Shown here: piece by piece, positions 1 through 53,701 of the stretch | How the letters are laid out: each line of letters begins with the position of its first letter | Numbering within the stretch: the first letter of the stretch is position 1 | Origin: a bacterium | GTDB lineage: Bacteria > CLD3 > SB21 | NCBI GenBank assembly: GCA_013359335.1 | Contig: JABWBZ010000001.1 | Span: 1-53,701, forward strand | Reading direction: 5' to 3' | Length of the DNA stretch: 53,701 bases | Notes under the pieces: model-generated | What the model was told of the DNA's origin: nothing | What the model saw: only the letters and a program-made list of their open reading frames with translations | Database searches by the model: none | Position numbers and translations under genes: made by a program

Positions 1-1855
1 AATGCCCGTGCAATTCCTCGTCGGGAATGAAAACGATATGTTTCGTCGACAGCGCGCTGACGGGAATCGGTTTGAATGGTTCAGAACTGTTGTGTGCGCG
101 GTACCAGACCGTCGAAGCGCACGGATCGTCGGTCTGAAATTCAATCAAATAGCCATGGCCGTTTCCGAAAATCATTTTTTGAATTTTAATTCCGGAAATC
201 GCCGGCGCCGATCGATCGATAAAAAAACGGGAACGGTCTTCAACGACGCTGCCGTCTTTATTGGCTATCATGAGCCGCAGACTGTAAGGCCCGTCAGCCA
301 ATGATTGTAAATTCAACGAAGCGAGGCGCGCGTTGACCACTTGGCGGTTTTCAACGGTCCGCAGCAAGATCCATTCGGATGGATTCGAGCCGGCGCCGTA
401 ATAAACCGAATACTGTTTGAGAAACGCGCCGGAAGCCGTCCCGAGAATATCGAGCGTATCGGAAGAAACGCCTTGATCGGTTGCAGGAAAATTAATCCGG
501 GCAATGGAAGCATAAGCGACCTGAAGCGCTCGAAAAGCGTTAATCCGTCCGGCGCCGTAATATTGATCCCAGCCGTTTTCGCCGATATCGTCCGCGGATG
601 TTTCGATAATCGATTTGATTTCTTCGGCGCTAAATTCCGGATGATGCGAAATAACCAGCGCAGCGAGCGCCGACACTAGCGGCGCACTGGCGGATGTGCC
701 TGAAAAATAATTATACCCGCCACCGCGAACCGTAGAATAAACGTTCACGCCGGGCGCGGCCACATTGATCGATACGCCGTAATTTGAAAACGTTGCAAAA
801 AAATCGTCCGGGCCGGTCGCGCTGACGGAAATCGTTTCGTCGAATCCTGAAGGATAATGATAGGCAGGCGAAGCATCGTTGCCGGCGGATGCAACCATAA
901 CGACGTTGTGTTCGTAGGCGTATCGAATCGCGTCGCGCAGGAGCGGAGAAAATTCTTTATCGCCGAAACTCATATTGATGACGCGCGCGCCGTTGTCGAC
1001 GGCATAGATGATCGCTTGCGCCACGTCGTCTTCCTGTAAAAATCCTGAAGCCGATCCCGCGCGCAGCGGCATGATGGCACATCCGTAAGCCAGGCCGATG
1101 ACGCCCGTATGATTATGGCCTTCCGCACCGATGATGCCGGCGACCGCCGTTCCGTGTCCGTTATCATCAAGCGGATCATTGTCGGGATCCAGAAAGTCCC
1201 CGTTGTCGTCAAATCCGGGCGCATCGACAAAATCCCACCCGCGCCAGTCGTCAATGTATCCATTGCCGTCATCATCCACACCGTTCGTCCGCCGGTCATG
1301 GCCTGAATCATCCGTTCCTATTTCACCGGGATTTTGCCATATCTGATTGGACAAATCCGGATGCAGATAATCGATGCCCGAATCGATGATGCTTATCAAA
1401 ATATCACGCGTGCCTTTTTGTAAATTCCACGCATCAAGCGCTCTCACGAGCATAATCCAGTACAGACTGTCAACGTGCATGTCGTTGGGCTTTACGGCAT
1501 CTATTTTAAAAACGTGATTGACGGCGGCATAATCGACATCCGGATCGTTTTGATAACGTTCTAACGCACCGGCAAGATCCTTCGAATCAAAAAAATCCAT
1601 GACGTAAATATTTTTAAAACGATCCCGGACGGCCGATTTTTTTAACGCGGATTGCCGGGAAGTTCCGGCGAATTTTTTTAGGGTTGACGGTGTTTTTTTG
1701 GACAACGGCTGATTGGAATTCATCATCGGTCGAAAAGATTCAGGAATGGCGTCCGATTTGAATTTGATAATGATGGATGAGGAAAACTTTTCCTGGGAAA
1801 ATCCCGATGAGCCAAAGCAGGCGGCGATTAAAAATAAAATTAAAATGAATGGCAT
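1..1855 (-). CDS. Subtilisin-like (S8) serine peptidase, secreted or lipoprotein; C-terminus lies beyond the left window edge
   Basis: It is absent from the ORF track because it runs off the left edge. My hand translation of the reverse strand from the ATG at 1853-1855 stayed open in every segment I checked (1561-1855 and 241-360). The signal peptide MPFILILFLIAAC has a lipobox-like end. The catalytic triad motifs are IDSGID (Asp), HGTAVAG (His) and GTSASAPLVSALAA (Ser codon at 692-694). An Asp-rich DDDGNGYIDD insert is typical of S8 enzymes. Confidence 0.85.
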   Translation of the reverse strand, partial: MPFILILFLIAACFGSSGFSQEKFSSSIIIKFKSDAIPESFRPMMNSNQPLSKKTPSTLKKFAGTSRQSALKKSAVRDRFKNIYVMDFFDSKDLAGALERYQNDPDVDYAAVNHVFKIDAVKPNDMHVDSLYWIMLVRALDAWNLQKGTRDILISIIDSGIDYLHPDLSNQIWQNPGEIGTDDSGHDRRTNGVDDDGNGYIDDWRGWDFVDAPGFDDNGDFLDPDNDPLDDNGHGTAVAGIIGAEGHNHTGVIGLAYGCAIMPLRAGSASGFLQEDDVAQAIIYAVDNGARVINMSFGDKEFSPLLRDAIRYAYEHNVVMVASAGNDASPAYHYPSGFDETISVSATGPDDFFATFSNYGVSINVAAPGVNVYSTVRGGGYNYFSGTSASAPLVSALAALVISHHPEFSAEEIKSIIETSADDIGENGWDQYYGAGRINAFRALQVAYASIARINFPATDQGVSSDTLDILGTASGAFLKQYSVYYGAGSNPSEWILLRTVENRQVVNARLASLNLQSLADGPYSLRLMIANKDGSVVEDRSRFFIDRSAPAISGIKIQKMIFGNGHGYLIEFQTDDPCASTVWYRAHNSSEPFKPIPVSALSTKHIVFIPDEELHGH

Positions 1856-1912
1856 ACGACGGGCAAATTACAAAAAACGCTCCCGTGAGTCAAAGGAAAT
1901 CCCCGTTTTTAC

Positions 1913-1941
1913 TTGAAAAATGAGGCTTGAACCGGTATATT
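1913..1941 (+). promoter_or_regulatory. Putative sigma70-type promoter of the TerC-family gene
   Basis: TTGAAA (1913-1918), a 17-nt spacer, then TATATT (1936-1941), about 35 nt upstream of the GTG start at 1977. Confidence 0.45.
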
Positions 1942-1976
1942 GATGCCCGTTTTTTGAATGATACTGACGAGGTTGT

Positions 1977-2666
1977 GTGCATTTTGAATCGAGCGACCTG
2001 ATCACGATTGCATTGCTGATACTTTTGGAAGGCCTGCTAAGCGCGGACAATGCCATCGTTCTGGCAGTACTGGTCATGCCGCTGCCGCCGGACCAGCAAA
2101 AAAAAGCATTGAAATACGGCATCATCGGCGCGTTTGTTTTCCGCATCATTGCCGTGATGCTGGCCGTTTATCTGCTGCACTTTCCTATCGTCAAAATCAT
2201 CGGCGGATTATATTTGATTTATCTTGCGGCCGATCATTTTTTCAGAAAACATCCTGATCAAGAACGGCGACCAACCCCTAAAAAATTTTTCGGCCTTTCG
2301 GCATTCTGGAGTACGGTCATCGCCGTCGAATTGACCGATATCGTTTTCTCGGCTGATTCCATCCTGGCCGCTGTAGCGTTGTCGAATAAGAAATGGGTAG
2401 TGATTACCGGCGGTATTATCGGGATCATCACGATGCGCATGGTTGCAGGCGTTTTTTTACAAATCATCAAAAAATTTCCGAAATTGGTCGACGGCGCTTA
2501 CGTAATTGTCTTTTTTATCGGCGCTAAACTTTTTGCCGAATATTTCGATTTCATTATGCCCAAGTGGATTACCTTTGGCGTGATCGGCATGATCATTCTG
2601 ATCAGCATCGTGATATCGATCAGCGAAGGAAAATCGGAAACGGACATTTCAAATAACAGGAGTTAA
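1977..2666 (+). CDS. TerC-family integral membrane protein
   Basis: The 229-aa polytopic ORF has the duplicated TerC signature LLSADNAIVLAV and FSADSILAAVAL. It uses a GTG start. Confidence 0.8.
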   Translation: MHFESSDLITIALLILLEGLLSADNAIVLAVLVMPLPPDQQKKALKYGIIGAFVFRIIAVMLAVYLLHFPIVKIIGGLYLIYLAADHFFRKHPDQERRPTPKKFFGLSAFWSTVIAVELTDIVFSADSILAAVALSNKKWVVITGGIIGIITMRMVAGVFLQIIKKFPKLVDGAYVIVFFIGAKLFAEYFDFIMPKWITFGVIGMIILISIVISISEGKSETDISNNRS

Positions 2667-2669
2667 AAT

Positions 2670-4364
2670 ATGATGCTTTTCATGCACACAATGGTTTGCA
2701 TGCTCGCATTGGTTTGGATTACCGGCTGTAAACAAAACAACGATCAAGTCCTCGTGAAAATCGGCAACAAAGACTCGATCAACGTGGCTGAATTGAAGGA
2801 AGCGTTAAAATTTTCCTACGGCGATGAAACCAAAACCGTGTCACGCCAGGATCAAAAAAATCTGCTTATGAAATTGACCGACAACCAGTTGCTTTTTATC
2901 GGCGCACTCGAGATGAACCTGATTCAAGATTCCGTATTTCAATCGGAATTCAACCGAGCGAAAGAAAATATTGTCCGGCAGGCCGCTTTGGAAAAATACA
3001 TTTACGGTCACTTTATCAACGATCGATCCATTTCAATTTTCGAACGTCATTTGAATAAATCGATTGACGTTCAGCATCTTGTTATCGGTTATAACACCGG
3101 TAAGGATTCTAAAATTCAACGATCGAAAGCAGCGGCTAAAACTCTGGCAGATTCCATTTATGCCATAGCGACGATAGGAAACTTAAATTCACTGATAGAG
3201 GCCTATTCGGATAACAAAGATAATAAAACCGGTAAAGGCAATATTCGCGTCCAGAAAATGACGATCGGTAAATTGCCGTTTATGTACGAACAAACGATTT
3301 CCAGCAGCCTGCCTAACGCCATCACCCAGCCTATTGAAATTCCCGGTGCGTTCGTCATTGCCAAATTAAGCGGCGATTTTAAGCCGGCGCAGGAGCATAA
3401 AAAATTGTCGCGAAAAGAAATAATTTTCGAGTTGAGAGAAAAACTGGGACTTTCGGATAATTATTTACTCATGAATCGTTACAACGCGTTTCTGGATTCG
3501 CTCCAGTCGCTCAACCGCGTAACGCTTTATGATGCTCAGATTGACAGTTTTGTGGCGATGATAGGCGAGAACGATAACACGTCATCCATGCGCGACAAAA
3601 TAACCGGGGATAAAATTCTCGCCGGCTTCGGCAATGGCCGCAGCATCACGGCGCTGCAATTAATCAATTCGTACGGCGCCGATGCGGCATGGAGAAATCT
3701 AAATCGCAACATCATTGCCGAGCGCGTGAAACAAATGGTCAAAGACGAGCTTTTAAAAGACGCGCTTCGTAAAGAAGGTTATACAGAATCCGATGAATTC
3801 AATTTTAAAATACGCGAATGGTCGAGGCAATTCGCCGCAGGTATTCTGAAAAGCGGTAAATTAGTTTATACCGGCATCATACCGGTCGACGAATTGCGCC
3901 GATACTATGAGGATAATCGGGAACAATTTTCCGTACCAGGTTCGATGAAAATACTTGAAGTTTATTCCGCTCATTTTGATGCGCTGGATTCCGTGGCGCA
4001 ATTGGTTGATGACAAAGTCGATATGGTCAAAGCGGCCGAACAAGTCAACGGTAAAAAGAAAGACCGGATCATTACCATCAAAGAGCCGGCTAATTATCCC
4101 GATACTCAGAATGACGAGCTTGTGAAGAAAGCGCTGAGCCTGAAGCCGGGCGAAGTCAGCAAGATTTTTCAGCGAAAAGACGGCGGCTATTCCATGATCA
4201 GATTGATGGAAAAAAATGAAAAGAAAATTTCGCCGTTCGATGCGGTCAAAAATCAGGTCGAGCACGCCTGCCGGGATGTACGTCAAAAGAAAATGTTGGA
4301 AAAATTTCTGCATGAACTCAAACTGAAATATCCCGTGACGGTTTACGAAGGTCATTTGAAATGA
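2670..4364 (+). CDS. SurA/PpiD-like periplasmic chaperone lipoprotein with a parvulin-type PPIase-like C-terminal domain
   Basis: 564-aa ORF with an AGGAG site 8 nt upstream. The signal peptide has the lipobox WITGC. The C-terminal segment LKPGEVSKIFQRKDGGYSMIRLMEK resembles the parvulin domain end, and the long helical N-terminus resembles SurA_N/PpiD. Confidence 0.6.
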   Translation: MMLFMHTMVCMLALVWITGCKQNNDQVLVKIGNKDSINVAELKEALKFSYGDETKTVSRQDQKNLLMKLTDNQLLFIGALEMNLIQDSVFQSEFNRAKENIVRQAALEKYIYGHFINDRSISIFERHLNKSIDVQHLVIGYNTGKDSKIQRSKAAAKTLADSIYAIATIGNLNSLIEAYSDNKDNKTGKGNIRVQKMTIGKLPFMYEQTISSSLPNAITQPIEIPGAFVIAKLSGDFKPAQEHKKLSRKEIIFELREKLGLSDNYLLMNRYNAFLDSLQSLNRVTLYDAQIDSFVAMIGENDNTSSMRDKITGDKILAGFGNGRSITALQLINSYGADAAWRNLNRNIIAERVKQMVKDELLKDALRKEGYTESDEFNFKIREWSRQFAAGILKSGKLVYTGIIPVDELRRYYEDNREQFSVPGSMKILEVYSAHFDALDSVAQLVDDKVDMVKAAEQVNGKKKDRIITIKEPANYPDTQNDELVKKALSLKPGEVSKIFQRKDGGYSMIRLMEKNEKKISPFDAVKNQVEHACRDVRQKKMLEKFLHELKLKYPVTVYEGHLK

Positions 4365-5173
4365 AATGGATCGTGATAACCGCCGTTATGGCCTGCGCTT
4401 GCAGCGAGGCCAAGCCTGATTACATTGTAAAAATCGGTGAATCGGTTCTTACCGAAGCGATGGTCGACAGCGCCTTGCGCAATGACGTCCGAGGCCAGAC
4501 CAATGCGCGCGATTTATATATCCAGCAATGGATTCAAACCGAGACCCTGTATCAGAAAGCGAGGCTTGCCGGCGCCGATAAAGATCCGCGTTATCAGCAT
4601 CAAATCGCATTAATTCAAAAAGAGCTGTTGGTGCAGACGTACGTCGAAGGTGAACTGGATAAATCGATCCAGGTAACGAAACAGGAAATCGAAGAATTTT
4701 ATCAGCAGCACAGCAAGGAATTTGAAATTCCTGAAGACCAGGTGAAGACGGAATATTTTTTTACGCGCGAAAAACAAAAAGCCAAAAATCTTGAACAGCA
4801 GCTTATCCGGATGGCTCGCATTCGCGTGAAAGATTTTGTCGATATGGTGACGCAGGCCGCCTCCGACAGCGATATCATCGGTGCGACGGAGTTTCTGCCG
4901 CGGGATAAATTCGAAGAAAAGATTGCGAAATATCTTTTTGCAAAAAATGCTACGGATGAAATTATCGGGCCGATTCAGAATAAGGACGGTTATTATACGC
5001 TCTGGCATGTAGAGGAAATACGTCCGAAAGGCACGCCACGCCCGCTAGCCCAGGTTGAAGGCGAAATCGAAGCGCGCCTCAAAGCCATCAAACGGAAACG
5101 AAAAACCGAAGAATTGGTCAAAAAAGTCAAAAACGAAATTCCTATCGACTATAACACGCCGCTTGTACCCTGA
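4361..5173 (+). CDS. Second, shorter SurA/parvulin-like periplasmic chaperone, probable lipoprotein
   Basis: 270-aa ORF whose start overlaps the upstream stop (ATGA). The N-terminus MKWIVITAVMACAC is signal-like. The segment DEIIGPIQNKDGYYTLWHVEEIRPKG resembles the end of a parvulin fold. Confidence 0.5.
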   Translation: MKWIVITAVMACACSEAKPDYIVKIGESVLTEAMVDSALRNDVRGQTNARDLYIQQWIQTETLYQKARLAGADKDPRYQHQIALIQKELLVQTYVEGELDKSIQVTKQEIEEFYQQHSKEFEIPEDQVKTEYFFTREKQKAKNLEQQLIRMARIRVKDFVDMVTQAASDSDIIGATEFLPRDKFEEKIAKYLFAKNATDEIIGPIQNKDGYYTLWHVEEIRPKGTPRPLAQVEGEIEARLKAIKRKRKTEELVKKVKNEIPIDYNTPLVP

Positions 5174-5180
5174 TTTCCAC

Positions 5181-7682
5181 TTAAATTCTCACAAAATACT
5201 GAAACTTCACGAACACGCTCTGCTGAGTTTGAGTCAAACCGTTGTAGTTGGGATACGGATCGTTCTCGCCGCCGAAATGCGCACCGATAAAAAACACCGT
5301 AAAAGGATTGATCTTATAACTGATCAAAGGATCGACGCTGTAGAATTTTGACCTGGAATGATCGCGTCGGTATTTTCCGGTTCCTTCGACAATAAAATTT
5401 CCGTCGTCATCCGTCGCCGATTCATTGGACTCCTTGACCGTATACTCGCCGATGATACGTAAAAACAGGCGGCGGGTAAATTGATAAGCCAACGTATTGC
5501 GGAAAATCTTCTGTGCCGTGATCAGGCTACCGCCGTAATGCGTCCAAAGATTGAATTGCCGGTAATCGATCTGATTGGACAATTGATGAGTCGGCTTGAA
5601 CGTAATCCATGTCTGGAAGTTAAATCCCTTGGCTTTGGCGAGCGGATTGCGCGGATCATCGATTCCTTGGTTGTCGATATTGCCTGAGCGATTGATGTAA
5701 TTGCCGTTTTCAGTCCAAAATCCGCCGTAGAGTTTTTTGTAAACTTTGGTGCCGAATTCAAAAGCAAAACGGTGAATGTGATCGAATTGCCGATCTCTGA
5801 AATTTTCGTTGTTAAGCGCGGCAACGCTCATCCAGACGTACGTCTGTTTTTTGAATTGAATAAAAAGCTGCGGATTGATCCACCAGTCTTTTAACTTTCC
5901 GTCATAGTTATATTTTCTATTGAATTGCAAACGCGGCTCGACGCGATCGAGAACGGTTGATTCAGGATAGTAGAACGTATAACGTTGATACGAGCCGATT
6001 TCGCGTAGATTATTGGAATTGATGAATCCGCTTTCCGAGCGAAATCCAGGTGAACGGTCATTGTACCACGCAAAAAATCCCCAATGTTTTGCCGTTCTGT
6101 CCAGAGTCAGCCGCCATAAATGTCCATCAAATTTTTCACCGTCAAAATCACCGGTGTATGTCGTCCGGCCTTCTTTGAAAGATTCGAAATCGATGTCTTC
6201 TTCCGTTAAAAGCGAATCGTTGGATTCATTGGTGTGACTCATGCTGGCCAATGCCGATAATGTATATTTGGAATTCAGACGCACTTTGGCGTCAATAGTA
6301 CCGACGGAATTCGATGCATCCGAAAGCCGGCGATCCGTCCCGGTAAAGCCAATATACGTACCGGTGCTGAGTTCGTATTTCGAGCGCAGAATATTAGACA
6401 TCGAATTTTTGCTTGTCAATAAACCCGGCCCGCTTTCCTCGAATGGGATAACGTATTGCGTACTTTCGTCATAGCCCGAGATGTAGCCGAAACTCAGTTT
6501 TCCCGCTTTGCCGGAAATTTTACCCACTACCAAAGGATCGCTGATCGTGCGGGTGTAGAGTAAGTTTATGTCCTGGTCGACATAAAAAATATCGCGGCCT
6601 TCGAGGAAGAAAGGGCGTTTTTCATTGTAAAACAATGCAAACGGATTGTTGGCGCTGATTTGTCCGGCGTCCGATTCGATTTGACTGAAATCGGGATTAT
6701 ACGCCAGATCTAAGGTCATGTTGGATGTCAATCCGTATTTTAGATTAAACCCGACATCACCGTCGTACTTGCGTTTTTCCCATTTGCCATTTCCATCGTC
6801 TTTTTCGATCAATGATTTTTCGGAGGTGCCGACCGTGTACGGCAGAAATTCAATATTGCGCAAAGACGTTTCGGGAATTTTCATTTTCAGATGTCCGGCC
6901 TGTGCGTATTGATTGCTGATATCGCGCGACGTCGCCATCCATGAGTACACGTAACGGCTTTCCCGCGGATAAATTCGGTAAAAATGAATCAGCCAGTCTT
7001 GTTCCGGTTTATTGGGAAAGCGCAGGCTTTTGAACGGAATTTTAATTTCCGCCGTCCAGCGGTCGTCGTAAATTTTGGCCGCAGATTCCCACACCGCGTC
7101 GAAACTGTCGTCTTCATTGCCCGTCACGTCGACGCTCAGATCGGCCTGCACGCCCAGTGGATTGACGAAAAATTCAAATCCGTTGAGTTGGGCGCCGAAA
7201 GGGTCGATATTCACTCCGACGAAATCGTCTTCATACAGCGCGTCCCGATCGCTCAAAACTGCGCGTAATTTTTTCATGTCGGGATCGTGGCAGATAAAAG
7301 CGATGTACAAATATTTATCATCGTGCGTAATATAACCTTCCGTTAAGGCTTTAGGTTTTTGTTTTTCGTTAGGATAATTTTCGGAAAAATTGTAGAAATG
7401 AGTCGCCTGCATCCAAATATCTTCTATTTCTCCATCGACGATTGGTGATAAAGATAAAGGCTGAGCATGTAATGTCAGTATCGGATTCGGCGCAAAAATT
7501 TTTGATTCATCGGAAATGGTCGCCGAAGCCAAAGTTCCGCTTTGAATATTGGCAAACAATTGGAACGGCATCGCCAGCAGCAAGAGAAACAACAGGCTGA
7601 TTAAAATTGAAATCAAAAGCCTTTCGCTATAAGGCAATCGGCCAAGCGTCTCATATACATGTTTCATTACTATTCTCTCCAA
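5181..7682 (-). CDS. Large secreted or outer-membrane protein with a CBM9/DOMON-like N-terminal domain and a DUF5916-like beta-rich body
   Basis: 833-aa ORF with an N-terminal signal/TM segment. PIVDGEIEDIWMQATHF...DDKYLYIAFICHD resembles the CBM9-like family as I recall it. The C-terminal region is aromatic- and Gly-rich and ends in F-x-VRI, which is beta-barrel-like. Confidence 0.5.
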   Translation of the reverse strand: MERIVMKHVYETLGRLPYSERLLISILISLLFLLLLAMPFQLFANIQSGTLASATISDESKIFAPNPILTLHAQPLSLSPIVDGEIEDIWMQATHFYNFSENYPNEKQKPKALTEGYITHDDKYLYIAFICHDPDMKKLRAVLSDRDALYEDDFVGVNIDPFGAQLNGFEFFVNPLGVQADLSVDVTGNEDDSFDAVWESAAKIYDDRWTAEIKIPFKSLRFPNKPEQDWLIHFYRIYPRESRYVYSWMATSRDISNQYAQAGHLKMKIPETSLRNIEFLPYTVGTSEKSLIEKDDGNGKWEKRKYDGDVGFNLKYGLTSNMTLDLAYNPDFSQIESDAGQISANNPFALFYNEKRPFFLEGRDIFYVDQDINLLYTRTISDPLVVGKISGKAGKLSFGYISGYDESTQYVIPFEESGPGLLTSKNSMSNILRSKYELSTGTYIGFTGTDRRLSDASNSVGTIDAKVRLNSKYTLSALASMSHTNESNDSLLTEEDIDFESFKEGRTTYTGDFDGEKFDGHLWRLTLDRTAKHWGFFAWYNDRSPGFRSESGFINSNNLREIGSYQRYTFYYPESTVLDRVEPRLQFNRKYNYDGKLKDWWINPQLFIQFKKQTYVWMSVAALNNENFRDRQFDHIHRFAFEFGTKVYKKLYGGFWTENGNYINRSGNIDNQGIDDPRNPLAKAKGFNFQTWITFKPTHQLSNQIDYRQFNLWTHYGGSLITAQKIFRNTLAYQFTRRLFLRIIGEYTVKESNESATDDDGNFIVEGTGKYRRDHSRSKFYSVDPLISYKINPFTVFFIGAHFGGENDPYPNYNGLTQTQQSVFVKFQYFVRI

Positions 7683-7864
7683 TGGTAACTAACGAATGAT
7701 TCAAAATTAAATTTATTTGAACAATAACCAATTCATGTCAACAGGCCGAAGATTTAAAATTTGGTTGATTAAAACAATCCGAAAATTGCTATGATGGCGG
7801 TAAAAATTTCTCACTCTTGAACCGTGATGAGCGTTTTACGCTGGCAGACGATCTAAAGTTGCGG

Positions 7865-8440
7865 CTACGGTTGTTGAATTTTTTTCAACAAGTCGTTGAG
7901 AATTTGTCCGGTCACGCCCCAGATGGTATGTTCTCCAAAATCGTAGTAATGGATTTCATAAATGCGGCTTTGATACATCCGATAACCGGTGCGATGATGA
8001 GATTCGAGCAGTAAATGCCGAAGCGGAACTTCAATTAATTCAGCCGTTTCGTGCGGATTAATTTTAAATGAATAGGGATATGGAATGACGCCGACAAAAG
8101 GAGTAACACGAAAACGAGTCGGTGTAAACATATCGTCCAATTCAGCGAGAATTTCCACGCGCGATTGGTCTAGGCCAATTTCTTCTTCCGTTTCCCGCAA
8201 AGCGGTATGGCGCAAATCAGGATCGGTTAATTCGTATGCGCCTCCCGGAAATGAAATCTGGCCTTTGTGATGTCGTACCGTTTGAGTGCGTTTAGCGAAA
8301 AGCAAAAACGGCTCGCCATTTTTTTCATAAAAAGGAATCAGCACGGCTGCGGGTATGAAAGAACCTAATTCTAACGCGAGTTTATGTTGAATGGATTGAA
8401 CGCGGGATTTATAAATTTCAAATGATGAGTCGGCCGGCAT
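7865..8440 (-). CDS. NUDIX hydrolase, CoA pyrophosphatase type (NudL/NUDT7-like)
   Basis: The Nudix box is GQISFPGGAYELTDPDLRHTALRETEEEIGL, preceded by LLFAKRTQTV. I place the start at the internal Met (MPADSS, 8440) because the longer ORF (to 8491) would overlap the upstream gene by 49 nt. Confidence 0.75.
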   Translation of the reverse strand: MPADSSFEIYKSRVQSIQHKLALELGSFIPAAVLIPFYEKNGEPFLLFAKRTQTVRHHKGQISFPGGAYELTDPDLRHTALRETEEEIGLDQSRVEILAELDDMFTPTRFRVTPFVGVIPYPYSFKINPHETAELIEVPLRHLLLESHHRTGYRMYQSRIYEIHYYDFGEHTIWGVTGQILNDLLKKIQQP

Positions 8441-8442
8441 AT

Positions 8443-10419
8443 TTATTTTTCTAACAATTCGATGATCCGTAAAATTTCTGCAACGCTCCAAGCTTGTGCG
8501 ATACAGCCTTTGGGAAAATGCGGCGGATCGCCGTCGTAAATTTCAGAAATCGTTCCGATGCCGGCGTCGTTCAGTTGAGTTGCAAAAGGTTCGATCAGCG
8601 TGCGGGCAAATGTTTTGGCTGCTTCACCGTCGTGCGTTTTCAAATAAGCTTCGATAAAAGCGCCAAGCAGCCACGGCCACACCGTTCCTTGGTGATACGC
8701 CGCATCGCGGTGGTAAGGATCGCCGGCGTAGACGCCGGTATACGACGGATGCGACGGCGACAAAGTCCGCAATCCGTAAGGCGTGAGCAGTTCGTTTTGA
8801 ATTTTTTCGATTATCAATTTACACCGATCCGTGTCGAGAAGCGAAAAAGGAAGGCTTACGGCGAAAATTTGATTGGGGCGCACGTCGCCGTTTTTTTCTT
8901 CGCCGTTGATATAATCGTATAAATAATTCCCTTCGGAAAACCAAAATTGTTCGTTAAAACTATTTTTCGTTTTTTCTGCCATCGTTTTGTATTTCTCGGC
9001 GTCATCCGTTTGTTGTAACGCGCGGCTCAATTCATGCATGATACACAATGCGTTGTACCAAAGCGCGTTGATTTCGACGCATTTGCCCGTACGCGGCGTG
9101 ACAACCCAATCGCCGATTTTAGCGTCCATCCAGGTAAGTTGTACTCCGCTTTCGCCCGCGTAAAGCAAACCGTCGTCCTCCATTTTAATATTGTAGCGGG
9201 TGCCATGAACGTGCCACGCGATAATATCCGCGAGGCGTTCGTATAAAACCGTGCGAATCAGTCCGTCATCATTCGTCGCCTGCCAGTAACGGTATGCGGC
9301 GACAAAAAACCACAACGTTCCATCGACGTTATTGTATTCCGGCGTTTCGTCAAGATCGGGAAATCGATTGGGGATCATGCCTTGAGAAATATATTCGGCA
9401 AAGGACAAAAGAATCGCTTTAGCAACGTCGTACCGTTTACAAGTCAGGGTCAATCCCGGTAAGGCGATCATCGTATCGCGGCCCCAATCGCCGAACCAAT
9501 GATAACCGGCGATGATCGTGTGGCGGTTGCCGGAACGTTTTACCAAAAATGAATCCGCCGACAACGCCAGCGATTGCGCCGCCGGATGCCGCAACGGAAA
9601 ATGTTCCGTATACGCTTTACGCCGCTGAATTTCATAATTCATCAATTGCCCGATGTCTTTGGATTTCAGAGAACTCGCACGATTGGTTTCACAGGTAATC
9701 AGAATATCAAGCGATTCACCGCCGTGCAATGTCGCCGATATAATTGCGTGGCTGAAAAGATCTTCGGTAAAATCCAGACCGCGTTCGTGTTCTTTTCTGT
9801 ATTCGGTATTTTTGTACCAGAAAAATTTTGGTTCAACCGAACCTAAATTATAATGAAAAGACAGGCGCGGCAAACCGGGATAAGGCTGGATCGAAAACTG
9901 ATACGCGCCGGCGTCGGTGTTTTTGTTAATATTCGTGTTCTCTTTGGATAAACTGTGATAATCGCGGAAAGAACATAATGGCCGGAGCGATAACGTCACA
10001 GGCTGATCCGCCTTGATGAGGCGATAGCGCAGAATCGTCGAATTCTCACCTTCGATCATCAGGATATTTTTTTCGATAACAATATCATGGACTCGGTAGA
10101 TTATTTTCGGGTAAAGGTCATATTCAAAACAGTCGATATTTTTGTGGCCTTCCGGAAAAATAATAAACGGATATTGGTTCGTCGACAGTTCGTACGTTTT
10201 GCCGTTGAAATTCAGGCTTTCTTCCATTTTAGAGAGGAGCACAAACCGGTGCGTTGGCGGACGGAGCGACGCGACGAGCAGGCCGTGATAACGCCGCGTA
10301 TTGGCTCCGATCACGGTGGAGGAGGCAAATCCGCCGATGCCGTTGGTTTCAAGCCATTCCTTTTGAGTGGCGTAATAATAATCGGCGCAGGTTTCTTTCG
10401 GGATTTTGAGCGGTTCCAT
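8443..10419 (-). CDS. Glycogen debranching enzyme, amylo-alpha-1,6-glucosidase (archaeal-type GDE)
   Basis: 658-aa ORF with a GDE_N-like N-terminus (WLETNGIGGFASSTV..NTRRYHGLL). The C-terminal (alpha/alpha)6 motifs are WFGDWGRDT and AYHQGTVWPWLLGAF. Confidence 0.8.
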   Translation of the reverse strand: MEPLKIPKETCADYYYATQKEWLETNGIGGFASSTVIGANTRRYHGLLVASLRPPTHRFVLLSKMEESLNFNGKTYELSTNQYPFIIFPEGHKNIDCFEYDLYPKIIYRVHDIVIEKNILMIEGENSTILRYRLIKADQPVTLSLRPLCSFRDYHSLSKENTNINKNTDAGAYQFSIQPYPGLPRLSFHYNLGSVEPKFFWYKNTEYRKEHERGLDFTEDLFSHAIISATLHGGESLDILITCETNRASSLKSKDIGQLMNYEIQRRKAYTEHFPLRHPAAQSLALSADSFLVKRSGNRHTIIAGYHWFGDWGRDTMIALPGLTLTCKRYDVAKAILLSFAEYISQGMIPNRFPDLDETPEYNNVDGTLWFFVAAYRYWQATNDDGLIRTVLYERLADIIAWHVHGTRYNIKMEDDGLLYAGESGVQLTWMDAKIGDWVVTPRTGKCVEINALWYNALCIMHELSRALQQTDDAEKYKTMAEKTKNSFNEQFWFSEGNYLYDYINGEEKNGDVRPNQIFAVSLPFSLLDTDRCKLIIEKIQNELLTPYGLRTLSPSHPSYTGVYAGDPYHRDAAYHQGTVWPWLLGAFIEAYLKTHDGEAAKTFARTLIEPFATQLNDAGIGTISEIYDGDPPHFPKGCIAQAWSVAEILRIIELLEK

Positions 10420-10495
10420 GCAGTTCTTGTCTCACGTTGTCGCCCTGAATTCGTTTCAGGGTATGTTTGTTTCTATAGAATGATGTTATAACAAA

Positions 10496-10514
10496 CCCCG
10501 AAACAAGTTCGGGG
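10496..10514 (-). terminator. Hairpin downstream of hutI, a weak intrinsic terminator candidate
   Basis: CCCCGAA-acaag-TTCGGGG, followed on the minus strand by TTTGTT. It lies 19 nt after the hutI stop. Confidence 0.4.
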
Positions 10515-10532
10515 TGACGTGTGCCTGAGAGA

Positions 10533-11750
10533 TCAAAAAACCATTCGTCCGTTTTTAATAACGTGCTCGACGTGATTCTGTCCGAAATGATACGGTATAT
10601 ATTTATAATTGGGCACACTAAATAAAACCAAATCGGCTTTGCAGCCGGGTTGAATATTGCCGATGTCAGTGCGATCCAGCGATTTGGCCGCATTGAGCGT
10701 GACGCCCTGGATAACTTCTGCGGGCGACATTTTCATCTGCGTGCATGCAATGGACATAATGAGCTGCAAATGTTGTGTCATGGACGAACCGGGATTAAAG
10801 TCTGTCGCAAGCGCAACCGGAATTCCTGCTTCGATCAGTTTCCGTGCCGGCGGGTATTGCATGTTCAGAAAAAACGAACAGCCCGGCAAAAGCCCCGCCA
10901 CTGTTTTGGAATTTTTTAAAGCGTCGATGCCGCGATCGGAAATATGTTCAAGATGATCGGCGGAAACGGCGCCCATCTCCGCGCACAATTCCGCGCCGCC
11001 GGTATGAGTCAGTTGATCCGCATGAAGCTTCAGTTTCAATCCGTATTGTTCGGCCGCCTCGAAAATCCGCCGGGTCTCGTCGATGGTAAATACATTCGCC
11101 TCGCAAAACGCATCGCAGAATTCGGCTAATTTTTTTTCAGCGACGGCCGGAATCATTTCGTCACAAACAAGTTTGACGTAATCGTCGCGCTTGGGCTTGT
11201 ATTCCGGCGGAACGCTGTGCGCCCCTAAAAAAGTTGCATGAATGTCCATTGGCGTGTGCTCGCGCAGATCGCGAATGACCTCGAGAATTTTGATTTCATC
11301 CGCCAGCGACAAACCGTAACCGCTTTTGATTTCAATCGTCGTGATACCGAAACGCAACGCTTGTACGAGCCTTTTCTTTCCGAGTTGAAGCAGTTCTTCT
11401 TTGGAAGTTTTGCGGGTAGCGCTCATGGTATTTAAAATGCCGCCGCCTTTTTGGGCAATTTCGGCGTACGTCGCGCCGCGTAATTTCATCTCGAATTCAT
11501 CCTCGCGCGAACCGGCAAAAATTGTGTGCGTATGGGAATCGATCAATCCCGGTAAAACGACGAAGTCCGACGCGTCAATGACCGTGGCCGATTCCAGGCC
11601 GAGCTGTTTCTCATCGCCGACGTGAATAATTTTTGAACCGGCGCACGCGACCGAGACGTTTTCGAAAGTTTTAAATTGTCCCTGATCGAACGTGACGACC
11701 TGGCGCGCATTCCGAATGAGTAAATCCGTTTTCATGGAGAACCGTTCCAT
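10533..11750 (-). CDS. hutI: Imidazolonepropionase
   Basis: 405-aa amidohydrolase with LPGLIDSHTHTIFAGSR, YAEIAQKGGGI, KLHADQL and ATDFNPGSS, matching HutI family motifs. The alternative start MKTDLL lies 15 nt downstream. Confidence 0.85.
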   Translation of the reverse strand: MERFSMKTDLLIRNARQVVTFDQGQFKTFENVSVACAGSKIIHVGDEKQLGLESATVIDASDFVVLPGLIDSHTHTIFAGSREDEFEMKLRGATYAEIAQKGGGILNTMSATRKTSKEELLQLGKKRLVQALRFGITTIEIKSGYGLSLADEIKILEVIRDLREHTPMDIHATFLGAHSVPPEYKPKRDDYVKLVCDEMIPAVAEKKLAEFCDAFCEANVFTIDETRRIFEAAEQYGLKLKLHADQLTHTGGAELCAEMGAVSADHLEHISDRGIDALKNSKTVAGLLPGCSFFLNMQYPPARKLIEAGIPVALATDFNPGSSMTQHLQLIMSIACTQMKMSPAEVIQGVTLNAAKSLDRTDIGNIQPGCKADLVLFSVPNYKYIPYHFGQNHVEHVIKNGRMVF

Positions 11751-11811
11751 TAGGTTGGCTGCGCAAATTACACAAAAAGCTCAATCGGCGCAATGAAGAT
11801 TTTGGGGTTCA

Positions 11812-11837
11812 TAGCTCCGCGTTTAAACGCGGAGCTA
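11812..11837. repeat. Perfect 26-nt palindrome in the divergent hutI / lipoprotein intergenic region
   Basis: TAGCTCCGCG-TTTAAA-CGCGGAGCTA has 10-bp arms and a central TTTAAA that is itself palindromic. Neither flanking gene ends here, so it is not a simple terminator. Confidence 0.9.
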
Positions 11838-11860
11838 GAATAATCTAAAGAAAAATTTTC

Positions 11861-11889
11861 TTGCTTTTCGGGACTTCGCGCTATATATT
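11861..11889 (+). promoter_or_regulatory. Putative sigma70-type promoter of the Met-rich lipoprotein gene
   Basis: TTGCTT (11861-11866), a 17-nt spacer, then TATATT (11884-11889). This would give a leader of about 120 nt. Confidence 0.4.
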
Positions 11890-12015
11890 TGCACCGAAAT
11901 TAAGCCCTAAATTAATGTTTTTAAACCCTCAAAACACACTAAGTTAAAAACCCAATTCGGTAAGGTAGGTTTGTGTGTTTGGTACCCTTATCGAAGTAAC
12001 TCTAAGGAGAGTAAG

Positions 12016-12564
12016 ATGTTAAAGCGAATCGTATTATCCGTGATGGCCCTTTCGTTGGCCGCTTTTGTGTTGATCGGCTGCGGCGGTCCTCCGAAAGAAG
12101 ATATGGACAAAGCGACGATGGCGATGAAAAAAGCCGTTGAAGCCAAAGCCGATATGTATGCCAAAGACATGTATGAAGCCGGCGACAAAGCGATGAAAGA
12201 AGGCGCTGAGTTGGTCAAGAAAAATGAATTTGACAAAGCCAAAGCCAAATACATGGAAGCTACGAAACAATTCGACGCTGCCGCTAAAGCCGCTCCGGAT
12301 GCGATGAATGCCATGAAAGCCGAAGTCGAAAAAATGATTGCCGATTTCGAAACTGCCTGGACTGCCGGTGAAAAAGACATGATGAAGAAAATGGGTATGG
12401 CGAAAAAAGACGACAAAGCCAAAATGGACAAAATGATGACCGATGCCAAAGCCAAATTGGCCGAAGCGAAAGAAAAAGCGACTGCTGGCGATTACGTAGC
12501 GGCTAAAGCTGCGATCGAAGAAGCCGGTAAAATGCACATGGAAATGATGCCTGCTAAGAAGTAA
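12016..12564 (+). CDS. Met/Lys/Ala-rich helical lipoprotein (DUF4398-like)
   Basis: AAGGAGAG lies 6 nt before the ATG at 12016. The signal peptide MLKRIVLSVMALSLAAFVLIGC has a lipobox. The pattern ADMYAKDMYEAGDKAMKEGAELVKKNEFDKAKAKYMEA resembles DUF4398 helical hairpins. A strong terminator follows. The upstream extension in the ORF track (11971) lacks an RBS. Confidence 0.8.
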   Translation: MLKRIVLSVMALSLAAFVLIGCGGPPKEDMDKATMAMKKAVEAKADMYAKDMYEAGDKAMKEGAELVKKNEFDKAKAKYMEATKQFDAAAKAAPDAMNAMKAEVEKMIADFETAWTAGEKDMMKKMGMAKKDDKAKMDKMMTDAKAKLAEAKEKATAGDYVAAKAAIEEAGKMHMEMMPAKK

Positions 12565-12589
12565 TTCTTCAGCAAGCTTAAGCTTCAAA

Positions 12590-12619
12590 CCCCGAAGATA
12601 ACCTCTTCGGGGTTTTTTT
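12590..12619 (+). terminator. Rho-independent terminator
   Basis: CCCCGAAG-ataacct-CTTCGGGG followed by TTTTTTT, 26 nt after the stop codon. Confidence 0.85.
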
Positions 12620-12732
12620 ATACAAAAATCGATCTACATACAATTTTAAGTGAGCGTACATTTTTTTTAGAAAAAGTTAGGATTGTTGTTGTATATTTTG
12701 CTTCAAGAGTACCAGCCGCATTCTGAACCGCT

Positions 12733-13539
12733 ATGAACTTAATCATTTTTACAGATTTAGACGGTTCGCTGCTCGACAGCGAGGATTATTCTTTTGAAGA
12801 TGCAAAACAAGCTTTAGATCTTTTACATCAAAAAAATATTCCGCTGATCCTATGCACCAGCAAAACGCGCGTTGAAGTTGAACAGATCAGAAAAAATCTG
12901 GGTATTCGCCATCCATTTATTGTTGAAAACGGCGGCGGGATTTTTTTTGAGAGTGATCAGGATTTTAAGATAGAAGGTGCGAGGAAAACGGGCGATTTTT
13001 TTGTGATTCAACTCGGCGAAAGTTACAGCGTCATTCGCAGTTTTGTTGAAAAAAATAAAACACGATTTTCGATCGAAGGGTTTGGAGATTGGCCGGTGGG
13101 GCGGATATGCGAACTGACAGGCCTGAGCCGCGAAGAAGCTGCGCTTGCGCGTGAACGCGAATTCACAGAGCCTTTTCTTCTAAAAAATGAAAATGACTTG
13201 CCGGCGCTCGAAAAAGAAGCGAACCGCGCCAATCTCAAAATCGCACAAGGCGGGCGATTTTTTCATTTGATAGGAAAAGAGCAGGATAAAGGCCGCGCAG
13301 TAGAAATGGTCAAAAGAATTTACAAAAAAAATTCAGGAAATATTTTTTCGATAGGGCTTGGCGACAGTGGCAATGACAGAAGTATGTTGCAAGCGGTCGA
13401 TATTCCGGTTTTGATTCCACATCCTGAAGGCAATTTCATTTCATTTACGCACCCGCAATTAGTCAAAGCGAGGTATCCGGGAAGTAAAGGCTGGAATGAA
13501 GCCCTGCTCAGAGTTTTGAACGGCCTAAATATAATTTAG
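12733..13539 (+). CDS. HAD-IIB phosphatase of the mannosyl-/glucosyl-3-phosphoglycerate phosphatase (MpgP/YedP) family
   Basis: 268-aa ORF with HAD motif I FTDLDGSLL, motif II CTSKT and motif IV GDSGNDRSML. Length and N-terminus resemble MpgP-family proteins. The substrate is not determinable by eye. Confidence 0.7.
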   Translation: MNLIIFTDLDGSLLDSEDYSFEDAKQALDLLHQKNIPLILCTSKTRVEVEQIRKNLGIRHPFIVENGGGIFFESDQDFKIEGARKTGDFFVIQLGESYSVIRSFVEKNKTRFSIEGFGDWPVGRICELTGLSREEAALAREREFTEPFLLKNENDLPALEKEANRANLKIAQGGRFFHLIGKEQDKGRAVEMVKRIYKKNSGNIFSIGLGDSGNDRSMLQAVDIPVLIPHPEGNFISFTHPQLVKARYPGSKGWNEALLRVLNGLNII

Positions 13540-14225
13540 AGATGTTCGATACCGTCTTTTTCACCGCTTAAACGTTGCTTCAAATAAGTTTTAGCCTGAT
13601 CTTGTCCGCCTAATCCAAAAGCCAAAGCCAACGCCAAAACAATTCCGCCAAAGGTGATCGTATACGTGATGATCACAGTGTCCTTGCCGATTCCCAATTG
13701 TTCCATTGCCACGGTGAGCGCAAAGAAAAAGATTCCGTATTTCACGAATTGACCGATCAGGCCGGCCGATTTGATGCCGGCATTGACGGCTGTAATCAGA
13801 ACCGTGCGCCGCAAAAAATTGGCCATCAGATAACCCAGCAGCATGATCAAGATCGCCGTAAACACTTGCGGAAGATACAATACAAAACGTTCGATCAGGA
13901 TTTCCATGGGCGTCAGCCTGAGGGCTTTTACGGCAATCAGCGTGAACATGATGAAAACGATCCAGCCGATAACGCCGGAAATAAATTTTGAAAAAGGATC
14001 GCGGATGCCGCCCCGGTAAAGCAGCGTCGGGATATCTAATCGTTGCGCCAGGACGTCTAACTTGGTAAATGCAAGGAGGCGAGGCAGTTGCTTCGCAATA
14101 AAAAGGCTGACCAAAGCACCGATAATAAAAATACAAAGAGCGGACGTTAGCTGCGGCAAGTATCCCATAAAATCATTGAAAAAAACCCGAAAGGGTTCGA
14201 CGAATAATTCTTTCAGTACATCCAT
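13536..14225 (-). CDS. Polytopic membrane protein with conserved TM-helix repeats (CmpX / MscS-N-terminal-like)
   Basis: 229-aa ORF with about 5-6 TM segments and a repeated pattern of a hydrophobic helix followed by basic residues. It resembles the PF05552 TM_helix family as I recall it. Its stop overlaps the convergent phosphatase stop by 4 nt. Confidence 0.45.
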   Translation of the reverse strand: MDVLKELFVEPFRVFFNDFMGYLPQLTSALCIFIIGALVSLFIAKQLPRLLAFTKLDVLAQRLDIPTLLYRGGIRDPFSKFISGVIGWIVFIMFTLIAVKALRLTPMEILIERFVLYLPQVFTAILIMLLGYLMANFLRRTVLITAVNAGIKSAGLIGQFVKYGIFFFALTVAMEQLGIGKDTVIITYTITFGGIVLALALAFGLGGQDQAKTYLKQRLSGEKDGIEHL

Positions 14226-14241
14226 AATACACCTCCGGAAT

Positions 14242-15504
14242 TTATGACCAGATTTCTCTTAAGAAGTTTTTTTCGTTCTCAAAAGCGTTACAAAGCTGTT
14301 CGATTTTATTTTCCACTTCATCTGCACCGCTGCTCCATACATCAAGAATAAACGAGGCTGTCCGCCCGAGATAAAGCGGCGTCAGCGATTTCAGGATATG
14401 TTCTTTGTGAATAATTTTCTTGTGATAAGCGGCGGCAAAACTGTAAATGATCCGCGCCCAGATTTCATCGGAAATTGAAAAAGGGTGATTGGAGTCGTAT
14501 TGCCGTTTGATTAACGTCGCAATGATATCTTCCGGTAAAAAAAGCGCCCAGATATCCTTCAGATCTTTCACGCCAAGTTGAAATTTTTCAATCAACCGGT
14601 CGACATTCACGGGTACCGGCTCAAGACCCACTGCGTAATGAAAACCAAAAGTCGGAATATCGATTGTATGTTGTACCGGCGACCATCGATCATGATATTC
14701 TTCCATCAATTCAAAACATGAACCGACCACTTGCGATAGCATCGCGCTCAGATCGGTTCCGGGATCTTTTGCATCGTGGATTTTTGCGCCAAGATAAACC
14801 TGGCATACTTTAAAATGATTGGCGATGGCTGTAGTGGTCATCCAGATGTCGATGCCGAAACGCGCAACGTCGGTTCCCCAAACGTCTTTCGATAAATAAT
14901 ACTTAGCCAGATTACCGGAAAAGCCAAATTCTCCGCCGATCGGCTGGCGGATTTTTTGACCGTACAACGCGCGGGTCATCGGATAAATAATGCCATTGGT
15001 GATCGTACCGTCAAACTTATGCCGTTGATACAGCGGAGCGACGTAATCAAAACCTGAATTCAAAACCGGTTTCAATAAAAGTTCGATCCATTCAGGCGTG
15101 ATACTCCGCAAATCCGAATCGACGACGCAACTGGCTTTTACATTTAGACGTTCGGCGGCTTCAAAAATGGTGCGAAACGCGCTGCCTTTACCTGGGATTC
15201 CGGGATAAGGCGTCGTGATTTTAAAAAACGCGGGCAAATGCTGCGTTAAAAGAATCGTGTGCAGGTTTTCATCCGCCGAATTTTTGACGACGTCCATGGT
15301 TCCGTCCGTGGATCCGCCGTCGGAATTCAACAGCACGGATTTCATATCGGGAAAATATTTAGCCAAACCGGCGCGGACAGCGCGGACGACGTGGCCGATG
15401 GTTTTGGAATTGTTGAAGCTCGGAATGCCTATCAGAATATCGGCTTCACGAATCTGCTCGATTTGAGCCACGACTTCTTTATCCAGCACGATGTATAACC
15501 TCAA
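14242..15504 (-). CDS. GT-A retaining glycosyltransferase, GpgS (GT81)-like
   Basis: 420-aa ORF. The motif series follows the order I recall for GT81 glucosyl-3-phosphoglycerate synthase: IGIPSFNN, NSDGGSTDGT, PGKGSAF, VDSDL (DxD), QPIGGEFGF, FGIDIWM. Confidence 0.55.
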   Translation of the reverse strand: MRLYIVLDKEVVAQIEQIREADILIGIPSFNNSKTIGHVVRAVRAGLAKYFPDMKSVLLNSDGGSTDGTMDVVKNSADENLHTILLTQHLPAFFKITTPYPGIPGKGSAFRTIFEAAERLNVKASCVVDSDLRSITPEWIELLLKPVLNSGFDYVAPLYQRHKFDGTITNGIIYPMTRALYGQKIRQPIGGEFGFSGNLAKYYLSKDVWGTDVARFGIDIWMTTTAIANHFKVCQVYLGAKIHDAKDPGTDLSAMLSQVVGSCFELMEEYHDRWSPVQHTIDIPTFGFHYAVGLEPVPVNVDRLIEKFQLGVKDLKDIWALFLPEDIIATLIKRQYDSNHPFSISDEIWARIIYSFAAAYHKKIIHKEHILKSLTPLYLGRTASFILDVWSSGADEVENKIEQLCNAFENEKNFLREIWS

Positions 15505-15666
15505 GATTGAAATTAGAAACGATTATTAAAAAACTTATTTAAAAAACGTTATAACTGCAACCCATTTTGCCTGTTTAAAAAAACAATCTTTAATTGCATT
15601 AGACGTTAAAATTTTGTATTAAAATTTATAACCAATTCTTATTTAAAGAACTTAATTCGAAAAATC

Positions 15667-16893
15667 ATGGCGGATTTTTTTCAAAACGGAAGTATCGCCA
15701 CGCTTCAAAAGCTGACCGCAAGACCGGTCGAGGCGCTTGAAGAAGAGTTGGTGGTTTTTTCAAAACAAAAAAATGCTGTACTGCTTCTGCCGTCGCTTTA
15801 CTCGGAATTTGAAGGGCCGGCGATGCCGCGAATTATTGAAGAACTAAAGAAAGTTCATTATCTCCGGCGGATCGTGTTGTCGCTGGATCGGGCGAATGAA
15901 GAACAGTTTAAAAAAGTAAAATCGCTGATGTCGGCACTGCCGGTCGAAGTGAAAATTCTTTGGCATAACGGCCCGCGATTGGCTGAGCTGTACAAAAAAT
16001 TGGAAGATTCCGGATTTACAATCGGACCGCAGGGAAAAGACCGGTCGGTGTGGATGACGCTATTATACATTCTCGCGGATGAAAGCGTCGATATCATTGC
16101 ATTGCATGATTGCGATATTGTGAATTATACGCGGGAATTGCCCGCGCGATTGATTTATCCGCTGGCGCATCCGGCGCTGCCTTTTGAATTCAGCAAAGGC
16201 TATTATGCGCGCGTAACCGACCGGCTGTACGGCAGAGTCTGCCGTTTATTTTATACACCGCTGATCCGTGCTTTGAAAAAAATTCTCGGCTTCAATGTAT
16301 TTCTTGAAATGCTGGACAGTTTCCGTTATCCGCTTTCCGGGGAATTTGCTTTTGTACGAACTTTGGCGACGGGCATCCGGATTTCACCGACCTGGGGTTT
16401 GGAAGTTTCGATGCTGAGCGAAGTCTATCAAAATACCTCCGTGAACCGGATCTGCCAGGTCGAAATTATGGATACCTATGAACATAAACACCAAAAGCTT
16501 CGCCGCGACAGTCCTAATGAAGGTCTTGGCCGAATGGCGGATGAAATTGCCAAAACTTTATTCAGGGTATTGGCCCAGGACGGTATCGTGATGTCGCGTG
16601 CGTTTTTCTCAACGCTGATGACGACGTATATACAGGAATCGCGTAAAGCAGTTGAAAATTATCATGCGCTGTCGCTGATCAATGGTCTGGAATACGACCG
16701 CAATATGGAAATCATGGCCGTCGAAGCTTTCATCGACGCGTTACGGTTGGCGGAGAAGGAATTTACCGATGATCCGATCGGCGTGCCCATGTTGCCGGCT
16801 TATGTTAGGGTTGTGGCGGCGCTTTACGATTTTTCTAATAAATTGGCCACGATCGTCGACAGCGACAATACCTCTCTTTTAAGCGAACTATAA
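15667..16893 (+). CDS. GT-A retaining glycosyltransferase, glucosyl-3-phosphoglycerate / mannosylglycerate synthase-like
   Basis: 408-aa ORF with the N-terminus FFQNGSIATLQKL. The following motifs are GKDRSVWM, HDCDIV (DxD), YPLSGEFAF, WGLEVSML and YEHKHQ. This is the same motif order as MGS/GpgS-type enzymes. Confidence 0.55.
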   Translation: MADFFQNGSIATLQKLTARPVEALEEELVVFSKQKNAVLLLPSLYSEFEGPAMPRIIEELKKVHYLRRIVLSLDRANEEQFKKVKSLMSALPVEVKILWHNGPRLAELYKKLEDSGFTIGPQGKDRSVWMTLLYILADESVDIIALHDCDIVNYTRELPARLIYPLAHPALPFEFSKGYYARVTDRLYGRVCRLFYTPLIRALKKILGFNVFLEMLDSFRYPLSGEFAFVRTLATGIRISPTWGLEVSMLSEVYQNTSVNRICQVEIMDTYEHKHQKLRRDSPNEGLGRMADEIAKTLFRVLAQDGIVMSRAFFSTLMTTYIQESRKAVENYHALSLINGLEYDRNMEIMAVEAFIDALRLAEKEFTDDPIGVPMLPAYVRVVAALYDFSNKLATIVDSDNTSLLSEL

Positions 16894-16902
16894 AATTTTA
16901 AT

Positions 16903-18516
16903 ATGAATCCCATTGATTGGTTGATTGTTGGGAGTTATATACTGGCGATCATATTGATAAGCGTGTATGTAGGCCGATCCCAGCATTCGCAGGAAGATTA
17001 TTATCTTGCCGGACGGTCGATGGCGTCGTGGAAAATAGCGCTGTCGGTCATGGCCACGCAGGTCAGCGCTATCAGCCTGATCGGCGCTCCGGCTTTCATC
17101 GCGCTCAAAATCGGCGGCGGTTTGGTGTGGCTTCAGTACGAATTGGCGATCCCGCTGGCGATGGCGCTTATCATGTTTATTCTCTTACCGATTTATCATC
17201 GGTGTCAAGTCATCAGCATCTACGAATATTTAGAAAAACGATTTGGCGGAAAAATCCGAACCCTTGTCAGTCTGACTTTTTTGATCAGCAGGGGACTCGG
17301 GGCCGGCGTGATGCTTTTGGCAACTTCGATTGTTTTAGGCGTGTGCCTGGGATGGGATATTTATACCACGATATTATTGATCGGTTTTATTTCGATCCTA
17401 TACACAACCATCGGCGGAATTGCCGCTGATATTTACAGCGACATCATACAATTGATCGTTTTGTGGGGCAGTTCACTGGCATTGATCGGAATTACAGTTT
17501 CGTTGATTCAATGGGATGCGATCGATTTGACGGTTAAGGAAATTGAACGATTAAATATCATAAATTTTCACGCCACGGGATTTGGCGACGGTCAGACATT
17601 CGGATTTTGGCCGATGCTGATTGGCGGTTTGTTTTTATATTTTTCTTATTACGGATGCGATCAGAGCCAGACCCAGCGGCTTTTGGCGACGCCAACACTC
17701 AAAAAAGCGCAATGGGCGTTATTTTTAAACGGCCTTTTTCGATTTCCATTGGTGCTAACGTATTGCGCTTTCGGACTACTGTTGATTCCATTTTTGCATA
17801 CCAACGAATCGTTTGCCACGATGTTCAAAACATTGCCGCCGGATTACCTGGTGCCCTATTTTCTGCAAAGCTATGTCCCACAAGGTTTTTTGGGAATAGT
17901 AATCGCGGGGATCTGCGCCGCCTCGATGTCAAGCCTCGACAGCACGCTTAATTCACTCAGCGCTTCGACATGGAGAGATATGCTGCTGAAATTTTACAAA
18001 CCGATGGCAACCGTAAGTCATCAGCGTGCGGTAGTTCTATCGCGATACTTGACCGTGATCTGGGGTGTGTTTTGTACGGGATTTGCTATTCTGATGGTTG
18101 GGGGATCGGAGACCGTTTTAGAATTGGTGAATAAGATCGGTTCGGCTTTTTACGGCCCCATTGCCTCGATTTTTGTTTTAGGCATGACATCGCGGCGCAG
18201 CAATGAAACGGGTGCGATAGCCGGTTTGATCGCCGGCGTGGGTATTAACTTATCGCTCTGGCTGTTTTTTGAACATGTTTCATGGCTGTGGTGGAATCCG
18301 ATCGGATTTATGGCAACCTATTTATCGGGTTTTGGAATCAGTTTTATATTGGTAGGGACAAAAGCGTCGCAAAAAATTGAAGACAGTATTCTTAATAAAG
18401 AAGACTTGCGCCTGGGTACCTGGATAAAATTACTATATGTTTTTCTTTTGGCTGCTTTTATTGCGATGATTTTATTTTGTGTACTGATGGAAAATCAATT
18501 AATAAGAATGACGTGA
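16903..18516 (+). CDS. Sodium:solute symporter (SSS family)
   Basis: 537-aa ORF with about 13-14 TM segments. The N-terminus DWLIVGSYILAIILISVYVGR...DYYLAGRSM is typical of SSS family proteins. It starts 10 nt after the upstream glycosyltransferase gene. Confidence 0.8.
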   Translation: MNPIDWLIVGSYILAIILISVYVGRSQHSQEDYYLAGRSMASWKIALSVMATQVSAISLIGAPAFIALKIGGGLVWLQYELAIPLAMALIMFILLPIYHRCQVISIYEYLEKRFGGKIRTLVSLTFLISRGLGAGVMLLATSIVLGVCLGWDIYTTILLIGFISILYTTIGGIAADIYSDIIQLIVLWGSSLALIGITVSLIQWDAIDLTVKEIERLNIINFHATGFGDGQTFGFWPMLIGGLFLYFSYYGCDQSQTQRLLATPTLKKAQWALFLNGLFRFPLVLTYCAFGLLLIPFLHTNESFATMFKTLPPDYLVPYFLQSYVPQGFLGIVIAGICAASMSSLDSTLNSLSASTWRDMLLKFYKPMATVSHQRAVVLSRYLTVIWGVFCTGFAILMVGGSETVLELVNKIGSAFYGPIASIFVLGMTSRRSNETGAIAGLIAGVGINLSLWLFFEHVSWLWWNPIGFMATYLSGFGISFILVGTKASQKIEDSILNKEDLRLGTWIKLLYVFLLAAFIAMILFCVLMENQLIRMT

Positions 18517-18529
18517 GAGGCAGAATTTC

Positions 18530-18558
18530 TTGACATTCCACACCTTCTTCTTTAGATT
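18530..18558 (+). promoter_or_regulatory. Putative sigma70-type promoter of the cytochrome c gene
   Basis: TTGACA (18530-18535), a 17-nt spacer, then TAGATT (18553-18558), 39 nt upstream of the ATG. Confidence 0.5.
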
Positions 18559-18596
18559 GACCAACTAAAAGTGCACCCACATAATTCTGAGGCCCC

Positions 18597-18962
18597 ATGA
18601 AGAAAACGCTTTTCGCGATCGCGCTTGCTTCCGTTTTGTGTATCGTGTATTATTCGACGATCAGTTGCCAGACTAACAAACCTAAAAATCTGAAAGTCAT
18701 AAAAGACCGCGATATGACTGTTGAGGAAATAAAAGAATACATGCGTACTTTTACGTTATCGCTGGGAGTGGAGTGCGACTATTGCCACGATACGGATAAT
18801 TATTCCAACGACGATAAAAAAGAAAAAAATATCACCCGCGATATGATTGTGCTGACGGAAATGCTGAATGAAAAATATTTTCCGGGTGCGAAGGAAAACG
18901 TAACTTGTTATACCTGCCATCGCGGTTCGATTCGCGTAAAAAATACACCTCCCGGACTATGA
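18597..18962 (+). CDS. Small secreted dihaem c-type cytochrome, related to the reaction-centre cytochrome c subunit (CytoC_RC-like)
   Basis: 121-aa ORF with a signal peptide and two CxxCH motifs (CDYCH, CYTCH). NLKVI...GVECDYCH...ITRDMIVLTEMLN..YF...VTCYTCHRG matches the PF02276-type small cytochromes as I recall them. Confidence 0.75.
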   Translation: MKKTLFAIALASVLCIVYYSTISCQTNKPKNLKVIKDRDMTVEEIKEYMRTFTLSLGVECDYCHDTDNYSNDDKKEKNITRDMIVLTEMLNEKYFPGAKENVTCYTCHRGSIRVKNTPPGL

Positions 18963-19544
18963 TCGTTTTTTAAAAAGACGCTTCAATTCGGTGACTTCTT
19001 TTTCATTTAATTTTCTCCATTGCCCTGGGTTCAAATTTTCTAAGGTTAGGGACATTATTGTAATTCTTATCAATCGCAATGTCGGATGGCCAATGGCCGC
19101 AGTCATCTTCCTTACTTGCCGGTTTCTCCCCTCCGTCAACGTTATTTCAATCCACGCAGTTGAGATATTTTTTCTGTAGCGAATGGGTTTGGATCTTTCC
19201 GGAAGATCGGGCGCATCAGGCAAGAGTCGCACTTTAGCGGGCTTAGTTTTTTTTCCTTCAATGATCACGCCTTTTTCAAGTTTTGCGAGTGACTCCGATG
19301 ACGGAATCCTTTCGACCTGAACCCAATATGTCCGGGAATGCCCGTATTTCCTGTCGATTAATTGATGAGCGAAATTGCCGTCGTCGGTTAACAATAATAA
19401 ACCTTCGCTATCCGCATCGAGCCGGCCGGCTGGGTACACATTTTTTGGAAATCCAAAATCCGATAGGGATTGGTGATTAATGGCAGGCGTGAATTGGCTT
19501 AGAACGTCGTAAGGTTTATTAAAAATAATATATTGAAAGGTCAT
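18957..19544 (-). CDS. rRNA pseudouridine synthase of the RsuA/RluE family, without an S4 domain
   Basis: 195-aa ORF with the catalytic motif GRLDADSEGLLLLTDDG and a C-terminal EGRNRQVRKM. Confidence 0.85.
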   Translation of the reverse strand: MTFQYIIFNKPYDVLSQFTPAINHQSLSDFGFPKNVYPAGRLDADSEGLLLLTDDGNFAHQLIDRKYGHSRTYWVQVERIPSSESLAKLEKGVIIEGKKTKPAKVRLLPDAPDLPERSKPIRYRKNISTAWIEITLTEGRNRQVRKMTAAIGHPTLRLIRITIMSLTLENLNPGQWRKLNEKEVTELKRLFKKRS

Positions 19545-19548
19545 GGCG

Positions 19549-21009
19549 TCAGGCCATTAGTCCTAATTTTTTCATCCGCATCAGGAGCGTCGTGCGCTTC
19601 ATGCCCAATAGTTTTGCCGCTTCGGCTTTATTGGCGCCGGTCTGATGAAGTACGTAGCGGATGTAGGAACGTTCCAGTTCTTCGATTGTTTTAATATCAT
19701 TAATTTTAAATTCGAAATGGTTCGTCGCATCGGGAGGCTTGCTGAATTGAATATCATGAAGCTCGCGGCGAAATTCTTCCGGGATATCGTTGAGGCTTAA
19801 AGAATCGCTTTCGGCGAAAATCAACATGCGATTGATCAGGTTTTTCAATTCCCGCACATTGCCTTTCCATTCGCGTGAACAAAGAAAATTTAATACTTCT
19901 TGTGAAATCGACCGTACTTTTTTTTCCGAATTCCGGTTATGATCGTTAATAAAATGATTGATCAGAATCGGAATATCGGAGCGGCGGTTGCGCAAAGGCG
20001 GAAGTTGAACGGGAATCACATTCAAACGGTAATACAAATCTTCACGAAACGTTTCCTTCCGGAATTCTTCATAAAGGTCTTTATTGGTCGCCGAAATGAT
20101 CCGGACGTCGACTCTCCGGAAATGCGTTTCGCCGATGCGGCGAATTTCTTTTTCCTGAATAACGCGCAGCAATTTGGCCTGCAGCGCCAATGACGTATTG
20201 GAAATCTCATCGAGAAAAACCGTTCCGCCTTCCGCTTCTTCAAATAATCCCTTTTTGTCGTAGAATGCGCCGGTAAAAGCGCCTTTTTTGTGTCCGAATA
20301 ATTCACTTTCCAAAAGATTTTCGGCCAAAGCGCCGCAGTCGATAGCGGTGAATTTATTGTGCTGGCGTTTGCTGTTAAAATGGATCGCTTTGGCGACCAA
20401 TTCTTTTCCGGTACCGCTTTCGCCTTGAATCAGAACCGTTTCATCGCTAACCGAGGCCGATTTGATCAGGCGGCGCACTTCATTCATCTCCGGACTGACG
20501 CTGATAATATTGTCGAGCGAAAATTCTTTTTCGATTTCCGATTTGAGTACGACGATTTCTTGTTCTAATTTCGCTTTCTCAATGGCAAGGCGTTCGTACT
20601 GATTTTTTCGTTGAGCATTGGCGATATTTTCTTCATATTTTTTGATGGCATCGGCCAGAACGTCAAGGAGCGTTTGGGTTTCCCACGGCTTATGAATATA
20701 GCGGTAAATTTCACCCAGGTTGACGGAATCCACCAGGTCATGAATATCCGCATACGCCGTTAAAACGATGCGGACGGTATAAGGATATGACTCTTTGACG
20801 TGCTTGAGCAGTTCGACGCCGCTCATTGAGGGCATTTTCTGGTCGACAATGACTACTGCAACTTCGTGACGGTTCAGAATATCTAACGCGTCTTCTCCGC
20901 TTGAAACGGTAAAAATCACATACCGGTCTTCGAGAATTTTCCTCAACACACTCAGAATCGGCGGCTCATCATCGACGCATAAAATCGTATGTTTGATTTC
21001 GGTAGTCAT
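19549..21009 (-). CDS. Sigma54-dependent response regulator (REC - AAA+ - Fis-type HTH; NtrC family)
   Basis: The REC domain has DDE and the phospho-acceptor D in VIVDQKMP. A coiled-coil linker follows. The AAA+ domain has Walker A GESGTGKE, the GAFTGA loop (KKGAFTGA) and Walker B FLDEI. The C-terminal HTH is AAKLLGMKRTTL. Confidence 0.9.
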   Translation of the reverse strand: MTTEIKHTILCVDDEPPILSVLRKILEDRYVIFTVSSGEDALDILNRHEVAVVIVDQKMPSMSGVELLKHVKESYPYTVRIVLTAYADIHDLVDSVNLGEIYRYIHKPWETQTLLDVLADAIKKYEENIANAQRKNQYERLAIEKAKLEQEIVVLKSEIEKEFSLDNIISVSPEMNEVRRLIKSASVSDETVLIQGESGTGKELVAKAIHFNSKRQHNKFTAIDCGALAENLLESELFGHKKGAFTGAFYDKKGLFEEAEGGTVFLDEISNTSLALQAKLLRVIQEKEIRRIGETHFRRVDVRIISATNKDLYEEFRKETFREDLYYRLNVIPVQLPPLRNRRSDIPILINHFINDHNRNSEKKVRSISQEVLNFLCSREWKGNVRELKNLINRMLIFAESDSLSLNDIPEEFRRELHDIQFSKPPDATNHFEFKINDIKTIEELERSYIRYVLHQTGANKAEAAKLLGMKRTTLLMRMKKLGLMA

Positions 21010-22418
21010 GATTGCACCAAACGAACAACGTTTTCGATATGGTAAGTATGCGGAAACATATCCACAGGCTGAACTTTATCGATCCGATAATGCGCTTGAC
21101 ACAATAACGCCAGATCGCGCGCCTGCGTTGAAGGATTGCAACTGACGTAAACTATAACCGGCGGAGCAAGTTCCAATAACGTGTCGATGACGTCTTCATG
21201 CATGCCGGATCGCGGAGGATCGACGATGACAACGTCCGGCGTTTGATGCAGTTGCCGGATGGTTTTGCGGAGATCGCCTAAAAGAAATTCACAATTGGAA
21301 ATTCGGTTATGCTTGACATTTTTCCGGGCATTTTCAACGGAAGCTTCAATGAGTTCAATACCGATAACTTTTTGGGCGAATTTTGAAATAAAAATGCCGA
21401 TCGATCCCGTCCCGCAATAAAGATCATAGACCAATTCATGTCCTTTTAGTTCTGCAAACTCCAAAGCAATTTGATACAGCGTTTCAGCCGCTAAAGTGTT
21501 AGTCTGAAAAAACGCATTGGATGAAATCTCAAATTCGAAATCGCCGAGTTTTTCTATAATAAACGGAGAACCATGCAAGAGTACTTCATAGTCACTGAAA
21601 GCGACCTGTGCTTTTTTCGAACTGATCCCGTTGATCAAACTAGTGATCTGCGGGAATTTAGAAATTATCTGATCGCGAAATGGCGTCATGACCTCCGGAC
21701 GTTCTTCAGACGTGATAAGATTGATCATTAGGTCGCTGGTGCGCTTAGATTCACGAATGACTAAAAAACGCCAAAAACCGGAATGATCTTTGACCGAATA
21801 AGGCGGAAGCCCGCTGTGGCGTGTAAAATCCCCGACAAAGTTCAATATATCGTTTGCTAATGTCGATTGCAGGTGGCAATGGCGTACCGGCAAAACTTTG
21901 TCGAAACGTTGAGGGACATGCAATCCGAGCGCAAACGGATCGGATCGGCGGTCGGCGTCGAATAATGCGTTAGCCGTCAACCACGGACGATCACCAAATG
22001 TAAATTCCATTTTATTCCGGTAACGATAGATTTCCTTAGATCCGATGGGCTTGGGAATTTGGATATCTGTGAATCCTCCGATTCGCTCAAAAACTTCCTG
22101 AACATTTTGACGTTTGAATTCGAGTTGCGCGCCGTAGACGACATCTTGCCATCGGCAGCCGCCGCAGGTTCCGAACAATTCGCATTCAGGATTTGTGCGA
22201 TCGATCGACGGTTTTATAATATTTATCGCCACCGCTTCCGCGAAGCTTTTTTTCTTTTTTATAATTTTGGCTAAGACATGATCGCCGGTAATTGCCCCGT
22301 TTACAAAAACTACAAAATCGTTGACACGGGCAATACCCTGGCCTCCGAAAGAAACCGAATCAACCGATAATTCGATTTCGGCTCCTTTTTGAACGGTCAT
22401 TTCCTGAGTTGATTCCAT
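21006..22418 (-). CDS. rlmD: 23S rRNA (uracil-C5)-methyltransferase RlmD/RumA type
   Basis: It has an N-terminal TRAM domain and Fe-S cysteines (C..FGTCGGCRWQD). The SAM motif is DLYCGTGSIG, followed by DPPRSG and the nucleophile motif VYVSCNP. Its stop overlaps the downstream start (ATGA). Confidence 0.85.
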   Translation of the reverse strand: MESTQEMTVQKGAEIELSVDSVSFGGQGIARVNDFVVFVNGAITGDHVLAKIIKKKKSFAEAVAINIIKPSIDRTNPECELFGTCGGCRWQDVVYGAQLEFKRQNVQEVFERIGGFTDIQIPKPIGSKEIYRYRNKMEFTFGDRPWLTANALFDADRRSDPFALGLHVPQRFDKVLPVRHCHLQSTLANDILNFVGDFTRHSGLPPYSVKDHSGFWRFLVIRESKRTSDLMINLITSEERPEVMTPFRDQIISKFPQITSLINGISSKKAQVAFSDYEVLLHGSPFIIEKLGDFEFEISSNAFFQTNTLAAETLYQIALEFAELKGHELVYDLYCGTGSIGIFISKFAQKVIGIELIEASVENARKNVKHNRISNCEFLLGDLRKTIRQLHQTPDVVIVDPPRSGMHEDVIDTLLELAPPVIVYVSCNPSTQARDLALLCQAHYRIDKVQPVDMFPHTYHIENVVRLVQS

Positions 22419-22429
22419 GAATTCAATTT

Positions 22430-24055
22430 CTATTTTTTCTTGTCGGGAACCAGATCAACGTGAATATTGAGTAATTCGTTTGGCGAGAACGGGCGTTCGA
22501 TTTCTACCGTCCGGAAGCCGTCTTTTTGAATGCTGATTTTATGAAATGTTGCGCGGATGTTGGGCCAGGTCAGAGGGGACGGCGTTTTAGCGAAAATATT
22601 TTTAAAATCGTTGTCAATGTAAACAAAAGCGCCTGCCGGATCCGTATTGACGGCAAACCCCAGTCTCCGGCTTTCGCCCCGATAAGCATCCAGCAGCGCC
22701 GATAATTTATCAAGGTCGAGCGTTACGTCTTTGCTTTCGTTTTCTTTTTCAAGAGTGAAATTATATTCGTAATTCTGATACAGGATAGGAAATTTAATCC
22801 GCAAGGCATTACGCCCTTTTTGAAAATGATTGAGCGTGGCTTTTCCGTCGAAATTGCCCGAACGAGGCCATTCATTGTCATTGACGTAAATTCGAACGTC
22901 ATTCAGGACGTCTGTTTTATCCGACTTGAGAGAAAGATTCACGTTGCCAAAAGCCGGCCCATTAAAATCAAATGGCCATAGGCCTTTCCAAGTAAGCCAT
23001 GTTACTACAGTGATGATGAGCGTTACCGCAGCCGCAATCGCGATTTTCTTTTTTCTTTTTCCTTTATCGTAAAATTTGGCGATGTACTCGCCGGTCGATA
23101 ATTCATCGGGCGGTTCATTGTGTTCGGGAGTATCGGCGACGTGCGGCAGTTTGGCAAAGGGCGAAAAATCAGGATTTTTATTTTTGCTTGTCAGCGTTAA
23201 ATAATATTGCATCAGAAAATGCAGCAACTGGGATTGCGAAATCGACTGTAAATACTGGTTCAGATCTTTAATGACTAAACCGATATGTTGATAGCGAGAG
23301 TCCAGATTTTTGGACATCGCACGGTCGACAATTCTGATCAGGGGTTTGGGGATGCTGACCTGTGAACGATCGAGGGGCTCGTACCGTCCTTGCGCAATCA
23401 GGGTTATCAAAGTCAGGTTACTGTCTGCCGAAAAAGGTTTTTTCCCCGTCAGCATTTCGTACATCATTGTGCCGAGGCTGAAAATGTCGCTTTGCGTGGT
23501 TAGTTTATCGCCGGAGGCTTGTTCAGGAGACATGTACGATGGCGTGCCGATAATGATGCCGGTCGACGTCAGGTTTTTATGCGCTTCTTCGTCTTCTTGC
23601 TTGGCAATTCCAAAGTCCATGAGTTTTACCTGCCCGTCTTTGCTCAGGCGGACATTGCTGGGTTTGATATCGCGGTGAATGATGCCTTTTTCATGCATGT
23701 GTTCGAGGCCGCGCGCGACTTCGCGGGCAATCATCACGGCGGCGTAATGCGGGACAAAGCCGCGCGTCTTGATAATATCGCTTACGTCGATGCCATCGAC
23801 ATATTCCATGACAAGGTAATGGTTTTTTTGCGCATCGACGAAATAGTCGTAAATCGCCGGTAAATTTTCCTGCTTCAGCGCGGCGGATAAAACGGCTTCG
23901 CGGGCAAAACGTTTGACCTTGTCGCGGTTGTCGCCCTTGACCACTTTGATGGCGACCTGGCGGTCTAAGCTGGGGTGACGTCCCATAAACACCGTGGCCA
24001 TACCGCCCGATCCGATTTGTTTGGTGATTTCATAACTCTGGATAAGATTTTCCAT
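22430..24055 (-). CDS. Hanks-type Ser/Thr protein kinase, single-pass membrane protein with an extracytoplasmic PEGA-like C-terminal domain
   Basis: Kinase motifs are GSGGMATV, AIKV, HRDIKPSNV, DFGIA and SPEQ. The TM segment is IAIAAAVTLIITVVTWLTW. A beta-rich C-terminal region of about 180 aa follows. Confidence 0.9.
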   Translation of the reverse strand: MENLIQSYEITKQIGSGGMATVFMGRHPSLDRQVAIKVVKGDNRDKVKRFAREAVLSAALKQENLPAIYDYFVDAQKNHYLVMEYVDGIDVSDIIKTRGFVPHYAAVMIAREVARGLEHMHEKGIIHRDIKPSNVRLSKDGQVKLMDFGIAKQEDEEAHKNLTSTGIIIGTPSYMSPEQASGDKLTTQSDIFSLGTMMYEMLTGKKPFSADSNLTLITLIAQGRYEPLDRSQVSIPKPLIRIVDRAMSKNLDSRYQHIGLVIKDLNQYLQSISQSQLLHFLMQYYLTLTSKNKNPDFSPFAKLPHVADTPEHNEPPDELSTGEYIAKFYDKGKRKKKIAIAAAVTLIITVVTWLTWKGLWPFDFNGPAFGNVNLSLKSDKTDVLNDVRIYVNDNEWPRSGNFDGKATLNHFQKGRNALRIKFPILYQNYEYNFTLEKENESKDVTLDLDKLSALLDAYRGESRRLGFAVNTDPAGAFVYIDNDFKNIFAKTPSPLTWPNIRATFHKISIQKDGFRTVEIERPFSPNELLNIHVDLVPDKKK

Positions 24056-24088
24056 AGCTGCGACAACCGTTGTGAGTGATGGTGAGGT

Positions 24089-24124
24089 GAAAAATAAAAC
24101 AGGTCAGAGGGGCTCTGACCTGTT
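24089..24124 (-). terminator. Rho-independent terminator after hpf
   Basis: The 12-bp stem is AACAGGTCAGAG-ccc-CTCTGACCTGTT on the minus strand, followed by TTTATTTTT. Confidence 0.85.
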
Positions 24125-24161
24125 GAATTTAAGAAGATAATTTACTTTTTCAATATTATTC

Positions 24162-24503
24162 TTATTCCGCCAATGCACTTTCGGTTTCATTCAATACATC
24201 CGTCATACGGTCGTGCGTACGCTTGCGCAGTTTGCTTTTGAATTTTTTCAACTGAACTTCCAGTTTGTCCGTTGCAGTGTCGATGGCTTTGGTTACGTCC
24301 ATTTCCTTAGCTTTGACGTGCAAAACCGTTCCGTAAACTTTAATATTTATTTCCACCAATTCTTTCGTTTTTTCCGAGTCCAAGATAACTTCACAGTCGA
24401 TGATTCTGTCGTAGTATTTTTCCAATCGATTTATTTTGTCTTCCAAATAGTCTTTGATTTGCGCCGATAATTTCTGATGACGTGAAGTGATTCTTACTCT
24501 CAT
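24162..24503 (-). CDS. hpf: Ribosome hibernation promoting factor, short HPF/RaiA type
   Basis: 113-aa ORF; MRVRITSRHQKLSAQIKDYLEDKINRLEKYYDRIIDCEVIL is typical of the S30AE/HPF family. AAGGAG lies 7 nt upstream. Confidence 0.85.
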   Translation of the reverse strand: MRVRITSRHQKLSAQIKDYLEDKINRLEKYYDRIIDCEVILDSEKTKELVEINIKVYGTVLHVKAKEMDVTKAIDTATDKLEVQLKKFKSKLRKRTHDRMTDVLNETESALAE

Positions 24504-24584
24504 GACGATCTCCTTTGGATAAGTGTGAGAATTGGTAATTTGTCCATACGGCGATTTAGCAAATAAAGACGCGGCCTCCTTTGG

Positions 24585-25496
24585 TTAGGTTTCGGCCCTG
24601 GGGTGGGCTTTTTTATAAGCGTTTTTCAAACGATCGACAGTAATATGAGTGTAAATTTGAGTAGTCGAAAGATTTTCGTGCCCGAGTAAATCTTTGACGG
24701 CCCTGAGATCGGCGCCATTGTCTAATAAATGCGTGGCAAACGAATGCCGGACGATATGCGGGCTCAATTGGTGAGCGTCGGAAACACGAGTTAAAACTTT
24801 TTTGATCATGCGTTGAACCGCCAATGGCGTGATGCGTTTTCCATTTTTCCCGATAAAAACAGCCTGACCATCGCCGGAAGATCCGCTGGTTATTATTTGA
24901 TCACGAACCGAGTGATAATGCTTGAGTGCATTAATTGCTTTTTCTCCGATGGGAATGATGCGTTGCTTGGCGCCTTTTCCTAAAACGGAAATAGTCTGAT
25001 TGGAGAAATTGACGTTGGAGAAATCAAGCCCGACAAGTTCGCTGAGACGAATTCCCGATCCGTAAAAAAGTTCCAGGATGGCTTTATCGCGCGCATCTGC
25101 CGGTATACGATCGTCAAAAAAATCAAAGACGGTTTGAATTTGATCGACGGTCAAAAATGACGGAACCGTTTTTTCATATTTCGGAGTTTTGATTAATTTT
25201 CCAGGATTGGTCTTGACGGCGCCTTGTTTGATAAGAAATTTAAAAAAAGATTTAACGGCTGATAATTTGCGTGCAATGCTTTTTTTTTCCAATCGTTGCT
25301 TGGACAAATGGGCAAGAAAAGCGCGAATTTCATCTTTAGAAATTTCGGTAAGATCGAATTCAAGGCTATCGAAGCGGCGCTCAATGAACGCTGAAAAATC
25401 TTCGAGGTCTTTTTTGTATGCGATGAGAGTCTTGCCGGAGTAATTACGTTCAGCATCAAGATAACGGAGAAAACGATCAAGATAGATACGAATCAT
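24585..25496 (-). CDS. xerC: Tyrosine recombinase XerC/XerD-like
   Basis: The N-terminal SAM-like domain is LDRFLRYLDAERNYSGKTLIAYKKDL. The catalytic residues fit the R..HxxRH..Y pattern (GIRLSEL, HIVRHSFATHL, LGHENLSTTQIYTH). I place the start at the internal Met (MIRIYL, 25496). Confidence 0.8.
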   Translation of the reverse strand: MIRIYLDRFLRYLDAERNYSGKTLIAYKKDLEDFSAFIERRFDSLEFDLTEISKDEIRAFLAHLSKQRLEKKSIARKLSAVKSFFKFLIKQGAVKTNPGKLIKTPKYEKTVPSFLTVDQIQTVFDFFDDRIPADARDKAILELFYGSGIRLSELVGLDFSNVNFSNQTISVLGKGAKQRIIPIGEKAINALKHYHSVRDQIITSGSSGDGQAVFIGKNGKRITPLAVQRMIKKVLTRVSDAHQLSPHIVRHSFATHLLDNGADLRAVKDLLGHENLSTTQIYTHITVDRLKNAYKKAHPRAET

Positions 25497-25636
25497 AGAA
25501 CCTTTACAATTCGTGCGGAGGGCTGACACTTTAAATGTACCAAAGAACGCAAGCTTTGTCAATCGGTAATTATAATAATCGGCGCCGGTTTAAACTTAAA
25601 ACTCTAAAATTATTGCAGATAAGAAATTGTAAAATT

Positions 25637-26098
25637 TTATTGACCCCATGACAAAACTTCGACTCTCACATTGGCCGTTCCTGATGCAATCATTCCAATT
25701 GATTTGGCCGCCGATTTGGATAAATCGATAAGCCTGTTTTTGACAAAAGGGCCGCGATCATTGATCCGCACCACCACCGATTGTTTGTTTGATAAATTCG
25801 TCACACGTACGACCGTACCAAAAGGATATGTCCGGTGAGCGGCTGTCAATTTATCCTGATCGAAAATTTCGCCATTTGACGTTTTTCTGCCGTCAAATTT
25901 GTCGGCATAAAAGGATGCAACGCCGGTTTTAACTTCCAAAACATCGGCGGATCGTGTTTGTACAATGTTTCCGTTTTCGGCAGAACGTTTCGATTGATAC
26001 ATCGGATTCGGCGCACAGGCGCTACAGGCGGTTACGATGATCAAAAAACTATTCTTCAATTTTATCAATTTCTTTTTCTTTTCCTTTTTTGATTTCAT
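25637..26098 (-). CDS. rlpA: Septal ring lytic transglycosylase RlpA-family lipoprotein (DPBB domain)
   Basis: The N-terminal signal peptide FLIIVTACSAC is lipoprotein-like. The RlpA core is GVASFYADKFDGRKTSNGEIFD...TAAHRTYPFGTVVRVTN...VVVRINDRGPF. Confidence 0.85.
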   Translation of the reverse strand: MKSKKEKKKKLIKLKNSFLIIVTACSACAPNPMYQSKRSAENGNIVQTRSADVLEVKTGVASFYADKFDGRKTSNGEIFDQDKLTAAHRTYPFGTVVRVTNLSNKQSVVVRINDRGPFVKNRLIDLSKSAAKSIGMIASGTANVRVEVLSWGQ

Positions 26099-28571
26099 CG
26101 CGCGGTTTTTTGTCTTTTTTGACCTTGGATTTATTTTTGAAATTCAAATCATCATTTTCGTCGATAATTCTCTTTTTGGTTTTCGTCGAATCAAAAGTTT
26201 GTACCGTTGTATCAATCAAAGTTGAGTCATCAGGCATGGCCGTTGTAGAATCCGTGATAATCGCATGCGACGTACCGGCGTTGATTTTGATTTTGACAAA
26301 CTGGGTGTCGATCCATGTTAGCGCTGAATCTTTTGAAAGAGAAAACTTAGCGATGTAGGCTTCAATTTTGGGGCGGATAATCCTGGCGAATTCGGATTCT
26401 GGCCTGGCATACGCCAATGTACTGTACGTTCTGAAAGCGTTTTCCGGATCGTTCAGCTTTTGTTCATACAATAATCCCATGGCGTACAACGATGACCATT
26501 TCAAATTCGACGTGTCATGTTGCGCAACTTGTTTGTACAGCAAAACAGCCTTGTTAAAATCTTTTTCTTCAATAATCGACTTTTCAGCGCGACAAAACGT
26601 TTCATAAAAAGGGTTGGTATTGACGGTATCCAATTCCAAAATATGCCGTCCGACATTCGACATCCGTCCGTTGGGAAATTTCTGCAAAGCGAATTCAAAA
26701 TAATATTTCCAGTTCGGATTTTTTTGTTTTTGATGTACCCGCGCAATGCTATATAGAGCAACTTCTTCAGATGGTGTCCCTTGGAAATGCTCGCCGACCC
26801 ATTGATAATAAAACAACGCCGAATCAAGCCGCGTATCTTCATAATAAAAATAATCGGCCAAAGCGAGATAGCCGTAGGCAATGCGATCGAATACCAACTG
26901 TTTCTTCGACTGAAGGCTATCTGATTCGGACATTTGATTGATTTGAAGCATTTCAGTGTGCACGGCCGTGAGTTTGTCCTGCAGCTCTTTGTTTTCCAAT
27001 TTAATCGCTTCGGTTTCTTTCTCAGTTTCCTGTTGTGACAACACCGCTTCATTGGTCTTTTTTAAAAAACCGGATTTAAGAAGACTGTCCTCAAGTACGA
27101 GCAGTTGTAAGGCCGTACTGTCGATATCAAGAATGGCCAGCCAATTCGAAGTCGAATCTTTTTTCAGAATGCTGTCCCGCATTGAAAATACGGAATCCAG
27201 GGCCGTAAGCGTATCCTTCATGAAAAAATTCTCAGTCAGATTTGCCGTATTCACCGCCCGATAAGTTTTAACATTTTTTTTAACATTGTTTTCCGAATCT
27301 TCAAGCTCATCCTGCACGGTATCCTGAATAGCCGGTTCATTGATTTTCGAAATATCTGCCGACGGATTATCGATTTTGATCAGTATTTTTTTATATAAAT
27401 TTTCATCCGCGGTAATGAAGCCTTTAAATGTTTCCATTCTCGATAAATATTGATAACGAGCCATGGCGGCATCTTTGTAAAGAGACTGCGGATATTTGGT
27501 ATAAACAAGATAATAATATTTTTTGGCCTGATCGGGATTGGGAGTAAAGCCGTCGCTTCGCTTTTTGGGCTCCTGATCGTTCATGAGCGCCATGTAATAA
27601 TAGGCATTGCCGGTAACGATATTATTTTTATACGTGTCGATGACATACTGAAATTGCTCCGAGGCTTCGGTGTAGTTGCCCTTCAGGCGTAAAATATCGG
27701 CGATTTCGAATTCAGCACGGATGAAAAAATTTTTGTAGCGCAAATTGGAAATGATTTTATCCAAAAGCCGGATGGCCGGGTCATGCTGGCCGGCCAATTT
27801 CATAGCCCGCGCTGTCATCAACGTAACATCAAAGCGTTCGGCCACTTCCAGTTCCATTTTGCCGAGCTTGCGAAAATATTCCAAGGCTTCATCGAATTTT
27901 TGAAGTTGGAAAAAAGCAAACCCTGATTTAAAATAAGCGTTTTTTTTCAGGATGGAAGAAGATGCTACTGCGGACGCACGAACGTAATATTGCGTGGACT
28001 CTTCAAACTGTCCGTCCAAAAATTGAATATCCCCAAGCAGCATCAATGCCGGGCATTGAAAATCACGGCTGCTTTTCGTTTCAGTAAGATCGCGCAATAC
28101 CTGTTCCGCCTCGTCATACATTTGCAATTTGACCAGCGTTTTGGCATACCAAAATTTAGCCTCCGGCATATCCTTGCCCGGCGCATCTTGCGCGAGATAC
28201 ACTTCGAAACGGTTTTTCGCGTCGTAATAATCGTTTTGAGTTCCGCGATAGTAATGCGCCTTGCCCATCAGTAAAATTGCGTTTTCGACCCATCCGCTCT
28301 CCGGATGCAGCGCGACAACTTTATTGGCCTTTTCAATGGCGGCGTCGAAAAATTGTAAAGCATCATTGGGAATGGTTTCAGGATCGGGATCGAAGCGGTG
28401 TATGGTCATGTCATCAGAGGCCGCCGGTTGATTGCGGGTTTGTTCTTTTCTGGATTGGATCGCATGGATGCCGTTGTTGTAAGCTTTACGCGCATTGAAA
28501 TAGGTGTTGAAAAAAGCGCAGCCGGAGACGCCGATCAATAATCCGAATAAAATAAATCGTTTCATATTCAC
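26049..28571 (-). CDS. Large TPR-repeat lipoprotein
   Basis: 840-aa ORF with signal and lipobox (GVSGC). It has multiple TPR-like A/Y/F-rich helical repeats at both ends, a central coiled/low-complexity region and a Lys/Glu-rich tail. Confidence 0.6.
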   Translation of the reverse strand: MNMKRFILFGLLIGVSGCAFFNTYFNARKAYNNGIHAIQSRKEQTRNQPAASDDMTIHRFDPDPETIPNDALQFFDAAIEKANKVVALHPESGWVENAILLMGKAHYYRGTQNDYYDAKNRFEVYLAQDAPGKDMPEAKFWYAKTLVKLQMYDEAEQVLRDLTETKSSRDFQCPALMLLGDIQFLDGQFEESTQYYVRASAVASSSILKKNAYFKSGFAFFQLQKFDEALEYFRKLGKMELEVAERFDVTLMTARAMKLAGQHDPAIRLLDKIISNLRYKNFFIRAEFEIADILRLKGNYTEASEQFQYVIDTYKNNIVTGNAYYYMALMNDQEPKKRSDGFTPNPDQAKKYYYLVYTKYPQSLYKDAAMARYQYLSRMETFKGFITADENLYKKILIKIDNPSADISKINEPAIQDTVQDELEDSENNVKKNVKTYRAVNTANLTENFFMKDTLTALDSVFSMRDSILKKDSTSNWLAILDIDSTALQLLVLEDSLLKSGFLKKTNEAVLSQQETEKETEAIKLENKELQDKLTAVHTEMLQINQMSESDSLQSKKQLVFDRIAYGYLALADYFYYEDTRLDSALFYYQWVGEHFQGTPSEEVALYSIARVHQKQKNPNWKYYFEFALQKFPNGRMSNVGRHILELDTVNTNPFYETFCRAEKSIIEEKDFNKAVLLYKQVAQHDTSNLKWSSLYAMGLLYEQKLNDPENAFRTYSTLAYARPESEFARIIRPKIEAYIAKFSLSKDSALTWIDTQFVKIKINAGTSHAIITDSTTAMPDDSTLIDTTVQTFDSTKTKKRIIDENDDLNFKNKSKVKKDKKPRDEIKKGKEKEIDKIEE

Positions 28572-29339
28572 TTACAGTTTAATTCGCAGACCATCGAACG
28601 CCAACTGCACATTCTCAGACAAAGATTGTGAGATTTCCTGATGTTCGAGGTCATGAGAAATATGAGTAAAATAGGTTTGAGCCGGGTGTAATTTGTCGAC
28701 AACGTCCAGCGCTTGCTCGAGATTGTAATGAGTCGGATGGGGACGGCGGCGCAGGCAGTCGAGAACTAAAATTTCTGCGTTCTGAAAAAGCGCCAAAGAT
28801 TTTTCAGGAATTCCGCTGCAATCGGTTGCATAAATAAAATCGCCGATCCTGTAGGCGTAAATCGGCAGCCTGCCGTGCATGATTTCAATGGGAACAATAA
28901 CCGATCCGAAAAGTTCGAATGGTTTATCAACGTTGATCAAATCGAGCATAGGTATGCCGCCGGGAATTTCGGGATAATCGAAAATATATGAAAACGTATG
29001 CCGCAGCATTTTGATGGTCGTCGGGCCGGCAAAACACGGAATACGTTGATTCTGAATTTTATTAAAAACGCGGATTTCGTCCAATCCGAAAATATGATCG
29101 ACATGATGATGCGTAAATAAAATGGCGTCGATGCGGTTAATATTATACGCCAGGCATTGCTGGCGAAAATCAATAGACGTATCGATCAGAATATTCTTGC
29201 CGTTGATTGTGATCAGAACTGAAGTGCGCAAACGTTTATTTTTTGGATCGGTGGATTGGCAAGTCGAACATTGGCAGCTTATAACGGGCACGCCGTGAGA
29301 AGTGCCGGTCCCTAAAAAAAGTATTTCCATTCCCCTCAT
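28572..29339 (-). CDS. MBL-fold metallo-hydrolase (PhnP/GPMBL-like)
   Basis: 255-aa ORF with LGTGTSHGVP, a Cys-rich insert (CQCSTCQS) and the metal motif THHHVDH. Confidence 0.8.
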   Translation of the reverse strand: MRGMEILFLGTGTSHGVPVISCQCSTCQSTDPKNKRLRTSVLITINGKNILIDTSIDFRQQCLAYNINRIDAILFTHHHVDHIFGLDEIRVFNKIQNQRIPCFAGPTTIKMLRHTFSYIFDYPEIPGGIPMLDLINVDKPFELFGSVIVPIEIMHGRLPIYAYRIGDFIYATDCSGIPEKSLALFQNAEILVLDCLRRRPHPTHYNLEQALDVVDKLHPAQTYFTHISHDLEHQEISQSLSENVQLAFDGLRIKL

Positions 29340-29368
29340 TGATTGGTGTATCGGTTAAAATAAAAAAA

Positions 29369-31681
29369 TTAACGTCCGGGTGAAAAACTATCGACACGCG
29401 CCGCACTGATTACGCCTTGAACCTTCCGGATCTTTCCAAGTATTAAATTCAGATGGCCGATATTGCGAACCTGAATCACAAAACTGTGAACGCTTTCGTT
29501 GCCGGAAGTTTTGACTTCCGCGCTGACGATATTGGTGTCGGTGGATGAAATTTTTTCCGTAATATCGTTGAGAAAATGTTTACGGTCATAACCGATGATG
29601 CGGATCTGAACGAGAAAATTTTTCGATTCATCCACTTGCCATCGCGCTTGCAAGGCACGATCCGGCTCTTTTTTAACGGCATCGACAATGTTGTGGCAGT
29701 CGTGACGATGGATGTTAATGCCTTTGCCTTTGGTCACGTACCCTAAAATTTCGTCGCCGGGAATGGGATTACAACATTTAGCAAAATGAATCATCATGTT
29801 GTCCATGCCGTTGATCGTGATCGTTTTGCCTTCGCTGGTGCGGGAACGCGTGATAAGCCGTTTGAAAAAGGATTGATCCTGCAACGGTTTTTTTGGTGCA
29901 ATCTTGGACAGAATTTTTTGAGCGACGCTTTGTGCGGAGACATTGCCGCGACCGATCGACGACAACAGCATCTCGCCCGTTTCGAAATGCATTTCAGTAG
30001 CTACAGATTGCAGTTCGGAAGCAAATTCAGTCAGCGTTTTTCTGGGCTGTACGGCTTTGATTTCCTGTTCCAATAAATAGCGTCCGAGAGAGATACTTTG
30101 TTCGAGTTCGATGTTACGGAAATAGCGTTTGATGTAATTTTTCGCCTTGGCCGTTTTGACAATTTCGAGCCAATGAATGCTAGGCGTTTGCTGTTCCGAC
30201 GTGATGACTTCCACGAGATCGCCGCTGGCCAATTCGCTGTGCAGCGGTACCAATTTTCCGTTGACTTTTCCGCCGATGCAATGCAAGCCGACTTCGGAGT
30301 GAACGGCAAAAGCGAAATCGAGCGGCGTTGCGCCTTTTGGAAGCGTCATCAAATCGCCCCGCGGCGTGAAGACAAAAACTTCATCCTGGAACAGGTCGAT
30401 CTTGAGATCTTCAAGAAATTCGTTCGGGTCGTTGATTTCTTTCTGGCGGTCGATGAGTTGGCGGATCCATCCGATCTGGCGATCGATCTGGTTCATCTGC
30501 AATTTGCCTTCTTTGTACAACCAGTGAGCGGCGATACCTTCTTCGGCAATTTGATGCATTTCCCGCGTGCGAATTTGAATTTCTACCATACGTCCGTCCG
30601 GGCCGATGACCGTAGTGTGAATAGATTGATAACCGTTAATTTTCGGAACGGCAATATAATCTTTGAAACGTTCGGTCACAGGCGTGTACGTGCTGTGAAC
30701 GACGCCGAGGGCTTTGTAACAATCGACTTTTTCATTAACCAGAATGCGAATAGCAAGCAGGTCGTAGATTTCATGAAACGGTTTATTCCGTTTCTTCATT
30801 TTGTTATAAATGCTGAAAAAATGTTTCGGGCGGCCGATGATTTCCGCAGGGATATCGTTTTCTTTCATTTTTTCGTCGAGCGGACGGGAAACATTGTGAA
30901 TATACGTTTCACGTTCTTCGCGCTTTTCGGAAATCAGGCGTGACAATTCCCAATACGCATCGGCATCGAGCGACTTCAATACAAGGTCTTCGAGTTCCCA
31001 CCGAATTCTAGCCATACCGAGGCGATGAGCGAGCGGCGCGTACACGTCGCGTGTTTCAATGGCAATTCGTTCCTTTTTCTTGGGGGGCAGGGCGTCGATA
31101 GTCCGCATATTGTGCAGGCGGTCGGCAAATTTGATAATAATCACGCGAATATCTTTGACAAGCGACAGAAGCATTTTGCGGTAATTTTCCGCCTGTTTGA
31201 TTTCGATACTCGTGAATTCAAATCCGCTGATTTTGGTCACGCCGTCCACCAGATGCGCAACGTCTTCGCCGAATTTATTTTTGATGTCGTCGTAAGTGCG
31301 GCCAGTATCCTCGATCACGTCGTGTAAAAACGCGGCTTCGAGCGTTGTGATGTCCATTTTTTGATCGATGAGTATGCTGACGACTTCGATAATGTGATCG
31401 AAATAGGGAAGTCCGGATTTCCGAAATTGGCCGTCGTGCGCTTTGTAGCTGTATTCGTAAGCTTCTCTCAAATGCGACGCATCGGAATTGCGATTGTAGG
31501 CGGAGAAATTTTCGAGAAGGCTGTTAAAACGTTGATCGTAATAATTTTTGTCACGATCAATCGGTTCTGTCGGAAGAATTTCCTGAACTTGTTCGGACGC
31601 CGGCGATAGCGCAGTCGTATGGCTTGCTTTTTTTTCAGCATTGCCCGAACGCAATTTGACTATGTCATTGACAGGACCCAT
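29369..31681 (-). CDS. rel: Bifunctional (p)ppGpp synthetase/hydrolase (RelA/SpoT homologue)
   Basis: 770-aa ORF with the HD domain (HDVIEDT), a RelA_SpoT synthetase region (YQSIHTTV, EIQIRT), a TGS domain (VFTPRGD) and a C-terminal ACT domain. Confidence 0.93.
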   Translation of the reverse strand: MGPVNDIVKLRSGNAEKKASHTTALSPASEQVQEILPTEPIDRDKNYYDQRFNSLLENFSAYNRNSDASHLREAYEYSYKAHDGQFRKSGLPYFDHIIEVVSILIDQKMDITTLEAAFLHDVIEDTGRTYDDIKNKFGEDVAHLVDGVTKISGFEFTSIEIKQAENYRKMLLSLVKDIRVIIIKFADRLHNMRTIDALPPKKKERIAIETRDVYAPLAHRLGMARIRWELEDLVLKSLDADAYWELSRLISEKREERETYIHNVSRPLDEKMKENDIPAEIIGRPKHFFSIYNKMKKRNKPFHEIYDLLAIRILVNEKVDCYKALGVVHSTYTPVTERFKDYIAVPKINGYQSIHTTVIGPDGRMVEIQIRTREMHQIAEEGIAAHWLYKEGKLQMNQIDRQIGWIRQLIDRQKEINDPNEFLEDLKIDLFQDEVFVFTPRGDLMTLPKGATPLDFAFAVHSEVGLHCIGGKVNGKLVPLHSELASGDLVEVITSEQQTPSIHWLEIVKTAKAKNYIKRYFRNIELEQSISLGRYLLEQEIKAVQPRKTLTEFASELQSVATEMHFETGEMLLSSIGRGNVSAQSVAQKILSKIAPKKPLQDQSFFKRLITRSRTSEGKTITINGMDNMMIHFAKCCNPIPGDEILGYVTKGKGINIHRHDCHNIVDAVKKEPDRALQARWQVDESKNFLVQIRIIGYDRKHFLNDITEKISSTDTNIVSAEVKTSGNESVHSFVIQVRNIGHLNLILGKIRKVQGVISAARVDSFSPGR

Positions 31682-31892
31682 TACACAATGACCGTTTTTT
31701 AAGTGAACGTTCCAAAAAGCCGAGAAATTTCACTTATTTCCCGATAATTTTTTAAGAACGTCCGGATAAAACATTAATTTAAGATAGGTATTTAGTAAAG
31801 TTTTCACAAGAAATTTGTTTGAGAATTTTATGGGGGTAATTAATTTATGCGGGTAATTAAATTATGTGTTTTGGCAGGAGGTTAGTGTAAAC

Positions 31893-31926
31893 AAAAAAAT
31901 CCCGCTCAGAGTAACTGAACGGGATT
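31893..31926 (-). terminator. Rho-independent terminator after groEL
   Basis: On the minus strand, AAAATCCCGTTCAG-ttact-CTGAGCGGGATTTTTTT. It is preceded by a second hairpin, TCTCAATC-ttttttt-GATTGAGA, at 31940-31962. Confidence 0.75.
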
Positions 31927-31989
31927 TTATATAAATATGTCTCAATCTTTTTTTGATTGAGAACCGAGGAACGAAGTGTTCCCGGGCGA

Positions 31990-33639
<1,650 letters not shown>

Positions 33640-33695
33640 GATGATATTTCTCCTGTTTTTTTAGATTAATTTCGCTATTTTCGTCAAATTTTTTA

Positions 33696-33968
33696 TCAGC
33701 CTTGAATGGCAAGAATATCCGATTCGTGCATGATCAAATATTTCTTATTGTCATACGATACTTCCGTGCCGGAATATTTGCCATATAATACCATGTCGCC
33801 GGCTTTGACGGTCAGAGGTTCGTCTTTTTTGCCGGGGCCCGCGGCGATCACTTTACCGACTTGGGGTTTTTCTTTGGCTGTATCGGGAATGATCAGACCG
33901 CTCGCTGTTTTTTCTTCAGCCTCCATGGGTTCAACGATCACTCTGTCCGCTAAAGGTTTTAGTTTCAT
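33696..33968 (-). CDS. groS: Co-chaperonin GroES
   Basis: [14 protein letters not shown]...[15 protein letters not shown] prefer the ATG at 33968, which lies 8 nt after AGGAGG, over the GTG at 33974, which lies 2 nt after it. Confidence 0.95.
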
Positions 33969-34145
33969 GTTCACGTCCTCCTGATTGTTTTTTGAACGAT
34001 GGTTATTATGTGAAGTAAGTTTTTAGAGTATTTTAAGTAAAAAAGATATTAACCCACATGCGCATGAGCAATCTGTACACCAATTTTTCTTTAGTTTATA
34101 AAATTATGAATATTATTGTTTTAATCATTACAATTGAATTTAAAT

Positions 34146-34172
34146 TTAGCACTCAATTCAATTGAGTGCTAA
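34146..34172. promoter_or_regulatory. CIRCE element (HrcA operator) upstream of groES-groEL
   Basis: It matches the consensus TTAGCACTC-N9-GAGTGCTAA exactly (TTAGCACTC aattcaatt GAGTGCTAA). It lies about 180 nt upstream of the groES start. Confidence 0.9.
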
Positions 34173-34251
34173 AATGTCATTAAAAAACATGGCTAATTGT
34201 CATGCAGCATGACAAAAAAACAAAATACTTGAAAAAAAATTCAAATTAATT

Positions 34252-35202
34252 ATGCTAAAAAACGATTATTTCAAAGGCGTATTTTTTATTTGTTTGGCCG
34301 CATTATTTTGGAGCAGTGCAGGACTGGTGATCAAATGGGTACAATTACCATCATTGCAAATTGCATTGTTTCGGTCGCTGATTGCCGGAATTTTTTTGGG
34401 AGGTTACATTTTTTTCCAGATTCGGTTTAAGAAAATTCCTTTTAAAATGTATTTCAACAAATGGGCTTTGATCACGGCGATCTGTTATACCTTTACGGTT
34501 TCTTTATTCGTGATGGCCAATAAACTGACGACTTCGGCCAACGCGGTTTTTTTGCAATACACGTCTCCGGTCACGGTAATTTTGGTTTCTTATTTTGTTC
34601 TGAAGGAACGGATTTATATTCTCGAAATTATCACCGTTGCGGTGTGTCTTGCAGGCATGGCGCTTTTTTTTGCGGATGAAGAAAAATCGACTGCGCTGGT
34701 CGGTAATATCATCGGGATGCTGTCCGGAGTGGCTTTCGCGCTGCTTCAGATATCGGTCAAACGTTCGGAGGAACACGCGCAAGCCGGAAATGCCGCGATC
34801 GATCAAAGAGTCAGTGATCTGCGCGGCGTGTATCATCTTATGCTAGGTAATGCGATGACCGTGATAGTTTTGATGACGGTCATTACTACGCTGATGCAAG
34901 CCGATGCAGAAGGGCCGTTGACGGCCCTTGCCGGTAACGAATTTACCTTGACGTCAAGCGACATGCTCGGATTACTGTTCCTTGGCGTCGTTCAACTCGG
35001 GTGCGGTTATCTTTGTTTTGCCAAAGGCGTTCACTACATCTCGAATGTTGAAATTGCGATTTATACGCTTCTGGAGCCGATTTGCAATCCGATCTGGACA
35101 TTTTTGGGAACCGGCGAGATCCCGGGATTTTGGACGGTTATCGGCGGGATGTTAGTACTCGGCGCTATGGTTATCAACTCTGTTTTTGGCAGAAAACGAT
35201 GA
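34252..35202 (+). CDS. EamA/DMT-family transporter
   Basis: 316-aa ORF with about 10 TM segments arranged as two EamA-like halves (LAALFWSSAGLVIKW...). Confidence 0.7.
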   Translation: MLKNDYFKGVFFICLAALFWSSAGLVIKWVQLPSLQIALFRSLIAGIFLGGYIFFQIRFKKIPFKMYFNKWALITAICYTFTVSLFVMANKLTTSANAVFLQYTSPVTVILVSYFVLKERIYILEIITVAVCLAGMALFFADEEKSTALVGNIIGMLSGVAFALLQISVKRSEEHAQAGNAAIDQRVSDLRGVYHLMLGNAMTVIVLMTVITTLMQADAEGPLTALAGNEFTLTSSDMLGLLFLGVVQLGCGYLCFAKGVHYISNVEIAIYTLLEPICNPIWTFLGTGEIPGFWTVIGGMLVLGAMVINSVFGRKR

Positions 35203-35702
35203 AAGAGAAGATTTATCTCTGCGGCTTTATGGGCAGCGGCAAAACTACGGTTGGGAAGATTCTATCGGAAAAAATGAGCCGAACGTTCATCGATACCGAT
35301 ACGACCGTTGAATTGGAATCCGGTATGAGCGTTGCCGAAATCTTTAAAACGCGAGGGGAAGACGAATTTCGCCGCATGGAATCGGAAGTCATCCGGCGTT
35401 TATCCGAACGAAACGAATCCTGTATTATTGCGCTTGGCGGAGGAAGTTTGATTAGTCTGTCCAATCGCAAGCTCGTCCGATCTTCCGGCTATTTGATTTA
35501 TTTAAAAACTGAACTTTCACGCCTGATGCTGCGTTTAAGCGGTCACCGCGATCGGCCGCTGTTACAAACCGTAAAAGTTGATACGTTATTTCGCCTGCGG
35601 GAACCGGGTTATCTCGAGGCGAATTGGATATGCGACTGCGAGGACTTTGACGCTGAGGCCATTGCAGATTTAATCCTGAAAAAATGTCAAAAAAAAATCT
35701 GA
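35199..35702 (+). CDS. aroK: Shikimate kinase
   Basis: MKEKIYLCGFMGSGKTTVGKIL (Walker A), DTD, GEDEFRRME and ALGGG. The start ATG at 35199 overlaps the upstream TGA. The longer ORF-track version (35082) lies in the transporter gene. Confidence 0.85.
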   Translation: MKEKIYLCGFMGSGKTTVGKILSEKMSRTFIDTDTTVELESGMSVAEIFKTRGEDEFRRMESEVIRRLSERNESCIIALGGGSLISLSNRKLVRSSGYLIYLKTELSRLMLRLSGHRDRPLLQTVKVDTLFRLREPGYLEANWICDCEDFDAEAIADLILKKCQKKI

Positions 35703-35760
35703 AAAAAATAGTTCGGCTGCATCGGTTTTTTGTAAATATTATTCGGCTGAATGAAATGCT

Positions 35761-35784
35761 AAAACCGTCATTACGGACGGTTTT
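35761..35784 (+). terminator. Hairpin downstream of aroK, a terminator candidate
   Basis: AAAACCGTC-attacg-GACGGTTTT, with the 3' arm ending in a T run. Confidence 0.45.
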
Positions 35785-35858
35785 GACTCAAGGGGCAACT
35801 TCTTTGGGATGAATATACCAGAGATTTTAAATTCTTTTTATGAGCGGTTAATTATCAC

Positions 35859-35887
35859 TTGACAAAGCATGTTTAATTTAGTATCAT
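35859..35887 (+). promoter_or_regulatory. Consensus-like sigma70 promoter
   Basis: TTGACA (35859-35864), a 17-nt spacer, then TATCAT (35882-35887). It lies about 135 nt upstream of the small acidic ORF. Confidence 0.5.
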
Positions 35888-36021
35888 TGCACGATTTTAA
35901 TATCGGAGTGCCCGTAAACCCTTGTCAAATATGGGGATTATAAGAATTTTTTGACAAACAATCTTCGATAGGCAACAGAGTAATCAATTAAAATTGTTAA
36001 TATACAATAAAGGAGCAGTAT

Positions 36022-36264
36022 ATGGCGAGATTGACCGCATCGGAATGGGTGGCCAGAGAGAATAATTGTTCGGAATCTGAAGCCGAAAACATGCTGGAAG
36101 ACGATCCGGATTTGGAATATGAATACTATCTGCGGTATTGCCTTCAGGAATTGAATTTATCGCCGGATGAAATTATCCGCGGGTTCGGAGCCGATATGAC
36201 GGAAGCCCAGGAACGGTTCATTGAAGATTTCAAAGGCGAAGATGAATTGGAATTAGAACAATAA
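36022..36264 (+). CDS. Small, very acidic hypothetical protein (80 aa)
   Basis: AAAGGAG lies 7 nt before the ATG, and the gene has its own terminator at 36293-36328. I recognise no family. Confidence 0.55.
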   Translation: MARLTASEWVARENNCSESEAENMLEDDPDLEYEYYLRYCLQELNLSPDEIIRGFGADMTEAQERFIEDFKGEDELELEQ

Positions 36265-36292
36265 CGCAACGGATTCTATATTTTCTTTAAAG

Positions 36293-36328
36293 AGCTGATG
36301 GATTTTTTCGATCAGCTTTTTTATTTTT
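36293..36328 (+). terminator. Rho-independent terminator
   Basis: AGCTGAT, an 11-nt loop, then ATCAGCT followed by TTTTTTATTTTT. Confidence 0.7.
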
Positions 36329-36353
36329 CCACGCATGAAAGGGGATTAATTTC

Positions 36354-36382
36354 TTGATTTGAAAAAGCCAAAACCTTACATT
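36354..36382 (+). promoter_or_regulatory. Putative sigma70-type promoter of the polyprenyl synthase-enolase-ftsB gene run
   Basis: TTGATT (36354-36359), a 17-nt spacer, then TACATT (36377-36382). Confidence 0.45.
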
Positions 36383-36434
36383 GCCGCAGCGCCTCATTGA
36401 GGATTTCAAAGCAAAAAAATACGGAACCGGTTTA

Positions 36435-37409
36435 ATGACGATTAAGGAAATATTTGAACCGATCGAAGACGAAATAGAAGTATTCAAAAAAAAATTTAAA
36501 GAACGTCTCACATCCAATATAAAAATCGTCGACACGATCGCGCGGTACGTCGTATCCTCGCGCGGGAAAAATCTCCGGCCGATGCTGGTGCTCATGTGCA
36601 GTAAAATGTGCGGAGGAAAATTGGATGAAAAATCTTATCGCGCGGCGATCACGATCGAGTTAGTTCATACGGCCACGCTCGTGCACGACGACGTCGTCGA
36701 CGGGTCCGACATGCGGCGCGGTTTGCCGTCGATCAATGCGATTTGGAAAAATAAAATGGCCGTGCTCATGGGCGATTACTTATTGGCCAATGCGCTGATC
36801 AGTATCGTCGACATCAAAAGTTTCGACGCCATGATGCTGTTGTCCGAGGCCACCAAACGCGCCAGCCAGGGAGAGTTACTCCAGATCGACAAAAGCCGGA
36901 AATTGGATATTGACGAGACGACGTATTTGCAGATTATCAACGATAAAACAGGCGCGCTGATTTCGGCGGCTTGTGAGTTGGGAGCGATTACGACAACCGA
37001 TGCAGGCGCGGATCGGGAAGCTTTGAGAAAATTCGGCGATGATATCGGCATTGCATTCCAGATCAAAGATGATTTATTCGATTTTGAGGGTGAACAGTCG
37101 ATCATCGGGAAAACCAAAGGCCGCGATCTCAAAGAACAAAAAATCACAATGCCATTGATCTATGCATTGAAACAAGCGAAGCCGGAAGAATCCAAACGTA
37201 TTTTGAAAAAAATTAAAAAAAGCGTCAGCCGTTCGGACGTCAACGATATTCTGTCGTTTACTCAACATTACGGCGGACTGGATTACGCCAAAAAAAGATT
37301 GCAAGAATATTCGGACCAGGCCGTCGCCAGCTTGAATCATTTTAACGATTCGCCGGCGAAAGAAGGCTTGAAGAAATTCATTCAATACAACATGGAACGA
37401 ACGAAATAA
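36435..37409 (+). CDS. Long-chain trans-polyprenyl diphosphate synthase (IspB / hepta-octaprenyl type)
   Basis: The first Asp-rich motif is LVHDDVVD and the second is FQIKDDLFD. I place the start at the ATG at 36435 because the ORF-track TTG (36381) overlaps the predicted -10 box. Confidence 0.8.
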   Translation: MTIKEIFEPIEDEIEVFKKKFKERLTSNIKIVDTIARYVVSSRGKNLRPMLVLMCSKMCGGKLDEKSYRAAITIELVHTATLVHDDVVDGSDMRRGLPSINAIWKNKMAVLMGDYLLANALISIVDIKSFDAMMLLSEATKRASQGELLQIDKSRKLDIDETTYLQIINDKTGALISAACELGAITTTDAGADREALRKFGDDIGIAFQIKDDLFDFEGEQSIIGKTKGRDLKEQKITMPLIYALKQAKPEESKRILKKIKKSVSRSDVNDILSFTQHYGGLDYAKKRLQEYSDQAVASLNHFNDSPAKEGLKKFIQYNMERTK

Positions 37410-38705
<1,296 letters not shown>

Positions 38706-38716
38706 AGGAAAACGTC

Positions 38717-39055
38717 ATGACGATGGACGCTGAAAGCCTTTTACGTGACGATACGTTGCTGCAGAAAAAGAAAAAACGCCGCAAAATCGTTTTGTGGACG
38801 GTCATTGCCGTGGCGTCGTTGACCGTTATCGGCGGTAATTACGGCCTGTATCAAATCATGAAAATCGATCGACAGAAATCGGCCTTGCTGCAATCGATCG
38901 AACGGTTGAAGCAGGAACAAACCGCCTTGATGCAGGAGCGTGAAAAATTAAAATCCGATTTGAAATATATCGAAAAGGTTGCTCGCGAAAAATATGGCAT
39001 GGTGCGTGAAGGCGAGCGCGTTTACCAAGTCATTCCAAAAGACAAAAAACAATAA
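38717..39055 (+). CDS. ftsB: Septum formation initiator (FtsB/DivIC family)
   Basis: 112-aa ORF with a single TM segment, a coiled coil and the C-terminal IEKVAREKYGMVREGERVY. It follows eno, which is the usual gene order. Confidence 0.75.
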   Translation: MTMDAESLLRDDTLLQKKKKRRKIVLWTVIAVASLTVIGGNYGLYQIMKIDRQKSALLQSIERLKQEQTALMQEREKLKSDLKYIEKVAREKYGMVREGERVYQVIPKDKKQ

Positions 39056-39075
39056 AGGATGCAATAGAAGAAATT

Positions 39076-39549
39076 ATGTTTAAAAAAGGCAATATTGAAG
39101 GAGTGGTAGTCAAAGATATTAAAAAATGGATCGATGATCGGGGCTGGCTTTTGGAACTTTTCAGGCATGATGAACTTCAGGAAGAATTTTTTCCGGCGAT
39201 GGCGTATGTATCACAAAGCTTGCCCGACGTAGCCCGAGGACCACACGAACATAAGGAACAAGCTGATTTGTTTTGTTTTATCGGGCCGTCTAATTTCAAA
39301 GTCTGGATGTGGGACAATCGCCCGACATCGCCGACGTTTCAACATAAAATGGTTCTGTTTGTCGGGGAAGATAATCCGAAATTCATCATCATTCCGCCGG
39401 GTGTCGTTCACGCCTACAAAAATATCGGCGGCAAACACGGCATCGTGATCAATTGCCCTAACCGATTGTACGCAGGAAAAGGCCGCAAAGAACCTGTCGA
39501 TGAAATTCGACATGAAGAAGATGCGCATACAATTTTTAAATTAGAATAG
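39076..39549 (+). CDS. RmlC-like cupin (dTDP-4-dehydrorhamnose 3,5-epimerase-related)
   Basis: 157-aa ORF with WIDDRGWLLELFR and the cupin core PPGVVHAYKN. Confidence 0.55.
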   Translation: MFKKGNIEGVVVKDIKKWIDDRGWLLELFRHDELQEEFFPAMAYVSQSLPDVARGPHEHKEQADLFCFIGPSNFKVWMWDNRPTSPTFQHKMVLFVGEDNPKFIIIPPGVVHAYKNIGGKHGIVINCPNRLYAGKGRKEPVDEIRHEEDAHTIFKLE

Positions 39550-39557
39550 AAACATAT

Positions 39558-41012
39558 ATGACATGGTTGTCGATCAGGAATAGAATGTCGATTCTATTCC
39601 TTTTTTTTGGCTTCTTGCAGCCGGTAATAGCCCAACCGATTTCGTATTCTTCGGTTAAACTCGATTCGTTGAAAAAAAAATTAGACGTAATTTTTTCTCA
39701 AAAACTTTTCAAAGAATCTTCAGTCGGATTTTATGCGAAGTCGTTAAAATCAGGGCAGGCTTTATATCAACGCAATGAAACAAAGTTATTGAGTACGGCT
39801 TCGTGTATGAAGTTGGTGACGACGGCGGCGGCCCTGGACAAGTGGGAAACTAATCGCCAGTTTAAAACTTCCTTTTATACTGACGGGAAATTAGAAAAAG
39901 GAATTTTAAAAGGAAATTTATATGTCAAAGGTTTTGGCGATCCGTATTTAGTAACCGAAAAACTTTTGAAATTCATCTGTCATCTCAAAGCCGCCGGTTG
40001 GACCTCCATCACGGGTGACATTGTTGCTGACGACAGCTATCTGAGCGACACACCCAATGCCGAAATCAATGATCGTGCCTATTCGGCCGTCGGCGGCGCG
40101 CTGGGATTTAATTTCAACACCGTTACGGTGTTTGTTCGTCCCGGCGAAAGGCCGGGCGATTCCGCGCAGGTTTTTATCGAGCCGATTTCGAATTGGGTTA
40201 CCATTATCAATAACGCCAAAACCGGCGACTCTAATTCCACAACCATCGACAACTATAAAGTGTCCGCACAGTTCAATAAGCATTCGATAGTACTGACGGT
40301 ATACGGCGTTATCGGAATTGATGAAAAAGAATTGGAAATATACAAACGTGTGGATGACCCGACGCGATATACAGCGACGGTCATTCTGGAAACATTGAAG
40401 CAATTTGGAATTTCCGTTCAAGGTACTGTAAGAAATGGCCGAGTGCCTGTTGATGCCGAATCGTTATATGATTTATCTTCTTACGATTTGTCGTATATCA
40501 TTTCCGGAGTTAATAAGTGGAGCAATAATTATGTTGCCGGCCAACTCCTGATGATCATGGGCGCGGAGGAATTTGGCGCACCGGGAACGGATGAAAAAGG
40601 GCTTCGTGCAATCAAACCATTTCTAACAAAGGTCGGCATCCACGATCATGAAATGACGATGGTCGACGGCTCTGGCCTGGATGCGCGCAATAAAATGTCG
40701 GCGTCGGCATTGGTGCGATTGCTCGAGTACATGTCCGGTTCACGCTGGTCTTCCGAATACCTGTCTTCTTTAAGTATTGCCGGCGTGGACGGAACTGAAA
40801 GAAAACGATTCAAAAAAAACGGCGGCCCGGCCGGCGCCGGCCGATTGAAAATCGGTTATTTGTGGGGCGTGAGTACGCTGAGCGGGTACATTGAAACTAA
40901 AAACGGCGATCAAATTGCTTTCGCCATTTTGACTAATGATTTTCCAAAAGAATACTATGAAAGTATCAAGCAATTGGAAGATCAGATCTGCACGGCTTTG
41001 TATGAACTATGA
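39558..41012 (+). CDS. dacB: D-alanyl-D-alanine carboxypeptidase/endopeptidase (PBP4, peptidase S13)
   Basis: 484-aa ORF with a signal peptide, the SxxK motif (ASCMK) and the S13-like motifs GFGDPYL and DGSGL. The C-terminal KIGYL lies at the KTG position. Confidence 0.8.
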   Translation: MTWLSIRNRMSILFLFFGFLQPVIAQPISYSSVKLDSLKKKLDVIFSQKLFKESSVGFYAKSLKSGQALYQRNETKLLSTASCMKLVTTAAALDKWETNRQFKTSFYTDGKLEKGILKGNLYVKGFGDPYLVTEKLLKFICHLKAAGWTSITGDIVADDSYLSDTPNAEINDRAYSAVGGALGFNFNTVTVFVRPGERPGDSAQVFIEPISNWVTIINNAKTGDSNSTTIDNYKVSAQFNKHSIVLTVYGVIGIDEKELEIYKRVDDPTRYTATVILETLKQFGISVQGTVRNGRVPVDAESLYDLSSYDLSYIISGVNKWSNNYVAGQLLMIMGAEEFGAPGTDEKGLRAIKPFLTKVGIHDHEMTMVDGSGLDARNKMSASALVRLLEYMSGSRWSSEYLSSLSIAGVDGTERKRFKKNGGPAGAGRLKIGYLWGVSTLSGYIETKNGDQIAFAILTNDFPKEYYESIKQLEDQICTALYEL

Positions 41013-41389
41013 GTGATAATTATTCAAAAAAAATCGGCGATCGCGGAGAAGAAGTTGCGGTCAAATATTTGGAATCCAAGCAATACGAAATTCTGGCCAA
41101 AAAATATAAATTCAGAAACGGTGAATTGGATATTGTGGCGAAGAATAATGGTGTGCTTGTTTTTGCAGAAGTGAAAACGGCCGATTTGACTTATCAATCC
41201 ATTTCCAAATACGGCGAGCCTGAATCATGGCTTACGCCGAAAAAGCAAAAGTTTATGCGTCAATGTGCTAACCATTATCTCTGGAAGAACGGAATTTCAA
41301 ACGTTGATTGCCGTTTTGATTTGATTGCCGTCCGCCTTTATTCCGACCGCGAAGATATCAACCACATAGAAAATGCGTTTTGGATGTGA
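41009..41389 (+). CDS. YraN-family (UPF0102) endonuclease-like protein
   Basis: 126-aa ORF with GDRGEEVAVKYLESKQYEILAKKYKFRNGELDIVA...VFAEVK. Confidence 0.85.
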   Translation: MSDNYSKKIGDRGEEVAVKYLESKQYEILAKKYKFRNGELDIVAKNNGVLVFAEVKTADLTYQSISKYGEPESWLTPKKQKFMRQCANHYLWKNGISNVDCRFDLIAVRLYSDREDINHIENAFWM

Positions 41390-41390
41390 C

Positions 41391-42656
41391 TCACGGCTTC
41401 AGCGCGCCATTTAATACGACGCTCAATTCATTGAGGGGGCAATTTTTTTGCTCGCCTGATTTCATGTCTTTGATTGCGCATTGATTTTGCGCGACTTCAT
41501 TTTCCCCGATAATAACCACGTATCGTGCATTTTGGCGATTAGCATCGCGCATCTGCGCTTTCAGGCTGCGATCGTTTTGTCCGATCTCGCATGCAAAAGC
41601 TAACTGACGGAGTTGGCGCGCGAGGGGGAGAACGGCCTTCAGCGCTGTTTCTCCTAAAACCACAAAATATACATCGGGCTTCGGCGCTTCGCCAAAAGAA
41701 AGTTTTTCGGCTTCCATCACAATGATAAGGCGTTCGATGCCTGCCGCAAATCCCACTGCCGGCGTAGGTTTGCCGCCAAGGCTTTCGGCGAGAAGATCGT
41801 ATCGCCCGCCGCCGCCCAGCGCATTTTGCGAACCCAAATTTTCACTTTGGATTTCATAAGCGGTTTTCGTGTAATAATCCAGTCCGCGCACCAGTCGTCC
41901 GTCAATTTCGAAAGCAATGTTCATACTTTGCAGCATGGCTTGAACTTTATCAAAGTGCGCCGAGCATTCTTTGCACAGATATGAATTCATCAACGGCGCG
42001 TTGGCGGTTAATTGAAAGTCTTTTTCGTTTTTCGAATCAAGAATTCGCATCGGATTGGTCAGAAGACGTTTCTGGCTTTCGGCAGAGAGATCATTTTTGA
42101 CGTTTTCCAAAAAAGTCACCAGCGCTTCGCGGTAACGCGGACGACAAGTGTGACAGCCCACGCTGTTGATTTTGAAATTCAGATTTTTAATTCCCAATTC
42201 TTCATAGATCGACAACGCGACGGCCATCGTTTCCACGTCGTTTTCGGGAGCCTGGCTGCCGATGCATTCCACGCCAAATTGATGGAATTGCCGCAAGCGG
42301 CCTTTTTGTGGGCGTTCCTGGCGGAACATCGGGCCGATGTAATAAACTTTATTCAACGATTGCAATTCGCCGAGGCTGTTTTCAATAAACGCGCGCATGA
42401 CTGATGCCGTCATCTCCGGCCGCAAGGTCAGGCTTTCGTTGCCTTTGTCCAAGAACGTGTACATTTCTTTGCCAACCACGTCGGTGCTTTCGCCGATGCT
42501 GCGCGAAAATAATTCAGTGTATTCGAACATCGGCGTTCGGATTTCTGCGTAGTTAAACCGGCGCATAACGTCGCGGATTTTATTTTCAACAAAATGCCAT
42601 TTGTAAATTTCAGAAGGAAGAATATCCTTGGTTCCGGTAGGAATTCGGTAATTCAA
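41391..42656 (-). CDS. hisS: Histidine--tRNA ligase
   Basis: 421-aa ORF with GTKDILP, class II motifs (MFRQERPQKGRLRQFHQ, GGGRYD) and a C-terminal anticodon-binding domain. Confidence 0.93.
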   Translation of the reverse strand: MNYRIPTGTKDILPSEIYKWHFVENKIRDVMRRFNYAEIRTPMFEYTELFSRSIGESTDVVGKEMYTFLDKGNESLTLRPEMTASVMRAFIENSLGELQSLNKVYYIGPMFRQERPQKGRLRQFHQFGVECIGSQAPENDVETMAVALSIYEELGIKNLNFKINSVGCHTCRPRYREALVTFLENVKNDLSAESQKRLLTNPMRILDSKNEKDFQLTANAPLMNSYLCKECSAHFDKVQAMLQSMNIAFEIDGRLVRGLDYYTKTAYEIQSENLGSQNALGGGGRYDLLAESLGGKPTPAVGFAAGIERLIIVMEAEKLSFGEAPKPDVYFVVLGETALKAVLPLARQLRQLAFACEIGQNDRSLKAQMRDANRQNARYVVIIGENEVAQNQCAIKDMKSGEQKNCPLNELSVVLNGALKP

Positions 42657-42668
42657 ATGTCAGCTCCT

Positions 42669-44387
42669 TTAATTAAGCGCATTTCGGATGGCGTCGGAAA
42701 ATTTTTGTAAGTTTTCGGTCGGTTCGACGGCGTTTTCACTTTGAGCCAATTGTTCTTTGGCGCTGTTGTCAATTTCTTTGATGCTGAAAAAAACCTGTTC
42801 GTGGGCGGTTTTCTGTTGTTCAATCGCGCGCGTGATGTGTTCGATGGATTCAAAAGTTTGTTTTACCATTTCATAAATGTGATTGAAAGCTTCTTGCGCG
42901 TCGGCGGCGGATTGCTTTCCGTGTTGCACCAGTTTGAGTTCTTTTTCCGTTGCCAAAACGGAAATATGCGTGGCTTTGCGCACATCGGTAATGATTTTTT
43001 TGATTTCTTCAGTTGAATTGGAGATGTTCTGCGCCAGTTGACGGATTTCGGTGGCCACGACGCCGAAACGTTCGCCCAATTCGCCTGCCGCCGCCGTCTC
43101 AATGGCTGCGTTGAACGCCAAAATTTTAGTATGATCGGTGATGTAGTTAATGATCTTCATGACTTCTTCGATTTGCGACATGCGAAGGCTCAAATCCATC
43201 GCTCGCTGCGATCCTAATGTCGCTTCGCTGTGAATCTGTTCGATGCTGTTTAACGTTTTGTCGATGAAATCTTTTCCTTTGGTGACTTGCGCAAATCCGT
43301 TTTGCAAAACTTTATTGACACGCAAAATATCTTCGGAAATTTGATTAACGGAGTGTACCAATTCCTCCAACGTCGTTGTGATTTGTGCGATCGCCGACGC
43401 CTGATTGGAAGAAGCAACGTGCTGATACTTCGACGTGTTCGAAATTTCCTTTGATTCTTGGCCGATGGCCACACTCCATTCGCGTAATTGTCCGGTCAGA
43501 TTTTCCAACTGCCGGTGATAATGCTGAAAATGGCCGCTCAGTGCGGCGATCTCATCGGTCGTAACACGAAAAACTTTCGGTGCGCGTTCATTCGATAAAT
43601 AAGATTGCATCAGCCTGACAGGGCGCAACGTCGAGCGGCTGAACAACCTGACTGTCACCAGAGCGTACAAAGCCGTACCCGCTAAAAGCCAGTATACATC
43701 GGATTGAGCGGCCATACCCGATTCACGCTGCCGCGACATCATCGTGATGAGTAGCGTGCACACGGATATCAAAGGAATGAATACGACAGCCGATAATTTC
43801 ATCCGGAAACTGATCGGAACAACGGACAAAGGCTCGGCGGGCGCTTGAGAAATCTGAGCCGCGAGCGACATCATCAGATTTTCCAAAACAAAAAATTGCA
43901 ATAACGCCAGCGGCCAAACGAAAATGCTCACCGCAACTAATGCGTTCGCCAGATAATCATACCAGAGTATCGAATCAATGATAAAAGGAATCGTAACCGT
44001 CAGGGCTGTAAATAATACCGTACCGTAAATCGTTGCGATCAGGCCGTACGCGCAAAATTTGACCGGATAATTGACAATCTCAGTGGCGATTTCCTGTAAT
44101 ACAGCCGGCGTTGCAACCGACGTCGCGATATCGTCATTCGAAAAGAAAAATAGCGACGTTTTTTTTAGTAAAAGCGTGTGCGTTAAAGCGCCGATAGCCA
44201 GGATAATCCCGACGTCGACCCACAATACCAACTGGCGGTAAAAATTTTCTTCCGGTGTCATGACCATGTTGCTTTGAATGTACACGCTCGCTATCAAAGA
44301 AAAAATTATTCCCATGGCCATGGTATAGAAATAGGGCTTCCATACAATCCAAAATGAGAACGGACGTAACATCGGCTGTTGGCTCAT
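42669..44387 (-). CDS. Methyl-accepting chemotaxis protein with a 6-TM membrane-embedded N-terminal module
   Basis: 572-aa ORF. Six hydrophobic helices with short loops occupy residues 1 to about 260. A HAMP-like segment follows. The conserved signalling tip is AFNAAIETAAAGELGERFGVVATEIRQLA. Confidence 0.9.
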   Translation of the reverse strand: MSQQPMLRPFSFWIVWKPYFYTMAMGIIFSLIASVYIQSNMVMTPEENFYRQLVLWVDVGIILAIGALTHTLLLKKTSLFFFSNDDIATSVATPAVLQEIATEIVNYPVKFCAYGLIATIYGTVLFTALTVTIPFIIDSILWYDYLANALVAVSIFVWPLALLQFFVLENLMMSLAAQISQAPAEPLSVVPISFRMKLSAVVFIPLISVCTLLITMMSRQRESGMAAQSDVYWLLAGTALYALVTVRLFSRSTLRPVRLMQSYLSNERAPKVFRVTTDEIAALSGHFQHYHRQLENLTGQLREWSVAIGQESKEISNTSKYQHVASSNQASAIAQITTTLEELVHSVNQISEDILRVNKVLQNGFAQVTKGKDFIDKTLNSIEQIHSEATLGSQRAMDLSLRMSQIEEVMKIINYITDHTKILAFNAAIETAAAGELGERFGVVATEIRQLAQNISNSTEEIKKIITDVRKATHISVLATEKELKLVQHGKQSAADAQEAFNHIYEMVKQTFESIEHITRAIEQQKTAHEQVFFSIKEIDNSAKEQLAQSENAVEPTENLQKFSDAIRNALN

Positions 44388-44392
44388 AAAGT

Positions 44393-47299
44393 TTATCCGA
44401 TCAGGCTTTCCACCGTGTCAATAAGATTGGTTTGATCGAACGATCCTTTGACAATGTAGGCATTGGCGCCCACGTCGATGCCGCGGCGTTTGTCGTCGGA
44501 CGAATCGCGCGACGTGACGATGATGACCGGTATGTGTTGATAGTTTTTATCGTTTTTAATTTTTGACGTCAGGGTAAATCCATCCATCAAAGGCATTTCC
44601 AGATCGGTCACAATCAGATCGAAATGTTTTTGCCGTATTTTTTCAAAAGCATCGAGACCGTCTTTCGCCGTGTCGACTTCATAACCGTAAGCCTGTAAAA
44701 TGGTTTTTTCAACTTCGCGCGTATTAAGCGAGTCGTCAACGACAAGAATCGATTGCGCCGATTTCTTGGGCATTTTGGGTTTTTCACGAATTGAAAAATC
44801 TTTCGTCGAAGCGATCAGGTCGGGAACGTGCAGGACGAGAACGATTTCATTATTGGTGGCAATGGTGGCGGATGAAATATTCTGAACGCGCATAAAATGA
44901 TCGGGAAGCGATTTGACGATAATGTCGCGTTCGTCGATAATGTCGTCGACGATAAAACCGGCCCGCTCGCCGCTGGCGTGTGCGATAATCACGAAGGCTT
45001 CTTCCTGCTTTATTCCGCCGTCGTTTGGAACGTTCAGGATATCCGTTAAAACCAAAATGGGGATCAACTGGTTGCGCACGCGGATCGCATTTTTCTCAAT
45101 GACTTCGATAATATCGCTGCGTTTGATTTTGATCGTTTCAGTTATCGACGACAAAGGAAAAGCCAATTTATGTTTTCCGGCCTGAACAAAAAGCGCCCGC
45201 AACGACGTCAGGGTCAATGGCAAATGAATGCTGAATTTGGATCCGACGTTTTTTTTCGTTTCGACGGTGATGTAGCCTTTCAGCGACTCGATGCATTGTT
45301 TGACAATATCCATTCCGTAGCCGCGTCCGGAAATATCGGTAATAAAATCGCTGGTGCTGAATCCCGGCATGAAAATGAAATTGATCAAATCGTTTTCCGA
45401 AAACCGGCTGATGTCGTCTTTACCGGAAATTAAATTTTTCTTAACCGCTTTTTCTTTGATTTTTTCAATGTCGATGCCGCGTCCGTCGTCCTGCACTTCG
45501 ATCAGGATCGTATTGCCTTCATTGTAAGCGGCAATCGAAAGCGAGCCTTCGGCGGGTTTGCCTGATCGTGCGCGTTCTTCCGGCGTCTCAATGCCGTGGT
45601 CGATCGCGTTACGGATCAGGTGAATGAGCGGCTCATTCAGTTTTTCCACCATTTTCCGGTCCAGTTCCGTTTCCCTTCCGGTAAGATTGAACTGCAATTT
45701 CTTGCCGAGATTTTTGGCAAGATCGCGCACGGCGCGCGGATACGCGTCGAAAATGGTACTCAGCGGAACCATGCGCATGCCCATGACATTTTGCTGAACT
45801 TCATTGACCAGCGTTTCGAGCGTAGCGGCATTTTCACGGCCGTCCTTCCACAAAGCTTCCATTTGAGCCAACGCAAGGATGCCTTCCTCGATGATCTCAT
45901 GACTCCATGCCGTAAACGAGGAATGTTCCAATGAAAAATTTTCGTTACGGTAGGCAGGGACATAGCCGGTTTCTATTTTCTTGATAAAATGTTTTAAAGT
46001 AATGTACGCCTGCCGCAGATTTTTCAAATGATCGGTATTGCGCATTTGCGAAGTAATCAGTTCGCCGGTCGCGCGGATCAAGGCATCGAGTTTATCAATT
46101 CGGATGCGGATCGTTTGGTCGACGTCCGCACGGCGGTCTTCTTTGGGCGAAGCCGGCAAATCCACTTCCGTTGTCGTAATCTGCGCGTGGCCGAGCAATT
46201 CGCGTGACGTTTTTTGTTCTTTGAGCATCAGGTGCAATTGCTCGCGCGTGAGATATCCGAGGGCGATCAAACGCTCGCCGAGAGGCACGGACGTGTCGGT
46301 AGTTTGATTCGCGTGAATCAATTGTTCGCGCGACAAAAGGCCGGCCTGAACCAAACGTTCTCCCAAGCGATCGGCCACGCCGGAATCGTCCGTTTCGCCC
46401 GACGTCAAAACAACCGGTTTGGTTTCTTTACTGGCAAATATTTTGATTAACGTCTCGGAGTCCATTTTTGCATTACGCGCGACGCCGTCCAGTGCGTCCA
46501 GTACGGCCGTATTGGCAAAATGATCGCTGCCGGTGGAACGAACCTGATCCGACAAGCCCGATAACAGTTGGAGCGCTTCTTCCACGGCTGTTTTGACTAA
46601 CGGCGTGAGAGTGATTTTTTTATTTTGAAACGCCGCGAGAATATTTTCGACCCGCAGCGCGATGGCGCTCAAAGTTTCAAATTTGAGCATGCGCGCCGAA
46701 CCTTTGAGCGTATGAGCAGCGCGCAAAGCGGCTTGCAGCGATTCGGTATGCGCGGAGTTTTTCTTAAGGCTTTCAAATTCATCGCGGATGGATTGCACGT
46801 GTTCTTGGGCTTCGTCCGCGAACTTGGTTACGAACGAAGCTTTGTCGATAGCTGATTTTACCGGTTCTTTCGGAATGTCGGATTTCGCTGGCGTTTTCGC
46901 TGATTCAACGGGCTGATTTTGTGCAAGCGCAATAAGTTTTTGCTGAATGTCGGAAATATCTGCCGCCGCTTCTTGATCGTTCAATACATCGTCGACCAGC
47001 GCGTTGAGTCGGTCGAATGTTTGAAGAAAAATATCGATAACCGCGCCTGAAAATTCCTGTTTCCGTTTGCTCATCGCGTAAGCCGCGTCTTCAAAATCAT
47101 GCGCCAACGTGCTGATCGTCTGGAAGTTCAGCATTTTGGCGGAGCCTTTGATCGTATGAATGGTGCGCATCATGGTGTCCAACGCCTCATGATTCGACGG
47201 AGTTTTTTCAAGACGGAGAACGGAATCGTTGAGCCGCTGGAGATTGTCGCGCGTCTCGAGAACGAATTTTTGAATGAAAGTTGAGCGGTCGAATTTCAT
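44393..47299 (-). CDS. cheA: Hybrid chemosensory histidine kinase CheA (Hpt-Hpt-linker-dimerisation-HATPase-CheW-REC)
   Basis: 968-aa ORF with two Hpt boxes (RTIHTIKGSAKML and RAAHTLKGSARML). The kinase boxes are HLIRNAIDHGIE, DDGRGID and GRGYGMD. A CheW-like domain is followed by a C-terminal REC (ILVVDDS...LIVTDLEMP...IVKG). Confidence 0.93.
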   Translation of the reverse strand: MKFDRSTFIQKFVLETRDNLQRLNDSVLRLEKTPSNHEALDTMMRTIHTIKGSAKMLNFQTISTLAHDFEDAAYAMSKRKQEFSGAVIDIFLQTFDRLNALVDDVLNDQEAAADISDIQQKLIALAQNQPVESAKTPAKSDIPKEPVKSAIDKASFVTKFADEAQEHVQSIRDEFESLKKNSAHTESLQAALRAAHTLKGSARMLKFETLSAIALRVENILAAFQNKKITLTPLVKTAVEEALQLLSGLSDQVRSTGSDHFANTAVLDALDGVARNAKMDSETLIKIFASKETKPVVLTSGETDDSGVADRLGERLVQAGLLSREQLIHANQTTDTSVPLGERLIALGYLTREQLHLMLKEQKTSRELLGHAQITTTEVDLPASPKEDRRADVDQTIRIRIDKLDALIRATGELITSQMRNTDHLKNLRQAYITLKHFIKKIETGYVPAYRNENFSLEHSSFTAWSHEIIEEGILALAQMEALWKDGRENAATLETLVNEVQQNVMGMRMVPLSTIFDAYPRAVRDLAKNLGKKLQFNLTGRETELDRKMVEKLNEPLIHLIRNAIDHGIETPEERARSGKPAEGSLSIAAYNEGNTILIEVQDDGRGIDIEKIKEKAVKKNLISGKDDISRFSENDLINFIFMPGFSTSDFITDISGRGYGMDIVKQCIESLKGYITVETKKNVGSKFSIHLPLTLTSLRALFVQAGKHKLAFPLSSITETIKIKRSDIIEVIEKNAIRVRNQLIPILVLTDILNVPNDGGIKQEEAFVIIAHASGERAGFIVDDIIDERDIIVKSLPDHFMRVQNISSATIATNNEIVLVLHVPDLIASTKDFSIREKPKMPKKSAQSILVVDDSLNTREVEKTILQAYGYEVDTAKDGLDAFEKIRQKHFDLIVTDLEMPLMDGFTLTSKIKNDKNYQHIPVIIVTSRDSSDDKRRGIDVGANAYIVKGSFDQTNLIDTVESLIG
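46214..46369 (-). other. MshEN/T2SSE_N-like tandem motif within CheA (residues 311-362)
   Basis: RLGERLVQAGLLSREQLIHANQTT-DTSV-PLGERLIALGYLTREQLHLMLKEQ. Compare the published MshEN c-di-GMP-binding motif RLGxx(L/V/I)(L/V/I)xxG(L/V/I)(L/V/I/F)xxxxLxxxLxxQ, which is present twice in tandem. Confidence 0.5.
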
Positions 47300-47302
47300 A
47301 CG

Positions 47303-48736
47303 CTATTTCAAATATTGTTTGCAGGCATTGATAATATATTCGGACGAATACGCGAGCGCAATGAATGACAGCGACGCATCCGCTCGGTTTTCCAGAATGC
47401 GTACGGCGTTACGGTATTCGCGGCGGGCGTCGTCTTTGTAACCGGTGTTCCACAACACGGACGCCAAATGAAAATGCGCGAGCGAAAAATCGTTTTTCAA
47501 AAAAATGGTTTTTCTGAAATGTTCTTCCGCGCGAACCGGTTCGTGCCGGTATAGGTGAATCAATCCGAGCAAAAAATAACTTTCGGCCTCCACAGGATCC
47601 ACCGCGATCATTTGCCGGCACACGTCGACAGCGTTGACGAACAATTCTTTGCCGATTAGAATATGCGTTTTTAAAACCAAAAACGGAATCGATTGTCCGT
47701 TGTGCCGCAGATTATCTTCCACATGCGACAAGGCTTCGTCGTAATTGCCGTTTTTGAACATTTTAAATATTTGTTCAAATTGAACCGGCTTGACTTCGGT
47801 CCGTAATTCAGGCGCAGGTGTATTGGATTTACGCGCCGGTTGTTTGACAAGCGTTTCGATGGTTTTTGTCTGAATCGGCTGCGTATCGGTGACCGGCGTC
47901 GATGGCTTCAATTGATATAAAAAAACGCCGTCTTTTTCAACCAATTTCAGGTGGCCGAAATTATGATGAAGCGTTTCGGATGAACTTACGAACAGAAAAC
48001 CATTTTCCGTCAGCGTATGCGCCAGCCGTTTATTGATCTCGCGGATTTTATTTTTTGAAAAATAAATCGAAACATTTCTGAAAAAAATAATATCAAAGTC
48101 ACGGATTAATTCGCCGTAATCTTCCTGGAAAAGGTTGACGTATTCGAACAACACCATTTTGCGGATCCGTTCATCGATGACGCGATACGTTTTGTCGGCG
48201 GCAGGGTTTTTGAAATAGGAATTGAGATAATACACGTCGACGGAACGAAAAGCGTTTTTGTTATAATGGCCTTTCCGGCCGTGGCTGAGCGCGGCGCGAT
48301 CGATATCAGTGGCAATAACCTGCGCTTCGAAATCGCCGTAAATCAATCGGGCTTCATGCAGCGTGATGGCGATTGAATAGGCTTCCTCGCCGGACGAACA
48401 GCCGGCGCTCCAGACTTTGATTTTTTTTTCGCGTTTCTGTTTCAGAATTTCCGGAATCAGATGCATTTTCAAAATCCGGAAGTGCGACGGTTCTCGGAAA
48501 AAATACGTTTCATTATTGGTAATAAGTTCGACCAATTTTCGCAATTCGTCATCCGTACGCGATCCGAGCAGACTGTAGTAGCGGGCGTAATTGTTATCTA
48601 AACCAAGTTGGAGCATGCGCTCACGTACTTTTTGAGTAAACTCGTTGTACGCGTCGTCGGCAAGATAAATTCCGCAAAAGTCGTGAATAGTTTTGCGGAA
48701 AGCATCGTACATGGTTTTATCGAAGTCTGCGATCAT
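47303..48736 (-). CDS. cheR: Chemotaxis protein methyltransferase CheR with C-terminal TPR repeats
   Basis: 477-aa ORF with the CheR N-domain and a SAM fold (VWSAGCSSGEEAYS, DIIFFRNVSIYF). A linker of about 40 aa is followed by about 3 TPR-like repeats. Confidence 0.9.
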   Translation of the reverse strand: MIADFDKTMYDAFRKTIHDFCGIYLADDAYNEFTQKVRERMLQLGLDNNYARYYSLLGSRTDDELRKLVELITNNETYFFREPSHFRILKMHLIPEILKQKREKKIKVWSAGCSSGEEAYSIAITLHEARLIYGDFEAQVIATDIDRAALSHGRKGHYNKNAFRSVDVYYLNSYFKNPAADKTYRVIDERIRKMVLFEYVNLFQEDYGELIRDFDIIFFRNVSIYFSKNKIREINKRLAHTLTENGFLFVSSSETLHHNFGHLKLVEKDGVFLYQLKPSTPVTDTQPIQTKTIETLVKQPARKSNTPAPELRTEVKPVQFEQIFKMFKNGNYDEALSHVEDNLRHNGQSIPFLVLKTHILIGKELFVNAVDVCRQMIAVDPVEAESYFLLGLIHLYRHEPVRAEEHFRKTIFLKNDFSLAHFHLASVLWNTGYKDDARREYRNAVRILENRADASLSFIALAYSSEYIINACKQYLK

Positions 48737-48738
48737 AG

Positions 48739-49776
48739 TTATTCGTTAAAAAAGATTTCATCGACGCCGGCGTGGCGCACAATTTCATCGGCAATACGGT
48801 CCAGCGGCAGCACCCATTCGGCGGCATCGAGATCGATGGCCGCTTTGGGCATGCCAAAAATTAATGAAGTGGCTTCGTTTTGCGCGATCGTTTTGCCGCC
48901 GGCGTTGCGGATTTCTTTCAGCCCGTCGGCGCCATCACGGCCCATACCGGTTAAAATGACGCCGATGGAATTGGCGCCCGCGCATCGCGCCATCGATTCA
49001 AACAAAATATTGCCGGAAGGTTTCTGTCCGTTCGACGGCTCGGTGTCGCTCAGATCAATCGTAAACTCACGTGTGATGGCCAGATGCTTTCCGGAATCGG
49101 CGACATAGACGGCGCCTTTTTCGACGGGTTCATCCGCTTCGGCAATTTTGACTTTCAGCGGCGATACGTCCTGCAGCCATTCCACCAAACCGAACGTAAA
49201 GCCTTCCGAAATGTGCTGGACGACCAGAATCGGCGCGGAAAGATTTTTGGGCAGCCGGCCGAATATCGTCGCCAGCGCGCGCGGACCGCCGGTGGAACAA
49301 ACGATGCCGATGATTTTTTGCAAAACCGGTTTGCGGCCCGGCGTTTTTTTTCTCGGCGTCCGTCCCGAAATGTGCGTGACCACTTTGACGCGGGCGATCA
49401 ATTTAATCTTGCGCGTGAATTCTTCGTATTTTTTTGACGTATAACTTTCTTCGAGTTCCGGCTTTTCCAAAACCTCGAGCGCGCCGACGGAAAGGGATTG
49501 AAAAGCGATGTTGGCGTCGGTGCTGGACGTGATGACGAGAATAGGAGTCGGGCGATAAGCCATGATATGCCGGATTGCATCCAGTCCATTCATCACCGGC
49601 ATATTGATATCGAGCGTGATCACGTCAGGGCGCAACGTCTCCGCCATCTGAATGACTTCGCGGCCGTTGCGCGCTTTGCCGACAACTTCGATGTCCGGAT
49701 CGGAGCACAAAATCGTGTCGATAATATCCAGCGCCGTCGGGGAATCGTCGGCGATTAATACACGAACTTTGCCCAT
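48739..49776 (-). CDS. cheB: Protein-glutamate methylesterase CheB (REC + esterase)
   Basis: 345-aa ORF with a REC domain (VLIADDS...ITLDINMP). The esterase motifs are GIVCSTGGPRAL, VVQHIS and GMGRDGA. Confidence 0.92.
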   Translation of the reverse strand: MGKVRVLIADDSPTALDIIDTILCSDPDIEVVGKARNGREVIQMAETLRPDVITLDINMPVMNGLDAIRHIMAYRPTPILVITSSTDANIAFQSLSVGALEVLEKPELEESYTSKKYEEFTRKIKLIARVKVVTHISGRTPRKKTPGRKPVLQKIIGIVCSTGGPRALATIFGRLPKNLSAPILVVQHISEGFTFGLVEWLQDVSPLKVKIAEADEPVEKGAVYVADSGKHLAITREFTIDLSDTEPSNGQKPSGNILFESMARCAGANSIGVILTGMGRDGADGLKEIRNAGGKTIAQNEATSLIFGMPKAAIDLDAAEWVLPLDRIADEIVRHAGVDEIFFNE

Positions 49777-49798
49777 GGCTGAATCTTTTCAGTGAATA

Positions 49799-51580
<1,782 letters not shown>

Positions 51581-51582
51581 GA

Positions 51583-51849
51583 TTATTCTTCGTTGAATTT
51601 ACTTTCGAATAAGGCGATTAGCGCATTCATCGCTTCCTCTTCGTCGGAACCTTCGATTTTGATTTTGACCGCGCTGCCCATAGCCGCCGCCAGCATCATG
51701 ACGCTCATAATACTTTTGGCGTTGACTTCCGTGCCATCGCAGGAGAAAAAAACGTCGGAGTCAAATTTACTGGCCGTTTTGACCAATAGCGCGGCCGGCC
51801 GTGCATGAATGCCGGCTTTATTGGAAACAATAATTTCTCGTTCGATCAT
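51583..51849 (-). CDS. ptsH: Phosphocarrier protein HPr
   Basis: 88-aa ORF. His15 lies in GIHARPA and Ser46 in NAKSIMSVM, so both phosphorylation sites are conserved. Confidence 0.9.
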   Translation of the reverse strand: MIEREIIVSNKAGIHARPAALLVKTASKFDSDVFFSCDGTEVNAKSIMSVMMLAAAMGSAVKIKIEGSDEEEAMNALIALFESKFNEE

Positions 51850-51867
51850 CCTTGTAAATTTTTTTTC

Positions 51868-52860
51868 TCAATACGACCGGTGCCAAGCCTGATGCGTGAT
51901 TTCCAGCAGGCGGTTTTTGGCCGGCGTATTCTTAAATCCGTTTAAGTTTTTCAATGCCGATTTAAAATGGCTGTCGATTCGTCGTTGCGTTTGCTTCCGG
52001 ATTCCGCTGCTGTCCAAGAAATCGATAAATTCCGTCAACAATTGCCGGTGCCGCGTTTCAGGATGCTCAGGACTGAAAGTATCGAGTAACCCGCGGCCTT
52101 GTTCGCTTCTCGATGCAAGGATCGATAGGTATGTTTTTTTCTTTTCGATCAAATCACTGCCGATGTTTTTCCCGAAAGTATTTTCATCGGAAATAATATC
52201 GAGCAGATCGTCCTGAATCTGAAAAGCCAATCCGAAATGAAGACCGAAATCGCGAAGCGCTTTTTCCTGCTTAGGTGAAACGCCGCCAATGATACCGCCG
52301 ATCCGGGTGGCCGCGCCGAATAAAACGGCGGTCTTTTGACGTATCATATTCATATAATCTTTTTCGCTCACGGTTGTCTGGGTTTCGAATTCTTTATCAA
52401 GCGCCTGACCCTCACATAATTCGATGAACCCGTCCGCAAAAATATTCGAAACATAAGGCAACACATCCTTGGGACACTGGCTCAAGGCTTTGTAAGCCGC
52501 CGCGGCGAGAAAATCGCCCGATAAAATAGCGATATTCGGATTCCATTTTTTGTGAATCGTTTCCCGACCCCGCCGCATATCATCGTTATCCATGATATCG
52601 TCGTGGATCAGCGAAAAATTATGTAGAATCTCCACGGCCGCCGCCGCGTGAAGAGCATGACGATAATTCCGTCCGTTTAAAGTGCTGCACAAAACCAGCA
52701 TCACGGCGCGCAACCTTTTGCCACCGCCTTGAAATAAATACTGAGGCGGTTCATATAGCGTGATGGGCTTTTTTTTTCGAATATATGAAGCGCAAGTCTT
52801 CCGCCAAGAGAATAACCCACCAAGATTTTCTTTTTTGCAAATGTGTTTAAAGAAATCCAA
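51868..52860 (-). CDS. Short-chain polyprenyl (geranylgeranyl/farnesyl) diphosphate synthase; the N-terminus is apparently truncated or chimeric
   Basis: The motifs are LYEPPQYLFQGGGKRLR, FARM LIHDDIMDNDD and SARM FQIQDDLLD. Family-like sequence begins only at about 52768. The 32 codons upstream, from a TTG start at 52860, are an out-of-frame reading of the menH fragment. Confidence 0.7.
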   Translation of the reverse strand: MDFFKHICKKENLGGLFSWRKTCASYIRKKKPITLYEPPQYLFQGGGKRLRAVMLVLCSTLNGRNYRHALHAAAAVEILHNFSLIHDDIMDNDDMRRGRETIHKKWNPNIAILSGDFLAAAAYKALSQCPKDVLPYVSNIFADGFIELCEGQALDKEFETQTTVSEKDYMNMIRQKTAVLFGAATRIGGIIGGVSPKQEKALRDFGLHFGLAFQIQDDLLDIISDENTFGKNIGSDLIEKKKTYLSILASRSEQGRGLLDTFSPEHPETRHRQLLTEFIDFLDSSGIRKQTQRRIDSHFKSALKNLNGFKNTPAKNRLLEITHQAWHRSY

Positions 52861-53054
52861 CTTAAAAATTCATTGCCAACTTTTTCGAAGGAACACTTAG
52901 GGCAAAGATTAGGTGTGTTAAAATAATCAGGACAGTAAAAATTAACTTTAAATTTTTTCTCATCAAAATCTATTTTGATGTCTTCGATAATGTGATTCCA
53001 ATCCGAAGGTAAACCTAAAAAACCATGTAAGAAAATAAAATCAATCTCTGTCAT
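52701..53054 (-). pseudogene. menH: 3'-truncated alpha/beta-hydrolase, menH-like (SHCHC synthase) fragment
   Basis: It carries the FIFLHGFLG..DW oxyanion region and the nucleophile elbow GYSLGG. Homology ends about 10 residues later, at the T9 run (52769-52777). The Asp/His half of the fold is missing. The reading frame then runs on into the neighbouring gene. Confidence 0.55.
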
Positions 53055-53701
53055 CCTTGTCCCACCCTTCCCAAAACAATTGAGTTTGTTGTTCCTGGGG
53101 AACCAACTCTATAATTGTTCTACCAGAAAGAGTATTTTTCAAGGGAATATCAGACCATTTTTCATACTTCCAGGACCACATCTTAGCCCAATGGGAAAAT
53201 TCTATTTCATGTCGATTTAAAAAATATTCACTTTTAAAGATTCTGTTAAAGATCATACCACCAGAATTATTCAGAACGACTAAAAAAATATGTTCAGGAA
53301 GAATTTGTTTTGAAATCCACAGTGAAGGCAAATCATATAAAACTGTCAAATCACCGATCAAGGCCCAATTATTTTTGCCTTCAAGACAAGTTCCTAAAAA
53401 AGTAGAGACTTGCCCATCTATCCCATTGGCACCTCGATTTGCCATGACCGATAAATTTTCTACCTGTGGCGAAATAGCTAAGTCCCATTCTCTGATGGGC
53501 ATACTATTGCCCAAATAAAGTGGCTGTTGATGAGTTAATTTAGATAACTTACGAACCAGTGCCGGCTCTGACTGCGGATATTTTTCCACCAAAAAATTTA
53601 GCTTTTCAACCTGCTTCCGATCATAAACAAGAAAATCTGACCCGTCTTTGCCACTCATTAAAGGGGGCAAATCCAATAGCGCAGAAATAGGTGAAAGTAA
53701 T
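53041..53701 (-). CDS. menD: SEPHCHC synthase MenD, C-terminal ThDP-binding part; the 5' end lies beyond the right window edge
   Basis: The motifs are GNSMPIREWD, ANRGANGIDGQVSTFLG and IGDLTVLYDL. The reading frame is open to position 53701. The segment is AT-rich. Confidence 0.7.
   Translation of the reverse strand, partial: LLSPISALLDLPPLMSGKDGSDFLVYDRKQVEKLNFLVEKYPQSEPALVRKLSKLTHQQPLYLGNSMPIREWDLAISPQVENLSVMANRGANGIDGQVSTFLGTCLEGKNNWALIGDLTVLYDLPSLWISKQILPEHIFLVVLNNSGGMIFNRIFKSEYFLNRHEIEFSHWAKMWSWKYEKWSDIPLKNTLSGRTIIELVPQEQQTQLFWEGWDKDDRD

Follow-up and report, generated by a model that had tools for sequence, protein, structure and literature searches.

A packed run of PTS, chemosensory, and hisS genes as a probable case of inherited gene order

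Introduction

In the analyzed stretch of DNA (the window, 53,701 nt), the genes of two general PTS proteins, four chemosensory (Che) genes, and hisS follow one another on the minus strand with hardly any space between them, which raises the question of whether this arrangement reflects a functional link between the PTS and the chemosensory pathway or only an inherited gene order. In E. coli, unphosphorylated Enzyme I (EI) modulates CheA, and the coupling of EI to CheA is established. The original prediction took the run for a regulatory PTS wired at the operon level to a CheW-less chemosensory module. We compared the locus with the rest of its own genome (92% complete, 408 contigs) and with a collection of 20 genomes in the phylum, 18 of them in the order.

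Organization of the Gene Run

The reading frames and gaps of the packed seven-gene run from ptsH to hisS match the initial description exactly, and Pfam backs the identity of each gene. The features are listed below in the direction of transcription.

51868..52860, minus strand: ispB-like polyprenyl diphosphate synthase gene (Pfam polyprenyl_synt, E = 3.6e-71)
51583..51849, minus strand: ptsH, HPr of 88 aa (Pfam PTS-HPr, E = 6.5e-32)
49799..51580, minus strand: ptsI, EI of 593 aa (Pfam PEP-utilisers_N, PEP-utilizers, PEP-utilizers_C)
48739..49776, minus strand: cheB, REC and methylesterase (Pfam REC and CheB_methylest)
47303..48736, minus strand: cheR with C-terminal TPR repeats (Pfam CheR, E = 6e-52; TPR_2, TPR_1, TPR_12)
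44393..47299, minus strand: cheA, hybrid kinase (Pfam Hpt twice, H-kinase_dim, HATPase_c, CheW-like P5, REC)
46214..46369, minus strand: MshEN-like motif pair in CheA, residues 311-362 (phmmer against PDB)
42669..44387, minus strand: MCP (Pfam MCPsignal only)
41391..42656, minus strand: hisS (Pfam HisRS), 12 nt downstream of the MCP gene

The ispB-like gene, absent from the earlier description, heads the run upstream of ptsH. From ispB through ptsH, ptsI, cheB, cheR, cheA, and the MCP gene to hisS, the consecutive gaps are 18, 2, 22, 2, 3, 5, and 12 nt.

No terminator was detected in any intergenic gap of the run, as had been predicted, and co-transcription by read-through is therefore plausible. 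Promoter-like matches number 25 against a shuffle mean of 15.8 ± 4.2, that is, only about 2 sd higher; a sigma-70-like match (9/12) lies at 49887-49859 in the 3′ end of ptsI; the promoter consensus of the phylum may differ. A gap of 180 nt precedes ispB in the window, and no promoter-sized space is found anywhere between ispB and hisS. The corresponding region ahead of ispB in relatives is a divergent mraZ/ispB region of 336-485 nt. According to a crude ORF call for this genome, 49% of 892 co-directional neighbor pairs are spaced by no more than 25 nt (median gap 27.5 nt), and runs of eight or more genes spaced as tightly throughout are rare (6/751).

Domain Architecture and Class of the Che Block

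The CheA protein is composed of two Hpt domains, an MshEN-like insert, the dimerization domain, HATPase, the CheW-like P5 domain, and a C-terminal REC domain (Response_reg at residues 851-963, E = 1.4e-26). The HxxKG motif is present in both Hpt domains, the Ser/His/Asp triad of CheB and the SAM motif of CheR are readable in the translations, and all ORFs are intact. The MCP of the run has approximately 5-6 N-terminal transmembrane helices according to a hydropathy scan, with neither a periplasmic domain nor a Pfam HAMP match. A CheA query against genome contigs returned REC-domain matches in unrelated taxa and nothing else.

Fusions of CheR with TPR repeats are a mark of ACF pathways (PMC3447774). 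The proposed Wsp-like alternative function is upheld by the CheR-TPR protein, by the CheA-REC protein with two Hpt domains, and by the nearest relatives outside the phylum, which lie beside REC-GGDEF or REC-cyclase outputs. Two clusters with the closest full-length CheA relatives are unsplit. The gene order is CheW-CheW-MCP(HAMP)-CheB-CheR_TPR-CheA_REC-REC_GGDEF in L066 and MCP-CheB-CheR_TPR-CheA_REC-REC_cyclase in L064, where a CheW-CheW pair lies a short distance away. No PTS genes were found near the closest extra-phylum CheA relatives in three clusters. The Wsp system of Pseudomonas, the prototype ACF-class chemosensory pathway, consists of the MCP WspA, the CheW-like proteins WspB and WspD, WspC (CheR-TPR), WspE (CheA-REC), WspF (CheB), and WspR (REC-GGDEF). 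The system described here shares with Wsp the CheR-TPR protein, a CheA with a C-terminal REC domain, and CheB. Once a second locus is taken into account (see below), it also shares a pair of CheW-type proteins and an MCP that combines two TM segments, a periplasmic domain, and HAMP. In the extra-phylum relatives, the REC-GGDEF or REC-cyclase gene comes right after cheA. Unlike Wsp, the present system occupies two loci, split between the MCP gene and cheB, possesses two extra MCPs, one with about six TM helices and one hairpin, has a CheA with two Hpt domains and an MshEN-like insert, and lacks a WspR-type gene at either locus, the best REC-GGDEF homologue not being co-distributed with it. Judged by its architecture and by the clusters of its closest homologues, the Che block is predicted to be of the ACF class and Wsp-like.

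The absence of an output gene from the run was confirmed, and the second locus likewise has none: no multidomain response-regulator output (e.g., REC-GGDEF) occurs at either place. A REC-GGDEF gene on contig C301, whose product is 33% identical to that of the WspR-like gene in L066, was considered as a dedicated output and rejected because its orthologues are found in 18/18 genomes, including those without the system. Assignment of the kinase to a flagellar partner cluster was considered but found no support: FliG_C was not found in the genome and Flagellin_N gave only a weak match.

MshEN-Like Insert in CheA

The insert between the second Hpt domain and the dimerization domain is formed by two tandem 24-residue motifs (residues 311-334 and 339-362) of the type RLGxx(L/V/I)(L/V/I)xxG...LxxxLxxQ. 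The motif at 339-362 fits the relaxed consensus fully, and that at 311-334 differs from the strict one in having Asn at position 21 and Thr at position 24. In phmmer comparisons, the pair matches PilF (6f8l, E = 5e-7) and MshE (5htl, E = 2e-4) and aligns to the c-di-GMP-binding motifs in the MshEN (T2SSE_N) domains of these proteins; the similarity is visible solely against PDB sequences, with Pfam T2SSE_N left unscored in CheA even at E ≤ 1. Unlike the domains of MshE and PilF, CheA has only the motif pair of approximately 55 residues, as an internal insert. The pair is kept in all 11 aligned CheA orthologues, and a motif of this type was found in 18/18 order-level CheA orthologues versus 0/102 next-best CheA-REC homologues. 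Fusions of MshEN with CheA are already on record (Wang et al., 2016; PMC5013675). The order-specific insert probably adds a c-di-GMP input to CheA.

A Second Chemosensory Locus

The original prediction had described the module as CheW-less. This is correct for the run itself, which contains no CheW, but not for the system, since a locus with CheW and CheW-like genes on another contig of the same genome is co-distributed with this CheA (present in 12/12 genomes with it, absent from 6/6 without).

G000 contig C356, 8049-11825: CheW (171 aa), CheW-like protein (129 aa), hairpin MCP, and MCP-HAMP

The MCP-HAMP protein is WspA-like, with two TM segments, a periplasmic domain, and HAMP. Orthologues of the CheW (≥40% identity) occur in 12/12 genomes bearing this CheA (Che+) and 0/6 others, and those of the MCP-HAMP (56-97% identity) in the same 12 genomes and, again, in 0/6 others. 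The locus is syntenic in all 10 Che+ relatives fetched, whereas in the Che− genomes G005, G009, and G012 the flanking 163-aa gene and HAD gene abut, the CheW-MCP block being cleanly gone. A nucleotide-level search for the locus in Che− genomes gave no match, and its absence there rests on protein searches. When CheW domains were counted, a single cluster with two CheW proteins and one CheA was found in Che− genomes, and six Che+ genomes have exactly this cluster plus a lone CheA of the window type and a lone CheW of the C356 type. Moreover, the CheW and MCP proteins of the L066 and L064 clusters find their best match in this genome on contig C356. Unrelated neighbors at this locus (cca-like, lipoprotein, and HAD genes) are equally packed, from a 6-nt gap to a 23-nt overlap.

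Thus the seeming lack of CheW vanishes because a co-inherited second locus was found, which, as far as sequence comparison can tell, is the missing half of the Wsp-like system; the two loci are predicted to belong together on the basis of homology and of a co-occurrence pattern with only two independent loss events.

PTS Genes

As predicted, the PTS has the makeup of a regulatory one. HPr carries both His15 (GIHARPA) and Ser46 (NAKSIM), as read from the translation; HprK is encoded on contig C193 next to uvrA (Hpr_kinase_C, E = 2.4e-65), and an EIIA-Ntr-type gene, truncated by the contig end, is found on contig C162 (PTS_EIIA_2, E = 5e-23) among folate and nucleoside-kinase genes rather than near rpoN. 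Of the EII families, PTS_EIIC, EIIA-man, and EII-Sor were searched for, and none was detected in this 92%-complete genome. Regulatory or incomplete PTSs with HprK/P and EIIA-Ntr have been described for alpha-proteobacteria and spirochaetes. The set of EI, HPr with both residues, HprK, and an EIIA_2-type protein is shared with those systems, as may be the lack of EIIB/C, of which none was found among the families searched. The differences concern EI, in which Pfam found the three EI domains without the N-terminal GAF domain of EI-Ntr, and gene context: here hprK lies by uvrA, EIIA does not lie by rpoN, and ptsHI form a unit with the polyprenyl synthase gene throughout the phylum sample. Orthologues of ptsI are 61-69% identical throughout the order, and the order ispB-ptsH-ptsI is kept at every fetched ptsI locus with enough upstream contig, including the sister order, where ispB-ptsHI is present without che and without hisS.

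Conservation and Loss in Related Genomes

Orthologues of CheA are present in 12/18 genomes of the order, with the full-length architecture retained at 48-57% identity over two families. All six Che− genomes keep ispB-ptsHI, and hisS directly follows ptsI in the five of these loci that were fetched. In the three Che− genomes in which both loci were checked (G005, G009, and G012), both are cleanly missing with the flanks kept, and a tree of PtsI, HisS, and IspB indicates that the two loci were lost together at least twice independently, in G005 and in genus g9. Among Che+ genomes, cheB orthologues are found in only a part, being missing in genus g7, G003, and L067, and cheR is absent from G002 and L068.

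Adjacency of ptsI and che was observed in 7 genomes and 2 extra metagenomic contigs (50-65% protein identity), covering five of the nine Che+ genera (g1, g2, g7, g10, and g11), and it is ancestral in the order. In 4 genomes and 1 contig the che block lies away from ptsI, owing to at least two independent events (G003 and G008; G004 and G006); upstream of the detached blocks there is either a promoter-sized region of 91-216 nt or divergent genes. The order che-hisS is unbroken in 11/11 Che+ relatives and contigs with an assembled junction (it is not assembled in G002), and a 1.3-kb insert is located at this junction in G003. In family f2 and in genus g7 the genes past hisS differ, whereas the eight-gene block persists. 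Since the block is steadier than its surroundings and tight runs of eight genes are rare, some constraint holds it together; this could be a shared promoter or, less probably, a functional tie between PTS and Che. In five outgroup genomes with homologues of both PtsI and CheB, the two are on different contigs.

The expected synteny between the PTS and che genes in relatives is thus only partly seen: the adjacency is ancestral and retained in more than half of the Che+ genera, but it was broken at least twice, and che was lost at least twice with the PTS kept. The idea of a hard-wired link is not supported by this comparison, given the breaks at the junction, the losses of Che from at least two lineages that kept the PTS, and the absence of the linkage both from the sister order, where ispB-ptsHI stands without che, and from the extra-phylum clusters.

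Discussion

The run is probably best explained as three unrelated units arranged head-to-tail, with the juxtaposition of PTS and che genes an inherited gene order and the che genes part of a two-locus Wsp-like system. The first unit, ispB-ptsH-ptsI, conserved through the phylum sample, would supply the general proteins of a transport-less regulatory PTS acting with HprK and the EIIA-Ntr-type protein encoded elsewhere. The second, comprising cheB, cheR-TPR, cheA-REC, and the MCP gene, would be the enzymatic half of the chemosensory system, with the C356 locus as the scaffold half; hisS would be the third. We infer an array made up of the three MCPs, both CheW-type proteins, and the CheA P5 domain. 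In such an array CheA would autophosphorylate on its Hpt domain(s) and pass the phosphate to its own REC domain, to CheB, and to some response regulator, CheR-TPR and CheB would adapt the receptors, and c-di-GMP may act through the MshEN-like insert. The che half would have been located between ptsI and hisS already in the ancestor of the order and in this genome is probably transcribed by read-through from an ispB/pts promoter.

A reading that departs little from this on transcription proposes that neither the che half nor hisS has its own promoter in this genome and that both are carried along passively by the ispB-ptsHI operon, whose regulation would then set the amount of the chemosensory proteins but not their activity. 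Its likelihood, in our estimate, falls somewhat short of even. The only promoter-sized space lies before ispB, both here and in the wider divergent region of relatives, and detached che blocks gain intergenic regions of their own; against this, promoters within coding sequence are possible, the sigma-70-like match near the end of ptsI being an example. A single functional operon, in which the phosphorylation state of EI/HPr (PEP/pyruvate, carbon status) directly modulates CheA of a non-motility pathway, appears unlikely. The short gaps of 2-22 nt, the ptsI-cheB junction with neither a terminator nor a convincing promoter, the ancestral adjacency, the precedent of EI and CheA in E. coli, and the argument that a PTS with no transport role must regulate something all speak in its favor, yet the ptsI-che junction broke in at least two independent lineages and the che-hisS junction never did, six genomes dropped Che entirely and retained ispB-ptsHI, and the same spacing logic would tie in ispB and hisS as well. 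Nor do the sister order, the three extra-phylum clusters with the closest CheA relatives, or the outgroup genomes with separate PtsI and CheB contigs offer it support, and no description of a ptsHI-che operon was found in the literature. The E. coli precedent itself makes a PTS-to-CheA input conceivable; however, there EI and EIIA-Glc act on the CheA-CheW-receptor complex in taxis to PTS-transported sugars and the genes are unlinked, whereas here the EI/HPr genes adjoin cheA, an EII permease was not found, FliG was not detected, and the linkage is evolutionarily labile.

The most elaborate version of such coupling is quite unlikely: a transport-less PTS (EI/HPr with HprK) co-transcribed with, and directly gating, the kinase half of the split system, whose CheA integrates PEP/carbon status by way of EI or HPr, c-di-GMP by way of the MshEN insert, and membrane signals from the three MCPs, with its own REC domain or an unlinked regulator rather than a WspR-type cyclase as output. 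Decay of the Che block, seen as what is left of an output-less Wsp-like cluster now disappearing from the lineage, would account for the complete loss in at least two lineages, for the missing cheB (genus g7 and the G003/L067 lineage) and cheR (G002 and L068), and for the lack of a dedicated response-regulator output at either locus. It is nevertheless very improbable, as the ORFs are intact with catalytic and phospho-acceptor motifs present, CheA keeps its full-length architecture over two families, the MCP-HAMP partner stays conserved through the order (56-71% identity), and the MshEN insert was gained order-specifically and is strongly conserved. Returning to the three-unit reading, the tie to the PTS is more probably one of position than of function, because the system was lost or moved off the PTS genes several times in relatives, and a hard-wired PTS-to-CheA input is unsupported.

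For a compact genome, very tight spacing is weak evidence of a functional link, since the same spacing would equally "link" a polyprenyl synthase and hisS. A PTS input, if true, would give carbon status a new way into ACF signaling, but the comparative evidence is against a dedicated link. The analysis defines a putative Wsp-like chemosensory system encoded at two loci in a small, uncultured, and poorly known phylum, and the conserved MshEN-like insert of its CheA, together with the lack of a recognizable output regulator, makes it a tractable case for the rewiring of ACF pathways.

Gene run in the window

Eight genes on the minus strand form a single run, with gaps from ispB to hisS of 18, 2, 22, 2, 3, 5, and 12 nt. 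ORFs and Pfam matches agree with the tightly packed pts-che-hisS run of the original prediction, to which ispB is added as an extra member.

Genes of the run, assigned by Pfam
51868-52860, minus strand: ispB-like polyprenyl synthase
51583-51849, minus strand: ptsH
49799-51580, minus strand: ptsI
48739-49776, minus strand: cheB
47303-48736, minus strand: cheR, carrying TPR repeats
44393-47299, minus strand: cheA
42669-44387, minus strand: MCP
41391-42656, minus strand: hisS

CheA comprises two Hpt stretches, a dimerization domain, HATPase_c, a CheW-like P5, and a C-terminal REC (Pfam), and the translated HPr has both His15 and Ser46. No terminator-like hairpins were found in the intergenic gaps of the run. 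Promoter-like matches number 25 vs. a shuffle mean of 15.8 ± 4.2 (~2 sd higher), and the one closest to cheB (9/12) lies within the 3' end of ptsI. Close spacing is common in this genome: by crude ORF calling, 49% of the 892 co-directional neighbor pairs are no more than 25 nt apart (median gap, 27.5 nt); runs of eight or more such tightly spaced genes are rare (6/751). Co-transcription of the pts and che genes is plausible. The hisS stop codon lies 1 nt from the end of a convergent gene (41009-41389, plus strand; junction at 41389-41391). A recognizable Shine-Dalgarno sequence is absent upstream of seven of the eight genes, hisS alone having AAAGGAG, which suggests SD-poor translation initiation in the phylum.

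PTS type and other chemosensory genes

The genome holding the window (408 contigs, 92% complete) contains HprK on contig C193, adjoining uvrA, and an EIIA_2 (PtsN-type) ORF on contig C162, with no match to PTS_EIIC, EIIA-man, or EII-Sor. This repertoire fits a regulatory, transport-less PTS, as originally proposed. The genome also encodes three stand-alone CheW genes and additional CheA genes (CheW-domain matches), nine MCPs, and three T2SSE (PilB/PilT-type) ATPases. FliG_C has no match in the 92% complete genome and Flagellin_N one modest match (contig C267); thus, there is no evidence of a canonical flagellar Che cluster to which the window CheA could belong. The organism may be non-flagellated, and hence all its Che systems non-flagellar.

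Second locus and the split Wsp-like system

Contig C356, 8049-11825 (loci L003, L013, L014): second chemosensory locus with CheW, CheW-like, hairpin MCP, and MCP-HAMP genes

The original prediction of a CheW-less module holds for the run itself but is not supported for the system once the C356 locus is counted. This locus encodes a CheW (171 aa), a CheW-like ORF (129 aa), a TM-hairpin MCP (392 aa), and a longer MCP (567 aa) with HAMP, a ~185-aa periplasmic domain, and two TM helices; spacing ranges from a 6-nt gap to a 23-nt overlap, and the flanks are cca-like and lipoprotein genes on one side and a HAD gene on the other. Orthologs of its CheW (40-94% identity) and of its 567-aa MCP (56-97%) are present in 12/12 genomes with the window-type CheA (Che+) and in 0/6 without it (Che-). 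The locus is syntenic in the 10 fetched Che+ relatives; in G005, G009, and G012, the three Che- genomes checked, the lipoprotein gene directly adjoins the HAD gene, with a clean absence of the CheW-MCP block. Conservation across the order differs sharply between receptors: 56-71% identity for the MCP-HAMP but only 32-40% for the window's multi-TM MCP.

The CheW-domain census shows a single cluster in Che- genomes, comprising one CheA and two CheWs and of the type found on contigs C368 and C385; this type is universal in the order and is the sole Che system of the six Che- genomes. In six Che+ genomes, exactly two solitary genes are added to it, a CheA of the window type and a CheW of the C356 type. 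C368 and C385 appear to be fragments of the same large chemosensory cluster and contain MCP, CheW, CheR, CheW, MCP, CheA-REC, CheB, and REC-GAF-HisKA-HATPase.

The closest full-length CheA homologs outside the phylum (35-38% identity) belong to unsplit Wsp-like clusters, one with the order CheW-CheW-MCP(HAMP)-CheB-CheR_TPR-CheA_REC-REC_GGDEF and another with MCP-CheB-CheR_TPR-CheA_REC-REC_cyclase and two CheW genes nearby. The best match in the window's genome for their CheW and MCP proteins is C356, and no PTS genes occur in the three outside-phylum clusters with the closest CheA homologs. Given these unsplit clusters and the co-occurrence with C356, the window block corresponds, as judged from sequence, to one half (cheB-cheR-cheA) of a Wsp-like system that was split between MCP and cheB. 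The predicted ACF-like (Wsp-like) character, based on CheR-TPR and CheA-REC, is supported by these relatives.

Gene order across the order

The ptsI and che loci were fetched from all relatives in the collection, in which the order has 18 genomes and the whole phylum only 20, and the window proteins were mapped onto them.

Gene-order states (G000, genome holding the window; other G-numbers, relatives)
State A: ispB-ptsH-ptsI-cheB-cheR-cheA-mcp-hisS in G000, G001, G015, G017; in G002, a 2.8-kb contig with ptsI-cheB-cheA, cheR absent
State A': same order minus cheB in G007, G010
State B: ispB-ptsH-ptsI-hisS, che genes absent, in G005, G009, G011, G012, G013
State C: ispB-ptsHI separate from (cheB)-cheR-cheA-mcp-hisS in G003, G004, G006, G008

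G014 also has no window-type CheA, and in G016 cheR-cheA-mcp-hisS begins at the contig start. Three extra metagenomic contigs show state A (two, one without cheR) and state C (one). Unrelated genes come after ptsI in state C (hldE-like, GAF-GGDEF, or tryptophan dioxygenase), and the che block there has a divergent gene or a 91-216-nt spacer upstream, so that it can be its own transcription unit. In G004 only, a GAF-GAF-GGDEF protein directly follows ptsI (L025, 9797-11548), the che block having moved away; ptsI there has a different signaling gene as its neighbor.

In a tree of PtsI, HisS, and IspB rooted on the second family, state A occurs in the outgroup and, within the window's own family, in its basal lineage; hence the ptsI-che adjacency is ancestral. 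The tree implies at least two independent che detachments (G003 and G008; G004 and G006), at least two independent complete che losses (G005; genus g9), and cheB loss at least twice. The sister order has a convergent gene after ispB-ptsH-ptsI and lacks che and hisS there. Taken together, the invariant pairs are ispB-ptsHI, phylum-wide, and che-hisS, in every Che+ genome where that junction was assembled, and the breaking junction is ptsI-che. Synteny of ptsI with che, whose lack in relatives the original prediction counted against itself, is thus conserved in part.

The ispB-like-ptsH-ptsI triad (window 49799-52860; L062 7818-10845; L063 8347-11426) is kept at every examined ptsI locus of relatives with enough upstream contig, including the sister order, where PtsI identity is only 34-36%. 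We know of no functional reason tying an isoprenoid synthase to the PTS. cheB is absent from genus g7 (L029, L031) and the G003/L067 lineage (L045, from G003), and cheR from G002 and the L068 contig (loci L032, L068). Some lineages can dispense with adaptation enzymes, CheA, MCP, and hisS remaining in place.

PTS-to-CheA link or position only

The most economical reading of these gene orders is that the pts-che association is one of position only. One half of a Wsp-like ACF system lies between ispB-ptsHI, a housekeeping unit, and hisS, and in the window's genome it is probably read through from a promoter upstream. The original prediction saw instead a hard-wired link from the PTS to CheA. A PTS predicted to have no transport function must act on some target, and the eight-gene block is stabler than its wider surroundings. 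However, ptsI-che is exactly the junction broken repeatedly, the Che system was lost repeatedly while the PTS was kept, the arrangement is absent from the sister order and from relatives outside the phylum, and plainly unrelated genes are packed equally tightly at both loci. A dedicated signaling link therefore has a low probability; the earlier interpretation is supported in part, for the regulatory type of PTS, for an ACF-like Che block, and for co-transcription as plausible.

Output and the MshEN-like insert of CheA

As predicted for the run, no response-regulator output gene is present at the window locus, nor at the C356 locus. The best homolog of the WspR-like gene, on contig C301, was rejected as a dedicated partner because it is present in 18/18 genomes, Che- included. 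CheA's own REC and an unlinked regulator are candidates for the output.

46214-46369 (CheA residues 311-362): tandem MshEN-like motif pair between Hpt2 and the dimerization domain

CheA residues 302-372 match the MshEN modules of PilF (6f8l, E = 5e-7) and MshE (5htl, E = 2e-4), which bind c-di-GMP. The motif pair shows strong conservation and is kept in 11/11 aligned CheA orthologs. Among the best 120 CheA-REC homologs, at least one motif occurs in the 18/18 orthologs from this order and in 0/102 of the others. MshEN-CheA fusions were previously mentioned (Wang et al., 2016; PMC5013675). A c-di-GMP input to CheA through this insert is plausible from the sequence matches. The object is a split Wsp-like system, a known kind of pathway, in which the MshEN insert of CheA and the missing output regulator are two features worth separate follow-up.

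Follow-up and report, generated by a model that had tools for sequence, protein, structure and literature searches.

A hybrid CheA-REC kinase encoded in the window (the whole stretch of 53,701 nucleotides that was analysed, a single 53.7-kb contig) holds, at residues 311-368, what profile comparisons and structure prediction indicate to be a genuine MshEN_N module, i.e., the N-subdomain of GSPII. The role most likely for this genuine module is that of a cyclic-dinucleotide sensor feeding the kinase, a reading in which we place middling confidence. Its occurrence in a CheA is another example of a principle that is already published. Contrary to the earlier note, which knew of no characterised case, Wang et al. 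2016 (Nat Commun 7:12481, Suppl. Tables 4 and 6) catalogued CheA proteins with the architecture Hpt-P2-MshEN_N-P3-P4-P5, and measured c-di-GMP binding by the module of the Aeromonas veronii CheA (EKB11881, residues 261-390; KD 2.6 μM). Because an Aeromonas CheA with an MshEN_N of measured binding has been in print since 2016, no new principle is claimed here.

The domains of CheA-REC follow the order Hpt1, Hpt2, MshEN_N, P3, P4, P5, and REC (Table 1). Pfam identifies both Hpt domains, H-kinase_dim (395-507), HATPase_c, CheW, and Response_reg, with the H-kinase_dim match scoring 23.0 bits, exactly the cutoff, and the full-length model concurs with Pfam in arranging the CheA-type domains as Hpt (P1), P3, P4, and P5. 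A P2 domain was found neither by Pfam nor in the full-length model. Among 18 orthologues (48-57% identity), the phospho-acceptor of Hpt1, H48, is invariant, and H196 of Hpt2 is replaced by Gln in five. The full-length model predicts the MshEN_N module as a bead on a string, held between linkers with pLDDT below 50, the second of which starts with the conserved SRELLGH tail of helix α4. The only database label of this protein is "hybrid sensor histidine kinase/response regulator".

Table 1. Features of the CheA-REC protein and of its gene neighbourhood (positions in the window).
Feature	Residues	Positions	Strand	Basis or remark
Hybrid CheA-REC kinase, 968 aa (NUM79193.1)		44393..47299	minus	ORF, Pfam domains, identical NCBI protein, full-length model
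Hpt1	5-126	46922..47287	minus	Pfam, full-length model
Hpt2	153-289	46433..46843	minus	Pfam, full-length model
Linker Hpt2-MshEN_N, variable, low-confidence	291-310	46370..46429	minus	Top-residue frequency 0.28; pLDDT <50
MshEN_N four-helix module (predicted)	311-368	46196..46369	minus	NF053729, hhalign, AF2, Foldseek, conservation
Half-motif 1, RLGERLVQAGLLSREQLIHANQTT	311-334	46298..46369	minus	Translation, orthologue alignment
Spacer DTSV	335-338	46286..46297	minus	Translation
Half-motif 2, PLGERLIALGYLTREQLHLMLKEQ	339-362	46214..46285	minus	Translation, orthologue alignment
Linker MshEN_N-P3, variable, indel-rich	369-400	46100..46195	minus	Conservation, full-length model
P3 dimerisation hairpin	401-509	45773..46099	minus	Pfam, full-length model
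P4 kinase (HATPase_c)	510-700	45200..45772	minus	Pfam, full-length model
P5 CheW-like	702-831	44807..45196	minus	Pfam
C-terminal REC	850-967	44399..44752	minus	Pfam, full-length model
MCP with multi-span N-terminal membrane region, immediately downstream of CheA		42669..44387	minus	Present in 6/6 contexts
CheR methyltransferase with C-terminal TPR repeats		47303..48736	minus	
CheB methylesterase (REC-CheB)		48739..49776	minus	
PTS HPr		51583..51849	minus	Tightly spaced, upstream of che genes
PTS Enzyme I		49799..51580	minus	Tightly spaced, upstream of che genes

The minus-strand segment 46214-46369 translates to RLGERLVQAGLLSREQLIHANQTTDTSVPLGERLIALGYLTREQLHLMLKEQ, i.e., residues 311-362 of CheA-REC, which read RLGERLVQAGLLSREQLIHANQTT-DTSV-PLGERLIALGYLTREQLHLMLKEQ. 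The earlier note had described this segment as a tandem motif pair placed between the second Hpt and the dimerisation domain and resembling the MshEN module. Translation and Pfam agree on the placement, and the resemblance is borne out by the NCBIfam profile NF053729 ("c-di-GMP_motif, MshE-related"; curated cutoff 38 bits), which matches the insert with 47.6 bits and an E-value of 1e-12, compared to 45.2 bits for the Aeromonas CheA, a proven binder, and 86.6 bits for VcMshE. An hhalign comparison of the insert with 32 canonical MshEN_N pairs resulted in a probability of 98.9% (E 2.6e-17). The PDB sequence matches of the insert are restricted to the N-domains of MshE, PilF, and PilB: phmmer with the fragment retrieved PilF (5.6e-7) and VcMshE (1.6e-4), and the orthologue profile retrieved PilF (2.2e-10). 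The homologue search with the insert profile was exhaustive over representative sequences.

The Pfam part of the proposed profile check failed, while NF053729 and the hhalign comparison with MshEN_N were significant: PF05157 gave no match in the whole CheA-REC protein or in the fragment, and these scans reported a weak match to DUF4388 (E 0.053). This miss carries little weight, since PF05157 is also blind to the stand-alone MshEN_N modules of the positive controls P0218 and P0181. It likewise overlooks the MshEN_N modules of an NfrB-like glycosyltransferase and those repeated at the N-terminus of a T2SSE ATPase. As PF05157 fails to detect them, stand-alone MshEN_N inserts go unannotated.

The AF2 model of the insert comprises four helices (312-318, 324-333, 340-346, and 352-368; core pLDDT 80-88), thus predicting the paired helical hairpins on which the claimed resemblance had been made to depend. 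Its best Foldseek match is 5HTL (5htl_A; VcMshE with c-di-GMP; probability 1.00), with an rmsd of 1.7 Å over 53 columns, 40% identity, and a TMq of 0.62, followed at ranks 2-7 exclusively by GSPII or PilB N-domains. The module is kept in 18/18 orthologues, with a top-residue frequency of 0.79, compared to 0.28 and 0.30 in the flanking linkers and 0.45 in P3. Its conservation in these 18 orthologues exceeds that of the Hpt and P3 domains, whereas the flanks are variable, and the contact residues L312, G313, L327, L340, G341, L359, and Q362 are invariant. That the motifs are a chance resemblance inside a generic, unconserved inter-domain linker could be argued from the PF05157 result, although that profile misses the positive controls as well. 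The E-values of both profile comparisons, the structural match to 5HTL, and this island of conservation leave such a reading next to no probability, and it was rejected. A generic linker in the orthologues, a missing profile match, and a fold without the hairpins had each been named in the earlier note as grounds for refutation, and the domain assignment withstands all three.

The deviations from the consensus listed in the earlier note are all real: copy 1 has N in place of its final Leu and T in place of its final Gln, copy 2 begins with P, and the spacer comprises 4 residues. Two of them, however, were rejected as meaningful: Pro at motif position 1 is common, occurring in 27-35% of family units and also in the binder PilF GSPII-C, and a 4-residue spacer is present in 26/294 family pairs (9%; modal length 5). 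The spacer residue D335 is invariant. hhalign, however, prefers another reading of these deviations, in which Leu21 is deleted, leaving a one-residue gap in helix α2 of copy 1, and the spacer has 5 residues. Half-motif 2 is canonical, with P339, L340, G341, L359, and Q362 invariant and L355 nearly so across the 18 orthologues. Half-motif 1 is remodelled: position 21 is an invariant Asn (N331), position 24 (residue 334) is Thr or Ser, R315 is invariant, and R311 and G320 vary. The first half-site keeps L327 (L25 in VcMshE), and the equivalents of VcMshE L29 and Q32 are absent. Since the L29A and Q32A substitutions weaken c-di-GMP binding by VcMshE 28-fold and 9-fold, respectively, any binding by the CheA-REC module would probably be weaker than that by VcMshE.

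This remodelling (Asn21, Thr/Ser24, and Arg5 of both motifs) is kept over ~50% divergence in the clade and is essentially absent elsewhere in the family, where Asn at position 21 occurs in 0/659 half-motifs and Arg at position 5, invariant in both halves of the clade, in 26/659 units. A shift in specificity or binding mode of the first half-site away from c-di-GMP and towards a nucleotide of another kind or of asymmetric form, 3'3'-cGAMP or linear pGpG for instance, would fit both the restriction of the invariant polar residues (N331, T/S334) to one half-site and the rare Arg5, and VcMshEN does bind cGAMP, although weakly (KD 0.33 mM). Nevertheless, such a shift seems improbable. In MshEN, the guanine is specified by backbone amides, namely those of the Gly and of its successor, which are retained in both half-sites of the insert, and a specificity switch has no precedent in the MshEN family.

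The absent L29 and Q32 equivalents are also compatible with a degenerate MshEN_N that binds no nucleotide and, tethered where P2 would be, works as a spacer or as a docking site for another protein, for example a PilZ-type adaptor, a component of the PTS, or a response regulator. This possibility, which we regard as less probable than the sensor role, has precedents in the non-binding relatives XpsE/GspE, PilF GSPII-A, and D. geothermalis PilB_3, as well as in the PilZ-binding N-domain of Xanthomonas PilB (7lkm), which ranks seventh among the structural matches. PilF GSPII-A is a non-binder despite its near-perfect motif I, even when the consensus is fully restored (PMC11731258, PMC12002112), so a match to the motif is not proof of binding. 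The docking role would also suit a protein that has no P2 and a cluster that, in the contig and the orthologous clusters examined, has no CheY or CheW gene. Moreover, genes for GGDEF, EAL, HD-GYP, or PilZ proteins are absent from the whole contig and from the 10-kb surroundings of five orthologous clusters, and a PAS-rich neighbour in one of them (L009) is without GGDEF or EAL across its 1479 available residues. On the other hand, the remaining ligand-contact positions, including both Gly and the second half-site in its entirety, are invariant (L355 nearly) over ~50% divergence, and the NF053729 score is on par with that of the Aeromonas CheA binder. The missing L29/Q32 equivalents, the PilF GSPII-A precedent, the lack of nearby c-di-GMP genes, and the variable linker have all been counted against the sensor reading.

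As the preferred cyclic-dinucleotide sensor, the MshEN_N would be tethered by two flexible linkers between Hpt2 and P3, in the position held by P2 in a classical CheA, from where it would sense a cyclic dinucleotide, by default c-di-GMP, and pass the second-messenger state directly to the kinase. Binding of c-di-GMP by this module is plausible, and from it we infer that c-di-GMP may be a direct input to CheA-REC. In the family, ligand binding stabilises the MshEN_N bundle, and the isolated VcMshEN_N (1-65) suffices for c-di-GMP binding, with a KD of 0.35 μM. A ligand-induced ordering of the bundle could alter the access of the Hpt domains to the P4 active site or to the C-terminal REC, and with it the phosphorelay flux, which we would guess to be lowered by high c-di-GMP. 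Given the variability and the many indels of the stretch leading to P3, rigid helical coupling of the module to the kinase core is not expected.

The closest comparison is the Aeromonas CheA, which resembles CheA-REC in its NF053729 score, in having the MshEN_N directly before P3, and in an imperfect motif 1, although the changes in motif 1 of CheA-REC (Asn for Leu21, Thr/Ser for Gln24, Arg5) differ from the Aeromonas ones. In Aeromonas the kinase is of the classical flagellar type, with one Hpt, a P2, and no REC. CheA-REC, on the contrary, carries a second Hpt and a REC fused to its C-terminus, and lacks P2. Its gene belongs to a minimal cluster of MCP, CheR, and CheB, with neither CheW nor CheY, and comes from an uncultured lineage related to Bacteroidota. 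CheA-REC therefore departs from the architecture catalogued by Wang et al. 2016, whereas its insertion point before P3 matches; P0098, a CheA from Anaerolineales, does have that Aeromonas-type architecture.

VcMshE (5HTL) shares with the insert the tandem 24-residue motifs and, according to the model, the two-hairpin four-helix fold, besides being its best structural match. However, it has an MshEN_C subdomain in addition and serves to regulate a T2SS/T4P ATPase, while CheA-REC has only an MshEN_N, within a histidine kinase. Among PDB sequences, the insert is matched best by GSPII-C of PilF from Thermus thermophilus, which has Pro at position 1 of motif II as CheA-REC does and binds c-di-GMP at about 0.3-0.46 μM (PMC11731258, PMC12002112). 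The PilF GSPII-A, -B, and -C domains differ from the insert in being tandem domains of a pilus ATPase.

If the sensor reading is true, c-di-GMP would act atop the chemosensory phosphorelay, in contrast to its action at motor, methyltransferase, or receptor level. Other c-di-GMP inputs to chemotaxis are YcgR/FlgZ, MapZ-CheR1, the PilZ-containing MCPs Tlp1 and Cbp1, and PlzC. In all of these c-di-GMP is an input, unlike in Wsp, where it is the output, and these routes go through PilZ domains to one of those three levels, bypassing the CheA kinase itself. Among histidine kinases, CckA, ShkA, and SgmT make use of other modules, namely a CA domain, a pseudo-receiver, and a degenerate GGDEF domain, respectively, and, to our knowledge, none of them is a Che-type kinase. 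In them, as is proposed for CheA-REC, a (hybrid) histidine kinase is controlled allosterically by c-di-GMP (PMC6969517, PMC3509222).

In the literature searched, the only functional work with an MshEN-bearing CheA is the 2016 paper, the other co-mentions being reference lists or author names. No follow-up of the Aeromonas binding result at the level of kinase activity was found, nor any study of c-di-GMP altering the activity of any CheA. With its fused REC, few partners, and no P2, the clade represented by CheA-REC is a compact test case, and its naturally remodelled half-site could reveal which contacts are dispensable for binding.

The arrangement of HPr and Enzyme I together with the che genes is repeated in the orthologous clusters L009, L011, and L014. 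A more speculative reading, to which we give only a slim chance, is that the remodelled half-site responds to a messenger other than c-di-GMP and that the kinase, co-transcribed with HPr/Enzyme I, integrates carbon status with nucleotide signalling. By its GroEL, the host lineage falls near Bacteroidota, Ignavibacteria, and Kapabacteria.

The segment under study in the hybrid kinase CheA-REC (NUM79193.1) reads RLGERLVQAGLLSREQLIHANQTT-DTSV-PLGERLIALGYLTREQLHLMLKEQ in minus-strand translation and corresponds to residues 311–362 of a 968-residue ORF, in which Pfam recognizes two Hpt domains, H-kinase_dim (395–507), HATPase_c, a CheW-like domain, and a C-terminal receiver. The earlier note described a tandem motif pair resembling the c-di-GMP-binding MshEN module, and the translation, the ORF, and the Pfam domains bear out this description and every deviation it listed from the 24-residue motif. 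It is almost certain that this insert is a genuine MshEN_N module.

A 101-residue fragment scores 47.6 bits (E 1e-12) on the curated NCBIfam model NF053729 ("cyclic di-GMP-binding domain, MshE-related"; cutoff 38 bits), on which MshE from Vibrio cholerae (VcMshE) scores 86.6 bits, two further members of the clade score 53.8 and 54.2, and a CheA fragment from Aeromonas veronii, an experimental c-di-GMP binder, scores 45.2 with five unprinted residues replaced by X. The fragment also aligns with the MshEN_N region of the equivalog of NfrB, a c-di-GMP-activated glycosyltransferase. Among PDB sequences, phmmer retrieves only the N-domains of MshE, PilF, and PilB (PilF 5.6e-7, 5HTL 1.6e-4), and with a profile built from 17 orthologous inserts the PilF match strengthens to 2.2e-10. 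In hhalign, the insert profile aligns with 32 canonical MshEN_N pairs, VcMshE included, at 98.9% probability (E 2.6e-17, 57 columns). Given the alignment of the inserts, AlphaFold2 models four helices (core pLDDT 80–88), which Foldseek, searching 350,542 PDB chains, superposes best on VcMshE with c-di-GMP (5HTL; rmsd 1.7 A over 53 columns, 40% identity, probability 1.00), followed at ranks 2–7 by PilF GSPII or PilB N-domains exclusively; the short length of the domain keeps the Foldseek E-values weak (0.13 and above).

Pfam PF05157, on the other hand, gives no match to CheA-REC. This miss is uninformative, since PF05157 likewise overlooks MshEN_N in P0218, an NfrB-like glycosyltransferase, and the repeats at the N-terminus of the T2SSE ATPase P0181. 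The expected profile match was found with NF053729 and the canonical alignment, but not with Pfam. Unlike PF05157, NF053729 does detect stand-alone MshEN_N inserts, which are thus systematically missed by Pfam-based annotation. In Pfam, the stand-alone modules of P0181, P0218, and CheA-REC show just weak DUF4388 or FumaraseC_C matches.

In the full-length structure model, the module (helices 312–318, 324–333, 340–346, and 352–368) is a bead on a string between low-confidence linkers (291–310 and 364–401), placed after Hpt2 (153–289) and before the P3 hairpin (401–509), where P2 is found in classical CheA. It lies at the same place in all 17 full-length orthologues (48–57% identity, all metagenomic), with a mean top-residue frequency of 0.79 versus 0.28 and 0.30 for the two flanking linkers, the C-terminal one rich in indels; the Hpt domains reach 0.53–0.60, P3 0.45, and the HATPase region 0.77. 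Residues 311–368, a conserved and discrete unit between variable linkers at the P2 position, are therefore no generic linker, and this reading is ruled out. A side feature of the same alignment is H196, the putative phospho-acceptor of Hpt2, which is replaced by Gln in 5 of 18 orthologues (P0013–P0017), while H48 of Hpt1 is invariant; some members of the family may have a pseudo-Hpt as Hpt2. The only member of this Gln subclade whose neighbourhood was inspected, P0015 (loci L011 and L012), has a cluster without CheB.

The deviations were compared with a set of 160 family members that supplied 659 half-motif units and 294 tandem pairs. This set comprised 149 non-CheA proteins in the top 150 of an exhaustive search (2,281 proteins in total, E no higher than 1e-3) and 11 matches of another homologue search. 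Pro at position 1 (27% of units, 35% of second units), a four-residue spacer (9% of pairs), and a non-Gly residue at position 10 (25% of units) are ordinary family variation. Among the GSPII domains of PilF from Thermus thermophilus, GSPII-C carries Pro at position 1 of motif II and binds c-di-GMP at ~0.3–0.46 uM, and GSPII-B, with both Arg residues absent, binds at 6 nM (PMC11731258, PMC12002112). The real anomaly sits in motif 1, where the clade has an invariant Asn at position 21 (0/659 family units; L/I/V/M in 94%), Thr/Ser at position 24 (Gln in 74% of units), and a hydrophobic residue at position 18, polar in the family. An alternative hhalign alignment deletes Leu21 and leaves a five-residue spacer, and under either alignment motif 1 lacks the equivalents of VcMshE L29 and Q32, which line the first guanine pocket and whose alanine mutants bind 28-fold and 9-fold more weakly, respectively. 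The remaining contact residues (L312, G313, L327, L340, G341, L355, L359, and Q362) are invariant or nearly so. Position 5 is an invariant Arg in both motifs ("LGERL" twice) across 18 orthologues, versus Arg in 26/659 units and I/L/V/M in 81% of units in the wider family; this symmetric, clade-specific R315/R343 pair might make up for the absent Arg at position 1. The module is thus a conserved four-helix MshEN_N unit on flexible tethers at the P2 position; one of its half-sites is canonical, the other remodelled.

MshEN_N by itself is enough for c-di-GMP binding (PMC5013675), which stabilises the bundle, raising the Tm of VcMshEN_N by 10 degrees C. The CheA-REC module would bind as well, probably at lower affinity, and the ordering induced by the ligand could alter Hpt access to P4 or REC or, alternatively, create a docking surface. 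The chances of physiological binding are about even, and regulation of the kinase by it is a more tentative proposal. The main rival, a non-binding docking or spacer domain, is less likely than binding; it would accommodate the altered first pocket and has a parallel in PilF GSPII-A, which does not bind even with its consensus fully restored (PMC11731258, PMC12002112), so that sequence alone cannot settle the matter, while the second half-site retains its contact residues. A change of ligand from c-di-GMP is improbable.

The association has a precedent. Wang et al. (2016) associated MshEN with "chemotaxis protein kinase CheA" and measured by ITC a KD of 2.6 uM for Aeromonas CheA EKB11881 (residues 261–390) and 0.35 uM for isolated VcMshEN_N 1–65 (PMC5013675). 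The overall interpretation of the earlier note stands as regards module identity, but its statement that no characterised example exists is wrong on binding; our literature search found no paper testing the effect of c-di-GMP or MshEN on CheA activity or behaviour. Beyond the 17 orthologues, the module occurs in one of 102 other CheA-like homologues retrieved, P0098 from Anaerolineales (residues 266–330, before P3), which shares the Hpt-P2-MshEN_N-P3-P4-P5 order of the Aeromonas protein; at least three distant CheA lineages therefore hold it. CheA-REC is a previously unannotated addition to this published type, from which it differs in CheA architecture and its unusual first half-site. Four proteins of ~1160 residues (P0144, P0154, P0157, and P0158, representative library) unite multiple MshEN_N-type repeats with Hpt domains and, at the C-terminus, TSP3 or dockerin repeats; they have no kinase domain and represent another recurring Hpt and MshEN_N association.

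Coordinates in the window of the kinase, its residues of interest, and other genes
Feature	Position	Strand	Remark
CheA-REC ORF	44393..47299	-	968 residues
Motif pair, residues 311–362	46214-46369	-	
R315 / R343	46355-46357 / 46271-46273	-	motif position 5, orthologue alignment
Hpt2 H196	46712-46714	-	
che genes	42669-49776	-	adjoin HPr/Enzyme I
PTS HPr and Enzyme I	49799-51849	-	directly upstream of che genes, gaps 2-22 nt
Chemosensory cluster and surroundings	41391-52860	-	compared with L009, L011, L013, L014, L015
Sigma-54-dependent response regulator	19549..21009	-	contig gene
Ser/Thr protein kinase with PEGA domain	22430..24055	-	contig gene
RelA/SpoT (p)ppGpp enzyme	29369..31681	-	contig gene
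GroEL	31990-33639	-	used for lineage placement

The minus-strand gene order is polyprenyl synthase, HPr, Enzyme I, CheB, CheR-TPR, CheA, MCP, and HisRS, with short intergenic gaps. Across six contexts (the window and five loci with orthologous clusters), CheA and MCP occur together in all, CheR in five, CheB in four, and HisRS lies immediately downstream in at least five. The cluster is minimal, with MCP, CheA-REC, and CheR and/or CheB; CheW, CheY, a recognisable output gene, or a c-di-GMP gene was found neither within 10 kb of it in any of the six contexts nor anywhere in the 53.7-kb contig. HPr and Enzyme I precede it in four contexts (window, L009, L011, and L014), and in L011 the Enzyme I stop overlaps the CheR start, which points to a connection at operon level of the chemosensory kinase with the PTS phosphorelay. 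In E. coli, Enzyme I modulates CheA. The nearest named relatives of GroEL are Bacteroidota, Ignavibacteria, and Kapabacteria MAGs (75–77% identity), with a tight group of closer relatives at 86–92%, and the contig belongs to an unclassified FCB-group lineage. T9SS-tail proteins adjoin one orthologue.
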